Program-made: the position numbers and the translations under genes
Notes under the pieces: generated by a model
The model's input: only the letters and a program-made list of their open reading frames with translations
What the model was told of the DNA's origin: nothing
Database searches by the model: none
Source: Candidatus Multivorans sp.
GTDB taxonomy: Bacteria > Acidobacteriota > Thermoanaerobaculia > Multivoradales > Multivoraceae
Assembly: GCA_965238135.1 (NCBI GenBank)
Contig: OZ250177.1
Span: 3,045,593 to 3,109,592 of the forward strand
DNA: 64,000 nucleotides
Direction: 5' to 3'
Part shown: one piece after another, positions 1 through 64,000 of the stretch
How positions within the stretch are numbered: position 1 is the first letter of the stretch
How the letters are laid out: each line of letters begins with the position of its first letter

Positions 1-100
1 TTGGATTCTAGCATTCTCGCGGGTCTCGCGGTGTCTCTCGGACGAGGAACACAGGCTTCAACCCGCGCCGGCGCGCCCGGATTCCGGTTCTAGCAGTCTG

Positions 101-769
101 TTAGGACAGCAGCCGACCCGCTCGAGCGGTCAGGTCGTCGAGCCTGACGCCGAGTTCGAGCCGGGCCGCCTCCCGCTCGGCGTCGGTCGATCCGCGATCG
201 AGCACCATCGGTTCCCCGACCGCGACCGCCACCCTGGTGAACGGGGCGCCGACGATCATGCGGTCCCAGCTCCTCAACCTCAGACCGCGGTCCGCGGCGA
301 GGCCGGCGGGGACGATCGGCGCGCCGGACATGGCCGCCAGCACGATGCTTCCGGCCTTCGGCCGGCCCGCCGGTCCGCGCGGACCGTCGGGCGTGAGCAA
401 CAGGGTCGACCGGTGCTTGACGAGCTCCCGGTAGAGGGAGAGCACCGCCTCGCGGCCGCCGCGGGAGGTCGAGCCGCGGGTGACGCGGATGCCCCAGGCC
501 CTAGCCACGCGGGCCGCCAACTCACCGTCGTCGGAGTGGCTGGAGAGGATGGAAACCGGTCCGCCGGCCGGCAGCAGGAGCCGGCGCACCAGGAGCAGGG
601 AGAGCGCCAACTGCTCGTGCCAGCAGGCGAGCATGGCCGGCGGCTCGAGCGCGCGGTCGAGGTGCTCGGCGCCTCCGAGGCGGTGCAGGCGGTAGCTGGC
701 GGTGAGGGTCTGGGAGAGGAGACGGACCAGGACCGCCGCCGCGGGCAGGGCGGCGCCGCGTATCTTCAA
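101..769 (-). CDS. DUF374 / LpxJ-like lysophospholipid acyltransferase family protein
   Basis: Motifs ACWHEQL, SSHSDDGE, RGSTSRGG, TPDGPRGP, LRSWDRMIVGAPF typical of DUF374; TTG start overlaps ACP stop. Confidence 0.85.
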   Translation of the reverse strand: MKIRGAALPAAAVLVRLLSQTLTASYRLHRLGGAEHLDRALEPPAMLACWHEQLALSLLLVRRLLLPAGGPVSILSSHSDDGELAARVARAWGIRVTRGSTSRGGREAVLSLYRELVKHRSTLLLTPDGPRGPAGRPKAGSIVLAAMSGAPIVPAGLAADRGLRLRSWDRMIVGAPFTRVAVAVGEPMVLDRGSTDAEREAARLELGVRLDDLTARAGRLLS

Positions 770-996
770 CCGATGCCGGCGGCGTAGTTGAGCACATCGC
801 CGACGGTCTCCATGGCGGCGGCGTCTTCGTCGCTGATCTCGATGTCGAGGGCCTCTTCGAGTTCGATCAGCAGTTCGAGCTGCTTGGGAGAGTCGATGCC
901 GAGGTCGGCCACGAGGTCGAACGCGGGGCGCAGCTCGCCTTCGTCCCGGCCGCTGGCCCGCGCCAGCACCTTGCTCGCCAATGCACGTGGATCCAT
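766..996 (-). CDS. Acyl carrier protein
   Basis: 76 aa acidic protein with DLGIDS phosphopantetheine site and LEEALDIEISDEDAAAMETVGD; GAGGAG RBS upstream. Confidence 0.9.
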   Translation of the reverse strand: MDPRALASKVLARASGRDEGELRPAFDLVADLGIDSPKQLELLIELEEALDIEISDEDAAAMETVGDVLNYAAGIG

Positions 997-1048
997 TGCT
1001 CCTCAGCTCCTGTGCCCAACCGTGGCTGCCAAGTCCGGCGAGGCCGGG

Positions 1049-2729
1049 TCAGAAGTCGGCCGCTAGTTCGCCGCGAAGGTACTGCTCGCGGAGGGACCGC
1101 CGCCGGACCTTGCCGCTGGTGGTGCGCGGAATCCTACCCCGGCGCACCAGGAGCAGATCGGCGAGCTGGATGCCCAGGGCGCGGCCGACGCTGCGGCCGA
1201 CTTCGCTCCGCAGCAGGGCGGTGCTGCCGCGGTCGCCGCCGGTCTCCATCACCAGGATCGCCCGCTCGCCGTGCGGCGCGTCGACCGAGAAGGCGGCGGC
1301 GCGCTCGCGACCGCCGGCGCCGAGAACGGACTCGGCCACCCACTCGATCTCGTGCGGCATCACGTTGGAGCCGCCCAGGATGAGCAGCTCCTTGGTGCGG
1401 CCGGTGATGTGGACCTCGCCGGCAGCGCTCAGGAAGCCGAGGTCGCCGGTGTAGAGCCAGCCGTCGCGCAGCACCTCGGCGGTCGCTTCCGGGTCGTTCC
1501 AGTACCCCAGCATCAGGGAGGGCGACCGCAGCCGGATCTCGCCCACTTCGCCCGCCGGCAGCGAGCGCCCGTCGGGCGCCGCGATCTCGACCTCCGTGCG
1601 GTCCATCGGCGGGCCGTTCGACGTCACCTCCGGTCCGCCGCCGGACGGCGCCGCGGTGTGCAGGCCGTCGACGGTCTGGCTGATCGAGATGAGCAGCGTG
1701 TTCTCGGCCATGCCGTAAGCGGCGCGCAGGGCGCCCGGATCGAGGCCCGCGGCCTCGAAACGGCGGCTGAACTCGTGCATCGTGTCGGCGCGCACCATCT
1801 CCGAGCCGCTGCACACGTCACGCCAGCCGCTCAGATCGAGCGAGGCGAGGCGATCGTCGCCGACCCGTTCGACACACTGCCGGAAGGAGAAGTTGGGGGC
1901 CGCCGACATCGCGGTCTTCGTGCGCTTGAACTGCTCCAGCCATACCCAGGGCCGCGCCAGGAAGGCCCGCGGGTTGAGCATGATCAGATCGGCGCCGGTA
2001 AGCAGAGAGCCGAGCAGGCAGCCTCCCAACCCCATGTCGTGGTAGAGCGGCAACCAGCCGACGAGGGCATCCATCAGTTGTCCGCCCCGCGGAATCGCCA
2101 CCGCTTCCATGCTGGCGCGGGCGCTCCAGGTCGCAGCAAAGTGGCCCACGACCACCGCCCTCTGGTGACCGGTCGAGCCGCTGGTCATCTGCAGGAAGGC
2201 CGGATCGTCGCCCCGCGGCGGCCGGCCGGCCGGTACCGGCGACGGACTCGTCGCGGCCAGGGCGGACTGCGAGAGCAGATTGGGACGCGACCCTCCGGCT
2301 GGCCCGGCCGAGGCGATCTCCTGAACCTGATCGCTGACCAGGTCGGTGCAGACCATGTAGCGGGCGTCGAGCAGCTCGTTCACCGCGAGCGCCTTCTCGA
2401 TCTGGTTGCGGGGCGAGCCGAGCGCCCGCGGGGGCGCGACCGCCGCCGGCAGAGCGCCGAGGCGAACGGCGCCGAACCAGACCTGGAACCAGGGCCAGGA
2501 GGTCGGCAGGCACACCAGGATGCGGTCGCCGGGGCGGACGCCGAGGGTGATGAGACGACCCGCGGCAGCCTCGATCTCGTCCAGCAGGAAAGGCCACGTG
2601 CGCCGACCCTCCACCCGGCCGCGGCTGTCGATCAGCGTGATGCCGCGCTGCGGCCAAGTTGACGCCGCTCGGTGCAGCGCCTCCAGCAGGGTCTCGGGGT
2701 GGTGCTCGCGGTTCTGTGCTGCGCCTGAA

Positions 2730-2737
<8 letters not shown>
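1049..2737 (-). CDS. Fatty acyl-AMP ligase (FAAL-type adenylate-forming enzyme)
   Basis: AFLQMTSGSTGHQR, WLPLYHDMGL, AAPNFS, AYGMAENTL, TGDLGF, GRTKELLI, IPRTTSGKVRR. Confidence 0.88.
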
Positions 2738-6727
<3,990 letters not shown>

Positions 6728-6786
6728 GGCTGCCCTATCTGCAAGCAGCGGCAGCAAGGGGCAACCGCACCGCGCAACGACCTCGC

Positions 6787-8264
6787 TCATTCTCCTTTGG
6801 AGCGCTGGATCTGACTGAAGATCCTGGCGCCTTCGTTGTAGAGCGCCTCGCCGACGTGATCGGCGCCTGCTGGAAAGAGACCCGTTTCTTCGTCCAGCTC
6901 GATTTCTTCCACAACGGAGCCGTTCGGCTGCTCACGCGTGAACAACCACGCACCCACGTCGCTCGGCTGAAGTGCGACGTCCGGCTCAGTTGCCGTCTCC
7001 GCAGAAGCTCCGACAAGGACGGACCGGCGTACCATGTTCGCGAGCGTTTCCAGGACCCACTCGCTGTGGGTCGTCATGATGACGCGCAGACCCGCACGCA
7101 CCGTCCCCGCCAGCAGCCTCGTGAGTTCCACCTGTGCGGCGGGATGCAGGTGCGCCTCCGGTTCCTCCACGATCAGCACGTCGCCCGGCGCGACGACATG
7201 GCGAAGAAAGAGGACGACCGGCGCGAGTTCCGACACAGCGGAAGAGGAGTTGATCAATGGCAGGTCTTCGTTCCAACCGGCCGGGCGATAGCCGAACTGC
7301 GGGAAGCCGATGACCGGCGAGGGCGAGACGCGGATCCCGCCGTCGAGCATGTCCATCTCGATTCGACCGGCGACATCGTCGAACCCGCCGTCTCCGTTGC
7401 GCGTCGGTAGGAGTTCGATCAGCCGGCTCAGGAAGTCGGTCAGGACGCCGGGCAACAGGGACGGACCGCCCCCAGCACGCCGCTCAGGATCTCCCGGTAC
7501 GCCTCGATTGCGCCGGTACGCCCCGCGGGAAGATAGAAGGCCTGACAACAAAACGGGTGGAAGAGCCGAGGAAGCACCTGCCCCGCCAGCACCCGGAGCG
7601 CGTCGCGAGAACTCACATCGAGTGATTCGTCGTCGCGTTGGCTGGGGTCGTACACGGTAGACAAGAGGTGGGAGAGATCGTCCCGAACGGTGTCTCCGCG
7701 GATGCGGATTTCGTCCGGGATGCCGGCTTCGAGCGTTGCCTGCGCTCCACTCACCCGCAACGCCAGCAGGTCGAGCGCACCCTGCCGTGCGACCACGGTC
7801 GCGCCATTGCCTGCTCCCTTTCGCACCAACTCACCAGTGTCGAGGACGCCGAGGGAGCGGCGGACCTCGTTCTTCAGGTCCTCTCCCTGTCGCTCAAGAG
7901 CCAAGCGCATCTCCTCCGAGAGCACGCTGCTGAGCACGATCTGCTCGTCGGCGGGCGCACCGCGTCGATAGAGCTCCTTCACCAACTCGTCGATGGCGTG
8001 ATGAACGGCGCGGCCGCTGTCGAATTGCATCGGAACGCTAAACATCCGCCGCGCCAGGATCAGGCGCCGGGCACCCGACCCCAATGCGCCTCCCATGAAA
8101 CGATGGAGGGCGTAGATCAGCATGGCCAGCCAGGACTTGCCGGTATTGCTCGGGCCGATGAAGACGGTCAGCGGCCGCAACTCAACCGTGGCTCCGGCGA
8201 TCGGGCCGAAGTCAGCGACCTCAAGTTCCAGGCCGTCGTCGTGAATCGTCGCGTCGTCGCTCAA
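6787..8264 (-). pseudogene. AAA/ABC-type ATPase (AAA_15/AAA_21, AbiEii/OLD-like), split by a frameshift near 7470
   Basis: N-half (TTG 8264; DFGPIAG..FIGPSNTGKS..FYLPAGRTG) stops at 7440; C-half in another frame carries SSSAVSELAP, IVEEPEAHLHP, MTTHS. Confidence 0.75.
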
Positions 8265-8438
8265 GTTTGCGGTTCTCCGGTAGCGGCCGCTTCGGCAGCT
8301 GCGCCGACGAGCCGGCGCGCTGGATGCGGCGAAGATCGACTCTATCCGGCAGCGGCCCCGTCCTAGAACTCGTGGCAGGCGGGGAAAGAGGACGGCCGCC
8401 GAGCCGACGAGGCCGCGGGAGCAGTTAGGATGCCCGCC

Positions 8439-9829
<1,391 letters not shown>

Positions 9830-9833
<4 letters not shown>

Positions 9834-10564
9834 CCGCGCTGTCGGTGAACATCGACCACATCGCCACCGTGCGGCAGGCGCGCCTGGTGGGCTATCCGGA
9901 CCCGGTCGAGGCGGCGCGGCTCGCCGAGGAGGCGGGAGCGTTCGGCATCACGGTGCATCTCCGCCAGGACCGCCGCCACATTCAGGATCAGGACGTCGTC
10001 CTTCTCCGGCGGGCGGTCAGCGGCCGGCTTAACCTCGAGATCGCGTCGGAAGAACCGATGCTCGAATTTGCCGAGCGCGTCGGCTCGGATCAGGTCACGC
10101 TGGTTCCGGAGCGCCCGGACGAGGTCACCACCGAGGGCGGCCTCGACCTGATCGGACGCGGCGACCAGGTGCGGAGCGCCGCGAAGCGTCTCGTCGCCGC
10201 CGGCATCCGGGTCTCCGTCTTCGTCGATCCCGCTCTCGACCAGATCGCGGCGCTCGACGACCAGGACGATGTCACCGGCTTCGAGTTGAACACCGACGCC
10301 TACACCCGGGCCTCGGGCGCCGTTACTGTCGCCGAGTTCGCGAAGATCGAGGCCGCCGCCGAGAGCGGCCTGGCCGCGGGCAGGGAGGCGTACGCCGGAC
10401 ACGGCCTGACCGTGGCCAATGTCGGCCCGGTGGCGGCCCTTGCCGGCATCAGCGAGCTGAACATCGGCCACTCGATCGTGTCGCGGGCGGTGCTGATCGG
10501 CATGACCGCTGCGGTGAGGGAGATGCTGGCGGCGATGCGGGCTACCCGAGTTGGGCCTCGATGA
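9830..10564 (+). CDS. pdxJ: Pyridoxine 5'-phosphate synthase
   Basis: LSVNIDHIATVRQAR, TVHLRQDRRHIQ, TTEGGLD, AGHGL, ELNIGHSIV. Confidence 0.95.
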
Positions 10565-11909
10565 CGCTGGCGATGCGGTCGCAGAGGTCCTCGATCTGCT
10601 GCTGGTCGGGGCCCTCGATCATCACCCGGGCGAGCGGCTCGGTGCCGCTGTAGCGCAGCAGGACGCGGCCGGAGGATCCGAGTTCCCGTTCCGCGGAGGC
10701 GACTGCGTCGGGTAGAGCGGGCACGGTCGCAAGCGGCAGCTTCTCGCGCACGGCGACGTTGCGCAGGGTCTGCGGGAAGCGCTGGAAGCCGGCTGCCAGA
10801 TCGGCCAGCGAGCGGCCGGATGAGGCGACGATCCCGGCCACGGCGGCGGCGGTGAGCAGGCCGTCGCCCGTGGTCGCGAGGTTCAGGTCGAGCAGGTGGC
10901 CGGATTGCTCGCCGCCGAGTCGGACTCCCTCGCGGCGCATCGTCGCGGCGACCTCGCGGTCGCCGATGCCGCAGCGCAGCACCTCGACGCCGTGGCGCTC
11001 CAGCGCGCGCTCCAGACCCATGTTCGACATCGTCGTGGCGACGATCCGCCGGCCGGGAAGTTCGTCCCGGGCCGCGAGGTGGGACGCCCAGACGTACAGC
11101 AGAACGTCGCCGTCGCAGATGTGGCCGAGATGATCGCAGAGGATGGCCCGATCCGCGTCGCCGTCGAGGGCCGCGCCGAGGTCGCTGCCGGTCTCGCGGG
11201 TGAAGGCGACGATCCGGTCGGTGCAGGTCGAACCGCAGTCCCGGTTGATGTTGCAGCCGTCGGGACGGTCGCAGGTGACGCGGCAGTCCGCCCCCAGAGC
11301 TCGGAACAGCCGTCCGGCATGCGGCGCCGCGGCGCCGTTCGCGGCGTCGATGGCCACGCGAACGCCGTCGAGAGGACGGCCTCCCGGCAGCGAGGCCCAC
11401 AGGTGATCCAGGTACCGGTCCGCGAGGCCGGCTTCTTCCGCGAGTCCAGTGGACTGGCCGTGACCCTCCCACGGGGCGCCCCCGTCCGCGCCGCCCGCGA
11501 TCCGGTCTTCGATCGCCCGCTCGACCGAGGGGTCGACCTTGATGCCGTCGGCCCCGATCAACTTGACGCCGTTGTCCGTGTAGGGATTGTGGCTGGCGGA
11601 GACGACGATGCCGCCCATCGCGCCCAGTTCGGTGACCAGGAAGGCGACCGCGGGCGTGGGCACGATGCCGGCCGAACGCACATCGGCGCCCGCGGCGCGA
11701 ACGGCGGCTGCAAGCCAACCGGCAATCTCCTCCCGGCTGTCGCGGGTGTCGCCGCCGAGAATCAGAAGCGGCCGCGAGCCCGCCGGCGGCGCCGGCGGCA
11801 GGCTGAGGCGGGCAAACCAGTAACCGACCGCCTGGACGGTCGACCGGTCGAGCGGCGGCGTTCCGAAGACGGCCCGCATGCCGTCGGTGCCGAAGAGTCC
11901 CGCGCTCAA
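10542..11909 (-). CDS. glmM: Phosphoglucosamine mutase
   Basis: LFGTDGMR, SASHNP, DGDADR, GGEQSGH, RYSGTEPLARVM; follows cdaA-cdaR. Confidence 0.95.
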   Translation of the reverse strand: MSAGLFGTDGMRAVFGTPPLDRSTVQAVGYWFARLSLPPAPPAGSRPLLILGGDTRDSREEIAGWLAAAVRAAGADVRSAGIVPTPAVAFLVTELGAMGGIVVSASHNPYTDNGVKLIGADGIKVDPSVERAIEDRIAGGADGGAPWEGHGQSTGLAEEAGLADRYLDHLWASLPGGRPLDGVRVAIDAANGAAAPHAGRLFRALGADCRVTCDRPDGCNINRDCGSTCTDRIVAFTRETGSDLGAALDGDADRAILCDHLGHICDGDVLLYVWASHLAARDELPGRRIVATTMSNMGLERALERHGVEVLRCGIGDREVAATMRREGVRLGGEQSGHLLDLNLATTGDGLLTAAAVAGIVASSGRSLADLAAGFQRFPQTLRNVAVREKLPLATVPALPDAVASAERELGSSGRVLLRYSGTEPLARVMIEGPDQQQIEDLCDRIASVIEAQLG

Positions 11910-12661
11910 GAACCTGCGCCGGACTGCGGCTGGCGTCCCTGGGTCATCGGCACTTCCACCCTCACGAAGGTCGGGAATTCGACCACGACGTGTTCGCTCT
12001 CGAAGCGCACGCGCGCCTGTTCTTCGACGAACCCGAGACCACGGCCATCGATGTCGATCGGCCCCGCCAGCGCATACCCCAACCTGTTGATCTCCGAGCG
12101 CGACCCCCGGACCGTGGCCAGGCGCGGCTCGATCCGCACATTGTCGTAGTCAACGCTGAAGCCGCCGATCGGTTCGCCTCTCCAGTCGACCTGTACCGGC
12201 ACCTGAACCGAGATCTCCTCGTCGAGAGTCAGGGTCAACTGCTCGGGCGTGAGCGACATCACCTCGATGCCCTCCGCGTCCTCGGGGAGCACGACATTCT
12301 CCGTACTCAGAATGACGGCGACCTGTCGCGGGCCGCCGTACGTCGCGCCGCCGAAGAGGTTCTCTCCGACCGGCACCCGGACGTGGATCTGGTCCCGGTT
12401 CAGGGAGGCGATCGCGTCCTCGCTGCCCCGGATCAGAACGAAGAGCTCCTCCCTGGGATCTTCGGGCGAGCCGAGGATCGGCGAACCCAGAACCACCATC
12501 TGGTCGTGATCCTCCGTCGTGACCCGCGCCTGGACGCTCTCCTCGATCGGCGGCACGGTCATCTCCCGCAGGCGGGGACAGTACGAGGCCGGCAGCCAGA
12601 TGCCGACCGCGATCGAGACGGCAAGAGCCCGAAAGGCCCAGCGGTTGCGGCTCTCGTTCAT
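11906..12661 (-). CDS. cdaR: CdaR/YbbR-like domain protein
   Basis: N-terminal TM followed by YbbR-like repeats (VPVQVDWRGEP..IEPRLATVRG); lies between cdaA and glmM. Confidence 0.75.
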   Translation of the reverse strand: MNESRNRWAFRALAVSIAVGIWLPASYCPRLREMTVPPIEESVQARVTTEDHDQMVVLGSPILGSPEDPREELFVLIRGSEDAIASLNRDQIHVRVPVGENLFGGATYGGPRQVAVILSTENVVLPEDAEGIEVMSLTPEQLTLTLDEEISVQVPVQVDWRGEPIGGFSVDYDNVRIEPRLATVRGSRSEINRLGYALAGPIDIDGRGLGFVEEQARVRFESEHVVVEFPTFVRVEVPMTQGRQPQSGAGS

Positions 12662-13428
12662 CAGCCCCCCTGAGCCAGCAGCAACTCGAAGAGTCGGTTG
12701 CGCAGTTCCCGCATGGTCAGATCGCCGCTCAGGCGACCCTCATGGGCGATCGAAACTTTGCCGCTCTCCTCCGAGACGACGACCACCACGGCGTCGTTCA
12801 CCTCGGTGATGCCGATCGCAGCCCGGTGCCGCGTGCCGTGCTCGATCGAAACGCCGGCGCTGGTGGTCAGGGGCAGGAAGCACGCGGCGGCGGCGACCCG
12901 ATCCTTCTGCACGATGGCAGCGCCGTCGTGGAGCGGCGTGCCGCGGGCGAAGATCGTCAGCAGCAGGTCGTAGGAGATCGAGGCGTCGAGCACGATGCCG
13001 TTCTCCACGTAGTCCCGCAGGCCGTCCACCCGCTCGATGACGATCAGGGCGCCCAGCCGTCGCAGGGACAGCGCCTGCGCCGCGAGCACGATCTCGTGGA
13101 TCCCGGACTCCGGCGTCTGATCGCTCATCAGGCGCAGCAGCGGGTTGCGACCGACCCGGCCGAGGGCGCTTCGGATCTGGTTCTGGAACAGGACCACGAT
13201 GACCACCGGCAGCACGGGCAGCAGGTAGTTCAGCGAAGCCTCCAGCGTACGCAGCCTCACGGCCGCGGCGATCCACGCCGCGCCCAGCAGCACCAGGATG
13301 CCGAGCACGATCCGCATGCCCCCGGTGCCCCGGATCAGCAGCAGCAAGTTGTAGACGACGAGGCCAACGACCAGGAGGTCGACCAGATCCCTCCAACCTA
13401 GAAGCCCGAGCGGCTGTGCCAAGTCCAT
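12661..13428 (-). CDS. cdaA: Diadenylate cyclase
   Basis: Three TM helices, GALIVIER, TPLHDGA, GTRHRAAIG, VVSEESG. Confidence 0.95.
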   Translation of the reverse strand: MDLAQPLGLLGWRDLVDLLVVGLVVYNLLLLIRGTGGMRIVLGILVLLGAAWIAAAVRLRTLEASLNYLLPVLPVVIVVLFQNQIRSALGRVGRNPLLRLMSDQTPESGIHEIVLAAQALSLRRLGALIVIERVDGLRDYVENGIVLDASISYDLLLTIFARGTPLHDGAAIVQKDRVAAAACFLPLTTSAGVSIEHGTRHRAAIGITEVNDAVVVVVSEESGKVSIAHEGRLSGDLTMRELRNRLFELLLAQGG

Positions 13429-13467
13429 CGCGCTCCGATCACCGTGGACGGTCGCCGCTGCGAATCT

Positions 13468-15465
<1,998 letters not shown>

Positions 15466-15616
15466 CTACTTCCAGGCCTGCTCATCTACCTTCAGTCCTG
15501 CCTGTCGACGTTTCGGTCCAGCCCATCCACGTTCGGTCGTCCTCATCGCGGAGTGACAACCATGCTCCGGCCGGCGAGATTCCTGTCCCGCAGGCAGCCG
15601 GACTGCAGCAAGCCTG

Positions 15617-16759
15617 TCACTCCGTCCCCGGTTCTTCAAGCAATTCAATTCTTTGATCCATAGCGAACAAAGGGCGCCGCAGCACTCTGAGCCGGTCCCG
15701 GCGCTGCTCCCAGCGCCAGCCGTCGCCGCAGTCGCAGCCGACGGACGCGCCGGTCTTGTGGCGCCGTCCGAGCTGCCGTCGCAGCTCGCGCCGAGCGGCC
15801 CGCGTCGGCGGGTAGGGCGCACCGGCCAGGCGGTGAAGGCGGGCGAGCGCGGCCGGCCAGAGCGTTGCCGGCAGCCGGGTCAGGGCACAGGCGTCGATCT
15901 CGCAACTCTCGCGGCCGGTCCGCGGTTCGAGAGCCTCGTCGAGCAACCGGCGGACGGTCGGCTCGGCGCCCTGGGCGGCCCGGGCCAGACGGCTCAGCCG
16001 GGCGGCGAGGTCCGGCGTCCCGGCCGCGAGAAGCGGCAGCAGGCGGCGCCGAACGAAGTTGCGGCGCGGTCCCGGAGCGCGGTTCGTCGGGTCGTCGACC
16101 GGGCGCGTCCCCTGTTCGGTCACATAGCGGCGGAGAGGCCCGGGCTCGATGTCGAGCAAGGGACGGAGCAAGGGCAGCCCGAGCCGGTTCGATGCCGGGC
16201 GCATCGCGGCGAGACCGCCGGCGCCGCTACCGAAGAGAATGCGCAGCAGCACGGTCTCGGCCTGGTCCAGCCGGTGATGCGCGGTGACGATCGCCGCGGC
16301 GTCCAAGGACCGCGCCGCCGCGGTCAGGAGCCTGTAGCGCTCGGCGCGGGCCCACTCCTCGATGCTCCAGCCCGGCGGCATCTCTTCAGCGACCCGGAGT
16401 TCGAAGCCAGCCCGGAGATCCCGGGCGATCCGTCGCGCCGCCTGGGCGCGCTGGCCTGATCCCTCGTCGAGCCGGTGGTCGACGTGGACGGCGCAGGGCC
16501 TAAAGGCGAATCGGGAGGCGCAGGCGCGCAGGGCGATCAGCAGCGCGGACGAATCCGGTCCCCCGGAGAAGGCGACGACGAGTGCGGATCCGCGGATCGC
16601 ACGGGTCAGCTCGGGACGCCGCGCGAAGAACCGGGCAACTGCCCGCTCGATATGGTGGCGGTGGAGGGACTCGAACCCCCGACACAGCGGATATGAGCCG
16701 CTTGCTCTAACCGGCTGAGCTACACCGCCCAATCGACGCGGAACCCTACCGGAATCCAT
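15617..16759 (-). CDS. tilS: tRNA(Ile2) lysidine synthetase (short form); start uncertain, ORF overlaps tRNA-CAU
   Basis: VAFSGGPDS, HVDHRL, ARAERY, TAHHRLDQAETVL, LRPLL, DPTN, RRNFVR; upstream of ftsH. Confidence 0.9.
   Translation of the reverse strand: MDSGRVPRRLGGVAQPVRASGSYPLCRGFESLHRHHIERAVARFFARRPELTRAIRGSALVVAFSGGPDSSALLIALRACASRFAFRPCAVHVDHRLDEGSGQRAQAARRIARDLRAGFELRVAEEMPPGWSIEEWARAERYRLLTAAARSLDAAAIVTAHHRLDQAETVLLRILFGSGAGGLAAMRPASNRLGLPLLRPLLDIEPGPLRRYVTEQGTRPVDDPTNRAPGPRRNFVRRRLLPLLAAGTPDLAARLSRLARAAQGAEPTVRRLLDEALEPRTGRESCEIDACALTRLPATLWPAALARLHRLAGAPYPPTRAARRELRRQLGRRHKTGASVGCDCGDGWRWEQRRDRLRVLRRPLFAMDQRIELLEEPGTE
16653..16729 (-). tRNA. tRNA-CAU, most likely elongator tRNA-Met
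   Basis: GGCGGTG/CACCGCC acceptor stem, anticodon loop CTCATAT, GTTCGAGTC T-loop, encoded CCA; G1-C72 pair argues against initiator, G4-C69 against Ile2. Confidence 0.9.
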
Positions 16760-16807
16760 ACCGGCCTCGGCATTGCGGCCCGTCCCCCGAACGCGAACGT
16801 TGGCCGC

Positions 16808-17095
16808 TCAGGGGAACGGTTTGCGCAGCGAGTTCTGGCAGCTCCGGAACTGGCCGAAGAAACTGCGCATCGACTCGGAGAGCGCCTCGTCGTTCAACCG
16901 GTAGATGACGTTCTGGCCGCGCCGCTGGTCGATCACCAAGTCGGCCTCCTTGAGCACTGAGAGGTGCCTGGAAATGGTCGGCTGGGAGAGTTCGAACTCT
17001 CCGACGATGTCACCGACGCAACGTTGCTCGTCTTCGAGCAGGCGCAGGATGTCCTGCCGCGTCGAGTCCGAGAGCGCCTTGAAGACCTTCGTCAT
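16808..17095 (-). CDS. ArsR/SmtB family transcriptional regulator
   Basis: VFKALSDSTRQDILRLL, LSQPTISRHLSVLKEADLV, RRGQNVIYRL; GGAG before ATG 17095. Confidence 0.9.
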   Translation of the reverse strand: MTKVFKALSDSTRQDILRLLEDEQRCVGDIVGEFELSQPTISRHLSVLKEADLVIDQRRGQNVIYRLNDEALSESMRSFFGQFRSCQNSLRKPFP

Positions 17096-17433
17096 TCTCC
17101 GGGAGCGACGGTGCCGGGGTTCGAGTCCGCTCAGCGAACCGCCGAGGCGTACGGGTCGAGGTTCTGTGCTGTGTTCCACGGTCTCAGATCTCCAGTCAAT
17201 TCGGTCCTTGCCTGGCTCCGCCCTTTTTAGTGACCCAGGGGCCCAGTAGACGGTGGGGCCACGGGGCCCAACGACCAAACGGCTAATGAACAGTTGCCCA
17301 TTATGACATAAGTTCCTCTCCACGTCTCGTGGATAGAGGTCCGATGCGCCGCGAACTCCTGGTTCTCGACGTGGGCGGCGTCGGGTACTCGGCGCGGATC
17401 CCGCCTTGGTTGAGCACCGGCGGAGGACCGGCT

Positions 17434-18123
17434 TCAGGCCCTTGAGTTGAGCCTTCCGGGCACCTCCAGACCCCTGCTCCGCAGTTCCCGGCGCATGCGG
17501 CTGATCACCATCGCGACGGTAGCCGGCGCCAGCTCGACGGCGCTGGCGGCCTCGTGCGAACTCCAACCGTCCACCACCATGCGCTCGGTGATCCAGGTGT
17601 CCCGGTGGCCTGTGGTGCGCTCACTCGCGACGCACCAGCATTCGCGCCGGAACCGGTACCGGAGTTCCTGGACGTAGATGTCGTTGAACTGGCTTGTGGC
17701 CGCCCTCGGCAACTCCAACCGGTCGCTTTCGTCGGCCAGCCCTTCCCGGAGATCGATGCTCAGCTCGGCGGCGGGGTCGCGCTTGAGCGCCCGGCGGGCG
17801 CGTAGCCAGTCGACCAGAGCGCTGCGCGCGACGCTGCGCAGGTAGGACATGATCGTCGACTCCGTACGCCCCTTGCATCCGCGCAGCACCCGGCGATTGT
17901 TCTGCAGCAGGCGGACGTAGGTCTCCTGGATGACTTCGTCCACGAGGTCGCGGGTCAAGCGCAGGCCGTAGCTTCGCCCCAACCCGACGAGCATGCAGCG
18001 CAGCGCCGGTTCGACTCGCTGGACCAGGGGCGCCCAGTCGCCGTCGGGGGCGGCGCACCCGCGCCAGAGGACTGGAAACTCCTGCGACTCCTCGCACTCA
18101 CGTTCATTCGTCTTTCGGTTCAT
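17434..18123 (-). CDS. ECF-type sigma-70 family factor (divergent)
   Basis: Region-2-like DEVIQETYVRLL / SYLRSVARSALVDWLR and region-4-like GWSSHEAASAVELAPATVAMVISRMRREL. Confidence 0.7.
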   Translation of the reverse strand: MNRKTNERECEESQEFPVLWRGCAAPDGDWAPLVQRVEPALRCMLVGLGRSYGLRLTRDLVDEVIQETYVRLLQNNRRVLRGCKGRTESTIMSYLRSVARSALVDWLRARRALKRDPAAELSIDLREGLADESDRLELPRAATSQFNDIYVQELRYRFRRECWCVASERTTGHRDTWITERMVVDGWSSHEAASAVELAPATVAMVISRMRRELRSRGLEVPGRLNSRA

Positions 18124-18350
18124 CTTCCGCTCCAAAAAGGAGGAGCGGAGACACCCGAGGGGCGGTCCGGGGGACCCTGGACGATCCAGCCGGAACGGGC
18201 TTACCCACGAGTCGGCAAGGGCCGGCGAGCGTAGCACTCTCCGCCGCCTGATGGGAGACTTGGAGAGCCGGAATTTGCTGCGCGCCGGCGCCCTAGGAGC
18301 GTGCGCCACAGAACATGGGGGGTATGCCGATCTCCGTGCCGCGCACGCTG

Positions 18351-18506
18351 CTAGCGCATCTTCTCTTCGACGAACTCGACGTGTCGCCGAATCTTCGGGT
18401 CGTACTTCTTGAGCCTCAGCTTCTCGCGGCTGAGCTTCTTGTTCTTCGTCGTCGTGTAGAAGTACCCGGTACCAGCGCTTGATACGAGCTTGATCTTTTC
18501 ACTCAC
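18351..18506 (-). CDS. rpmG: 50S ribosomal protein L33 (cysteine-free type); absent from the ORF track
   Basis: Hand translation [60 protein letters not shown]. Confidence 0.95.
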
Positions 18507-18560
18507 GTGGTGGTCACCTCTGATGAAACCCGGTGGCTAAGGGGTAAGGGCGGAGCGGAA

Positions 18561-18637
18561 TGGCGGGGCCGACGGGACTCGAACCCGCGACCTCCGGCGT
18601 GACAGGCCGGCATTCTAACCAGCTGAACTACGACCCC
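18561..18637 (-). tRNA. tRNA-Asp(GTC)
   Basis: Cloverleaf, anticodon GTC, GGTTCGAGTC T-arm, encoded CCA. Confidence 0.95.
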
Positions 18638-18743
18638 GTTGGTGTCCGTCTCCTCTTTCCCGCTATCTGAGTCGTCCTTCCTGGCCGCCGCGGCGGCACT
18701 GACTTCGGCACTTCTCCTGTTGGCGCGTACTGCAGAACCTCCA

Positions 18744-18818
18744 TGGTGGGAGGTGAGGGATTCGAACCCGCGACCCCCTGCGTGTAAAGCAGGTGCTCTA
18801 CCCCTGAGCTAACCTCCC
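18744..18818 (-). tRNA. tRNA-Val(TAC)
   Basis: GGGAGGT/ACCTCCC acceptor stem, anticodon TAC, encoded CCA. Confidence 0.95.
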
Positions 18819-18863
18819 CGGCACCGACCCTCCGGCCGCCCGGCGGGCATCGCAGGCCGCGCG

Positions 18864-18893
18864 ATCTTAGGGCAGGCGCGGGACTATCGTCAA
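18864..18893 (-). promoter_or_regulatory. Sigma70 promoter for tRNA-Val/tRNA-Asp/rpmG
   Basis: TTGACG-18 nt-TAAGAT on the minus strand. Confidence 0.65.
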
Positions 18894-18965
18894 CGAAGAG
18901 CAGGGCCGCGTCACTCCGTGGCACAATCACCCCGCCCAACCACCTTCTCACAGGAGTACCCGACC

Positions 18966-19565
18966 ATGCACGAAGTTCCGGATCTTGCATACGCGTTCGA
19001 CGCCCTCGAGCCCCACATCGACGCGCGGACGATGGAGATACACCACGACAGGCACCACGCCGTCTACGTGGCGAACCTCAACGCGGCGCTGGACGGCCAC
19101 ACCAATCTCGCCGCCATGAGCGTCGAGAACCTGCTCAGGAACATCGACGAGGCGCCCGACTCGATCCGCGGCGCGGTCCGCAACCACGGTGGCGGCCACG
19201 CCAACCACTCGCTCTTCTGGTCGGTCATGGGCCCGGGCGGCGGCGGCGCGCCCAGCGGCGACCTGGCGACCGCGATCGACATCCGGTTCGGTAGCTTCGA
19301 CCAGTTCCGGGAGCGCTTCAAGGGCGTCGCGATGGGCCAGTTCGGCAGCGGCTGGGGTTGGCTCGTGACCAGCGACGACGGCCTCGCCGTGATCGCGCGC
19401 CCGAACCAGGATTCGCCGTTGATGGAGGGGTTGACTCCCCTGCTCGGCGTCGACGTGTGGGAGCACGCCTACTACCTGAACTACCAGAACCGGCGGCCGG
19501 ATTACCTGGACGCGTTCTGGAACGTCGTCGACTGGGATGCCGTGTCGGAGCGGTTCAGGAGATAG
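18966..19565 (+). CDS. sodA: Superoxide dismutase, Mn/Fe family (Mn-type signature)
   Basis: [47 protein letters not shown]. Confidence 0.93.
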
Positions 19566-19682
19566 GGCGTTACCAAGCCAGGGCGGATGCGGGCGAGACG
19601 CCCGCGTGCCATCCGTGCGCCCGATGACGGGCGCACGGACTGGTTCACGGCTGGCGCGGATCGCGCCAGCCGGGTTCCCAGG

Positions 19683-21410
19683 CTACTGCGCGACGAGGCC
19701 GGACACGCGGCTACGGCCCTGCGGGTCCAGGTCCAGACGCTGGTCGAGGAGGCCTTCCGCTTCGTCGAGTAGTTCAAGGGCGCGGGCGAGCTGGTTGTCC
19801 ACTTCCGCCCCGGCCTTGAACCCCTCGGTCAGGCCGAACGCGGTGTTGAAGATCTCGTAGCGAAGGCGAACCCGGGCGTAGCGCTCCACTTCCGGATCCT
19901 CCAGGGCCTCTTCGATTTCTTCGGCGGTGGCGAACTCCTCTTCGACGACCCATTCCCAGAACCGCTTGAGGTACTCGTCGGGTACCTGCCAGTCGGTCGA
20001 TTCGACCTCCTGGTTGCCGGCCTCGAAGGGGAAGCGGTGGAACCCGCTCCGCGCCTGCAGGCGCCAGATGAGGGCGGGCGGCTCGTCCTGCTCGACAACG
20101 TAGTCCGGGGTCACTCCGCCGCCGCCGAAGACCTCGCGGCCGAGGTCCGTGTGGAAGACGGGACGCTCCTCCGGCGAGGGAGGCTCCAGGTCGAGGAGCG
20201 GGATGCCGTCCGCCGCTTCGTCCAGGGAGCGCTCCTCGATCTCGCGCCAGACTTCGTCCAGGTCGAGGAGCGGGATGCCGTCCTCCGCTTCGTCCTCCCC
20301 GTTGCTGCCGTTCACGTCGTACTCGGTGTAGTAGTCCCAGTACGAGGAGTAGTCGCGCTGGATCAGCCTTCCGGCCGGCGTGTAGTACCGGGCCGTGGTC
20401 AGTGCGAGCCCGGCGCCGTAGGACAGCTCGTAGACGGTCTGCACGAGACCCTTGCCCCAGGTCGACGCGCCGACCACCAAGCCGATGTCGTGATCCTGGA
20501 TGGCGCCCGAGACGATCTCGGAGGCGGAAGCGGAGCGGCCGTCGACGAGCACCACGATCGGCAGGCCGAGCGGCTCGTGCCTGCCGGTGGAGCTGTAGGT
20601 CTGGTGGGAACTGTCGATGCGGCCGCGGGTCTCGACGATCGTGCTGCCGGGGGGCACGAACTGGTCGGAGACCTCGATCGCCTGATCGAGCAGACCGCCG
20701 CCGTTGCCCCGGAGGTCGAGAATCAACCGCTCCATGCCCTGCTCCCGCAGATCGGCCAGGGCGCGCGCGAGTTCGCCCCCGGTGGAGCGGGAGAAGTCGG
20801 TCACCCGCACGAAGCCGACGCCCGGCTGCAGCATGTGAGCGTGGCGCACGGTTTCCTGTGGAATCTCGGCGCGGGTCACCGTGACCACCAGGGGCTCGGC
20901 GAGACCGGGACGCAGCAGGGTCACGGTGACATCGGTTCCCTTCGGGCCCTTGAGATTCCGGATCGCCTCGTTCGGGCTCATCTCCTCGGTCGGCTCGCCG
21001 TCGATCAGATGGATGATGTCGCCGGCGCGGATGCCCTTCTTGTAGCCCGGCGTGCCCTCGATCGGCGAGATGACCGTCAGCCGGCCGTTGCGCGTTCCGA
21101 CGTAGATGCCCAGACCGTAGAACGAACTCTGCTGCCGTTCCCGCATCGAGTCGTAGGCCACCGGCGGCAGGAAGCTGGTGTGCGGATCGAGGCTGCGCAG
21201 CATGCCGCCGATCGAGGCGTAGATCAGGTCGCGGTAGGCGACATCGGGAACGGCGTAGTGCGCGTGCGCCGCCTCGACCAGGTCGGTGTACTCGCGAATG
21301 GGCGCAAACTCGCCGCTGCCCAGCGCCAGAAGGTTGCCGCCGGCGAGACCGCCGATGAGAACGGCCGTAGCGAAGAGCACGAGTGCGAGGTTGCGCCAGG
21401 GTTTCTTCAC
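19683..21410 (-). CDS. S41 family C-terminal processing protease (PDZ)
   Basis: Signal peptide, LDPHT, PDZ domain, [26 protein letters not shown]. Confidence 0.92.
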
Positions 21411-21572
21411 GAGTCTCCCGCGGTGGGTCGCGTCAGTCGGTCAGCCGCCCGGCAGGGCGAGCGGCGCGAATCGGGCATTGTACCAGCGAGCCAGCAGCGC
21501 CGGCGGTGCCGGGCGCGATGGCGCCGGACGCGGCGGACGCGGACGCACCCGGTTGGCGTATCATGCCGGCCC

Positions 21573-21887
21573 ATGTTCGGCCCAATTGGCATGCAGGAGA
21601 TGCTGTTCATCATGGCGGCCGCTCTTCTCATCTTCGGTCCCCGGAAACTGCCCGAACTGGGCCGCACGCTCGGCCGCGGAATGGCCGAGTTCCGGCGCGC
21701 CACGAGCGACCTGAAGCGCTCGATCGACGTCGAGCTCGACGAAGAGAAGCGCCCACCGCCTGCGCGCAGAATCGACAAGAGCAAGCGGGCCGCGGTCTCG
21801 GGCGGCTCCAAGAAGCCCGCGGGCTCGGACGACTCGAAGAAAGCGGGCGAATCGGGCAAGGACTCGCCGAGTGACCCCGCAGTCTGA
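21573..21887 (+). CDS. tatA: Twin-arginine translocase TatA/TatB subunit
   Basis: [42 protein letters not shown]. Confidence 0.88.
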
Positions 21888-22728
21888 CGAGCCCGATCCG
21901 GGGCAGCCGACCGAAGAGTCGGAACCGGAACGGCTGCCCGCGACGCAACCGTCGCGGAGGAAGTCCAAGAAGGACGAAGAACTTCCGCGGATGACGCTGC
22001 TCGAGCACCTCGACGAGCTGCGCCGCCGCATCCTGCGCACGCTCATCGTCGTGCTGGTGGCGTTCTTCGCCTGCTTCGCCTTCGCCGAGAACATCTACGA
22101 AGTGCTGGAACTGCCGATCAAGCCGCACGTCGAAAAGCTCTCGTTCCTCCGCATCACCGATCCGTTCGTCGTCTACATCAAGGTCGCGTTGCTGGCCGCT
22201 GTGTTCCTCACCTCGCCCTACCTGGTAAGCCAGCTCTGGGGTTTCATCTCGCCGGGCCTCTACCGCCGCGAGAAGCGTTACGCGATCCCCTTCATCTTCT
22301 TCGGCTCGTTCTTCTTCCTGGGCGGCGGTCTGTTCGGGTACTTCATCGCCTTCCCCTTCGCGGTCGATTTTTTGATCAACCTCGGCGACAAGTTCGAGCC
22401 GGTGATCACGATCGACTTCTACCTCAACACCCTGATCAACATCCTGCTCGGCCTGGCGGTGATGTTCCAGCTCCCGATCGTCATCTTCATGCTGTCGCAG
22501 CTCGGCGTGGTGACGCCGAAGTTCCTGATGCGGCACTTCCGCTGGGCGGTGCTCATCATCGTCATCATCTCCGCAGCGATCACGCCGACGCCGGACGTGG
22601 TCAACATGACGATCGTGGCCGGCCCGACCCTGCTGCTCTACCTGCTCGGCGTCGGCGCCTCGGCCCTGGCGCAGCGCCGCCGCAAGCGAGTCGAAGAAGA
22701 GGCGGAAGATGAGTGGGCCGATAGCTAG
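21871..22728 (+). CDS. tatC: Twin-arginine translocase TatC
   Basis: [35 protein letters not shown]. Confidence 0.96.
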
Positions 22729-23220
22729 CTAGGAGACCGGTCCCAGCGCCTCGACGATCCGTTCGACCAGCTCGCGGGCGGCGCCGCGGCCGCCGCGGGC
22801 GTTGAGCACCAGGTCGACGCTGTCGCGCACTTCGGGCACCGCGTCGGCCGGGGCGACGGACAGGCCCGCGCGCCGCAGCACGGGCAGATCGACCAGGTCG
22901 TCGCCGACGTAGGCCACTTCGGAGGGGTCGAGCCCCCGACGCTCCAGCAGGTCCACGAAGGCCGCCGCCTTGTCCCGGCAGCCCAGGAGGACCTCGTCGA
23001 AGCCCAGGTCGGCGGCGCGGCGCGCGACCGCGGCGGAGTCTCTGGCGCTCAGGATACCCATCCCCAGACCCGCCTCGCGCGCTCGCCGCACTGCCAGACC
23101 GTCCTTGACGTCGAACGCCACCGCCACCTCGTCGCCGACGTAGAAGAGCCGTCCGTCGGTGAGCACGCCGTCGACATCGAAGAGCAGGAAGCGGAGCCGC
23201 AGGATGATGGAGGAGAGCAT
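22729..23220 (-). CDS. kdsC: KDO 8-phosphate phosphatase (HAD)
   Basis: FDVDGVLTDG, GDDLVDLP, GGRGAARE. Confidence 0.92.
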   Translation of the reverse strand: MLSSIILRLRFLLFDVDGVLTDGRLFYVGDEVAVAFDVKDGLAVRRAREAGLGMGILSARDSAAVARRAADLGFDEVLLGCRDKAAAFVDLLERRGLDPSEVAYVGDDLVDLPVLRRAGLSVAPADAVPEVRDSVDLVLNARGGRGAARELVERIVEALGPVS

Positions 23221-23237
23221 GGAAGACGCAGCCCCGG

Positions 23238-24266
23238 TTACCGGCGGCGCAGGCCCCAGAGATCGTGGATGTGGACGAGGCCGCGCAGGCGGCCGTCGCC
23301 GTGACAGATGAACAGGGACGTGATCCGGTGCCTCTCCATCGTCTCGAGGGCGACCGTGACCAGGGTGTCAGCCTGGATCGTCTTCGGTTCGGGCGTCATG
23401 TAGTTGCAGACCGCGCGGTCGAGGAAGGCGCCGCCGGCGGCGCCGCCCGCGGCCGCGTCCGTGTTCAGCAGGCGCCGCAGATCGCCGTCCGAAATCACGC
23501 CGCAAAGCCCCCCGGCCTCGTCGACGATGGCGGTGATGCCGAACGACTTCTCGGTCATCTCGAACAGCGCCTCCCGCATCGAAGCCTGAAGCCCGACCCG
23601 GGGCACGGCGGCGTCACCGTGCATGACCTGATCCACCGTCATCAACCGGCGGCCGAGTTCGCCGCCCGGATGAAGCGTGGCGAAGTCCTCGAGCGTGAAC
23701 CCGCGCGCCTCGAGCAGCGCCATGGCGAGAGCGTCGCCCAGGGCCAGGGTGGCCGTCGTCGATGCCGTCGGCGCGAGGTTGAGGGGGCATGCCTCCTGGT
23801 CGATCGCCGCCGACAGGTGGAGGTCGGCGCGTTCGGCGATCGGGCTTTTCGCACCTCCGGTGATGGCGATCAGGGGCACGCCGCGGCGCTGCAGCACGTC
23901 GGTCATCCGCAGCAGTTCTTCGCTGCTGCCGGAGGACGAGGCGGCCAGGACCACGTCGCCGGGCACGATCATGCCCAGATCGCCGTGGATCGCCTCGGCC
24001 GGGTGGATGAACAGGGCCGGGGTGCCGGTGGAAGCCAGGGTGGCCGCCACCTTCTTCATCACGTGGCCGCTCTTGCCCATGCCGGTGCAGACCACCCGTC
24101 CCCGGCAATCGCGCATGCGCTGCACCGCCTCCGCGAAGGAGTCCCCGAGCTGCCCGATCAGGCCGCGGATCGCCGCCGCCTCGATCTCGAGCACGGCCCG
24201 GGCGATCTCCAGGCTGCGCTCCGATCCGGCGGTCGCTGTTGTCGCGAGTTCGGCCACTTTCGCCAC
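23238..24266 (-). CDS. kdsD: Arabinose 5-phosphate isomerase (KpsF/GutQ, SIS+CBS)
   Basis: GMGKSGH, HPAEAIHGDLG, EACPLNLAPTAST, HPGG, CBS pair. Confidence 0.94.
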   Translation of the reverse strand: MAKVAELATTATAGSERSLEIARAVLEIEAAAIRGLIGQLGDSFAEAVQRMRDCRGRVVCTGMGKSGHVMKKVAATLASTGTPALFIHPAEAIHGDLGMIVPGDVVLAASSSGSSEELLRMTDVLQRRGVPLIAITGGAKSPIAERADLHLSAAIDQEACPLNLAPTASTTATLALGDALAMALLEARGFTLEDFATLHPGGELGRRLMTVDQVMHGDAAVPRVGLQASMREALFEMTEKSFGITAIVDEAGGLCGVISDGDLRRLLNTDAAAGGAAGGAFLDRAVCNYMTPEPKTIQADTLVTVALETMERHRITSLFICHGDGRLRGLVHIHDLWGLRRR

Positions 24267-24272
24267 GCCGGC

Positions 24273-25112
24273 TTAGACCCAGGGCCCCTCGGCGACGCGC
24301 GAGCGGTGAACCTCGAGCGCCGACAGGAGCAGGTTCTCGGCGCGCGCCAGCGGCAACTGCGTCTCCCGGTCGCACTGCGCGCAGTCCGGATCCGGGTGCA
24401 CCTCGAGATAGAGGCCGGCGGCGCCGGCGGCAATCGCGGCGCGGGTCAGCGGCTCCGCAAACCGGCGGTCGCCGCCGCTCTCCTTGTCGCGGGCGCCGGG
24501 CAGTTGCAGCGAGTGCGTCACGTCGTAGAGGACGGCGATCCGATGCTCGGCGAGGATCGAGAAGCCGCGCATGTCGACGACCAGGTTGTGGTACCCGAAG
24601 GAGTTGCCACGCTCGGTCACCGCGATCCTGGCGTTGCCTGTGCCGCGCGCCTTGTCGACCACCCGCACCATGTCGGCCGGGGCCATGAACTGGCCCTTCT
24701 TGATCAGGAGGGCTCTGCCGGTGGCGGCAGCCTCCACCACCAGGTCGGTCTGGCGGCAGAGGAAGGCGGGAATCTGGAGCACGTCGCAGACTTCGGCCGC
24801 CGGCCCGCACTGGTTCGGTTCGTGGACATCGGTCAACACCGGAAGTCCGGTCGCCGCCTTGACGTCGGCCAGCGCCGCCAGCCCTTCGGTCAGCCCCGGA
24901 CCCCGGAAGCTGTCGCCCGAGCTGCGGTTCGCCTTGTCGAACGAGGATTTGAAGATCAGCGGCAGCCCGAGGCGATGGCTCATCGCCTGGAGCTGCTGGC
25001 CCACACCCACGAGCCAGTCGCGGCCCTCGATCACGCACGGGCCGGCGATCACGGGCAGGCCGCCGCGACCGAGCGCGATTCCCGGCGCGAGTTCGAAGCC
25101 GCCAGCCGTCAC
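24273..25112 (-). CDS. kdsA: KDO 8-phosphate synthase
   Basis: IAGPCVIE, KSSFDKANRSS, QIPAFLCRQTDL, KKGQF, DVTHSLQ; start GTG 25112. Confidence 0.96.
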   Translation of the reverse strand: MTAGGFELAPGIALGRGGLPVIAGPCVIEGRDWLVGVGQQLQAMSHRLGLPLIFKSSFDKANRSSGDSFRGPGLTEGLAALADVKAATGLPVLTDVHEPNQCGPAAEVCDVLQIPAFLCRQTDLVVEAAATGRALLIKKGQFMAPADMVRVVDKARGTGNARIAVTERGNSFGYHNLVVDMRGFSILAEHRIAVLYDVTHSLQLPGARDKESGGDRRFAEPLTRAAIAAGAAGLYLEVHPDPDCAQCDRETQLPLARAENLLLSALEVHRSRVAEGPWV

Positions 25113-25119
25113 CGCGTAC

Positions 25120-27610
<2,491 letters not shown>

Positions 27611-27705
27611 ACACGACCCTACCCGCGCGGCGCGCCGCCGGTCAAACCTCCTGTCACCGTCGCCCCCGTCCAACCGGTTTCCCTCTGAGCCGATACGCTC
27701 GCGGT

Positions 27706-28653
27706 GTGCATGGGACGCGTCGATCGGTCAGAGGCTGGTGGGGGCAGGGGCGCCCGGTTTCCGTCGCCCGAAAGGGCCTGCCCGCCGCCGCTCTGGTCGC
27801 GGGAAGCCTGCTGGCGGGCTGCGGGGACTCGTCGCCGCCGACCGGCGCGGCGGAGTGGATCTGGCCGGAGGCGGCGGACTCGGAACCCGGCCGGCCGGCG
27901 GCCTACCTGCTGCTGGCCGACTTCGAGTTGGATCAGGCGCCGGAGGCGGCGGCGCGCCTCTTCGTCACCGCCGACCGGGAGTACGCGGTTCACCTGAACG
28001 GCCACCAGATCGCGCGCGGCGGTTTCCGGCGCGGCGAGCCCATCGACGAGTTCCAGGTCGCCCACCTGCTGCGCGCCGGCCCCAACCGCTTGACGATCGA
28101 GGCGCGCACTCCGTACGGCGACGGCGGCGCGCTCGCGGGCATCGAACTCGACGACGGCTCGATGCCCGTGGTGACGGACGGCGCCTGGCGGTTCCTCGAC
28201 GTCTGGGATCCGCGCCTGGCGAAGGGAGACGCGCATGGCGTGGACGCCGGTGAGCTGGGGATCGTCCGCGCCTGGGGGCGGCCTCCCGTCGGTCGGTGGG
28301 GCCGGGTGGCCCGGGGCGCACTGGCGAAGCCGGCGCCGATCTGGCGGGCCGCAGGGCCGCATCGCATCGTCCGCGTGTCCTCGTCCCCCGGTCTAAAGAT
28401 CGCGCCCGAAGAGCAGTCGTCCTTCCGCGTCGACTTCGGCCGCGAGGTCACGGGTGTGCTCGAACTCGAGTTCCGACCGGAGGACGGGACCTCCCACCGG
28501 CACCTCCGGTTGTGTCACGCGGGGGAGTGTCAACGGCGGGCACTGGTGCTGACCGCCGGCAGGCCGGCCTGGAGGGACTCGGCTTCGCGCACCTTCGACA
28601 CCGTGGTGGTGTACGGGGTGAGGGAGCTCCGGGCGGCGAGGGCGCGGAGCTAG
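27706..28653 (+). CDS. Putative lipoprotein with alpha-L-rhamnosidase N-terminal-like (galactose-binding) domain
   Basis: LLAGC lipobox, AEWIW, ARLFVTADREYAVHLNG, LLRAGPNRLTIEA, DFGREVTG. Confidence 0.55.
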   Translation: MHGTRRSVRGWWGQGRPVSVARKGLPAAALVAGSLLAGCGDSSPPTGAAEWIWPEAADSEPGRPAAYLLLADFELDQAPEAAARLFVTADREYAVHLNGHQIARGGFRRGEPIDEFQVAHLLRAGPNRLTIEARTPYGDGGALAGIELDDGSMPVVTDGAWRFLDVWDPRLAKGDAHGVDAGELGIVRAWGRPPVGRWGRVARGALAKPAPIWRAAGPHRIVRVSSSPGLKIAPEEQSSFRVDFGREVTGVLELEFRPEDGTSHRHLRLCHAGECQRRALVLTAGRPAWRDSASRTFDTVVVYGVRELRAARARS

Positions 28654-28676
28654 AGCCGCGCGGCGGCGCGGAGCGA

Positions 28677-29468
28677 CTAGGGTTCCTCCCACTCGATTCC
28701 GGGGGGCGGTTCGAAGCGGCCGGGGGCTGCTCCGCTGCGGTAGTCGCCGACGATGAAGCGGTTCTCATTGCCCTGGGCGTCGTAGTAGGTGAGTTCGCGC
28801 AGGCGTTGCTCTTCGCGGTCGATTACAACCTGCACAAGGGCGACGTCTTCGCTCGGTTCGAGCGGGCGCAGAACCAGGCGCAGGCGTTTCCCGGGCGCCG
28901 GGTCGAGTTCCGCCTCGTACCGGCGCCGGAGATCGTCGGTGGTGAGGAGGAAAAAGTCGAGCCCCGGGGCCGGCTGCTCCGACAGCTCATAGCGCTGACC
29001 GACCGACTCGCCGGGGTTCCAGTGGTGCACCGTCCGGTCGCACAGCAGGAAGGCCTTCTCGAAGGGGGGCGAGTAGTCCCAGCGCAGGCAGCCCGGCAGG
29101 GCGACGGCGAGGTTGCCCCGCTCCGTCTCAGCGTCCTCCGGATCGAATCCGTAGGGCACAAAGGTCTGCACGAAGCCCGCCGAGAGCGGTCCCGAGGCTT
29201 CGAGCGAGCGCCGGAAGTCGTCGAGAACGGGCCACGGATCGTCGGCCACCGCAGCGCCGGCAGAGAGCAGGCAGACCGCCACCAGCAAGGGAACCGCCGC
29301 TGCCACCGGCAAGGGAACCGCCGCCGCCACCGGCAAGGGAACCGCCGCCGCCACCGGCAAGGGAACCGCCGCCGCCACCGGCAAGGGAACCGCCGCCGCC
29401 ACCGGCAAGGGAACCGCCGCCGCCGCAAGGACGGGCGCCAAGGCCGCCGTGCGCGCGGGCCGCATCAT
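28677..29468 (-). CDS. lolA: Outer-membrane lipoprotein carrier protein LolA
   Basis: SAGFVQT, ERGNLAVALPGCLRWDY, YYDAQGNENRF, FEPPPG; signal peptide extended by a VNTR. Confidence 0.75.
   Translation of the reverse strand: MMRPARTAALAPVLAAAAVPLPVAAAVPLPVAAAVPLPVAAAVPLPVAAAVPLPVAAAVPLLVAVCLLSAGAAVADDPWPVLDDFRRSLEASGPLSAGFVQTFVPYGFDPEDAETERGNLAVALPGCLRWDYSPPFEKAFLLCDRTVHHWNPGESVGQRYELSEQPAPGLDFFLLTTDDLRRRYEAELDPAPGKRLRLVLRPLEPSEDVALVQVVIDREEQRLRELTYYDAQGNENRFIVGDYRSGAAPGRFEPPPGIEWEEP
29281..29424. repeat. Tandem repeat, 6 x 24 bp (ACCGGCAAGGGAACCGCCGCCGCC), encoding AAAVPLPV
   Basis: Five identical units plus one unit with two mismatches, read directly. Confidence 0.95.
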
Positions 29469-29524
29469 CCTAAGCGCCGGAGGCACTGCGTTCCAGCACG
29501 GGACCACCGTACGCGAGAGCCCCA

Positions 29525-31096
29525 TCAGTGCTTGAAGTGGCGGCGACCGGTCAGGAGCATGACGATGCCGTGCTCGTCGGCAGCCGCGATCACCTCGTCG
29601 TCGCGGACGGAGCCGCCGGGCTGGACGATCGCGGCCACTCCGGCCTCGGCCAGGGTGTCGACACCGTCGCGGAAGGGGAAGAAAGCGTCGGAGGCGGCCA
29701 CCGTGCCGGCAACGGCGAGCTGCGCCTTGTCGAGCGCGATCCGGCAGGAATCGACCCGACTCATCTGGCCGGCGCCGATGCCGACCGTCTGGTGTTCGTT
29801 GGTGACCACGATCGCGTTCGACTTCGTCGCCCGGCACACCCGCCAGGCGAAGTCGAGCGCCCGCAGTTGCGCCTCGTCGGGCTGCGCCCGGGTGGGACAG
29901 GTCCACTCCCGCGGGTCTTCCGGAGCGCTGTCGAGGTGTTGGGCGATGAAACCGCCGTCGACGGCTCGCAGCTCGTAGGCGCCGTCCGAAGCAGAGAAGG
30001 GCGGACACTCAAGCAGACGGAGGTTCTTCTTCCGTCCCAGCCGCTCGACCGCCGCCGGCTCGAAGGAGGGCGCCACAATGACCTCGACGAAGAGCTTCGC
30101 CATCGCCTCGGCCAAAGCCCCCGTAAAGGGCCGGTTGACGGCGATGATCGAGCCGAACGCGGAAACCGGATCGCAGGCCAGGGCCCGCTCGTAGGCCTCC
30201 ACGAGCGACGCGCCCGTGCCTACGCCGCACGGATTGTTGTGCTTGACGATGACCACTGCCGGATCGTCGTCAGCAGCACCGAACAGGGCCGACAGTTTCC
30301 GCGCGGCGTCCGCATCGAGCATGTTGTTCCAGGAGAGTTCCCGGCCCTGGAGTTGCCGGAAACCGCCCAGAACGCCGGCGCCGCCCACCTCCCGGTAAAC
30401 CGCCGCTCCCTGGTGCGGGTTCTCCCCGTAGCGCGGCGCCAGGACCTGCTCGAGTTCCAGCCGGACGGACTCCGGCAACGAACGGGATTCGTCATCGGCC
30501 GCCTCCGCCGCGCCGCCTTCCAGCCAGTCGGCGATCGCGGCGTCGTAGCTCTGGGTGTGCCGGAACGCCTTGAGCGCCAGTTCGCGCCGGAGCTCTTCGG
30601 ACAGGCCGCCCTCGGTCTGGAGCGCTTCGAGGATCCTCGGGTAGTCCGCCGGGTCCACGACGACCGCCACGTTGGCGAAGTTCTTGGCCGCGGCACGGAC
30701 CATGCTGGGGCCGCCGATATCGATCATCTCCACCGTGCCGTCGACGGTCGCATCCGGGGCCGCGGCAGCGGCAGCGAAGGCGTACAGGTTCACGGCCACC
30801 AGATCGATCGGCGGGATCTCATGCTGCTCCAGCTCCGCCCGATGTTCCGGCCGCCGCCGGTCGGCGAGGATGCCGCCGAAGATCCGGGGGTGCAGACTCT
30901 TGACCCGCCCATGGAGGATCTCGGGGTGTCCGGTCACTTCGGAGACCGCGGTGACGGCTACACCGTGTTCGGTGAGCTGCCGCGCCGTGCCGCCCGTCGA
31001 GACGATCTGGACACCCAGCTTCGCCAGTCCCGAGCCAAGTTCCTCAAGGCCCGCCTTGTCGAAGACCGAGACCAGTGCGCGGCGAACGGGGAGCAT
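29525..31096 (-). CDS. purH: Bifunctional AICAR transformylase/IMP cyclohydrolase
   Basis: RALVSVFDK, GRVKSLHP, IDIGGPSM, RYGENPHQ, KHNNPCG, SDAFFPF, RHFKH. Confidence 0.97.
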   Translation of the reverse strand: MLPVRRALVSVFDKAGLEELGSGLAKLGVQIVSTGGTARQLTEHGVAVTAVSEVTGHPEILHGRVKSLHPRIFGGILADRRRPEHRAELEQHEIPPIDLVAVNLYAFAAAAAAPDATVDGTVEMIDIGGPSMVRAAAKNFANVAVVVDPADYPRILEALQTEGGLSEELRRELALKAFRHTQSYDAAIADWLEGGAAEAADDESRSLPESVRLELEQVLAPRYGENPHQGAAVYREVGGAGVLGGFRQLQGRELSWNNMLDADAARKLSALFGAADDDPAVVIVKHNNPCGVGTGASLVEAYERALACDPVSAFGSIIAVNRPFTGALAEAMAKLFVEVIVAPSFEPAAVERLGRKKNLRLLECPPFSASDGAYELRAVDGGFIAQHLDSAPEDPREWTCPTRAQPDEAQLRALDFAWRVCRATKSNAIVVTNEHQTVGIGAGQMSRVDSCRIALDKAQLAVAGTVAASDAFFPFRDGVDTLAEAGVAAIVQPGGSVRDDEVIAAADEHGIVMLLTGRRHFKH

Positions 31097-31326
31097 CAGA
31101 GTCGGCGCAGCGTAACATGCACCGGTCGCTCTGAATCAGAAAGGCCGCGACCGTCGGGTGTCGGCAGTTCGAGCCGAGACGGCGCCGAACGGACCAGATC
31201 GAGATCGACCTGCACGGTCACGGGCGCCGCGACCGGGTCGATGCGCGCGGCCTCGGCGACTGGAGGTTCCACCGGTTCAGAGCCCAGCCTCAGCAGGCGC
31301 TGTCCTTGCGCCGTCTCAACTCCCAT
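31096..31326 (-). CDS. Small hypothetical protein, start uncertain
   Basis: Stop overlaps purH ATG (TGATG); the frame continues upstream into a hydrophobic stretch without a canonical start. Confidence 0.3.
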   Translation of the reverse strand: MGVETAQGQRLLRLGSEPVEPPVAEAARIDPVAAPVTVQVDLDLVRSAPSRLELPTPDGRGLSDSERPVHVTLRRL

Positions 31327-31558
31327 CGTCAGCAGGCTGATCGACGCGGCCGTAAGGGCGACCAGGAAGCCCGATCGCGAGCCCGCGCCGAAGCCTCTTC
31401 GGTCCGCGGGAAGGTGAGCAGATCTACGCTGGACGGCTCTTCTGGATTGTCGCGTGGTCCACTAATCTAGTCGTTCTGCACCCGGCGCTCCATTGACTGG
31501 CTCGCCGCATGCCTGTTAGAACCCGCTGCACTAGCGCCCTGCCGGGCGCGCGCGACTT

Positions 31559-31634
31559 GCCCAGGTAGCTCAGTCGGTAGAGCACCTGACTGAAAATCAG
31601 GGAGTCGGTGGTTCGAATCCGCCCCTGGGCACCA
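31559..31634 (+). tRNA. tRNA-Phe(GAA)
   Basis: GCCCAGG/CCTGGGC acceptor stem, anticodon GAA, GTTCGAATC, encoded CCA. Confidence 0.95.
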
Positions 31635-31817
31635 TCCGCGCCGCCCCGCAAACGGGAGCAGACGAGGCGGCTTCTGCGGCAGCAACCCTATTCCGCAGGA
31701 AATCCGCAACCGTCACCGACCCGACCGAATTCAAGGTTGCAAGGGTCAAGTCGCTGAGACTCAATCAGTTAGGACTCTCACGCCGGCATCGGCCCGAGGC
31801 CGTCCGCCGCCCTTCCC

Positions 31818-31847
31818 TTGACACGACCTTTAGGCGCCCTATACGTT
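31818..31847 (+). promoter_or_regulatory. Sigma70 promoter of the large ncRNA
   Basis: Perfect TTGACA at 31818, 18-nt spacer, TACGTT at 31842; predicted start near G31855. Confidence 0.75.
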
Positions 31848-31854
31848 GTTTCCC

Positions 31855-32710
31855 GGATAGGGACTGTGACCAAGGATCGCAACCCAATCCACCGGTCCAA
31901 GAGCCGAGACCCTCAGACCGGAGCTTGAGAAGGGCGAAAGTCACGTTCGCGTGGTGGGCGCACTTCAAGAGCGAGGGTCGGAAGGTCACGACTCGAGAGC
32001 CGGGCTCGGTGGCAGGAGCCACTTGGAGCCGGAGAAACCGAGGCGCAAGCCGAGGCAACCCTGACGACATGAAGCTCCAGCTAGCGAGTGGCTCCCGTAG
32101 CCGAAGGCTTCCCCGGGAGTGGCACCGAGAGGCGCAAGCCTCGTGGTGCCTAATCTAAGGGGAGGCGGCTTCAGGGGGGCGAACGGTCGGAAGTTGCCCG
32201 GCAGCAACGGAAGGCTGATCGCTAACTGAAGCGCTTCATCGGCGGACGCTTCGGGGGCTTCGTCGTGAGACCCGACCAGTCGAGCGACGAAGTACCCCCA
32301 AAGGCGAGAAGTCGACGGAGAGAGAGGCAGGGAGTCCCCGCGACGGCGGGCCGCAAAGTGATCGGTTCGGAGGCGCAAGCCGAGGAACCGGCCATGGCGG
32401 AACGACGGCGCGGACCTTTCGGCCACCCGAGCCGGAGGGTTGAATGCGAAGGCGCAAGCCGGAGCGGGAAACCCGAAGGCAAAGGGCGAACGAAGGGGAG
32501 TCCCGGCGAACCCGGACGGGGCTGGAGGGGCCGCAAGGTTCCACCGCCGGAGCCGCAAGGCAAGGGCGCCCAGGTCTGAACGGAAGGATCGGTGGCGCGC
32601 AAAGCGCTCCACGACCGGATGCCCGCCAAGCTGAAGGGTCGAGGAAACGCGAGCGAGGGATGAGAGACTTAAGGTCGGTTCGGGTGAGAACCCCGGAGCG
32701 GTCCCTATCC
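31855..32710 (+). ncRNA. Candidate large (~856 nt) highly structured non-coding RNA of unknown family
   Basis: 5' GGATAGGGAC (31855-64) pairs perfectly with 3' GTCCCTATCC (32701-10); nested long-range helices; many GNRA/UUCG-capped hairpins; promoter upstream, U-tract downstream; no credible ORF. Confidence 0.8.
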
Positions 32711-32719
32711 TCTTTTTTT
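32711..32719 (+). terminator. U-tract directly after the closing helix of the ncRNA (probable transcript end)
   Basis: TCTTTTTTT, a rare run in this GC-rich window. Confidence 0.55.
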
Positions 32720-33019
32720 GGCCCGCAGAACCTAGCACACTGACGCCGTAAGTGCAACCGTGCCAGGGATTTACGTCCCCTGACAAACACGCCGAGGCCC
32801 GGGTGCCGGAATGTTCGGCTCCCGCCCAGACGTTTTACCGCGAGAAGCCAGGGCCGGCCAGGACTCGGACACGCGATGCATCCGATGTTCCCTCAGAGCC
32901 AACGGACCGCCGAAATCGGTACCTGACGCTCCGTCGCTCCCCTGGCGCCAGTAGCTCCGCACAGTGATCCAGGCTTGGGTCCGCGCTTGCCATAGCAAGC
33001 GACGGCGCAAGTCAGGGGG

Positions 33020-33047
33020 GTCACGAACTGGTCACGCAACCGTCACG
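33020..33047 (+). promoter_or_regulatory. Three GTCACG direct repeats with 11-bp period (OmpR/PhoB-type operator)
   Basis: GTCACG at 33020, 33031 and 33042, upstream of a wHTH regulator. Confidence 0.5.
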
Positions 33048-33179
33048 CATCGCCCGGAATGCTCCGTGCGTAGTGTCCTTTTGTGTCCTCTAAAACCAGG
33101 GTCCCCAATTCGGAACACCACTTTCGGGGCTGGAAAACGCCAAACAACAGCTCACTCGTAGAAGTCCAAGGGCAAGCTC

Positions 33180-34130
33180 ATGCAGCGCGATAACGGCTCG
33201 TCGCACGAGGGACGCCTGGGCACGAAACGCGACCGCACCTTCCCTGCACGCCCTCGCCGGCTTGAGTTCGGCGAGTTCCGCCTCGATCCCGAGACCCTGG
33301 AACTCTCCGGCCTCGGGCGCACGGTACGGCTTCAGCCCCAGCCCGCCCGACTCCTCGAGTTACTGATCGCGCACCGTGGCGCAGTGGTCTCGCGGGAGGC
33401 CGTCCGCCGCCATCTCTGGCCCGACGAAGTCCACGTCGAGTACGACCAGAGCATGAACTCCTGCGTCAAGCGAATCCGGGTCGTACTTGGCGACAGCGCC
33501 GACACACCCGAGTACATCGAGACGCTGCCGCGCCTCGGGTACCGCTTCCTGAAGCCCGTGAGCGAAGTCAACGACGGCAACGAACCGATCCTCAGCAGGG
33601 GCGGCACCGCCCGGCGCTGGCGGTCAGGACCCGGCGCCGTGCTCGCCGCGCTCGGGGCGGCCCTCGGCATCGTCGCTACGGTCTTCGTCTGGCGCACGGT
33701 GGACTCGGGACCATCCACCGCGAGCGAACCGTCACGGCAGGTGCTGGCGGTCCTGCCCTTCTCGGCGGTGGAGACATGGTCCGGCGCCGAACCGTTCCGC
33801 CAAGGCCTGGCCCAGGAGCTCATCACGTCGCTCGGCCAGCAGGCGTCCGATCGGCTGGCGGTCGTCGCGTACGATGCCCGACCCTTCCCAAGCGCCGGCG
33901 GCGGAGCGACCGGGCTTTCAGCCGACTACCTGCTCGACGGTCGGGTTCAGCGGGAGCAGAATCGCCTCCGGGTCTGGGCCCGCCTGCTCCTGGCCGAGGA
34001 CGGAACCGTACTCTGGAGCGAGTCCTACGACGGCGCCGAGAGCGACATTCTCGTCTTCGAGGCGGAGGTGGGCTCACAGATCGCCAACGCGGTCCTCACC
34101 CGGTTGACGCAACTGGAACCGTACTCCTGA
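33180..34130 (+). CDS. CadC-like winged-helix regulator with TM helix and TolB-N-like domain
   Basis: FGEFRLD, LQPQPARLLELL, YIETLPRLGYRF, TM segment, LAVLPF, DYLLDGRV, LWSESYD. Confidence 0.85.
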   Translation: MQRDNGSSHEGRLGTKRDRTFPARPRRLEFGEFRLDPETLELSGLGRTVRLQPQPARLLELLIAHRGAVVSREAVRRHLWPDEVHVEYDQSMNSCVKRIRVVLGDSADTPEYIETLPRLGYRFLKPVSEVNDGNEPILSRGGTARRWRSGPGAVLAALGAALGIVATVFVWRTVDSGPSTASEPSRQVLAVLPFSAVETWSGAEPFRQGLAQELITSLGQQASDRLAVVAYDARPFPSAGGGATGLSADYLLDGRVQREQNRLRVWARLLLAEDGTVLWSESYDGAESDILVFEAEVGSQIANAVLTRLTQLEPYS

Positions 34131-34136
34131 CCGCAG

Positions 34137-34838
34137 CTACGGGGAGCGCCACGAACCCGGACGGCCGGGGAGCCCCCGAGCCGCTTCGAGTTCGTCGAGA
34201 AAGCGGCCGCGCGGGATCTCCTCGGCGCCGAGCCGGAGCAGATGCTCGGTGACCTGCTGGCAGTCCACGAACGCGTAGCCCCACCGTTCGAGGCAGTGAA
34301 CCAGATGAACCAGCGCGATCTTGGACGAGTTGGAGCGCCGGGCGAACATCGATTCGCCGAAGAACGCGCCGCCGATCGAGACCCCGTAGAGGCCGCCCAC
34401 CAACTCGCCGCCCTTGAGGCATTCGACCGAGTGAGCGTGGCCGAGCCGGTGCAGGCGCTCGAACGCGTCGATCAGCGGATCCGTGATCCAGCTCCCCTCC
34501 TGTCCGGGACGGGGGTTCTCGGCGCAGGCCGCAATGACCTCTCTGAAGCGCGTGTCGATCGTGACCTCGAACGGGTCGCGCCGGAGTTCGCGCCGCAAAC
34601 TGCGCGACATTCTGAACCGCTCCGGATAGAGCACCAGACGCGGATCGGGCGAGAACCACAGCATGGGCCCGTCTGGACCCAGCAGCGGCCAGGGGAAGAT
34701 GCCGGACCGGTAGGCGGCGAGCAGCCGCTCCGGCTCGAGGCCTCCACCCACCGCGAGCAGGCCGCTTGGATCCGCCAACCGCGGCGGAGGGAAGGCGATG
34801 CCGCGATCGTCGAGCCGGAAAGGTCCTCTCCGGTCCAT
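34137..34838 (-). CDS. aat: Leucyl/phenylalanyl-tRNA--protein transferase
   Basis: GLLAVGGGL, AYRSGIFPW, WFSPDPR, LVGGLYGV, FFGESMF. Confidence 0.95.
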   Translation of the reverse strand: MDRRGPFRLDDRGIAFPPPRLADPSGLLAVGGGLEPERLLAAYRSGIFPWPLLGPDGPMLWFSPDPRLVLYPERFRMSRSLRRELRRDPFEVTIDTRFREVIAACAENPRPGQEGSWITDPLIDAFERLHRLGHAHSVECLKGGELVGGLYGVSIGGAFFGESMFARRSNSSKIALVHLVHCLERWGYAFVDCQQVTEHLLRLGAEEIPRGRFLDELEAARGLPGRPGSWRSP

Positions 34839-34866
34839 CCAGCGCAGGTTACCTGTCTGCGCCGGA

Positions 34867-35949
34867 CTACACGTTGAACCGGAAGTGGACGACCTCGCCG
34901 TCCTGCACGCGGTACCCCTTGCCCTCCAGGCGCAGGGTCGCGCGTTCGCGGCAGACGGCCAGCGATCCGGCGTCGATCAATTCCTGCCACCCGGTCACCT
35001 CGGCGCGAATGAAGCCACGCTCAATGTCGGAATGAACGGCGCCCGCCGCGGTCACCGCCGCGCTGCCCCGGCGGATGGTCCAGGCGCGGACCTCGTCGTC
35101 GCCGACGGTGAAGAAGGAGATCAGCCCCAGCAGCTCGTAGCCCGCCTGCACCACCCGGACCGCACTCGGCTGGTCGAGTCCCGCTTCGGCCAGGAAGTCG
35201 CCCTGATCGGCCAGGTCGAGACGGGAGATCTCCTCTTCCAGGCAAGCGCTCACGGCAAGGAGTTTCATCCGAGCGCTCGATGACGAGCGCTCGGACTGGT
35301 TCGCGTGTGGCGCGGGGTCGCCCGCCACGTCCTCGTCGACATTCAGCACCACCAGCATCGGCTTTCGGGACAGGAGGCCGTAGCCACGCAGCCGCTTCTC
35401 GTCCTCCGCGTCGAGGTCCATGAGGCGCAGCGGCGTTTCCGCCTCGAGCGCCGGCAGAATGCGGTCCGACAGCATCGCGCGCTCGCGTTTCTCCAGGTCG
35501 GTGATGCCTCTCTTCTGCGCCTGATCGAGACGCTCCAATCGCCGCTCCACCACCTCGTAGTCCGCGAGAATCAGCTCCAGATCGATCGTGGCGATGTCGC
35601 GCTGCGGGTCGATGCGACCCGCCGGGTGCAGGAGTTCCGGGTCCTCGAAGGCGCGCACGACGTGGACCAGGGCGTCCATCATCCGCAGTTCAGCCAGGTC
35701 CAGGGTCTCTCCCCGGCCCCGGTCGATGCCGGGAACATCGACGCATCGGACCTGCGCCGGCACGTAGCGCCGCGGCTGGTAGAGATCCCGGAGCTTCTCC
35801 AGGCGCCGGTCCCGTACCTGGGCGATTCCAACGTTCGTCGTGTTCGAGGCCCGGAACTTGCCGGTCGCCTGCCGGGAGGCAGTGAGCGCATTGAACAGCG
35901 CCGTCTTGCCGGCCTTGGGCAGGCCCAGGATGCCGAGTTGCATGTTCAC
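34867..35949 (-). CDS. ychF: YchF/Obg-like ATPase
   Basis: GILGLPKAGKTALFNAL, LISFFTVG.DEVRAWT, HSDIERGFIRAEV, RLEGKGY..DG..FRFNV. Confidence 0.92.
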   Translation of the reverse strand: MNMQLGILGLPKAGKTALFNALTASRQATGKFRASNTTNVGIAQVRDRRLEKLRDLYQPRRYVPAQVRCVDVPGIDRGRGETLDLAELRMMDALVHVVRAFEDPELLHPAGRIDPQRDIATIDLELILADYEVVERRLERLDQAQKRGITDLEKRERAMLSDRILPALEAETPLRLMDLDAEDEKRLRGYGLLSRKPMLVVLNVDEDVAGDPAPHANQSERSSSSARMKLLAVSACLEEEISRLDLADQGDFLAEAGLDQPSAVRVVQAGYELLGLISFFTVGDDEVRAWTIRRGSAAVTAAGAVHSDIERGFIRAEVTGWQELIDAGSLAVCRERATLRLEGKGYRVQDGEVVHFRFNV

Positions 35950-35958
35950 TCCCCTGGC

Positions 35959-37125
35959 TCAGAGACCAGCGCCGAAGTTCGCCGCGAGGATGGCCAGATC
36001 CTCGCCGTCCACCTGGCCGCTGCCGTCGAAATCGGCATCGGCGTCGAAGCGGCGCGACCTCGAGGCCGCCCCGAAGGCGAGACCCAGGAATACCAGATCC
36101 CGGCCGTCCACGCGACCGTCCCGATCGATGTCCCCCCGCGGCAGGACGGCCCCCTCGACCAGGAAGCGGCCCACCATGCGGTCGTAAACGTTGCCCTCGG
36201 CATCGCCGGCGCGCAAGGACAGCGTCACCGCGCCGTCGAGTGGCGCCGCCGGCGAGAAACGCCACCGCAGCCAACGTCCGTCGTCGCTGACGCCAGGCGC
36301 CGCCGCCGGCGAGCCATCGACCGTGAGCACCACGGAACCTGTGTCGATGGCGCTGCCGAAGTCCCGCACCTCGACCTCCAGGGCAGTCGCGGGCGGAATC
36401 TCCTCGGCGCCGTGTGCCGGGACTACCCGTGTCGGGACAGGCGGCGCCGCGTCCGTGGCCTGGAGCACGTCGGCGAAGACCGAGGCGAGGAGGTCGTAGC
36501 CGGCGCCGTTCGGGTGCCCGACGGGATCCTCGATGCCGGCGTAGTAGAACGCGTGGAACAGGCGCTTCCGCGTACTGAAGAGCTCGAACGGATCGACCAG
36601 GCCGCGGCCTCGAATCGCCGCCAGCCGCCGGATCGACTGCACCAGATCCTGGTTCTGCCAGTTGTTCGGATCGAAACGGGCATTCGGCAAGCGGGGAATC
36701 AGGGTGGCGTGGTACGGCGTCCGGCCGGCGGCGGCCGCTCGGGCGGCCATCCGGTCCAGGTTGAACAGCGTGGTCTCCGGCGAAATGCCGCGGCTGATGT
36801 CGTTCGTGCCCTCCATCAGCAACAGGCAGTCCCCCGGCTCCGCCAGCACGCCGTCGATGCGGGCCAGACCTTCCGGCGTCCTCTCGCCGCCGACGCCCCG
36901 GTTGTCGACCACCAGGCCGGGCGCCAGAGCTTGGAGACGGGGCGGATAGCCGGCCTCGGCGCGCCCCGGATCGTCACCGGCACCGGCCGTAATGCTGTCG
37001 CCGAAGGCCTTGCAATGACTCGGTGTCTGGGCACCCGCGACCGCGCCCAGAGCGAGCAGCGCGGCGCCGAGTGCGGCGGCCCGCGGGACTGTTCCGAGGC
37101 GCCCGGAGAAGCGGTTGGCAGTCAA
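35959..37125 (-). CDS. Secreted SGNH/GDSL hydrolase with Ig-like and dockerin-like domains
   Basis: Signal peptide, FGDSITAG, MEGTND, GHPNGAGY, paired GDIDRDGRVDGRD / DFDGSGQVDGEDL. Confidence 0.8.
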   Translation of the reverse strand: MTANRFSGRLGTVPRAAALGAALLALGAVAGAQTPSHCKAFGDSITAGAGDDPGRAEAGYPPRLQALAPGLVVDNRGVGGERTPEGLARIDGVLAEPGDCLLLMEGTNDISRGISPETTLFNLDRMAARAAAAGRTPYHATLIPRLPNARFDPNNWQNQDLVQSIRRLAAIRGRGLVDPFELFSTRKRLFHAFYYAGIEDPVGHPNGAGYDLLASVFADVLQATDAAPPVPTRVVPAHGAEEIPPATALEVEVRDFGSAIDTGSVVLTVDGSPAAAPGVSDDGRWLRWRFSPAAPLDGAVTLSLRAGDAEGNVYDRMVGRFLVEGAVLPRGDIDRDGRVDGRDLVFLGLAFGAASRSRRFDADADFDGSGQVDGEDLAILAANFGAGL

Positions 37126-37244
37126 GCCCGGAATGTTACAGGCGAGGATCGAGACCTTCCAACGGGTTCCCTCCAGCCGATCTATGTGCTATTCTGCATG
37201 TTTCTACGTTTCAGCGAGATCTCCACTGGCAAGGGAGAAATCCG

Positions 37245-38663
37245 ATGATGAAGCCGATCGGCAAACCAGGAGTGGCGGCAATGGCCCTCGCGACTCTTCT
37301 GGTCGGTTTGCCGGCTGCCCTGTTCGCACAGGACACGTCTTACGTGCTGATCGCGCACGACGACGAAGCCAAGGAAGTCCTGCTCAGCGTCCACAATCCG
37401 ACGGACAAGAGTCAGAGCTTCGACATTCTGCCCATCGCCTCCGGGACCAACGGCGCCCAGCGGCCCGAGCCGCCGATCAGCATGTCGGTTCCCGCCGGTC
37501 GCACAATGCAGTACAGCAACCTGGCCGGTGACGACCCCTCGATGGTCGAACTCGTCGCCCACGGCGAACTCACTTTCCAGGCCTACACGATGCCCACGGA
37601 CTCGAAGGGCAGGCGGGTGGGTCTGCGAGAGCAGGTCCCGATCGTCGACTCGGACAACATGGTCCCCGGCGGAACCTGGGCCTTCGTGTCCGGGATTCGG
37701 CGGGACAGCCGTGACCGCTCGGACTACGCGATCCTCAACCTGTCCCACACCAGCAACACCTGCGAACACAGGGTGCGCAGCCATGACGGCAACTGGGCCC
37801 TGGAATCCCGGGTCCTCAGCCACCTGCCGCTGTCCCTGACCTATGTCACCGATGTGCTGAAGGTGGTCGGCATCGATCTCGGCGATCACTACACGATCTC
37901 CACAAGCTGTGCCGACAACTTCTATGTCGCCGGACTGGTCGCCGATGACGATGCGGACCTGCTGACCGTCCTGCAACCATCCCAGGGCGGCGCCTCGGCG
38001 CTCCGACCGCCGGGCTACGGCGAGCCGCCGACACCGGACCCGGACCCGACACCGGACCCGGACCCGCCGGGCGATCCTCCGGTGTCCAATTCCTGCACCT
38101 CGGGCTGGGTGTGCATCGATCTCGAAGGCACCTTCCACCGCGCCACGAACGCCCAGCCCAGTTTCGAGCGGCGACTGAACACAGCGCCCGGCTCCTACCA
38201 ACGGGCGGTCTTCCGTTTCAAGGTCCATCACGGCGGCTGGAACCGGGTTTCGTCGCGCAACCAGAACCTGTTCTGGCTGGCGCGCGAGAAGCACGTCGAC
38301 CTGTTCGGGTTCGGCATCGCCAAGGGACCCGGCGGGCCGGCCCAGGTGTTCTACCGCACCGACTGGGGAATCAACCACGTCAACAAGCAGCGCGTGGCGA
38401 CGCCTCACCTGATGCGGCCCAACGAGACCTATGACGTCATGTTCGACTTCGACGCGGCAGGCGGCCAGATCGTCCTGTCCCTGACCGATTCGAGCGGCGC
38501 CGAGGTCATGCGTTCCGTTGGCCAGCCGAACATCTCCGCGATCCCCTTCGTGCCGGGGCAACGGATCGCGGTCGGCTTCGGCTTCCGCGGCGAGTACGAC
38601 AACGAACCGGCCCAGCCCGGCTGGGCCTGGTCGGACCTCCACGTCGAGCTCCTGCCTCAGTAA
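37245..38663 (+). CDS. Secreted hypothetical protein, two beta-rich regions joined by a Pro/Asp/Thr linker
   Basis: GGGAG RBS, signal peptide ending ALFA/Q, PTPDPDPTPDPDPP linker. Confidence 0.7.
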   Translation: MMKPIGKPGVAAMALATLLVGLPAALFAQDTSYVLIAHDDEAKEVLLSVHNPTDKSQSFDILPIASGTNGAQRPEPPISMSVPAGRTMQYSNLAGDDPSMVELVAHGELTFQAYTMPTDSKGRRVGLREQVPIVDSDNMVPGGTWAFVSGIRRDSRDRSDYAILNLSHTSNTCEHRVRSHDGNWALESRVLSHLPLSLTYVTDVLKVVGIDLGDHYTISTSCADNFYVAGLVADDDADLLTVLQPSQGGASALRPPGYGEPPTPDPDPTPDPDPPGDPPVSNSCTSGWVCIDLEGTFHRATNAQPSFERRLNTAPGSYQRAVFRFKVHHGGWNRVSSRNQNLFWLAREKHVDLFGFGIAKGPGGPAQVFYRTDWGINHVNKQRVATPHLMRPNETYDVMFDFDAAGGQIVLSLTDSSGAEVMRSVGQPNISAIPFVPGQRIAVGFGFRGEYDNEPAQPGWAWSDLHVELLPQ

Positions 38664-38693
38664 GGGGCGACCGTCCGCCATAAGGTAGCCGGC

Positions 38694-40160
38694 ATGAGGC
38701 GACGCCCGGCCGGAACCCGCATCGCTGCCGGCGCCCTGGCCGTCGCGACCCTGGCCGCCGGCTGCTCCGAAGCGCCGCCGGTCCACCGCGGGCCGATCGT
38801 CCTGATCACGATCGACGCGCTGCGCGCCGACCTGGTCGGGAGCGGCCTGATGCCGCACCTCGACCGTCTGGCCGCCGACGCGGACTGGGCCGGCACAGCG
38901 ATTGCGAGTTCGAGCTGGACGGTGCCGTCCATGGCATCGCTCTTCACCGGACGGCAACCCTGGCGGCATGGCAGTTGGCACAGCGCGCGCGCTCGTCTCC
39001 GGGACGACCTGCCGACCCTGCCGGAGATCCTGCGCGATCTCGGTTTCCAGAACGCGGCCTTCCGCTCGAACAGTTGGCTCACCCAGACCTTCGGCTACGT
39101 TCGCGGTTTCGAACGCTTCGGCCCGGTGGCCCGGATGGAGCGCGTGACCGAGATTCTCCGCGCCCTGGACGGGGGACCCCAGTTCGTGTGGATGCACGTG
39201 CTGCCCCCGCACGCGCCCTACCTCCTCCATGCTCCGTACCTCGACCGCCTGACGGCGCCGCGCGACGACCTGCCGGAGCGGATCACGCCCCTGCAGATGA
39301 GGCCGTTCGCCGATCCGGACATCCCCCTCGACCCGGATCACCGTGAGCGCGCCTGGCAGCTCTACCAACTGAACGCGGCCTACGCCGACGCCCAGGTCGG
39401 CGCGATGCTGGAGGCGCTGCGCGAGAGCGGGCACTTCGACGACGCCTTGATCGCCGTGACCTCGGACCACGGCGAGGAGTTCGGCGAGAACGGCCAAGTC
39501 CTGCACGGCAACAGCCTGCACCGGGTGCTGATCGAGGTGCCGCTGATCGTCAAGCTGCCGGCCGGCTGGACCCGGCCGCTCGACCCCGGACCTGTGGTCG
39601 CCAACTATCGCCTCTTCTCGACCCTGATCGCGGCCGCGGGAGGGACGCCGCCTCCGGGCAGTCCGCCGAGCCTGTTCGAACCGAGCCCTGCCGGCGCGCT
39701 GTCGGAGCTCTACGTGGGCAACGGCACAAACCATCTGTCCCTGGTCGAGGACGGGCGCCAGCTCGTGTGGAAGAGCCGGTTCGCGCCAGCCGAGGACCGG
39801 TACTACGAGTCGATGTTCGTCCTGGCGGGTGGCGAACCGCCTGGCCCCCTCGCCGAGAAGCCCGAAGAGCTCGTAGCCCGGCTCGAGCGGCAGTTCGAGG
39901 CAGCCCCGCCGCTGATGGGCGCACCGGGGACCCGGCCTCAACTCGAGTCGTTCGAGTGGTCCGCGGACGGAACGGTCCGGCCCGTTCCCGCCGAAGACGA
40001 CTTCGCTCGCCGCCTGCAGAGTCGCTGGCAGTCGGCGAACGGCGTGGACCGGGCGGTCCTGCTGGCCGAGCGCGGCGAACCGGAGATCACACCGGAGGAA
40101 CTGGAGCGGCTGAAGGCGCTGGGGTACGTGGTGACGTCGCCGAGGAAGCGAACGCCCTGA
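38694..40160 (+). CDS. Sulfatase-like (alkaline phosphatase superfamily) lipoprotein
   Basis: LAAGC lipobox, ITIDALRAD, WTVPSMASLFTG, PPHAPY, SDHGE, C-terminal ERLKALGY. Confidence 0.85.
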   Translation: MRRRPAGTRIAAGALAVATLAAGCSEAPPVHRGPIVLITIDALRADLVGSGLMPHLDRLAADADWAGTAIASSSWTVPSMASLFTGRQPWRHGSWHSARARLRDDLPTLPEILRDLGFQNAAFRSNSWLTQTFGYVRGFERFGPVARMERVTEILRALDGGPQFVWMHVLPPHAPYLLHAPYLDRLTAPRDDLPERITPLQMRPFADPDIPLDPDHRERAWQLYQLNAAYADAQVGAMLEALRESGHFDDALIAVTSDHGEEFGENGQVLHGNSLHRVLIEVPLIVKLPAGWTRPLDPGPVVANYRLFSTLIAAAGGTPPPGSPPSLFEPSPAGALSELYVGNGTNHLSLVEDGRQLVWKSRFAPAEDRYYESMFVLAGGEPPGPLAEKPEELVARLERQFEAAPPLMGAPGTRPQLESFEWSADGTVRPVPAEDDFARRLQSRWQSANGVDRAVLLAERGEPEITPEELERLKALGYVVTSPRKRTP

Positions 40161-40197
40161 GTGCCGGCCGCGACGCGCTCCCGGGCGCGCCAGCGGC

Positions 40198-40929
40198 TCA
40201 GAGCCGCGGTTTGAGGGCGGGCCGGAGCCGCAGGTCGACCACTTCGGCCGACCGCGGCAGCGCCGCAGCCTCGACGATCGCCGACGCGACGTCGACCGGA
40301 TCGAGGAAGCGCTCCGCGTCGTAGTGCTGGCCCAGGCCGCGGCAGACCTCCTGTTGCATACGGCTCCGGGTGCGGCCGGGATAGACGCTCAGCACGCGAA
40401 CGCCGTCCGCGTTGACCTCGGCGCGCAGGGCATCCGCCAGGGCCCTCAGGGCGTGCTTGCTGGCGGCATACGCGGCGCTCCCCGCCCCGGCCACAAGCCC
40501 CGCCGTCGAGTTGACGAACACGACCAGGCCGCCGCGCCGGCGGAGACCGGGAAGCAGCCGCCGGGTCAAGAGGTAGGGAGCGCGCGCGTTGACCGCGAGC
40601 TGGAGGTCGAGGTCACCGGCCGGCGCCGTCTCGAAGGCGCCCGCGCGAAAGGCGCCCGCGGCATGCACCAGCAGATCGATGCCGTCGCCGAGCGACTCCG
40701 ACTCCGCCCCGGCGGCGTCGATCACAGCGGCTTCGGTCAGGTCGCCGGCGACGGTTCGAATGACGCCGCCCGCGCCCTCCAGTTCGCCGGCGGCCACCAC
40801 CAGACGCGCCCCGTCCCGACCCAGAAGCACCAGGGAAGCGCCCTCCGCCGCCAGCCGGCGAGCGACGGCGCCGCCGATCGCTCCCGTGGCGCCGGCCACG
40901 ACCGCGATCCGCTCGGCAAATCTCGACAC
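40198..40929 (-). CDS. Short-chain dehydrogenase/reductase
   Basis: GATGAIG, HAAG, NST, YAASK. Confidence 0.9.
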   Translation of the reverse strand: MSRFAERIAVVAGATGAIGGAVARRLAAEGASLVLLGRDGARLVVAAGELEGAGGVIRTVAGDLTEAAVIDAAGAESESLGDGIDLLVHAAGAFRAGAFETAPAGDLDLQLAVNARAPYLLTRRLLPGLRRRGGLVVFVNSTAGLVAGAGSAAYAASKHALRALADALRAEVNADGVRVLSVYPGRTRSRMQQEVCRGLGQHYDAERFLDPVDVASAIVEAAALPRSAEVVDLRLRPALKPRL

Positions 40930-40932
40930 CCG

Positions 40933-40966
40933 CGGAGCTTACCGGCCTGCTGCCCGGTAAGCTCCG
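40933..40966. promoter_or_regulatory. 13-bp inverted repeat carrying back-to-back -10 boxes of two divergent genes
   Basis: CGGAGCTTACCGG-8 nt-CCGGTAAGCTCCG; TAAGCT lies 6-7 nt before each start codon. Confidence 0.55.
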
Positions 40967-40970
40967 ACCG

Positions 40971-42023
40971 ATGCGAAGGCCGCTCTGCCTGACGCTGGCG
41001 TTCCTTGCCTGGAGCGCCGGGTTCCCGCCGGGTCTCGCCGCCGACGGGCTGACCGCCTATCAGGGACAGGACTGGGCTTACCTGCAGGCGACGGCCGGGC
41101 GCCCGACCCTGTGGCTGGGCCCCGACCAGGCAGTGGAACTGCCGGCGACGGCGCCGCCGGTGACGTCCGTCCGCTACGACGATCTGGTGCTGCTCGGCCG
41201 CGACCCCGACGGCGTGCAGGAATGGGCGGTAGCGGGAGTCGCCGTGGACAGGAACCGACCCCGCCTCAGGCTCTACCGCGGCCGCGACGGCCGGATCCGC
41301 GCTCTGCCTCCGCCCGACCGCCCGACCGGCGCGATCCAGATGGCCTCCGCGCGCTGGCTGGCGGCCGCCGGCGCGGCGCCCGTGCAGGGACTCGCCTGGC
41401 TCGAGGCAACCCGGCCCCGCGCCCAGGAGGTGTGGCTGTCTCCCTACCGCGACGGAGAGTTCGAGCCGGCGACCCGCCTGGTCGGCGCCGGGCCTGGATC
41501 GCAGACCGCGCTCGACGCCGCTGTGCTCGCCGACGGCTCCTGGCTGCTCGTGTGGTCCGCCTTCGACGGCAACGACGACGATCTGGTCTGGCGGCAAGGG
41601 CAGCCGGACGGAAGCTGGACCGGAGGCCGCGTCTCGCCGGACAACCGGGCGCCCGACATCACGCCCCGGCTGCTGGTCACCGCGGACGGCGCCGCGGTGG
41701 CCTGGAGCCGCTACGACGGGAGCGTCTACCGGGTGCGGACGGCCCGGTTCGAACAGGGAGAGTGGCGGGACGAGAGGTGGGCGGCGCCGCCCGACTCGCT
41801 CTACCCCGAGTGGGTCGGGAACGGTGACACGCTCCTCTTCCTCCGTGGGGCGACGCGAACGTGGACTGCGGCCGGACCCGGGTCGTTCGTGGACTTCGCG
41901 GCGCCCTCGGAAACACCGCCCGTCGTCGACCTGGACCCCTCCTCGGGTCTCCTGCGCGCGCACTGGCCCGAGGCCGGCGGCTGGCGGTCGGCGTCCGGGA
42001 CGCCGCCCGGAGTCCGACCGTGA
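40971..42023 (+). CDS. Secreted hypothetical protein (beta-propeller-like repeats)
   Basis: Signal peptide; repeated LAW/VWS/VAWS strands; stop overlaps the next GTG. Confidence 0.65.
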   Translation: MRRPLCLTLAFLAWSAGFPPGLAADGLTAYQGQDWAYLQATAGRPTLWLGPDQAVELPATAPPVTSVRYDDLVLLGRDPDGVQEWAVAGVAVDRNRPRLRLYRGRDGRIRALPPPDRPTGAIQMASARWLAAAGAAPVQGLAWLEATRPRAQEVWLSPYRDGEFEPATRLVGAGPGSQTALDAAVLADGSWLLVWSAFDGNDDDLVWRQGQPDGSWTGGRVSPDNRAPDITPRLLVTADGAAVAWSRYDGSVYRVRTARFEQGEWRDERWAAPPDSLYPEWVGNGDTLLFLRGATRTWTAAGPGSFVDFAAPSETPPVVDLDPSSGLLRAHWPEAGGWRSASGTPPGVRP

Positions 42024-44353
42024 CCGCGGGAGCGGCAGGGTTGACCAGACGGCTGCGGTCTCTGCTCCGGCGCCGCGAGGGACTGTTCGCCAGCCGGCCC
42101 ACGGTCGTGACCCTGGCCGCTCTGAGTTGCTTCCTGCTCACTGTCCCGCTCACGATCGGTAAACCCGGCCAGCCACCGACGCTGAAGGCCGACGAGCCGG
42201 CCTACTACCTGATGGCGCTGAGCCTCGCCCGCGACTTCGACCTGCGCTACCTGCCGGCGGACGGCGACCGGCTGCTGGAGGAGTTCCCCTTCGCCTCCAC
42301 CCACAACCTGATCCTGATGACGTCCGACGGCTGGAGCACCGCGCACTACGGCAAGCCGCTCGCCTACCCGCTGTTCGCCGCTCCCTTCGCGGCGCTCTTC
42401 GGCGCCAACGGCATGGTGTTCCTCAACATGGCGCTGTTCGTCGCCATGCTGTGGCTGGCCGCGGTGTTCCTCGCCCGCCGCACCGCGCCCGCAACTGCCG
42501 CCGCATTTGCCTGCGGCCTGTTGCTGCTCTCGGCATGCTCCCGCTACGTGTTCTGGCTGCAGCCCGAGGTGTTCAACATGTTCGGCGTCTTCGGCGCGCT
42601 GTACTGGGGCTTCGAGAACCGCCGCCGCACCCTGTGGCTGACCGCCCTCTCCGGCGTGCTGCTCGCGCTCCCCACCTACAACAAGCCGATGTTCGCCGCC
42701 CTCGCCCTCGCCCTCGCGGGCGCCTTCCTGCTGCGCCGGCAGTGGCGGACGGCGGCCGTCTGGACCGCCGGCTTCGCCGTCACCCTGGCGCTGCTGGCGG
42801 CGATGTCCCAGCGCATGACGGGCCAGATCCTGCCCTACCTCGGGTCCGACGTGCGGGCCGCGGTGCGGGTGTGCGAGCCCGGCGGCTGGCCGCCGGAGAT
42901 CATCGAGGCGCGCCGGATCGAGGAGGCGCAACGCGCCGGCGAGCCGGGACCGGCCGCCGGCTCGACGAGTGCGAACGCGATCCCCGAGTCCCCGACCGGC
43001 AACGCGTTCACGTGGCTGTTCCGCATCCCGCGCCAGTCGGTGGGGGAGGTGGTCGAGAACATCGGCTACTTCCTGGTCGGCCGGCACGCCGGCCTGCTGC
43101 CCTACCACCCCTTCACCGGCATCGCCCTGGCTCTGTTCCTGCTCCGCGGTCGCCGCGACCGGGACCGCTGGCTGCTGCTCCTGTCCCTGGTTGCGGTCGC
43201 CGGCTACTTCCTGGTCTTCATCGGCTGGAACTGGCAGGGCGGCGGCGGCTTCGTCGGCAACCGCTACTTCGTCAGCGTCGTCCCGGCCTTCCTGTTCCTG
43301 GTCCCGGGCCGGATCCCGCCCTGGACGCTGCCGGCGGGCTTCACCGCGGCCGGGCTCTTCGCCGGCGCCATGGTGCTGGCGCCCTTCGGCGTCACCGTGC
43401 CCTCGCCGACGCTGCAGGCGCACACCCGCAACGCACCGCTCCGCTATCTGCCGCTCGAACTGTCGCTGCGCAACGTGCCCGGCTACGAGAGGAGGGCGGC
43501 GGCCGGCATGTCCGTCATGGGACGGGCGGACCGGGTGTTGGCGCGGGGCGGGTCCTGGTGGGTCGCTGCCCGCGGCCCGAGCGAGATCCTGATCGAGTCC
43601 CGGCAGCGATTCGACAGCCTGGTGCTCGGCGTCTCCTCGCCGGTCGCTCCGAACACCCTGCGGCTGCGCCTCGACGGCGGCGCCAGGGTCGACGTGGAGG
43701 TCACCGAAGCAGACAAGGCCCAACGGGTGACGCTCCGCTCCGGGAAGCCCCACAAGGTGAGACGGCGGGACGGCCATCGGAGCTATGTCCACCGTCTGAG
43801 GGTCGAGACTGCCCGCGGCGCGCCGACCAAGTGGACCAAGGTCCGGCCGCCCGCCCCGTGCGCCGTCTACGCCTGGAACCGGGAGACCGAGGAGACCTTC
43901 TACCTCGGCGCCGAGTTGCGAATCCTGGGTAGCGAGGAGCACTTGAACGCCGATGTCTTTGCGGCCCGGATCGGCACCGTGGGCCTGGTGCCGGCAACGC
44001 TTCCCGCGGGCGCCCAAGTCCAGCTCTCCGTGGGTGTGAGCAACGAGTCGAACGTGGCGTGGGAGCGCCAGGGCGCCGTGGGAGTCAACCTGGGCGCCCG
44101 CTGGCGTCAGGGAATCGTGGCCGCGGAAGGCGACGACGCGGAACCCGGCCTCCAGATCGGCCCGGAGGGCCCGCGCAGCCTGCTGCCGCACATGAGCCCG
44201 GGCGCCTTCGAGACGATCACGCTACCGGTCCGCGCGCCGGACGCAGCAGGCGACTACACGCTCGAGATCGACCTGGTCTACGAGCAGGTCGCCTGGTTTG
44301 CCGGGCGGGGTGTCGTGCCGCTGCGGCTGCCGATAAGGGTCGTGGAGCCCTAG
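42020..44353 (+). CDS. Multi-TM GT-C-like membrane glycosyltransferase with C-terminal Ig-like domain
   Basis: KADEPAYY after TM1, many TM helices, GGGFVGNRYF, C-terminal V.NES..W..LGARW..APDAAGDYTLEIDLV. Confidence 0.65.
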   Translation: MTAGAAGLTRRLRSLLRRREGLFASRPTVVTLAALSCFLLTVPLTIGKPGQPPTLKADEPAYYLMALSLARDFDLRYLPADGDRLLEEFPFASTHNLILMTSDGWSTAHYGKPLAYPLFAAPFAALFGANGMVFLNMALFVAMLWLAAVFLARRTAPATAAAFACGLLLLSACSRYVFWLQPEVFNMFGVFGALYWGFENRRRTLWLTALSGVLLALPTYNKPMFAALALALAGAFLLRRQWRTAAVWTAGFAVTLALLAAMSQRMTGQILPYLGSDVRAAVRVCEPGGWPPEIIEARRIEEAQRAGEPGPAAGSTSANAIPESPTGNAFTWLFRIPRQSVGEVVENIGYFLVGRHAGLLPYHPFTGIALALFLLRGRRDRDRWLLLLSLVAVAGYFLVFIGWNWQGGGGFVGNRYFVSVVPAFLFLVPGRIPPWTLPAGFTAAGLFAGAMVLAPFGVTVPSPTLQAHTRNAPLRYLPLELSLRNVPGYERRAAAGMSVMGRADRVLARGGSWWVAARGPSEILIESRQRFDSLVLGVSSPVAPNTLRLRLDGGARVDVEVTEADKAQRVTLRSGKPHKVRRRDGHRSYVHRLRVETARGAPTKWTKVRPPAPCAVYAWNRETEETFYLGAELRILGSEEHLNADVFAARIGTVGLVPATLPAGAQVQLSVGVSNESNVAWERQGAVGVNLGARWRQGIVAAEGDDAEPGLQIGPEGPRSLLPHMSPGAFETITLPVRAPDAAGDYTLEIDLVYEQVAWFAGRGVVPLRLPIRVVEP

Positions 44354-45744
44354 TCCACCGCCTCCAGCAACCCCGCCTCACGCAGCACCTCCGCCACCTC
44401 GCTGATCACGTCGAACGGTAGCCTCGAGCGCTCCGCGATGTCGAGCAGGGAGTGCTCGCCGTCACTCTGGTTGAGCACCCACAACATGGCAATCTCCCGC
44501 TCCTTGCGGCCGGCGCCGCCGAGGCCGCCGTAGAGCCCGCGGCGACCGAGCTGGGGTTCGCCGAAGGGCTCGAGGTTGCGGTAGCGGCGGTCCCTGGTGT
44601 TCTGGGCCGGGGACTGGGCCTGGGCCGGGGCCGGGGCCTGGAGGCCGATCGGGGTGCTCTGGTCGGTGTTCTCCTCCAGCACCGCGGCGGTCGCCAGGTA
44701 GGCGGCGAGCGAACCGGCGAGGGCGTCGGCGCCGATGAAGCTGAGATCGTCGGCGGACGTGTGGTACTCGGGGTAGCGGCCCCAGGGGGTGCGGGTCAAG
44801 ACACCGACCGGCAGGTCGAAGCCGGGGGAGCAGTACTGGCGTTCGTCGTAGCCGAAGGGGAAGAAGTCCTCGGTGGCGAGTTCCTCGCTCAGTCCGCTCA
44901 GGGCGGCGGCCACGGCGCGGTCGATCTCGGTGTCGCCGCGGCGGCTTTTCTTGTAGTGGAAGCCGCCCGCGTCGCCGAGGTTGGCGGCGATCAGGCCGTG
45001 GCGGAACACATCGAGTCGCTCCCGGTTCTGCGCCAGCCAGGCGATCGCGCCGATGCCGCCCGGGGCGAACAGGAAGCGGTGGCTGTAGCGGCGCTCCGAG
45101 ACCCCGGCCAGGGCCTCGGCGAGATGGACCGCGACCGCGATCCCGGAGAGGTTGTCGTTGGCCAGTTGGGGATGGCAGACGTGGCTGGAGATCACCACCT
45201 CTTCGGCGCTCGACCCCGGCAGCAGGCACTCGCCCCAGGCCATCGAGCCGTCTTCGAGCGAGGCGTCGATGAACACTTCGTACTCCCCGTCCGGGAGAGA
45301 TTCGAGGAGTTGGTGGGGCAAGCAAAAGCCCCATCCCTCCTCGTAGTAGGAGGTGCGGTACGGGATCAGTTCGGGTTGCTCCGGCAGGCTGTGCAGGTGG
45401 GGACGCAGCTCGTCGAGCGTCATCCCGCGGTGGACCGGGACGCTGTAGCCCACGAGGTGCAGGTTGTGATCAGCGAAGTCGACGATCCGGCGCCCAGAGG
45501 GATCCCGGATCCAGGCCGCGCGCGGATTCCACTCGCGCGGCACGGTCCAGTCGAGCACCTGCGTGCCGGTGGCGAGTTCGTGGAGTTCGAGCGGGATTCG
45601 CCGGCCGATCCGTTCGAGGGTGGCGCGGACGCCGTCGCCGGTCAGGCTGCGGCGGATGGGGTAGAGCTCGGTCGCGAACTCCACCATGGACTTCCCAGCC
45701 CCCTCGCGGTCGAGGGCGGAAAGAGCCTGCCGGACGGTGGACAT
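44350..45744 (-). CDS. DUF4910 (DUF2172) aminopeptidase-like polysaccharide biosynthesis protein
   Basis: RSLTGDGVRATL, DWTVPREW, IPYRTSYY, HVCHP.LANDNLSG, GYDERQYCSPG, EYHTSADD. Confidence 0.88.
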   Translation of the reverse strand: MSTVRQALSALDREGAGKSMVEFATELYPIRRSLTGDGVRATLERIGRRIPLELHELATGTQVLDWTVPREWNPRAAWIRDPSGRRIVDFADHNLHLVGYSVPVHRGMTLDELRPHLHSLPEQPELIPYRTSYYEEGWGFCLPHQLLESLPDGEYEVFIDASLEDGSMAWGECLLPGSSAEEVVISSHVCHPQLANDNLSGIAVAVHLAEALAGVSERRYSHRFLFAPGGIGAIAWLAQNRERLDVFRHGLIAANLGDAGGFHYKKSRRGDTEIDRAVAAALSGLSEELATEDFFPFGYDERQYCSPGFDLPVGVLTRTPWGRYPEYHTSADDLSFIGADALAGSLAAYLATAAVLEENTDQSTPIGLQAPAPAQAQSPAQNTRDRRYRNLEPFGEPQLGRRGLYGGLGGAGRKEREIAMLWVLNQSDGEHSLLDIAERSRLPFDVISEVAEVLREAGLLEAVD

Positions 45745-45818
45745 GGGCCTATTCTGCGCGAAACGCAGGCGGCCGGGTGACGCCGGCGGCCGAAGGACGG
45801 CGACCGCTTCACTCAAAG

Positions 45819-47668
45819 CTACAAGTAGCCCATCGCCTTGAGGCGTTCGATCTCCTGTCGCGTACGTTCGACGTCGGGGCCGCCCACGGTGTCCACGGGT
45901 TGCCAAGCGCGCCGGTAGGTCGCGATCCGGCCGAGAGCCCCGAGGTCCGGGGACTCGGTAAACGCGTCGTCCAGCACCCTGCCCTCGGCGTCGGCGGGCA
46001 CTGGCAGGCCGAGCAGCGCCAGGACGGTTGGGAAGACATCCAGCACCTGGCTGCTGTCGAGCCGGTGACCGCGGCGGACGCCGGGCCCGTGGAGCAGCAG
46101 AACGCCGTCCGGCCCGTGCCGGTGCTGGGTGTAGAGACGATGGACGAAGGTCGGCGCCTGGCCATGGTCCGAGGCGATCACGAAGACCGTCTCTGGGCCG
46201 AGGGCGCGCCGCAGCTCGCCGACCAGGGCGTCGATCCGCCGGTAGACGTCCGCCACCGCCTCGCCGTGGTCGTCGATGCCGGTCGGCGACACGAAGGGAA
46301 ACCGCTCCGGCTCGGACCAGCGCCAGCGCTGGTGCGAAACGGTGTCCGGCTCGTGGGTATAGAGACTGAAGAAGCGGGGCGGCGCCTGGCCGCGGCGCGC
46401 ACGGTCCTCGAGCAGCGCCACGGCCGCCCGGCTTTGCCACCTGAGGTCCGGCTGGCCGGCCGCCGCCGCCTCGACTTCCGGGGACAGATCGGACGGCTGG
46501 GCGAACCAGGCGACTGTTGAGTCTACGGACCCGGAGGCGGGCGAGACGCCCGCGTTCCCGGACTCGCCAGGGCGTCGTTCAAGCCGTAGGCGAGCAGTCG
46601 GCTTCCCGGATCGAGCTGGGGCTGGGCCGGGAAGGAGTAGAAGTAGCCGTCGACGACGGCGGTCGGAACACCCGCCCGGTCCGCGATCTCCCAGATCGGC
46701 GGCGACGGCAGATCGAGGCGGTTGACGAAGCGCCGCGAGATCCCAGGCGCCCAGGCGAGGAGATCGACCAACTCCTTGAAGTAGGTGCGGTGGACCGGAA
46801 ACAGGCCGGCGCCGGAACCGGGAAAGCGGACGCGGTAGAAGTCGTGGACGCGGTGGCGGTCGGGTGCTTCGCCGGTGTATAGCGAGGCCCAGATCACGGC
46901 CGAGTTCGCGCCGGGGAACGTTTCGAGACGGGCGAACGTTCCGTCGCGGACGAACTCCGCCAGGTTCGGAAGTTGGCCGTCGTCGATCAGCTCCGTCAGC
47001 AGGTCCGGGTCCATGCCGTCGAAGCCGAGGAGGGCAACTGGCGGAGCGGGGTGAGCGATGAGCGCCGTCGGGTCGAACGACGCCGGCTCGGCCACGGGCA
47101 GGAGCCGGAAGGCGATCGGCAGCGCGACGTGGGCGGCGGCGAGGACTGCCGCGGCCGCGGCCAGGAGTCGCCGAAGTTGCCCGGCGCCGGCAAGACGCCG
47201 GACACCGGCGGCGACCATCAGCGTCGCCAGCCAGACGACGCTGCCCAGCACGATGCCGGCGGCGATCAGGAACACCGCCATGCCGCCGAATGTCCGCGGC
47301 TCGAACCAGGGAACCTGCTCGTAGGTCAGGCCGTAGAAGACGACCGGTTGAAAGACGGCCAGGTTCAGGAGGCAAGCGGCCCAGACCACCGGGTCGCCGG
47401 TGAGCCTGAAGCGGGGGAACGCCGCCACCCGCAACACCCAGCCGAGAGCGCCCAGCACCGCTCCGACCCCGCAGCCGTAGAGCAGCGCAAACAGGACCAG
47501 CGACGCGAGCGCCGTGACCGGACTCTCGACCCGGTTGTGCAGAAGGTGGGCGACCGAGATGGGCCCCCCGAACAGCAGCGCACCGGACAACAGGCCGATT
47601 GTCGAGTCGCGCCGCCAGACGGCGAGGGTCGCACCGCTTGCCGGCGCCACCTGCGGACCTTCGCGCAC
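45819..47668 (-). pseudogene. Membrane-anchored alkaline phosphatase/nucleotide pyrophosphatase family protein, frameshifted near 46530-46570
   Basis: N-part (TMs, LGFDGMD, WASLYTG, PIWEI) stops at 46523; C-part in another frame has EPDTVSH, ASDHG, DVFPTVL, ERLKAMGYL. Confidence 0.75.
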
Positions 47669-47761
47669 AAACCCGGATGATACGGCAGCGCGTCGCTGCT
47701 AGGGTCGCGCTCCCCCGCGTGGCGATGCGGGCCCAAAAACGAGTGCTGGAAGGAGCCGGAC

Positions 47762-49045
47762 TTGGCGAACGTAGTCGTCGTCGGCATGCAGTGGGGCGAC
47801 GAGGGCAAGGGGAAGATCATCGACCTTCTGTGCCCCGGCTTCGACGCCGTGGTCCGTTTCCAGGGCGGCAACAATGCCGGCCATACGGTGAAGTTCGGCA
47901 GCGGCGAAGGCGACGAGCACTTCGCCCTGCACCTGATCCCGTCCGGCATCCTGCACCCGGGCATGGCCTGCTACCTCGGCAACGGAATGGTGATCGACCC
48001 GGAGGCCTTCCTGGCCGAGGTCGCCCAACTGGAGCAGCGCGGCATCGAGGCGGCGAGCCGGCTGCGCGTCTCCGACCGCGCCCACGCCCTGACGCCGGTC
48101 CACGTCGCGCTCGACCACGTGCGCGAGGAGGCGCGGGGCGCGGACCGCATCGGCACCACCGCCAAGGGCATCGGTCCGGCCTACGAGAGCAAGGTCAGCC
48201 GCACCGGCATCCGGTTGGCGGAACTCGCGTCCGAGGGCGCGCAGTTGGACCCGAAGGACGCCGAGGCGAACTTCGCCGGCTGGGCGGAGCGCCTGGCGCC
48301 CTACCTCTGCGACCTGTCGGTCGAACTGAACGATCTGATCGGGCGCGGAGGCAGAGTGTTGTTCGAGGGCGCGCAGGGCGCTCTGCTGGATGTCGACCAC
48401 GGCACCTATCCGTACGTCACGAGTTCGAACTCAACGGCCGGTGGAGCGGCCGTGGGCAGCGGGGTGCCGCCAACGGCGATCGACGGCGCGATCGGGGTGG
48501 TCAAGGCCTACACGACCCGGGTCGGCGAGGGGCCGATGCCCACCGAGCTCCTGGACGACACCGGCGCTCACCTCCGGGACCGCGGCCACGAGTTCGGCAC
48601 CACGACCGGACGGCCGCGCCGCTGCGGCTGGCTCGACCTGGTCGTCCTGCGCCACGCCGCCCGCGTCAACGGCGCCCGCTGCCTGGCGCTGACGAAGATC
48701 GACGTGCTCGACGAGCTCGACGAACTCAAGGTCTGCGTCGCCTACCGGATCGGCGGCGAAGTGGTACGCGATCTGCCGGCGGCAACCCAGCGGCTGGTTG
48801 GCGCCGAGCCCGTCTACCGCACCTTCGCCGGCTGGAAGCAGGACACGCGACGGGTCCTCGACCGCAGCGAGCTGCCACAGGCCGCGCTCGACTACATCGA
48901 CTTCCTGGAACAGGAACTCGACGCGAGCGCGGATCTGATCTCCTCCGGCCCGCGGCGGGAGGAGACCGTCGTCAGCGGCGACGGGCGGCTCGAGGGATGG
49001 CTGGGGGACCGGTTCTCGATGGTGCGCAAGGCCGTCGGCGGGTAG
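47762..49045 (+). CDS. purA: Adenylosuccinate synthetase
   Basis: QWGDEGKGK, GGNNAGHT, EGAQG, GTYPYVTSS, TTGRPRRCGW. Confidence 0.97.
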   Translation: MANVVVVGMQWGDEGKGKIIDLLCPGFDAVVRFQGGNNAGHTVKFGSGEGDEHFALHLIPSGILHPGMACYLGNGMVIDPEAFLAEVAQLEQRGIEAASRLRVSDRAHALTPVHVALDHVREEARGADRIGTTAKGIGPAYESKVSRTGIRLAELASEGAQLDPKDAEANFAGWAERLAPYLCDLSVELNDLIGRGGRVLFEGAQGALLDVDHGTYPYVTSSNSTAGGAAVGSGVPPTAIDGAIGVVKAYTTRVGEGPMPTELLDDTGAHLRDRGHEFGTTTGRPRRCGWLDLVVLRHAARVNGARCLALTKIDVLDELDELKVCVAYRIGGEVVRDLPAATQRLVGAEPVYRTFAGWKQDTRRVLDRSELPQAALDYIDFLEQELDASADLISSGPRREETVVSGDGRLEGWLGDRFSMVRKAVGG

Positions 49046-49064
49046 CGCGGACGTATACTGCGCT

Positions 49065-49140
49065 GGGCCGTTAGCTCAGTTGGTAGAGCAGTGGACTTTT
49101 AATCCAAGGGTCGGGGGTTCGATCCCCTCACGGCCCACCA
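49065..49140 (+). tRNA. tRNA-Lys(TTT)
   Basis: GGGCCGT/ACGGCCC acceptor stem, anticodon TTT, encoded CCA. Confidence 0.95.
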
Positions 49141-49165
49141 GGACCACCCCGGGGTCCGCCGCCCA

Positions 49166-49467
49166 ATGCACACTGCGACCGTCCTCAGATCACTCGCCCT
49201 CGCCGGGCTCACCGCAACGCTCGCCACTCTGCCGGCCGTTGCCGACGGCGACCGCGGCGCCCTGCTCGATCGCATCGACGCACTCTCACAACATCGCCGA
49301 GCCCGCACGACCTGGCTCGACTCGACCGGTCGGCCGAACTCATCGGGGCCAACCGCCGGTTCCTGGTCTCGCAGACGCCCGTTCCCGGCGGCGACGACAG
49401 CCGCGCTTCACACAACCTCGGCTCCTTCTCCCGCTGGCTGGTGGAGCGATTCGGCGGTCAGCGCTAA
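49166..49467 (+). pseudogene. Probable chimeric gene remnant: signal-peptide N-terminus joined out of frame to another gene's C-terminus
   Basis: MHTATVLRSLALAG..ALLDRIDAL, then a second frame with GC3-rich codons LTTSPSPHDLARLDRSAELIGANRRFLVS..FGGQR*. Confidence 0.4.
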
Positions 49468-49477
49468 GGGGCAACTC

Positions 49478-50878
49478 CTAGATGTGCCACTCGATCGTGT
49501 CGCCGTTGTAGTTCGTCGTCGCGCGCCGTGCGGGTGGTGACATCCGGCCGTCCTCCATCTCATCGCTCCAGCGCGCGAACGCCTCCTTCAGCGCCGCCAC
49601 GACCTCCGGGTTCGCGGCGGAGAGATCCTCGGACTCGCCCGGATCGCGGTCGACATCGTAGAGCCGCTCCAGGCCGCCAGCCATCAGGAGCTTCCAGGAA
49701 CCGTGCCGTACCGCGGCGTTCGGCCCCGAGCGCCAGAACAGGTACTCGTGCGGCGCGCCTTCCCCCTCGCCGGACAGGTACGGCAGCAGATCGACGCCGT
49801 CGAGCTGGTAGCCCTCTACGTTCGGAACCCCCGCCAGGCTCGCCGAGGTGGCGAAGATGTCGAGCGAGCTGATCGGGTGCTCGTTGACCATGCCCACGGG
49901 AATGCGGCCGGGGAAGCGCATCAGGAAGGGCACCCGGATGCCGCCCTCGTACAGGTTCCGCTTGTGGCCGATCAGGGGGCTGTTGTGGATCCGCTCGGTG
50001 TCCTGGGTCACCATCGCGCCGTTGTCGGCGGTGAAGATGACCAGGGTGTTGTCGCCGAGACCGTGCTCCTCGAGCTTGGCGAGGACCATGCCGACGGCGT
50101 CGTCGAGCGCACTGACCATGCCGGCGTAGACGCGACGGTACTGGTCGTCGAAGTCGGGGAAGCGCTGGTAGTGCTCGTCCATCACCTGCATCGGGGCGTG
50201 GGTCGCATAGAAGGCGAGGTAGAGGAAGAAGGGCCGGTCCTTGTTCCGATCGATGAACTCGACCCCCTCGCGGGCGAGTTGCGTGGTCTGGTACTCCTTC
50301 AGCTCGTCTTCCTCACGGCCCTTGAACATGGCGACGATGCGGTCCGGGTTTCCCCGTACTACCGGCTTCATCTCCAGCGCGTGGACGCCGGCCCAGTTCG
50401 GATCGATGTAGTTCATGCCCGAGGGCATGCCGTAGAAGTAGTCGAAGCCGCGGTCGAGCGGGTGGAGGAGCCGCCGCATCCCGAGCTGCCACTTGCCGAT
50501 CGCCGCGGTCGTGTAGCCGGCGGACTGGAGCGCGTTGGCGATCGTGCGGTGGTGGATGCCCAGCGTTCCCCGGGCGGCGCCGATCGGCGGCACGGTCTGG
50601 GAGTTCAACTCCTTGCCCCAGCGCTGCTGGTAGCGGCCGGTGATCAGGCCGTTGCGCGACGGGTTGCAGACCGGCGCGGTCATGTAGCCGGAGACGAAGC
50701 GCACCCCATCCTCGCCGAGCGAGTCGATGTTCGGCGTCGGGATGCTCGCGCCGCCGTAGGCCGAGACGGCGCCGTAGCCGAGGTCGTCGGCAAACAGCAG
50801 GACGATGTTCGGCGGATCCTCGGCTGACGCTGCCGTCGCCAGCAGGAAGGTCGAGAAGACGAGTGTGAGTCTCTTCAT
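49478..50878 (-). CDS. Secreted Cys-type sulfatase (arylsulfatase-like)
   Basis: Signal peptide, PNIVLLFADDLGY, CNPSR, GKWQLG, ADNG, KRNLYEGGIRVP. Confidence 0.93.
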   Translation of the reverse strand: MKRLTLVFSTFLLATAASAEDPPNIVLLFADDLGYGAVSAYGGASIPTPNIDSLGEDGVRFVSGYMTAPVCNPSRNGLITGRYQQRWGKELNSQTVPPIGAARGTLGIHHRTIANALQSAGYTTAAIGKWQLGMRRLLHPLDRGFDYFYGMPSGMNYIDPNWAGVHALEMKPVVRGNPDRIVAMFKGREEDELKEYQTTQLAREGVEFIDRNKDRPFFLYLAFYATHAPMQVMDEHYQRFPDFDDQYRRVYAGMVSALDDAVGMVLAKLEEHGLGDNTLVIFTADNGAMVTQDTERIHNSPLIGHKRNLYEGGIRVPFLMRFPGRIPVGMVNEHPISSLDIFATSASLAGVPNVEGYQLDGVDLLPYLSGEGEGAPHEYLFWRSGPNAAVRHGSWKLLMAGGLERLYDVDRDPGESEDLSAANPEVVAALKEAFARWSDEMEDGRMSPPARRATTNYNGDTIEWHI

Positions 50879-50992
50879 AGCGGCGGTCCCCCTTTGCTCC
50901 GTTCCTGCCGGGCGGGGGCCGACGCCTGAGCCGGCGACGCGTTCGCGCGCCCCGCCCGAATCTGATTCTGTGAGCAAGTACGATACCGCGCG

Positions 50993-53026
50993 ATGAAATC
51001 CAGACAACTGCCTCCGTACGCCGGCGCGCCGCTGGCGCTCGCGCTCCTGACCACCGCCTGTGGGCCAATGGACGAGGACTGGCCCGTCTATCTGGGCGAC
51101 TCGGGCCGCAGCCACTACAGCCCGCTCGAAGAGATCACTCGCGACAACGTCGGCCAACTCGAAGTGGCCTGGGTCTACGATTCCGGCGAGCCCCGCGGCG
51201 CCGGCGCGACGATGTACACGAGTCCCCTGGTCATCGACGGGGTGCTCTACGCGCTGTCGCCGCAGCTCGAAGCCTTCGCCCTGAACGCGGCGACCGGCGA
51301 GGAGATCTGGCGCTCCGATCTGGGTCTTCCCGGCAACGCCCAGCGGGGGCTGATGTGGTGGGAGAAGGGCCGCGACAGGCGCCTCTTCTTCACCCACGGC
51401 AACTCCCTGATCGCGCTCAACGCTGCGGACGGCAAGCCGGTCGAGAGCTTCGGCGACGGCGGCGGCCTCGACCTGACGCCGGCCGTCGACAGGCAGGGGC
51501 GCATCTACATCACCGTGCCCGGCGTCGTGTTCGAGGACAAGCTGATCTTCGGCTTCTCGACCAACGAGGACGCGAACGCCTTCCCCGGTTCGATTCGGGC
51601 CTTCAGCGCCGTCGACGGAAGCCCGGTGTGGCAGTTCGACACGATTCCGGCCCCCGGCGACCCCGGCTCCGAGACCTGGGCGGAAGGATCGCTCGAGCGC
51701 GCCGGCGGAGCGAACGTGTGGAGCGGCATGGCGCTCGACGAGGAGCGCGGCATCCTCTTCGCACCGACCGGATCGGCGACACCCGACTTCTACGGCGCGA
51801 ACCGCCTCGGCGACAACCTGTTCTCCGACTCCCTGGTAGCCATCGACGCGCGAAACGGTGAACTCCTTTGGCACTTCCAGGTCGTCCGCCACGACCTCTG
51901 GGACAAGGACAATCCGTCGCCGCCGACCCTGGTCCAGCTCGAGCGCGACGGCGGCGTCATCGACGCGGTCGCGATCACGACCAAGACGGGGCAATTGTTC
52001 GTGTTCGACCGGGAGACTGGCGAGTCGATGTATCCCATCCACGACATCCAGACGCCGATTCCCAGCACCCTGCCGGGTGAGGTGACGGCGCCGAGTCAGC
52101 CGGATTCGGCCGTGAAGATCAGCCGCCAGGACTTCGAGATCACGAACCGTACCGAAGAGGCGCGCAAGTTCGTCGAGGAGCGGATCAAGGACTGGGATCT
52201 GAGGCCCTGGGCGCCGCCCAAGGTCGGCACGGTGCTCTTCACGCCGTGGTACGACGGCGGCGGCGAGTGGGGCGGCTCGGCATTCGATCCGAACACCAAC
52301 CACCTGATCGTGAATGCGAACGATGTCGCCGGCATTCTGAATCTCACCGAGGCGCCCGTCGGCTTCAGCCGGTACGGCGCCTATGCGCGCCACTGCGGCC
52401 GTTGCCACGGCCTGAAGCTCGAGGGCACCGACATGGCGGCCCCCCTGCTCGGCGTGGGCGAGCGCATGGAGCTGGCCGAGATTCGCCGCATCGTCCGCGA
52501 GGGCAGCGGCCGCATGGAGGGGTTCGACCATCTCAACCGGGTCGAGCTCGGCGCCATCGAGGCGTACATCCTCGATCCGGAACCGGAGGTCGACGAACCC
52601 ATAGGCGAAGTCGCCTACGTCCTCGGCGGTTACGTCTACCTGCGCGACCACGAGAACCTTCCCGGCAACGCGCCGCCCTGGGGCACGCTGAACTCGATAG
52701 ACTTGGCTACCGGCGAGATCGCCTGGAAGGTGCCGTTCGGCGACTACCCGTCGCACCCCGGCCTCGGCTTCGGCGCCGTGAACTACGGCGGGCCGGTGGT
52801 CACCGCCTCCGGCCTCATCTTCATCGGCGCGACGCCGGACGAGAAGTTCCGCGCCTACGACACGCGCAACGGCGAGATCCTGTGGGAGACCAAGCTGTCC
52901 GCGGCGGGCTACGCGACCCCGGCCGTCTACAGCACAGGCGGCAAGCAGTACGTGGCGATTGCCGCGGGAGGCGGTCGGACGGGCGGGCCCTCGGGCGCCG
53001 ACTACTTCGCGTTCAGCCTGCCCTGA
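50993..53026 (+). CDS. PQQ-dependent dehydrogenase lipoprotein with internal cytochrome c domain
   Basis: LTTAC lipobox, YSPLEEIT..NV, GGANVW, HDLWDKD, CGRCH heme motif, PPWGTL, GGPVVTASG. Confidence 0.88.
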   Translation: MKSRQLPPYAGAPLALALLTTACGPMDEDWPVYLGDSGRSHYSPLEEITRDNVGQLEVAWVYDSGEPRGAGATMYTSPLVIDGVLYALSPQLEAFALNAATGEEIWRSDLGLPGNAQRGLMWWEKGRDRRLFFTHGNSLIALNAADGKPVESFGDGGGLDLTPAVDRQGRIYITVPGVVFEDKLIFGFSTNEDANAFPGSIRAFSAVDGSPVWQFDTIPAPGDPGSETWAEGSLERAGGANVWSGMALDEERGILFAPTGSATPDFYGANRLGDNLFSDSLVAIDARNGELLWHFQVVRHDLWDKDNPSPPTLVQLERDGGVIDAVAITTKTGQLFVFDRETGESMYPIHDIQTPIPSTLPGEVTAPSQPDSAVKISRQDFEITNRTEEARKFVEERIKDWDLRPWAPPKVGTVLFTPWYDGGGEWGGSAFDPNTNHLIVNANDVAGILNLTEAPVGFSRYGAYARHCGRCHGLKLEGTDMAAPLLGVGERMELAEIRRIVREGSGRMEGFDHLNRVELGAIEAYILDPEPEVDEPIGEVAYVLGGYVYLRDHENLPGNAPPWGTLNSIDLATGEIAWKVPFGDYPSHPGLGFGAVNYGGPVVTASGLIFIGATPDEKFRAYDTRNGEILWETKLSAAGYATPAVYSTGGKQYVAIAAGGGRTGGPSGADYFAFSLP

Positions 53027-53178
53027 GCCGGAAGCAGCATTTCTAGCTTGCTCCCGGGTAAAGATGCGGGTGTTTTACCCACTCGCACCACGAATCACCG
53101 GCTAGTTCCTTCCTAGGGTGGATCGCCGCACAATGCTAGGCCGCGCCCGGGGTAGCGTCGCCAGACCGCAGCCGTCGA

Positions 53179-55221
53179 TCAGCCGGCGAGCAGCCGCCGC
53201 GCGCGTGCCGCGATCGCGGTCGCGTTGAGCCCCAGGTTCTCGACCAGGGCGCTGTACGGCGCGGAGGCACCGAAGCGGTCGAGTCCGAGCACGTCGCCCT
53301 CGGTGCCGGTCCACCGTTCCCAGCCGAGCGTTGCCGCGGCCTCGACGGCGAGCCGGCGGCGGACGGAGGGCGGCAGCACTTCGTCCCGGTAGGACTGCGG
53401 CTGCGCCGCGAAGGCCTCCCAGGAGGGCATGCTGACGACCCGGACCGACCGGCCTTCGGCCGTAAGCTCCGCCGCCGCCTCCAGCGTGGGGGCGACCTCG
53501 GAGCCGGTGGCGAGCAGGATGATCTCTGGCTCGGCGCCGCCATAGGCGAGGACGTAGGCGCCGCGGGCGACGCCTTCGAGCGCCCCTTCGGCGGCCGCCT
53601 CGAGCACGGGCAGCTTCTGGCGGGTGAGGATCAGGGCGCAGGGACCCGGTGTCTCGAGCGCGAGGGCCCAGGCGGCGGCGGTCTCGTTCGCGTCGGCCGG
53701 ACGGACGACGACGAGCCCCGGCACCGCGCGCAGGTGCGCCAGGTGCTCGATCGGCTGGTGGGTCGGTCCGTCCTCGCCCAGGAACACCGAGTCGTGGGTG
53801 AACACGTAGATCGTCCGGAGCTCCATCAACGCCGCGAGGCGGAGGCTGGGCTTCAGGTAGTCGAGGAAGCAGAGGAAGGTGCCGCCGTAGGGGCGGAACA
53901 GACCGGATAGCGCGAGACCGTTCATCGCCGCGGCCATCGCGTGTTCGCGCACTCCGAATCGGAAGTGGCGCGTCGGCGCGCCGGCGGCGTAGTCGCCTTC
54001 GCCTTCGAGCAGGGTGTTGTTCGAGCCGGTCAGGTCCGCCGAACCGCCGGCGAGCTCCGGCACCAGGTCCTTCAGCGCGTTCAGGGTGGCGCCGGAGGCG
54101 GAGCGGGTGGCGACCGGGCCGGATGCCGGATCGAAGCGGGGCAGCGCGTCGCGCCAACCGTCCGGCAGCACAACGGCAAGACGGCGCTCGAGTTCGGCCG
54201 CCGCTTCGGGGTGCTCACGGCGGTAGGCCTCAAGCAGCCGGCCCCACTCGGCCGCGGCGTCGCGGCCGAAGTCGGCCGCCGGCGCGAAGGCCGCGCGGGC
54301 CGCGTCGGGCACCAGGAACTCGGGCGCCAGCGGCCAGCCCAGGGCCTCCTTGGTTGCCACGACTTCGTCCGCCCCCAGGGGCGCGCCGTGGGACGCCGCA
54401 CTGTCCTGCTTGGTCGGACTGCCGTAGCCAATGTGGGTGCTGACCCGGATCAGGGTCGGGCGAGCCGTCTCCGCCAGCGCCGCGTCGTAGGCCGCGGCGA
54501 GAGCCTCGATGTCGTTGCCGTCGTCGACGGACTGGGTGTGCCAGCCGTAGGCTTCGTAGCGGGCGACCACGTCTTCCGTGAAGCTCAGGTCGGTCGGACC
54601 GTCGATCGTGATCCGGTTCGCGTCGTACAGCACGTTGAGCTTGCCGAGCCCGAGGTGGCCGGCCATCGAGCAGGCCTCGGAGGCGACGCCCTCCATCAGG
54701 TCGCCGTCGCTGGCCAGCACCCAGGTGCGGTGATCGAACAGGGTGTAGCCGGGACGGTTGAAGCGGGCCGCGAGCAGTTGCTCGGCGATCGCCATGCCGA
54801 CTGCCGCCGAGATGCCCTGGCCGAGCGGGCCTGTGGTCACCTCGACGCCCGACGTCAGGCCGTGCTCGGGGTGTCCCGGGGTGAGCGAACCGTACTGCCG
54901 GAAGTTCCGGATTTCCTCGATGCTCAGGTCGTAGCCAGCCAGGTGCAGGAGCCCGTAGATCAGCGCCGATGCGTGGCCGCAGGAGAGCACGAAGCGGTCC
55001 CGGTTCGGCCACTGGGGATCCTGGGGCGCGAAACGCAGATAGCGAGTCCACAGCAGGGCTGCCATCGCCGCCTGGCCCATCGGCGCGCCGGGGTGGCCGC
55101 TGTTCGCCCGTTCGACCATGTCGACGGCCAGAAAGCGCAGCGTGTCCGTCGCCACGTCCAGCGGCGAACGGTGCGGAGGCGCTCCGGCGTCGGACGTTCC
55201 GGCGGCCTCTAGCTCACTCAT
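53179..55221 (-). CDS. tkt: Transketolase
   Basis: [40 protein letters not shown]. Confidence 0.97.
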
Positions 55222-55383
55222 CGACGCGTGGTACTCGGGAGGTCGTCAGCTAGCAGCGTGCGCGGCAGGAAGTTCGGCGTACCCCATGTTCTGTGGCGCA
55301 CGCTCCTAACGGGCGGTGGCGTGGCGAAGGGCCGGTCAAGCGGCACCAAGCATACTTCGACCAGTTCCGGAACACCGCCGCCG

Positions 55384-55905
55384 CTACGGCCTCGAATCGA
55401 GGTAACGGTCAACGGCCTTCTCGAGCGCCGAGCTGCGCAAGCCATTCTCCTTGGCAAGGGCACGGGCCTCTTCGCGGTCGACGCCCTTCCCGGCGACCAG
55501 GTAGGCGTAGTACAGAGCGCCGACCCGGTTGCCCGAGGCGCAGTGAACGAGGGTCGGACCCTCGAGCTTCTTCATCGTTTCGATGAACCGCTCGAAGGTC
55601 CCCGGCTGAGTGAGCCGTTCCCCGTCGACGGGCAGGTTCACGTACGGAACGTCCAGGTTCTGCAAGGCCGCGGGCTCGTCGTAGCCGCGGTCCTCGCCCT
55701 CGGCGCGCAGATCCACGACGAAGGCCAGGCCGTCCGTCGCCATCGCCTCGAGCTGCGCCTCGGTCGGCTGGCCGCCGAAGAGGACGTCCGGTTCCGGGTA
55801 CTTCGCGTTGAGCAGGCCGTGGTCCTTCTTCTCGGCGGCGGCTGCGAGCGCGACGAGAACCAGGGCTACGGTCGCCACCGCGGCGGCAATCGAAGAGTGG
55901 CGCAT
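55384..55905 (-). CDS. Secreted DUF442/PTP-like (Blh-like) domain protein
   Basis: Signal peptide, GGQPT, VVDLR, HCASGNR; ATG overlaps sufT stop (TGATG). Confidence 0.75.
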   Translation of the reverse strand: MRHSSIAAAVATVALVLVALAAAAEKKDHGLLNAKYPEPDVLFGGQPTEAQLEAMATDGLAFVVDLRAEGEDRGYDEPAALQNLDVPYVNLPVDGERLTQPGTFERFIETMKKLEGPTLVHCASGNRVGALYYAYLVAGKGVDREEARALAKENGLRSSALEKAVDRYLDSRP

Positions 55906-56246
55906 CAGAAGAACCCCAATTCGAGTTTCGCGGCTTCGCTCATCATCGCTGGATTCCAGGTCGGGTCCCACACGACCTCGACCTTGGCGTCGTCGACCCC
56001 CTCGACGCCGCGCACGGTCCGTTCGACATCGCCCGGCAACGACTCGGCGACCGGGCAGTGCGGCGAGGTCAGGGTCATCTGCAGCTTGACGTGGGCGTTC
56101 GCATCGATGCTCACGTCGTAGATCAGGCCGAGTTCATAGATGTCGACCGGGATTTCCGGGTCGTAGACCGTCTTGAGGGCCTCGACGATCCTGGCTTCCA
56201 GATCGGCCGCCGTCGAGGGCGTCATGGTTGCTGCCGCCTTGTCCAT
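55905..56246 (-). CDS. sufT: SufT/DUF59 Fe-S assembly protein
   Basis: VYDPEIPVDIYELGLIY, MTLTSPHCP, MSEAAKLELG. Confidence 0.9.
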   Translation of the reverse strand: MDKAAATMTPSTAADLEARIVEALKTVYDPEIPVDIYELGLIYDVSIDANAHVKLQMTLTSPHCPVAESLPGDVERTVRGVEGVDDAKVEVVWDPTWNPAMMSEAAKLELGFF

Positions 56247-56281
56247 TGTGGGTTCCTCCGTTCTGCCTCGACGCGGCCACC

Positions 56282-56737
56282 TCATTCGGTGGAAACCGCC
56301 TCGGCGTCGCCGCCGGCGAGCGCCGCCCGTAGAGCATGCCACGCCAGGGTCGCGCACTTGATCCGTACCGGATAGTCCTTGACGCCGTTCAGAACCTCCA
56401 GTTTGCCGAGCTCGACGCCTTCGCCCGGTTCACTCTCGCCGGTCATGAGCGCCAGGAAGGTCGAGAGCAGCGCCTCCGCCTGCGCGCGTTCCAGCCCGAG
56501 CACCGCCTCCGTCATCAACGAGGCCGAGGCGGTCGAGATCGCACACCCCACGCCTTCGAAGCTCAAGCCCTCGACGCGGTCGCCGTCGGTCTGCAGGTAC
56601 ACCTTGACCTTGTCGCCGCACAGCGGGTTGTAGCCCTCGGCGCAGCTCGACACGGGTTCCAGCGCACCGAAGTTTCGCGGCGCCCGGTAGTGGTCGAGGA
56701 TGACCTGCTGGTAGAGATCGCGGAGATCCGACATCAC
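56282..56737 (-). CDS. sufU: SUF system NifU-family protein
   Basis: LYQQVILDHY, NPLCGD, GCAISTASAS, PVRIKCATLAW. Confidence 0.93.
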   Translation of the reverse strand: MMSDLRDLYQQVILDHYRAPRNFGALEPVSSCAEGYNPLCGDKVKVYLQTDGDRVEGLSFEGVGCAISTASASLMTEAVLGLERAQAEALLSTFLALMTGESEPGEGVELGKLEVLNGVKDYPVRIKCATLAWHALRAALAGGDAEAVSTE

Positions 56738-56757
56738 TTCCTACCTACGTACGCCGC

Positions 56758-58053
56758 TCAGCCGAAGATCCGCCGCACTTCGTGCAGCCCGGAGGTCAGC
56801 CGGTCGACTTCTTCATGGGTGTTGTACATCCCGAACGAGGCCCGCACCGTGGCCGGGACACCGAGCCGCTCCATCAGCGGCTGGGCGCAGTGATGACCGG
56901 CCCGGATAGCGATCCCCTGCTCGTCGAGGATGGTTGCCGCATCGTGGGGGTGTGCGCCGTCAACCACCAGGGACACGACGGCGGCCCGCGCCGACCCGTC
57001 TCCGGCGCCCTGCCCCAGGACCCGCAGCCAGGGCAGCTCGTCCAGTTGTTCCAGAGTGTGGGAAAGAAGCTCCTGCTCGTGTTGCTCGATCCGCTCCAGG
57101 CCGATCGACTCCAGGAACTCGACCGCGACGCCGAGCCCGATAGCCGGCGCGATGGCGGGCGTACCCGCCTCGAACCGGTGGGGCGGCACCGTGTACTCGG
57201 TGCGGTCGAACGTCACCCTGGTGATCATCGCGCCGCCTCCATGGTAGGGCGGCATCGAAGCCAGCAACTCGCCGCGGCCCCACAGCGCGCCAATGCCGCC
57301 GGGGCCGTACATCTTGTGGCCGGAGAAGGCGTAGAAGTCGCAGCCGAGCGCGGACACGTCGACCTCCATGTGCGGCACGGCCTGCGCCCCATCGACGACC
57401 ACGGCCGCGTTGGAGCGGGCGCGCGCCAGACGGGCGACGGCGGCGATGTCGTTCACGGTGCCCAAGGCGTTGGAGACGTGGGTCACCGCGACGACCTTCG
57501 TGCGCTCCGTGATCAGGCCGGCCATCGCCGCGAGGTCGAGTTCGCCGTCGTCCGTAATCGGCGCCGCCCGCACCCTCGCGCCGGTCTGCTGGCAGGCAAG
57601 CTGCCAGGGGACGATGTTCGAGTGGTGCTCCATCTCGGTGAGCAGCACCTCGTCGCCCGGACCGAGCCGCGGCCGGGCATAGCTCTGGGCGACCAGGTTG
57701 AGGCTCTCCGTGGTGCCGCGGGTGAAGATCACCTCGCCGCTGTTCGCGGCGCCGATGAAGCGTGCGACCTTGCCGCGGGCCGCCTCGTAGGCGTCGGTCG
57801 ATCGCTCCGACAGCGCGTGGACGCCGCGGTGGGCGTTCGCGTAGTAGGTGCGGTAGCAGTCGCTGACCGCGTCTATCACGGCCTCCGGACGCTGGGAGCT
57901 GGCGGCGTTGTCGAGGTAGACCAGCGGGTGGCCGTGGACCTCCTGCGCGAGGATCGGAAACTGCGAGCGCAGCCGCTCGACATCGAAGCCGCGGGCCGTA
58001 GCGGCGGCCGCAGCCGGTCGCTGCCGATTTGCCGCTAGCGCCGGGGCCGTCAT
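56758..58053 (-). CDS. sufS: Cysteine desulfurase
   Basis: YLDNAASSQ, EHHSNIVPW, SGHK, RAGHHCAQPL. Confidence 0.96.
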   Translation of the reverse strand: MTAPALAANRQRPAAAAATARGFDVERLRSQFPILAQEVHGHPLVYLDNAASSQRPEAVIDAVSDCYRTYYANAHRGVHALSERSTDAYEAARGKVARFIGAANSGEVIFTRGTTESLNLVAQSYARPRLGPGDEVLLTEMEHHSNIVPWQLACQQTGARVRAAPITDDGELDLAAMAGLITERTKVVAVTHVSNALGTVNDIAAVARLARARSNAAVVVDGAQAVPHMEVDVSALGCDFYAFSGHKMYGPGGIGALWGRGELLASMPPYHGGGAMITRVTFDRTEYTVPPHRFEAGTPAIAPAIGLGVAVEFLESIGLERIEQHEQELLSHTLEQLDELPWLRVLGQGAGDGSARAAVVSLVVDGAHPHDAATILDEQGIAIRAGHHCAQPLMERLGVPATVRASFGMYNTHEEVDRLTSGLHEVRRIFG

Positions 58054-58057
58054 CGGC

Positions 58058-59437
58058 TCAGCCGCCCCGTCCGTTGCCCGAACCGCCGTTCAGGCTCCTG
58101 AACAGACGACCCTCCAAGTCCTGCCGGAGCGGCTCGAAGGAGGCCTTCTCGACCAGTTCCCGGGCGAACGCGTAGACGAGCATGCGGTGGGCCTCCTCGC
58201 GAGGGATACCGCGGGAGCGCAGGTAGAAGAGCGCGTCCTCGTCCAGGCGGCCGATCGTCGAACCGTGGGTGCAGCGCACGTCGTCGGCGAAGATCTCGAG
58301 CTGGGGGTTGCTGTTGGCGAGCGCGCTCTTCGAGAGCAGGAGATTGCGGTTCGTCTGCTTGGCGTCCGTCTTCTGCGCGGCCCGGTGGACATAGATACGG
58401 CCGTTGAACACGGAGCGCGCCCGATCGTCGAGCACGCCCTTGTAGAGCTGGTGGCTGGTCCCGTTCGGCTGCCGGTGCTCGACCCGCATGTGGTTGTCCA
58501 TGAACTGCGAGCCGGCGGCGACGTAGAGACCGTCCAGGGTGCAGTCCGCGCCCTCGCCGTCCAGCAGGGCCACGGTGTCGTTTCGCACCAATGCCCCGCC
58601 GAAGGCCAGCGACGAGGAATCGAAAGACGCCGCGCGATCCACGCGCGCGTGCTGAAAGGCGAGGTGGAACGCGGAGAGCGCATCGGCCTGAAGCCTGGTG
58701 TGGTGGAGCACCGCCCCGGCCTCGCAGACGATCTCCGCCGCCGGGCACACGAAGTAGCGCCCGGCGCCGGCGCCGGCAGCGGCGAACGTCTCGATGATCG
58801 ACGCCTGGCTGTTCTCACCGGCGAGCACCAGCAGGCGCGGGAAGCTGACCTCGACCGTTTCGGCCGCGGCATCGCCGGCCCCGGGAGCGCTGAGCCAGAG
58901 CACATGGAGCGGCCGTTCGAGCACCACGCCCGCCGGGATCTCGATCACCGCGCCATCCTCGAACAGGGCGGTGTTGAGCGCCGCGAACGGATGCACGCCG
59001 GCGTCCGCGCTGCAGGAGGCGCGGCCATCGACCGCCATGCCCAGGTGCTCCGCCACGACCTCCGCGGCGCGGCCCGCCGCCGGCAGACCGGCGATGGCGG
59101 CCGCTGTACCCCGCGCCGGCGGCGAGGACAGGGCCTCGTCGTAGCGGCCGTTGATGAACACCAACCGGTCGCATCCCGGGTAGAGGTACGGCTGCAACTC
59201 CACCGCTTCCAGCGCCCGTGGCGAGGCCGGGGCCGACGCCGCGCGCACCAGCGGGCCGACGTTCGTCTGCCGCCAGTCCTCGTTGCCGCGGCCAGGGAAT
59301 CCGGTCGCCTCGAAGCGCTCGATCGCTTCACGCCGCAGCGTCTGTACGCGCTCCGCTTCGCCGGCCCGTTCGCCCCGGCGGGCGAACAAGTCCAAGTAGG
59401 GAGTGCTGGTGGTGCTCTTGGTTGCTTCGACGGTCAC
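58058..59437 (-). CDS. sufD: Fe-S cluster assembly protein SufD
   Basis: EDWRQT, AQKTDAKQTNRNLLLS, PQLEIFADDVRCTHG, FYLRSRGI. Confidence 0.95.
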   Translation of the reverse strand: MTVEATKSTTSTPYLDLFARRGERAGEAERVQTLRREAIERFEATGFPGRGNEDWRQTNVGPLVRAASAPASPRALEAVELQPYLYPGCDRLVFINGRYDEALSSPPARGTAAAIAGLPAAGRAAEVVAEHLGMAVDGRASCSADAGVHPFAALNTALFEDGAVIEIPAGVVLERPLHVLWLSAPGAGDAAAETVEVSFPRLLVLAGENSQASIIETFAAAGAGAGRYFVCPAAEIVCEAGAVLHHTRLQADALSAFHLAFQHARVDRAASFDSSSLAFGGALVRNDTVALLDGEGADCTLDGLYVAAGSQFMDNHMRVEHRQPNGTSHQLYKGVLDDRARSVFNGRIYVHRAAQKTDAKQTNRNLLLSKSALANSNPQLEIFADDVRCTHGSTIGRLDEDALFYLRSRGIPREEAHRMLVYAFARELVEKASFEPLRQDLEGRLFRSLNGGSGNGRGG

Positions 59438-59462
59438 GGTTCGGTCCTCGCCATCCCCCGGC

Positions 59463-60218
<756 letters not shown>

Positions 60219-60297
60219 TGCTGTATCTCTCCGTGCGGCGGTCGGGCAGAGCCGGTGCGCCGCGTTGGGGGTTCCGACTGTAGGCTGCTCCGATCGG

Positions 60298-61745
<1,448 letters not shown>

Positions 61746-61746
<1 letters not shown>

Positions 61747-62207
61747 CAGGAACTGCTCCTCAGCGAAATCAGGGGTTCGGCGGACGGGGTGGCCGTTCCG
61801 GCCATGAAGTTCGGCCGCGCCATGTCTGCGATCGTGATGTCCTCGAGCGCGCCCCGCACCGCCTGGTTGATGCGCTGCCAGTTCTCCCTCACGCGGCAGA
61901 ACGCCTCGTAGGAGCACTCGTGCTCGGAGTGCTCGCTGCACTCGGTCAGTGCGATCGGCCCTTCGAGCGCGAGGATCACGTCGGCGATGCTGATCTCGGC
62001 CGCCGAGCACGGCAGCTCGTAGCCTCCCCGCACGCCGCGGTGGGAGGTCAGCAGCCCGGACCTCGCCAGCAACTTCAGGATCTTGCTCACCATGGGCGCC
62101 GGTAGGTGCGTCTGCACCGCCAGTTCGGCGGCAGGGGCCTGACCGGTCTGCGCGAGCTGGGTCATCAGGACGATGCCGTAGTCGGCTTGCTTGGTCAGTC
62201 GGATCAT
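61746..62207 (-). CDS. Rrf2-family SUF system regulator
   Basis: [34 protein letters not shown]; stop overlaps sufB ATG. Confidence 0.92.
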
Positions 62208-62294
62208 GACGGTGTGTCGTCTACGCTGCGTTCGGGATGTGGCGCGAGGGGGGCTCCGATGCCGCTGTTCAAGCCCCGGCGCCGAGCGCCACGG

Positions 62295-62350
62295 AACCGG
62301 GACCCACTTAGTCCCGATTCGGAGACTAGCACGGGAAGGTCGCGTGTCAA
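62295..62350 (-). promoter_or_regulatory. suf operon promoter with palindromic Rrf2-type operator
   Basis: Minus-strand TTGACA (62345-50), 16-nt spacer, extended TGcTAGTCT (-10 at 62323-28); operator AACCGGGAC-7 nt-GTCCCGATT at 62295-62319. Confidence 0.7.
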
Positions 62351-62412
62351 TGGAGTCGGGACACCATCCTCCTGTCGGTTGCCGGCGGCAATGTGCTACC
62401 GTGTGCGTCATC

Positions 62413-62706
62413 ATGACTGAGCCGAGCGCAAGTACGTCCAGAGTCGGCATTCGCGCACTGCGGCAGAACCTGAGCGTCTACCTGCGCAGGATCCACCACG
62501 GCGAACGCTTCGAGGTCACGGATCGGGGCCGGCCGGTGGCTCTCCTCGTGCCTCTCCCCGACAAGCTGTCCCCACTGGAGCGCCTGATCGCCGAGGGACG
62601 GGCGACCAGGCCGGTGGGAAACCTGCTCGATCTGCCACCGCCAATGGGCGAAGTGTCGACCAAGGCGAGCGATGCACTGCTCGCCGACCGCGAAGACCGG
62701 CTCTGA
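62413..62706 (+). CDS. vapB: Phd/YefM-family antitoxin
   Basis: VGIRALRQNLSVYLRRI..GERFEVTDRGRPVALLVP. Confidence 0.88.
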   Translation: MTEPSASTSRVGIRALRQNLSVYLRRIHHGERFEVTDRGRPVALLVPLPDKLSPLERLIAEGRATRPVGNLLDLPPPMGEVSTKASDALLADREDRL

Positions 62707-62712
62707 GCGGGT

Positions 62713-63108
62713 GTGCTCTACCTGGACTCCTCCGCGATCGTCAAGCTCGTCCTTCCGGAGCCGGAGTCGCTCGGCCTTCGCGACTTCCTGGCCGGTGACG
62801 ACGACCACGTATCGAGCGCTCTCGCGCGCGTAGAAGTGCTGCGCACGGTTCGGCGAGTCGACAGCGCAGAGAACAGGCTCCGAGATGCGGAGCGGATACT
62901 CGCGCGGGTCTCCCTCGTGGACCTGAACGAACCGCTCCTCGCCCAGGCGTCGTCGCTCAAGCCAGCGGGTCTACGCAGCCTGGATGCCATCCACCTTGCC
63001 ACCGCCCTCTCACTGGACGGGCTGGAAGCCTTCGTGGCTTACGACCGGCGTCTCCTCGCCGCAGCCAACAACGCCGGTCTCCCTACAGCGTCGCCCGGAC
63101 AGGCCTAG
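62713..63108 (+). CDS. vapC: PIN-domain toxin
   Basis: YLDSSAIVKL, SALARVEV, LRSLDAIHLATA, YDRRL. Confidence 0.9.
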   Translation: MLYLDSSAIVKLVLPEPESLGLRDFLAGDDDHVSSALARVEVLRTVRRVDSAENRLRDAERILARVSLVDLNEPLLAQASSLKPAGLRSLDAIHLATALSLDGLEAFVAYDRRLLAAANNAGLPTASPGQA

Positions 63109-63150
63109 CCGACAGGCGCGCCGCGGCAATGCGCTACCGTGTGCGTCATC

Positions 63151-63924
63151 GTGGCGGACCCGGCGGCAGGCTATGTCTACCTGGATGTCTTTGGCGCGAT
63201 CGTCCTCCTCTGGTGCGCACTGGCCTTACCGGCGCTCGTCATCGGCCTGGCGGGAAAGGATCCGACCGGACGGTTCGGCGGCAGGGGCTGGGGACCGACT
63301 CTCGACGCGCGCTCGGGTTGGCTCCTCATGGAGCTGTCGGCAAGTGTGTTCCCGATCGTCTATCTCGCGGCCGGCGAGCGTCATGCGGTTGGCGACGTCC
63401 TCGTCGCAGCATGGCTTGCCCACTACATTCACCGCACCCTCGTGTGGCCGTGGATAGTCCAGCGCCAGGCGCGTCCGTTCCCTGCCGTTACGGCCGCTTC
63501 CGGCTTCTGCTTCAACGTGATCAACGGCCTGTTCCTGGGCTGGTTCGCGGCTCGGATCGCCGACTACCCGCGAGACTGGTTCTCCGACTGGCGCTTCATG
63601 GGCGGCGCCGCGCTCTTCCTTCTCGGCGCGGCGCTCAACGTCTCTTCCGACTACCGCCTGTCGGCGCTCCGAGCCAGGGCCTCCGGCGGCGCCATCCTGC
63701 CGCGGGGCGGCGCCTTCGAACTCGTCTCCTGCCCCAACCTGGCCGGCGAGATGATCGAATGGATCGGCTTCGCCCTGATGAGCTGGTGCCTGCCGGGACT
63801 CGCGTTCGCGCTGTGGACAGCAGCCAATCTCATCCCGCGCGCGATGTGGCGACACCGGTGGTACCGGACGAGGTTCCCCGGCTACCCAGGGAACCGGCGC
63901 GCCGTCATCCCCTGGGTACTGTGA
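63151..63924 (+). CDS. 3-oxo-5-alpha-steroid 4-dehydrogenase family membrane protein
   Basis: GWLLMEL, HYIHRTLVWP, SDYRLSALR, PRGGAFELVSCPN..GEMIEWIGF, NLIPRA..H.WY...F..YP..RRA.IP. Confidence 0.85.
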   Translation: MADPAAGYVYLDVFGAIVLLWCALALPALVIGLAGKDPTGRFGGRGWGPTLDARSGWLLMELSASVFPIVYLAAGERHAVGDVLVAAWLAHYIHRTLVWPWIVQRQARPFPAVTAASGFCFNVINGLFLGWFAARIADYPRDWFSDWRFMGGAALFLLGAALNVSSDYRLSALRARASGGAILPRGGAFELVSCPNLAGEMIEWIGFALMSWCLPGLAFALWTAANLIPRAMWRHRWYRTRFPGYPGNRRAVIPWVL

Positions 63925-64000
63925 AGCGGGAGCCGCGTCCCACCGTCTACGATCTGCTCAGGGCACAAGCGTCCGGGCGACCCTGAAGCCCACGTTCACG

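Follow-up and report, generated by a model that had tools for sequence, protein, structure and literature searches.

The region between positions 31855 and 32719 on the + strand of the window (the whole stretch of DNA that was analysed, 64,000 nt from a Candidatus Multivorans genome) very probably encodes an independently transcribed, structured non-coding RNA (ncRNA) of an undescribed family. The ncRNA gene is large, stable and highly structured, and its family is absent from Rfam 15. An independently transcribed multi-domain RNA had been proposed at this place in an earlier, sequence-only reading, and the conserved promoter, the compensatory changes, the lack of a coding frame and the contigs found in four RNA-library studies all speak for it. 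The RNA is longer than 500 nt, has a covarying structure and is noncoding, features by which it belongs with the large ornate bacterial ncRNAs, a descriptive kind and not a homology family. The promoter, terminal helix and U-tract described below lead us to infer a primary transcript of 865 nt, with ends at 31855 and 32719; its + strand is rich in purines (G 325 and A 197 of 865, 60%), as had been noticed before.

The promoter can be read directly in the sequence. A -35 hexamer TTGACA (31818–31823, +) is followed, after an 18-nt spacer, by a -10-like hexamer TACGTT (31842–31847, +), which agrees with TATAAT at only three of six positions, and G31855 lies 8 nt past it, so that the promoter proposed in the sequence-only reading is indeed present and aimed at this nucleotide. 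Of 32 homologous loci, 31 retain CTTGACA, as does the locus of G317, the most divergent homologue; TACGTT is kept in 28 of the 32, three others having TAACTT, TAGGTT or TACCTT, and G317 has TAGCTT. One locus (L059) has neither the promoter nor the initial 7 nt of the RNA, and this copy is either decaying or co-transcribed with the tRNA. The full pattern TTGACA-18-TACGTT occurs once in the genome, so that no shared regulon was found. A simple consensus scan of the locus reported neither promoter nor terminator, and the helix adjoining the U-tract is long-range; we call both signals because they are conserved across homologues, and not because of the scan.

The two ends of the RNA are complementary to each other. 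GGATAGGGAC (31855–31864) is the exact reverse complement of 32701–32710, and U-G and G-C pairs lengthen this terminal helix, P1, to 13 bp, with a 5′ strand GGAUAGGGACUGU (31855–31867, +) that pairs with the 3′ strand GCGGUCCCUAUCC (32698–32710, +) in the MFE fold, the latter strand being also placed by the alignment. Directly 3′ of the helix stands TCTTTTTTT at 32711–32719 (+), the U-tract UCUUUUUUU, read directly in the sequence and presumed to be an intrinsic termination site; each of the 33 other homologues likewise has a T-run after P1, in agreement with the paired ends and U-tract that had been described. P1 is near-invariant, with 98.6% of cells paired and zero both-side changes in the 34-sequence alignment; it never covaries, and its near-invariance counts neither for nor against it.

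The RNA of the window is predicted to fold with an MFE of -437.1 kcal/mol, compared with -372.8±7.5 kcal/mol in shuffles (z = -8.57; 0 of 20 shuffles as stable), whereas z is -4.36 for the reverse strand. Two homologues, 618 and 784 nt long, have z-values of -6.76 and -7.92, and the terminal helix is kept in both folds; isolated 3′ fragments show no significant fold alone (z = +0.76 and +0.70). The nested helices listed in the sequence-only reading were written as ten segments, the bulged GGGGG-CTTCGTCG helix being counted as two. Eight of the ten segments are exact complements and the GGAGCCACTTG/CGAGTGGCTCC helix includes one U-G wobble, but the long-range helix 32000/32422 is weaker than claimed: it is an inexact complement that requires a bulge, and only 75% of its cells pair in the 20 homologues having its 3′ partner. 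Taken together, these helices are 92.3% paired in 33 homologues, compared with 32–47% with slid partners. In the MFE fold, GCAA tetraloops cap six hairpins and a UUCG loop caps one; the GAAA caps, which had also been proposed, are clear only in homologues, where GAAA replaces GCAA at the 32134 hairpin. The motif GGCGCAAGCC occurs four times in the 64-kb window, all within the RNA gene (0.44 expected). All GCAA loop motifs read as GCAA on the + strand, and transcription of the other strand would turn many conserved G-U pairs into A-C mismatches. Of the 301 positions left unpaired, 144 are A and 96 are G. Predictions disagree on the folding of parts of the 5′ and 3′ multi-helix junction.

The RNA consists of a core of approximately 620 nt, made of several hairpin domains, and of two optional hairpin-array domains, V1 and V2. 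All domains are given on the + strand. A 5′ long hairpin domain (31901–31994), which ends in a UUCG loop (31946–31949) in the MFE fold, is kept in G317 via five both-side changes, its inner hairpin GUCACG-UUCG-CGUGGU being near-invariant. It is followed by a domain (32008–32102) formed by the 11-bp helix GGAGCCACUUG/CGAGUGGCUCC and an arm capped by GCAA (loop at 32045), of which the helix (helix 5) is 94% paired and in which the A-U pair 32021/32089 of the window is replaced by G-C in G317. GGUGGC at 32008 has alternative partners, 32018–32023 or 32422–32427, with a compensatory change in each alternative. The next hairpin (32107–32166) carries a GCAA tetraloop (32134) that is GAAA in many homologues, and eight pairs of its helices 12 and 13 are altered on both sides. 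The hairpin GCUUCAG...CUGAAGC (32168–32232) has an invariant loop CCGGCA (32198–32203), a fully paired helix 14 (100%) and seven both-side changes in helices 15 and 16; it is included in the search model R1 described below. The hairpin at 32234–32320 has the invariant core GAC-CCGACCA-GUC, with the loop at 32272–32278 and tandem G-A flanks, and 14 of the 22 pairs of its helix 18 never vary.

The two optional domains follow. V1 (166 nt, 32337–32502) has two arms, each with a GCAA hairpin (32375 and 32454), and is flanked by the direct repeat GGGAGTCCC(C/G)GCGA at 32330 and 32496. It is intact in 20 of 33 homologues and half-present in a further locus (L014), and 12 sequences have gaps of 164–165 nt at this place. 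V2 (approximately 83 nt, 32508–32590), with two GCAA hairpins (32533 and 32555), is present in 15 of the 33, and gaps of 82–83 nt were found there in 18 sequences. V1 and V2 come and go by deletion, and natural length variants of 618, 696–698, 712, 783–785 and 861–867 nt exist. Toward the 3′ end, a hairpin with the conserved GCCCGCCAAGCUG (32598–32655) shows three both-side changes in helix 34, and the terminal hairpin UUCGGG-UGAGAAC-CCCGGA (32679–32697), the putative T-loop-like element of the sequence-only reading, is 100% paired in helix 36, with one-side changes only.

Conservation of this pairing was examined in an alignment of 34 distinct homologues (618–867 nt, 282 pairs), in which 92.8% of cells are paired, compared with 33.7–45.0% when the partners are slid. 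Both-side changes were observed in 43 of the 282 pairs, while shuffles gave 21.3±2.6 (none of 500 reached 43) and slid partners 14–23, as would be anticipated for the structured ncRNA that had been proposed. Since all 34 homologues belong to one genus and are mostly split into two clades, the covariation is partly confounded by phylogeny; 18 pairs show a compensatory change inside one of the two clades, besides 12 that differ between them. An unsupervised list of covarying helices was swamped by this two-clade phylogeny, with many spurious helices, and was dropped. Between G317 and the window 204 pairs are comparable, of which 128 are identical, 27 are changed compatibly on one side, 20 are changed on both sides and 29 are broken, while the slid controls have 7–15 pairs changed on both sides and 112–130 broken. 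The core keeps its pairing through compensatory changes, and there is strong purifying selection on long stretches of the sequence and on pairing.

Comparison with known RNA families was performed by cmscan with all 4227 families of Rfam 15. At gathering score, five matches were found in the whole window, all tRNA and none on the RNA gene. With the threshold relaxed to E ≤ 10 on 31400–33200, no family matched the RNA gene above chance level, the output consisting of the tRNA, five chance-level matches (E ≥ 1.4) and a match antisense to the tRNA (E = 0.00087) that is below the gathering score of its family; in five homologous loci, at E ≤ 1, matches fell on the tRNA gene only. The single-family models of ROOL, OLE, GOLLD and group-II-D1D4-1 gave no match in the genome at E ≤ 1, searches that are weak alone because control genomes were positive in only 0–3 of 14 cases (0 of 14 for the ROOL model, RF03087). 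GOLLD (RF02032) had no match in the genome (E ≤ 1), the window locus or the five homologous loci, and OLE (RF01071) none in the genome at E ≤ 1 or in the cmscan of the locus. Among the neighbouring ORFs scanned with Pfam there is neither an Oap-like family, of the kind encoded by oapA, nor a reverse transcriptase domain. For group II introns, RF01998 had no genome match (E ≤ 1) and no intron family appeared in the cmscan at E ≤ 10. RNase P RNA (RF00010) is encoded elsewhere (G000:C1:882151-882567, 233.5 bits), with no match at the RNA gene, and no tmRNA was found in the window, where ARAGORN gives five tRNAs and Rfam has no tmRNA match. Model and ARAGORN searches thus agree with the sequence-only reading that hallmarks of RNase P, tmRNA and group II introns are missing, and of its two proposals, a new class or a distant GOLLD/ROOL relative, the former is in line with the absence of an Rfam 15 match and the latter is unsupported. 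Searched by blastn against its own genome, the gene retrieved only itself and one 60-nt fragment. We found no report of a similar RNA in literature searches, which exclude subscription journals.

Of the 42 genomes of the genus Candidatus Multivorans (class Thermoanaerobaculia, Acidobacteriota), whose members appear to be known from metagenome-assembled genomes only, 36 carry the RNA. A model of 136 positions from 32166–32302 (R1) found no RNA in the 131 genomes searched from the rest of the order, which represent 62 other genera, and gave, in 150 other genomes of the phylum, one 22-bit match (E = 0.034) that we take as chance. Run with filters off, R1 detected no copy where synteny would place it in G003, G011, G013 and G022 (best E = 0.04) or downstream of tRNA-Phe in G011, G038, G125 and G130. 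A scan of all species genomes with a 22-mer from 32234–32320 returned 31 stretches, of which 29 carry the RNA and the other two are actinobacterial and share only 22–26 nt. In metagenomes, a 20-mer scan returned 10 stretches, only three of which match R1, and one of those not matching is AT-rich unrelated DNA; an exact-pattern scan of a viral collection had no matches, nor did blastn against phage and plasmid collections. The collection of homologues for which the sequence-only reading had called thus comprises 34 distinct sequences, all from one genus, and the family seems so far to be confined to this genus of Acidobacteriota.

The RNA exists as a single full copy per genome, and synteny of the site holds for all 34 loci, that of G317 included, in a chromosomal housekeeping context formed by purH, tRNA-Phe, a Trans_reg_C regulator, aat and ychF; no phage gene, integrase or transposase was found nearby. 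The tRNA-Phe (GAA) gene (31559–31634, +; ARAGORN, and Rfam tRNA with 75.2 bits) is the upstream neighbour on the same strand. The adjacency to tRNA-Phe that had been pointed out is usual, being seen in 31 of 32 loci (at 187–255 nt in 30 and at 21 nt in L059), but not universal, since the tRNA was not found in the upstream DNA examined of G001, nor anywhere in the G317 locus. Downstream, a conserved element (32720–32830, +; CTAGCAC...GTAAGTGCAAC...CAG.AA.TTAC) follows the U-tract in homologous loci, its fold being not significant (z = -0.57). A 316-aa Trans_reg_C regulator of the OmpR/PhoB-type winged-helix kind (33180–34130, +; Pfam PF00486, E = 1e-15) lies further downstream at every locus examined, including that of G317, and it is also present in three genomes without the RNA (G003, G013 and G022).

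The RNA gene, its promoter and the downstream element form together a presence/absence segment of 1191 bp (31640–32830), which is missing in G003, where the flanks aligned by blastn join 31493–31639 to 32831–34900 with only 47 nt between. G013 and G022 are also without the RNA at the syntenic site, and G013 retains a short remnant hairpin and part of the downstream motif. In a tree of the neighbouring gene, the RNA-less G003 is sister to G010 (support 97/94), and the RNA-less G013 falls inside the other clade (support 96/96), which indicates that the RNA was present in the common ancestor of both clades and then lost. The gene was lost at least twice independently and is thus accessory, the RNA being dispensable in the species without it. 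There is also no RNA match in G314 and in G019; in the latter, the locus is probably unassembled because tRNA-Phe and aat are likewise missing, and we did not count it as a loss.

Contigs on 31867–32667 are present in all four metatranscriptome runs of natural communities that were searched, which come from four studies, and many of them are at least 99% identical to the window. The metatranscriptome check proposed in the sequence-only reading thus finds the RNA gene in four of four runs, but contigs give no start, end, strand or level, and the strand and ends that had been foreseen are not readable from them. Word depth, summed per bin, is in the thousands at the low end and in the hundreds of thousands at the high end; as a measure of expression it is poor. 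The bins 31644–31826 and 32681–32802 have zero depth in all four runs, and from 32803 onward depth is found only in X14 (approximately 3, at 32803–32985). The strands of the terminal helix, at 31855–31866 and 32698–32710, are uncovered among the contigs listed, and one X3 contig stops at 32667 and continues with 21 letters unlike the window, which we take to be sequencing adapter. The uncovered ends could be due to end-processing of a mature RNA or to poor recovery of transcript ends.

We considered whether other readings could account for the locus. Long open frames exist on both strands, an example being a 266-aa ORF (31986–32786, -), and a protein-coding gene in which the folds are incidental to the GC-rich sequence could be imagined, a reading to which we give practically no credit. 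This ORF has zero Pfam matches, the longest open frames move between frames and strands and keep neither frame nor length among 33 homologues, the variable columns are distributed by phase as 93, 94 and 93, that is with no three-base periodicity, the indels include 186 of 1–2 nt and one of 3 nt, and the domain deletions are of 82–83 and 164–165 nt. The RNA gene does not code for protein, and the overlapping ORFs are non-coding, as had been suspected. It also seems very hard to defend that the RNA is a very divergent member of a known large family (GOLLD, ROOL, OLE, group II intron or RNase P-like), one missed by covariance models. Its size, ornate fold and high word depth in RNA libraries fit such a relationship, as does its tRNA neighbour, ROOL and GOLLD being often near tRNA islands (PMC12286853). 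Nevertheless, the Rfam searches, down to E ≤ 10 at the locus and E ≤ 1 in the five homologous loci, matched none of these families and neither, with the weakness already mentioned, did the four family models in the genome; RNase P RNA is encoded elsewhere, the neighbours include neither a reverse transcriptase nor an OapA-like gene, and the context is chromosomal and of a housekeeping kind, with no phage genes and no match in phage or viral collections. We also regard as improbable that the RNA is a long cis-acting leader or attenuator of the downstream Trans_reg_C gene. In all loci examined, that of G317 among them, it precedes this gene on the same strand, and the conserved element extends beyond the U-tract, but the U-tract closes the conserved structure 460 nt ahead of the ORF, the regulator gene is in place in the three RNA-less genomes, and, among the contigs on the RNA, none links it to the regulator gene. 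To our knowledge, a length of 620–865 nt with optional domains far exceeds that of known leaders.

Another reading, which we hold for very doubtful, is that the locus is what remains, in decay, of a mobile element such as an intron, integrative element or satellite that inserted beside tRNA-Phe, and that it has no present function. The presence/absence segment begins 5 nt past the 3′ end of the tRNA, direct repeats bound the optional domains, and the 60-nt genomic fragment mentioned above, located at the end of a DUF433 gene, is a copy of RNA positions 709–769. However, there is one full copy per genome at the same syntenic site in all 34 loci, without integrase, transposase or reverse transcriptase nearby, the tree points to ancestral presence followed by losses and not to repeated gains, the promoter is conserved, and purifying selection is strong on sequence stretches and pairing. 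Far more plausible, while still tentative, is that the RNA is the subunit or the decoy of a ribonucleoprotein (RNP), sequestering or scaffolding one or more proteins like 6S, CsrB and OLE, instead of working as a particle of RNA alone. The A- and G-rich unpaired positions are compatible with this, invariant loops such as CCGACCA and CCGGCA are expected of recognition sites, a titrating RNA fits the high word depth in RNA libraries, and OLE acts with protein partners (PMC3413148, PMC12286853). On the other hand, no partner gene travels with the RNA, its neighbours staying in place in RNA-less genomes. A sponge of the CsrB/RsmZ type was rejected: no CsrA gene (PF02599) turned up in the genome, which is 99.1% complete, and GGA occurs 32 times, compared with 27.8±4.2 in shuffles.

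Regarding function, it is possible that the RNA is a compact architectural or scaffold particle, and our best guess, by analogy, is a compact RNA scaffold resembling ROOL, GOLLD or OLE in style that would belong to none of these families; the RNP role is about as likely as the scaffold particle. In such a particle, the terminal helix would protect the RNA ends, and the A-rich junctions and the six GCAA tetraloops, on near-identical GGCGCAAGCC hairpins, would dock into helices, within one molecule or between copies, to give a nuclease-resistant fold or a homo-oligomer, as shown for ROOL, GOLLD and OLE. More speculatively, the RNA might represent a new class of self-organising RNA-only particle (a homo-oligomer or cage, possibly a ribozyme), with a core of approximately 620 nt and add-on tetraloop arrays, which sponge-associated and other environmental Acidobacteriota would produce in very large amounts and whose biochemical role would differ from those of all known RNAs.

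In rRNA-type precursors, a long-range stem is formed by the two flanks, 5′ and 3′, and the ends of the present RNA likewise form a 13-bp helix that closes off its entire folded body; unlike such precursors, it shows no rRNA similarity by blastn against its own genome. ROOL is described as an ornate RNA of approximately 600 nt, highly expressed, non-essential and with no identified protein partner, borne by phages or prophages and often near tRNA islands (PMC12286853). The present RNA resembles ROOL (RF03087) in its length of 618–867 nt, in having tRNA-Phe beside most loci, in its high word depth and in being lost in some species, but it has no match to the ROOL model, a chromosomal housekeeping context and no match in phage collections. 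The tRNA beside it in the window is a single tRNA-Phe. Many GOLLD RNAs exceed 800 nt; they combine a conserved and a variable part and are often encoded next to tRNA genes (PMC12286853). A conserved core with a variable part (V1 and V2) is shared with GOLLD (RF02032), whereas the model match and the phage association are not; moreover, the conserved part of GOLLD is its 3′ region, while in the present RNA it is the two ends that are conserved best, with the variable domains lying between them. OLE is an ornate and very abundant RNA of approximately 600 nt, restricted to one lineage, chromosomal and with its own expression signals (PMC3413148, PMC12286853). The present RNA is likewise ornate, of one lineage, chromosomal and provided with its own transcription signals, but OLE (RF01071) belongs to extremophilic anaerobic Firmicutes and goes with Oap proteins, whereas the present RNA belongs to Acidobacteriota, has no Oap-like neighbour and does not match the model.

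Few bacterial ncRNAs longer than approximately 500 nt have conserved elaborate folds. ROOL, GOLLD and OLE form RNA-only quaternary assemblies (PMC12286853), and the RNA described here offers an unrelated test case, from a different phylum and encoded by a chromosome rather than by a phage, for whether RNA-only assembly is general among large natural RNAs. Its length variants mark a minimal core and dispensable modules, and the relatives that have lost the gene provide a comparison. The reading of metatranscriptomes is also affected, as reads from this RNA are currently unannotated and, judging from its high word depth in community RNA libraries, may account for a noticeable part of what these organisms contribute to the non-rRNA reads.

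We consider it very probable that the 865-nt gene at 31855-32719 (+ strand) encodes a genuine large ncRNA whose family is uncatalogued. The sequence-only reading, which had proposed a structured ncRNA that was either of a new class or distantly related to GOLLD, ROOL or MISL, is upheld in this by the fold, by covariation and by the lack of both a conserved ORF and an Rfam family. The sequence at 31818-32719 also agrees with its description of a promoter, paired ends and a U-tract. On the + strand, the -35 hexamer TTGACA (31818-31823) is followed 18 nt further on by the -10-like hexamer TACGTT (31842-31847), both read from the sequence, and then by G31855. Nucleotides 1-10 of the RNA are the exact reverse complement of 32701-32710, the terminal helix reaching 13 bp through U-G and G-C pairs, and the U-tract TCTTTTTTT (32711-32719, + strand) lies directly 3' of this helix.

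Because neither signal was picked up at the RNA locus by simple consensus scans, the promoter and terminator calls rest on conservation. The block CTTGACA...CCT(A/G)TACGTTGTTTC(G/C)C, immediately 5' of GGATAGGG, is conserved at 31 of 32 homologous loci, the promoter of the most divergent homologue (G317) reads TTGACA-18-TAGCTT, and every homologue has a T-run after the terminal helix; the promoter pattern occurs a single time in the whole genome. The exception is locus L059 (2276-2897, - strand) of a metagenome-assembled genome, which has no promoter and in which the RNA, without its first 7 nt and otherwise intact, begins 21 nt past the CCA end of tRNA-Phe; this copy is either a natural co-transcript with the tRNA, or a product of decay, or an assembly artefact. 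Many conserved G-U pairs, together with the GCAA loops, fix the + strand as the predicted RNA strand.

The gene is surrounded by purH, tRNA-Phe, a Trans_reg_C regulator, aat and ychF. The position beside tRNA-Phe (GAA; 31559-31634, Rfam and ARAGORN), on the same strand, holds in the window, but G317 has the same neighbours minus the tRNA, so the adjacency is usual only. The spacer between tRNA-Phe and the promoter (31640-31817) varies little in length, measuring 187-255 nt in 30 of 32 loci, and a small hairpin, UGAGA...UCUCA, occurs in it near 31755-31780. Past the U-tract, 32720-32830 (CTAGCAC...GTAAGTGCAAC...CAG.AA.TTAC) is conserved in homologous loci and partly kept in the RNA-less genome G013; this element, whose predicted folding does not stand out from chance (z = -0.57), might serve the downstream regulator gene as promoter or operator.

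The minimum free energy of the 865-nt + strand is -437.1 kcal/mol, against -372.8±7.5 for dinucleotide shuffles (z = -8.57; none of 20 shuffles as stable), and the reverse strand reaches z = -4.36 only. Six hairpins are capped by GCAA tetraloops and one by UUCG, A makes up 48% of the unpaired positions, and the 64-kb window contains four copies of GGCGCAAGCC (0.44 expected), all of them within the RNA and on the + strand. Taken as ten segments, the helices of the sequence-only reading comprise eight exact complements and one with a U-G wobble, and the long-range 32000/32422 pairing needs a bulge; across homologues these helices are 92.3% paired. We were able to distinguish a core of about 620 nt and two optional modules, each made up of GCAA-capped hairpins: V1 (about 32337-32502, + strand, 166 nt), bounded by the direct repeat GGGAGTCCC(C/G)GCGA and whole in 20 of 33 sequences, and V2 (about 32508-32590, + strand, 83 nt), found in 15 of 33. 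For the homologues 618 and 784 nt long, z against shuffles is -6.76 and -7.92, respectively, and the same terminal helix closes both folds.

Covariation in homologues, for which the sequence-only reading had called, exceeds both shuffled and slid controls. When the window's minimum free energy fold was projected onto an alignment of 34 distinct sequences (618-867 nt), standard pairs filled 92.8% of cells, against 33.7-45.0% with partners slid along the alignment, and 43 of 282 pairs were changed on both sides, against 21.3±2.6 in shuffles (0 of 500 reaching 43) and 14-23 in slid controls. Since the sequences form two clades, the compensatory count was split by clade in a 33-sequence alignment: 12 pairs differ between clades and 18 within one clade. 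G317, with 68% identity in the 5' half, is the best single test of the structure. Among its 204 pairs comparable with the window, 128 are identical, 27 have a compatible change on one side and 20 a change on both, and 29 are broken; in slid controls the pairs changed on both sides number 7-15 and the broken ones 112-130. Five of the 20 double changes sit in the long 5' hairpin (31901-31994), for which the other sequences offer no support.

The terminal helix is almost invariant across homologues, so its pairing gains neither support nor refutation from covariation, and predictions disagree on how the junction of the 5' and 3' regions folds. GGUGGC (32008-32013) has three possible partner arrangements, with compensatory change in each: it may pair with GCCACU (32018-32023), forming a local hairpin whose loop is AGGA, or with the GCCACC of V1 (32422-32427), and GCCAC also pairs with GUGGC of the 11-bp helix (32086-32095). 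The same U/C and A/G substitutions preserve all three pairings, which could mean that the RNA switches conformation or could be a chance effect of the two-clade phylogeny.

A protein-coding gene is an unlikely reading. Open frames do exist, as the sequence-only reading saw in dismissing them as shadow ORFs, and homologues bear out that dismissal, with no conserved ORF and no three-base periodicity: the longest frames vary in frame, strand and length, variable columns are spread evenly over the three phases (93, 94 and 93), and indels of 1-2 nt number 186 against one of 3 nt, with domain deletions of 82-83 and 164-165 nt. No Pfam family matches the 266-aa - strand ORF.

The RNA matches no Rfam 15 family (4227 families). 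At gathering score the window returned tRNAs alone, at E<=10 the sole above-chance match on 31400-33200 beyond tRNA was antisense to tRNA, and at E<=1 matches in five homologous loci were confined to the tRNA gene. Models of ROOL, OLE, GOLLD and group-II-D1D4-1 gave no match in the whole genome at E<=1, searches that add little because control genomes were rarely matched. The earlier dismissal of RNase P, tmRNA and a group II intron stands, with RNase P RNA located elsewhere in the genome, no tmRNA in the window (ARAGORN) and group-II-D1D4-1 unmatched. Phage and plasmid collections (blastn) and viral contigs (22-mer scan) gave no match either. In size, ornateness, RNA-library word depth, dispensability and, usually, tRNA adjacency the RNA resembles ROOL and GOLLD, but it fails their covariance models, the only criterion of membership testable here, and is chromosomal, whereas they are described as phage-borne; for these reasons we assign it to a new family of the kind 'large ornate bacterial ncRNA', which is itself loosely defined. 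The open-access literature searched held no report of such an RNA.

Public sequencing data point to expression. Part of the stretch is listed in 24 runs from nine studies, 14 of them on record as RNA, and in each of four metatranscriptome runs from four studies contigs matched the gene, many at >=99% identity. One RNA run alone gave 590 aligned contigs, and summed word depth per bin ranged from thousands to hundreds of thousands; the contigs carry no level, ends or strand.

The genome holds one full copy of the RNA and a 60-nt fragment elsewhere, and matches were found in 36 of 42 genomes of the same genus. Applied to a sample of the order, R1, a covariance model of the 136 best-conserved positions, detected the RNA in 16 of 19 congeneric genomes besides this one and in none of 131 genomes representing 62 other genera; across a further 150 genomes of the phylum its one match scored 22 bits (E = 0.034) and was read as chance. 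Exact-pattern scans of all species genomes and metagenome contigs recovered same-group copies and chance matches alone. Within the reach of these searches, the RNA is confined to one genus.

Four genomes are confirmed to be without it: in G003, 31640-32830 (1191 bp) is cleanly missing; in G022 the RNA is absent at the syntenic site; in G011 gene order differs and no RNA lies downstream of tRNA-Phe; and in G013 the RNA is gone, leaving a small remnant hairpin together with the downstream motif. In a tree of the regulator gene, G003 is sister to G010 (support 97/94) and G013 falls within the other clade (96/96); from this tree and the RNA-less genomes, the RNA therefore dates back to the common ancestor of both clades, with at least two later losses. 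The RNA is accessory. The G013 hairpin, GGACCGUC...GACGGUCC, about 60-110 nt past tRNA-Phe (locus L046) and at the RNA gene's site in relatives, is preceded by GCCTATAC, resembling the -10 region, and followed by CGGTCCCGTCC, resembling the RNA 3' end; its appearance suggests that an internal deletion took out almost all of the RNA and left this scar.

The 60-nt copy (90% identity to RNA positions 709-769; locus L002, about 1505-1565, G000:C1:1853032-1853091) contains the end of V2 and the GGUGGCGCGC...GCGCUCCAC hairpin, extends over the final codons and stop of a DUF433 gene of 96 aa (PF04255, E = 1.2e-14), and is nearer to the relatives' variant (e.g., L004) than to its own genome's RNA. The hairpin at RNA positions 736-762, which recurs in L002, also has a 27-nt match (96% identity, E = 9.4e-5) in a genome from a different family of the order (G038:C2:52967-52993); this may be a separately spreading GC-rich hairpin.

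The analysis establishes the conserved promoter, the paired ends enclosing the molecule, invariant loops in the conserved core, modular tetraloop arrays and presence in RNA libraries. As to function, our leading suggestion, held with low confidence, is that the RNA would be an architectural particle, in which tetraloops and A-rich junctions would form tertiary contacts, either within a single molecule or between copies; PMC12286853 describes such architecture as solved for ROOL, GOLLD and OLE. An RNP role is about as likely as an architectural particle, although no partner gene travels with the RNA; its CsrB-type version is excluded. That the RNA serves as a leader, or is the remnant of a mobile element, is unlikely. 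The host range of the RNA is narrow, and the existence of natural minimal and extended versions makes it well suited to structural work.
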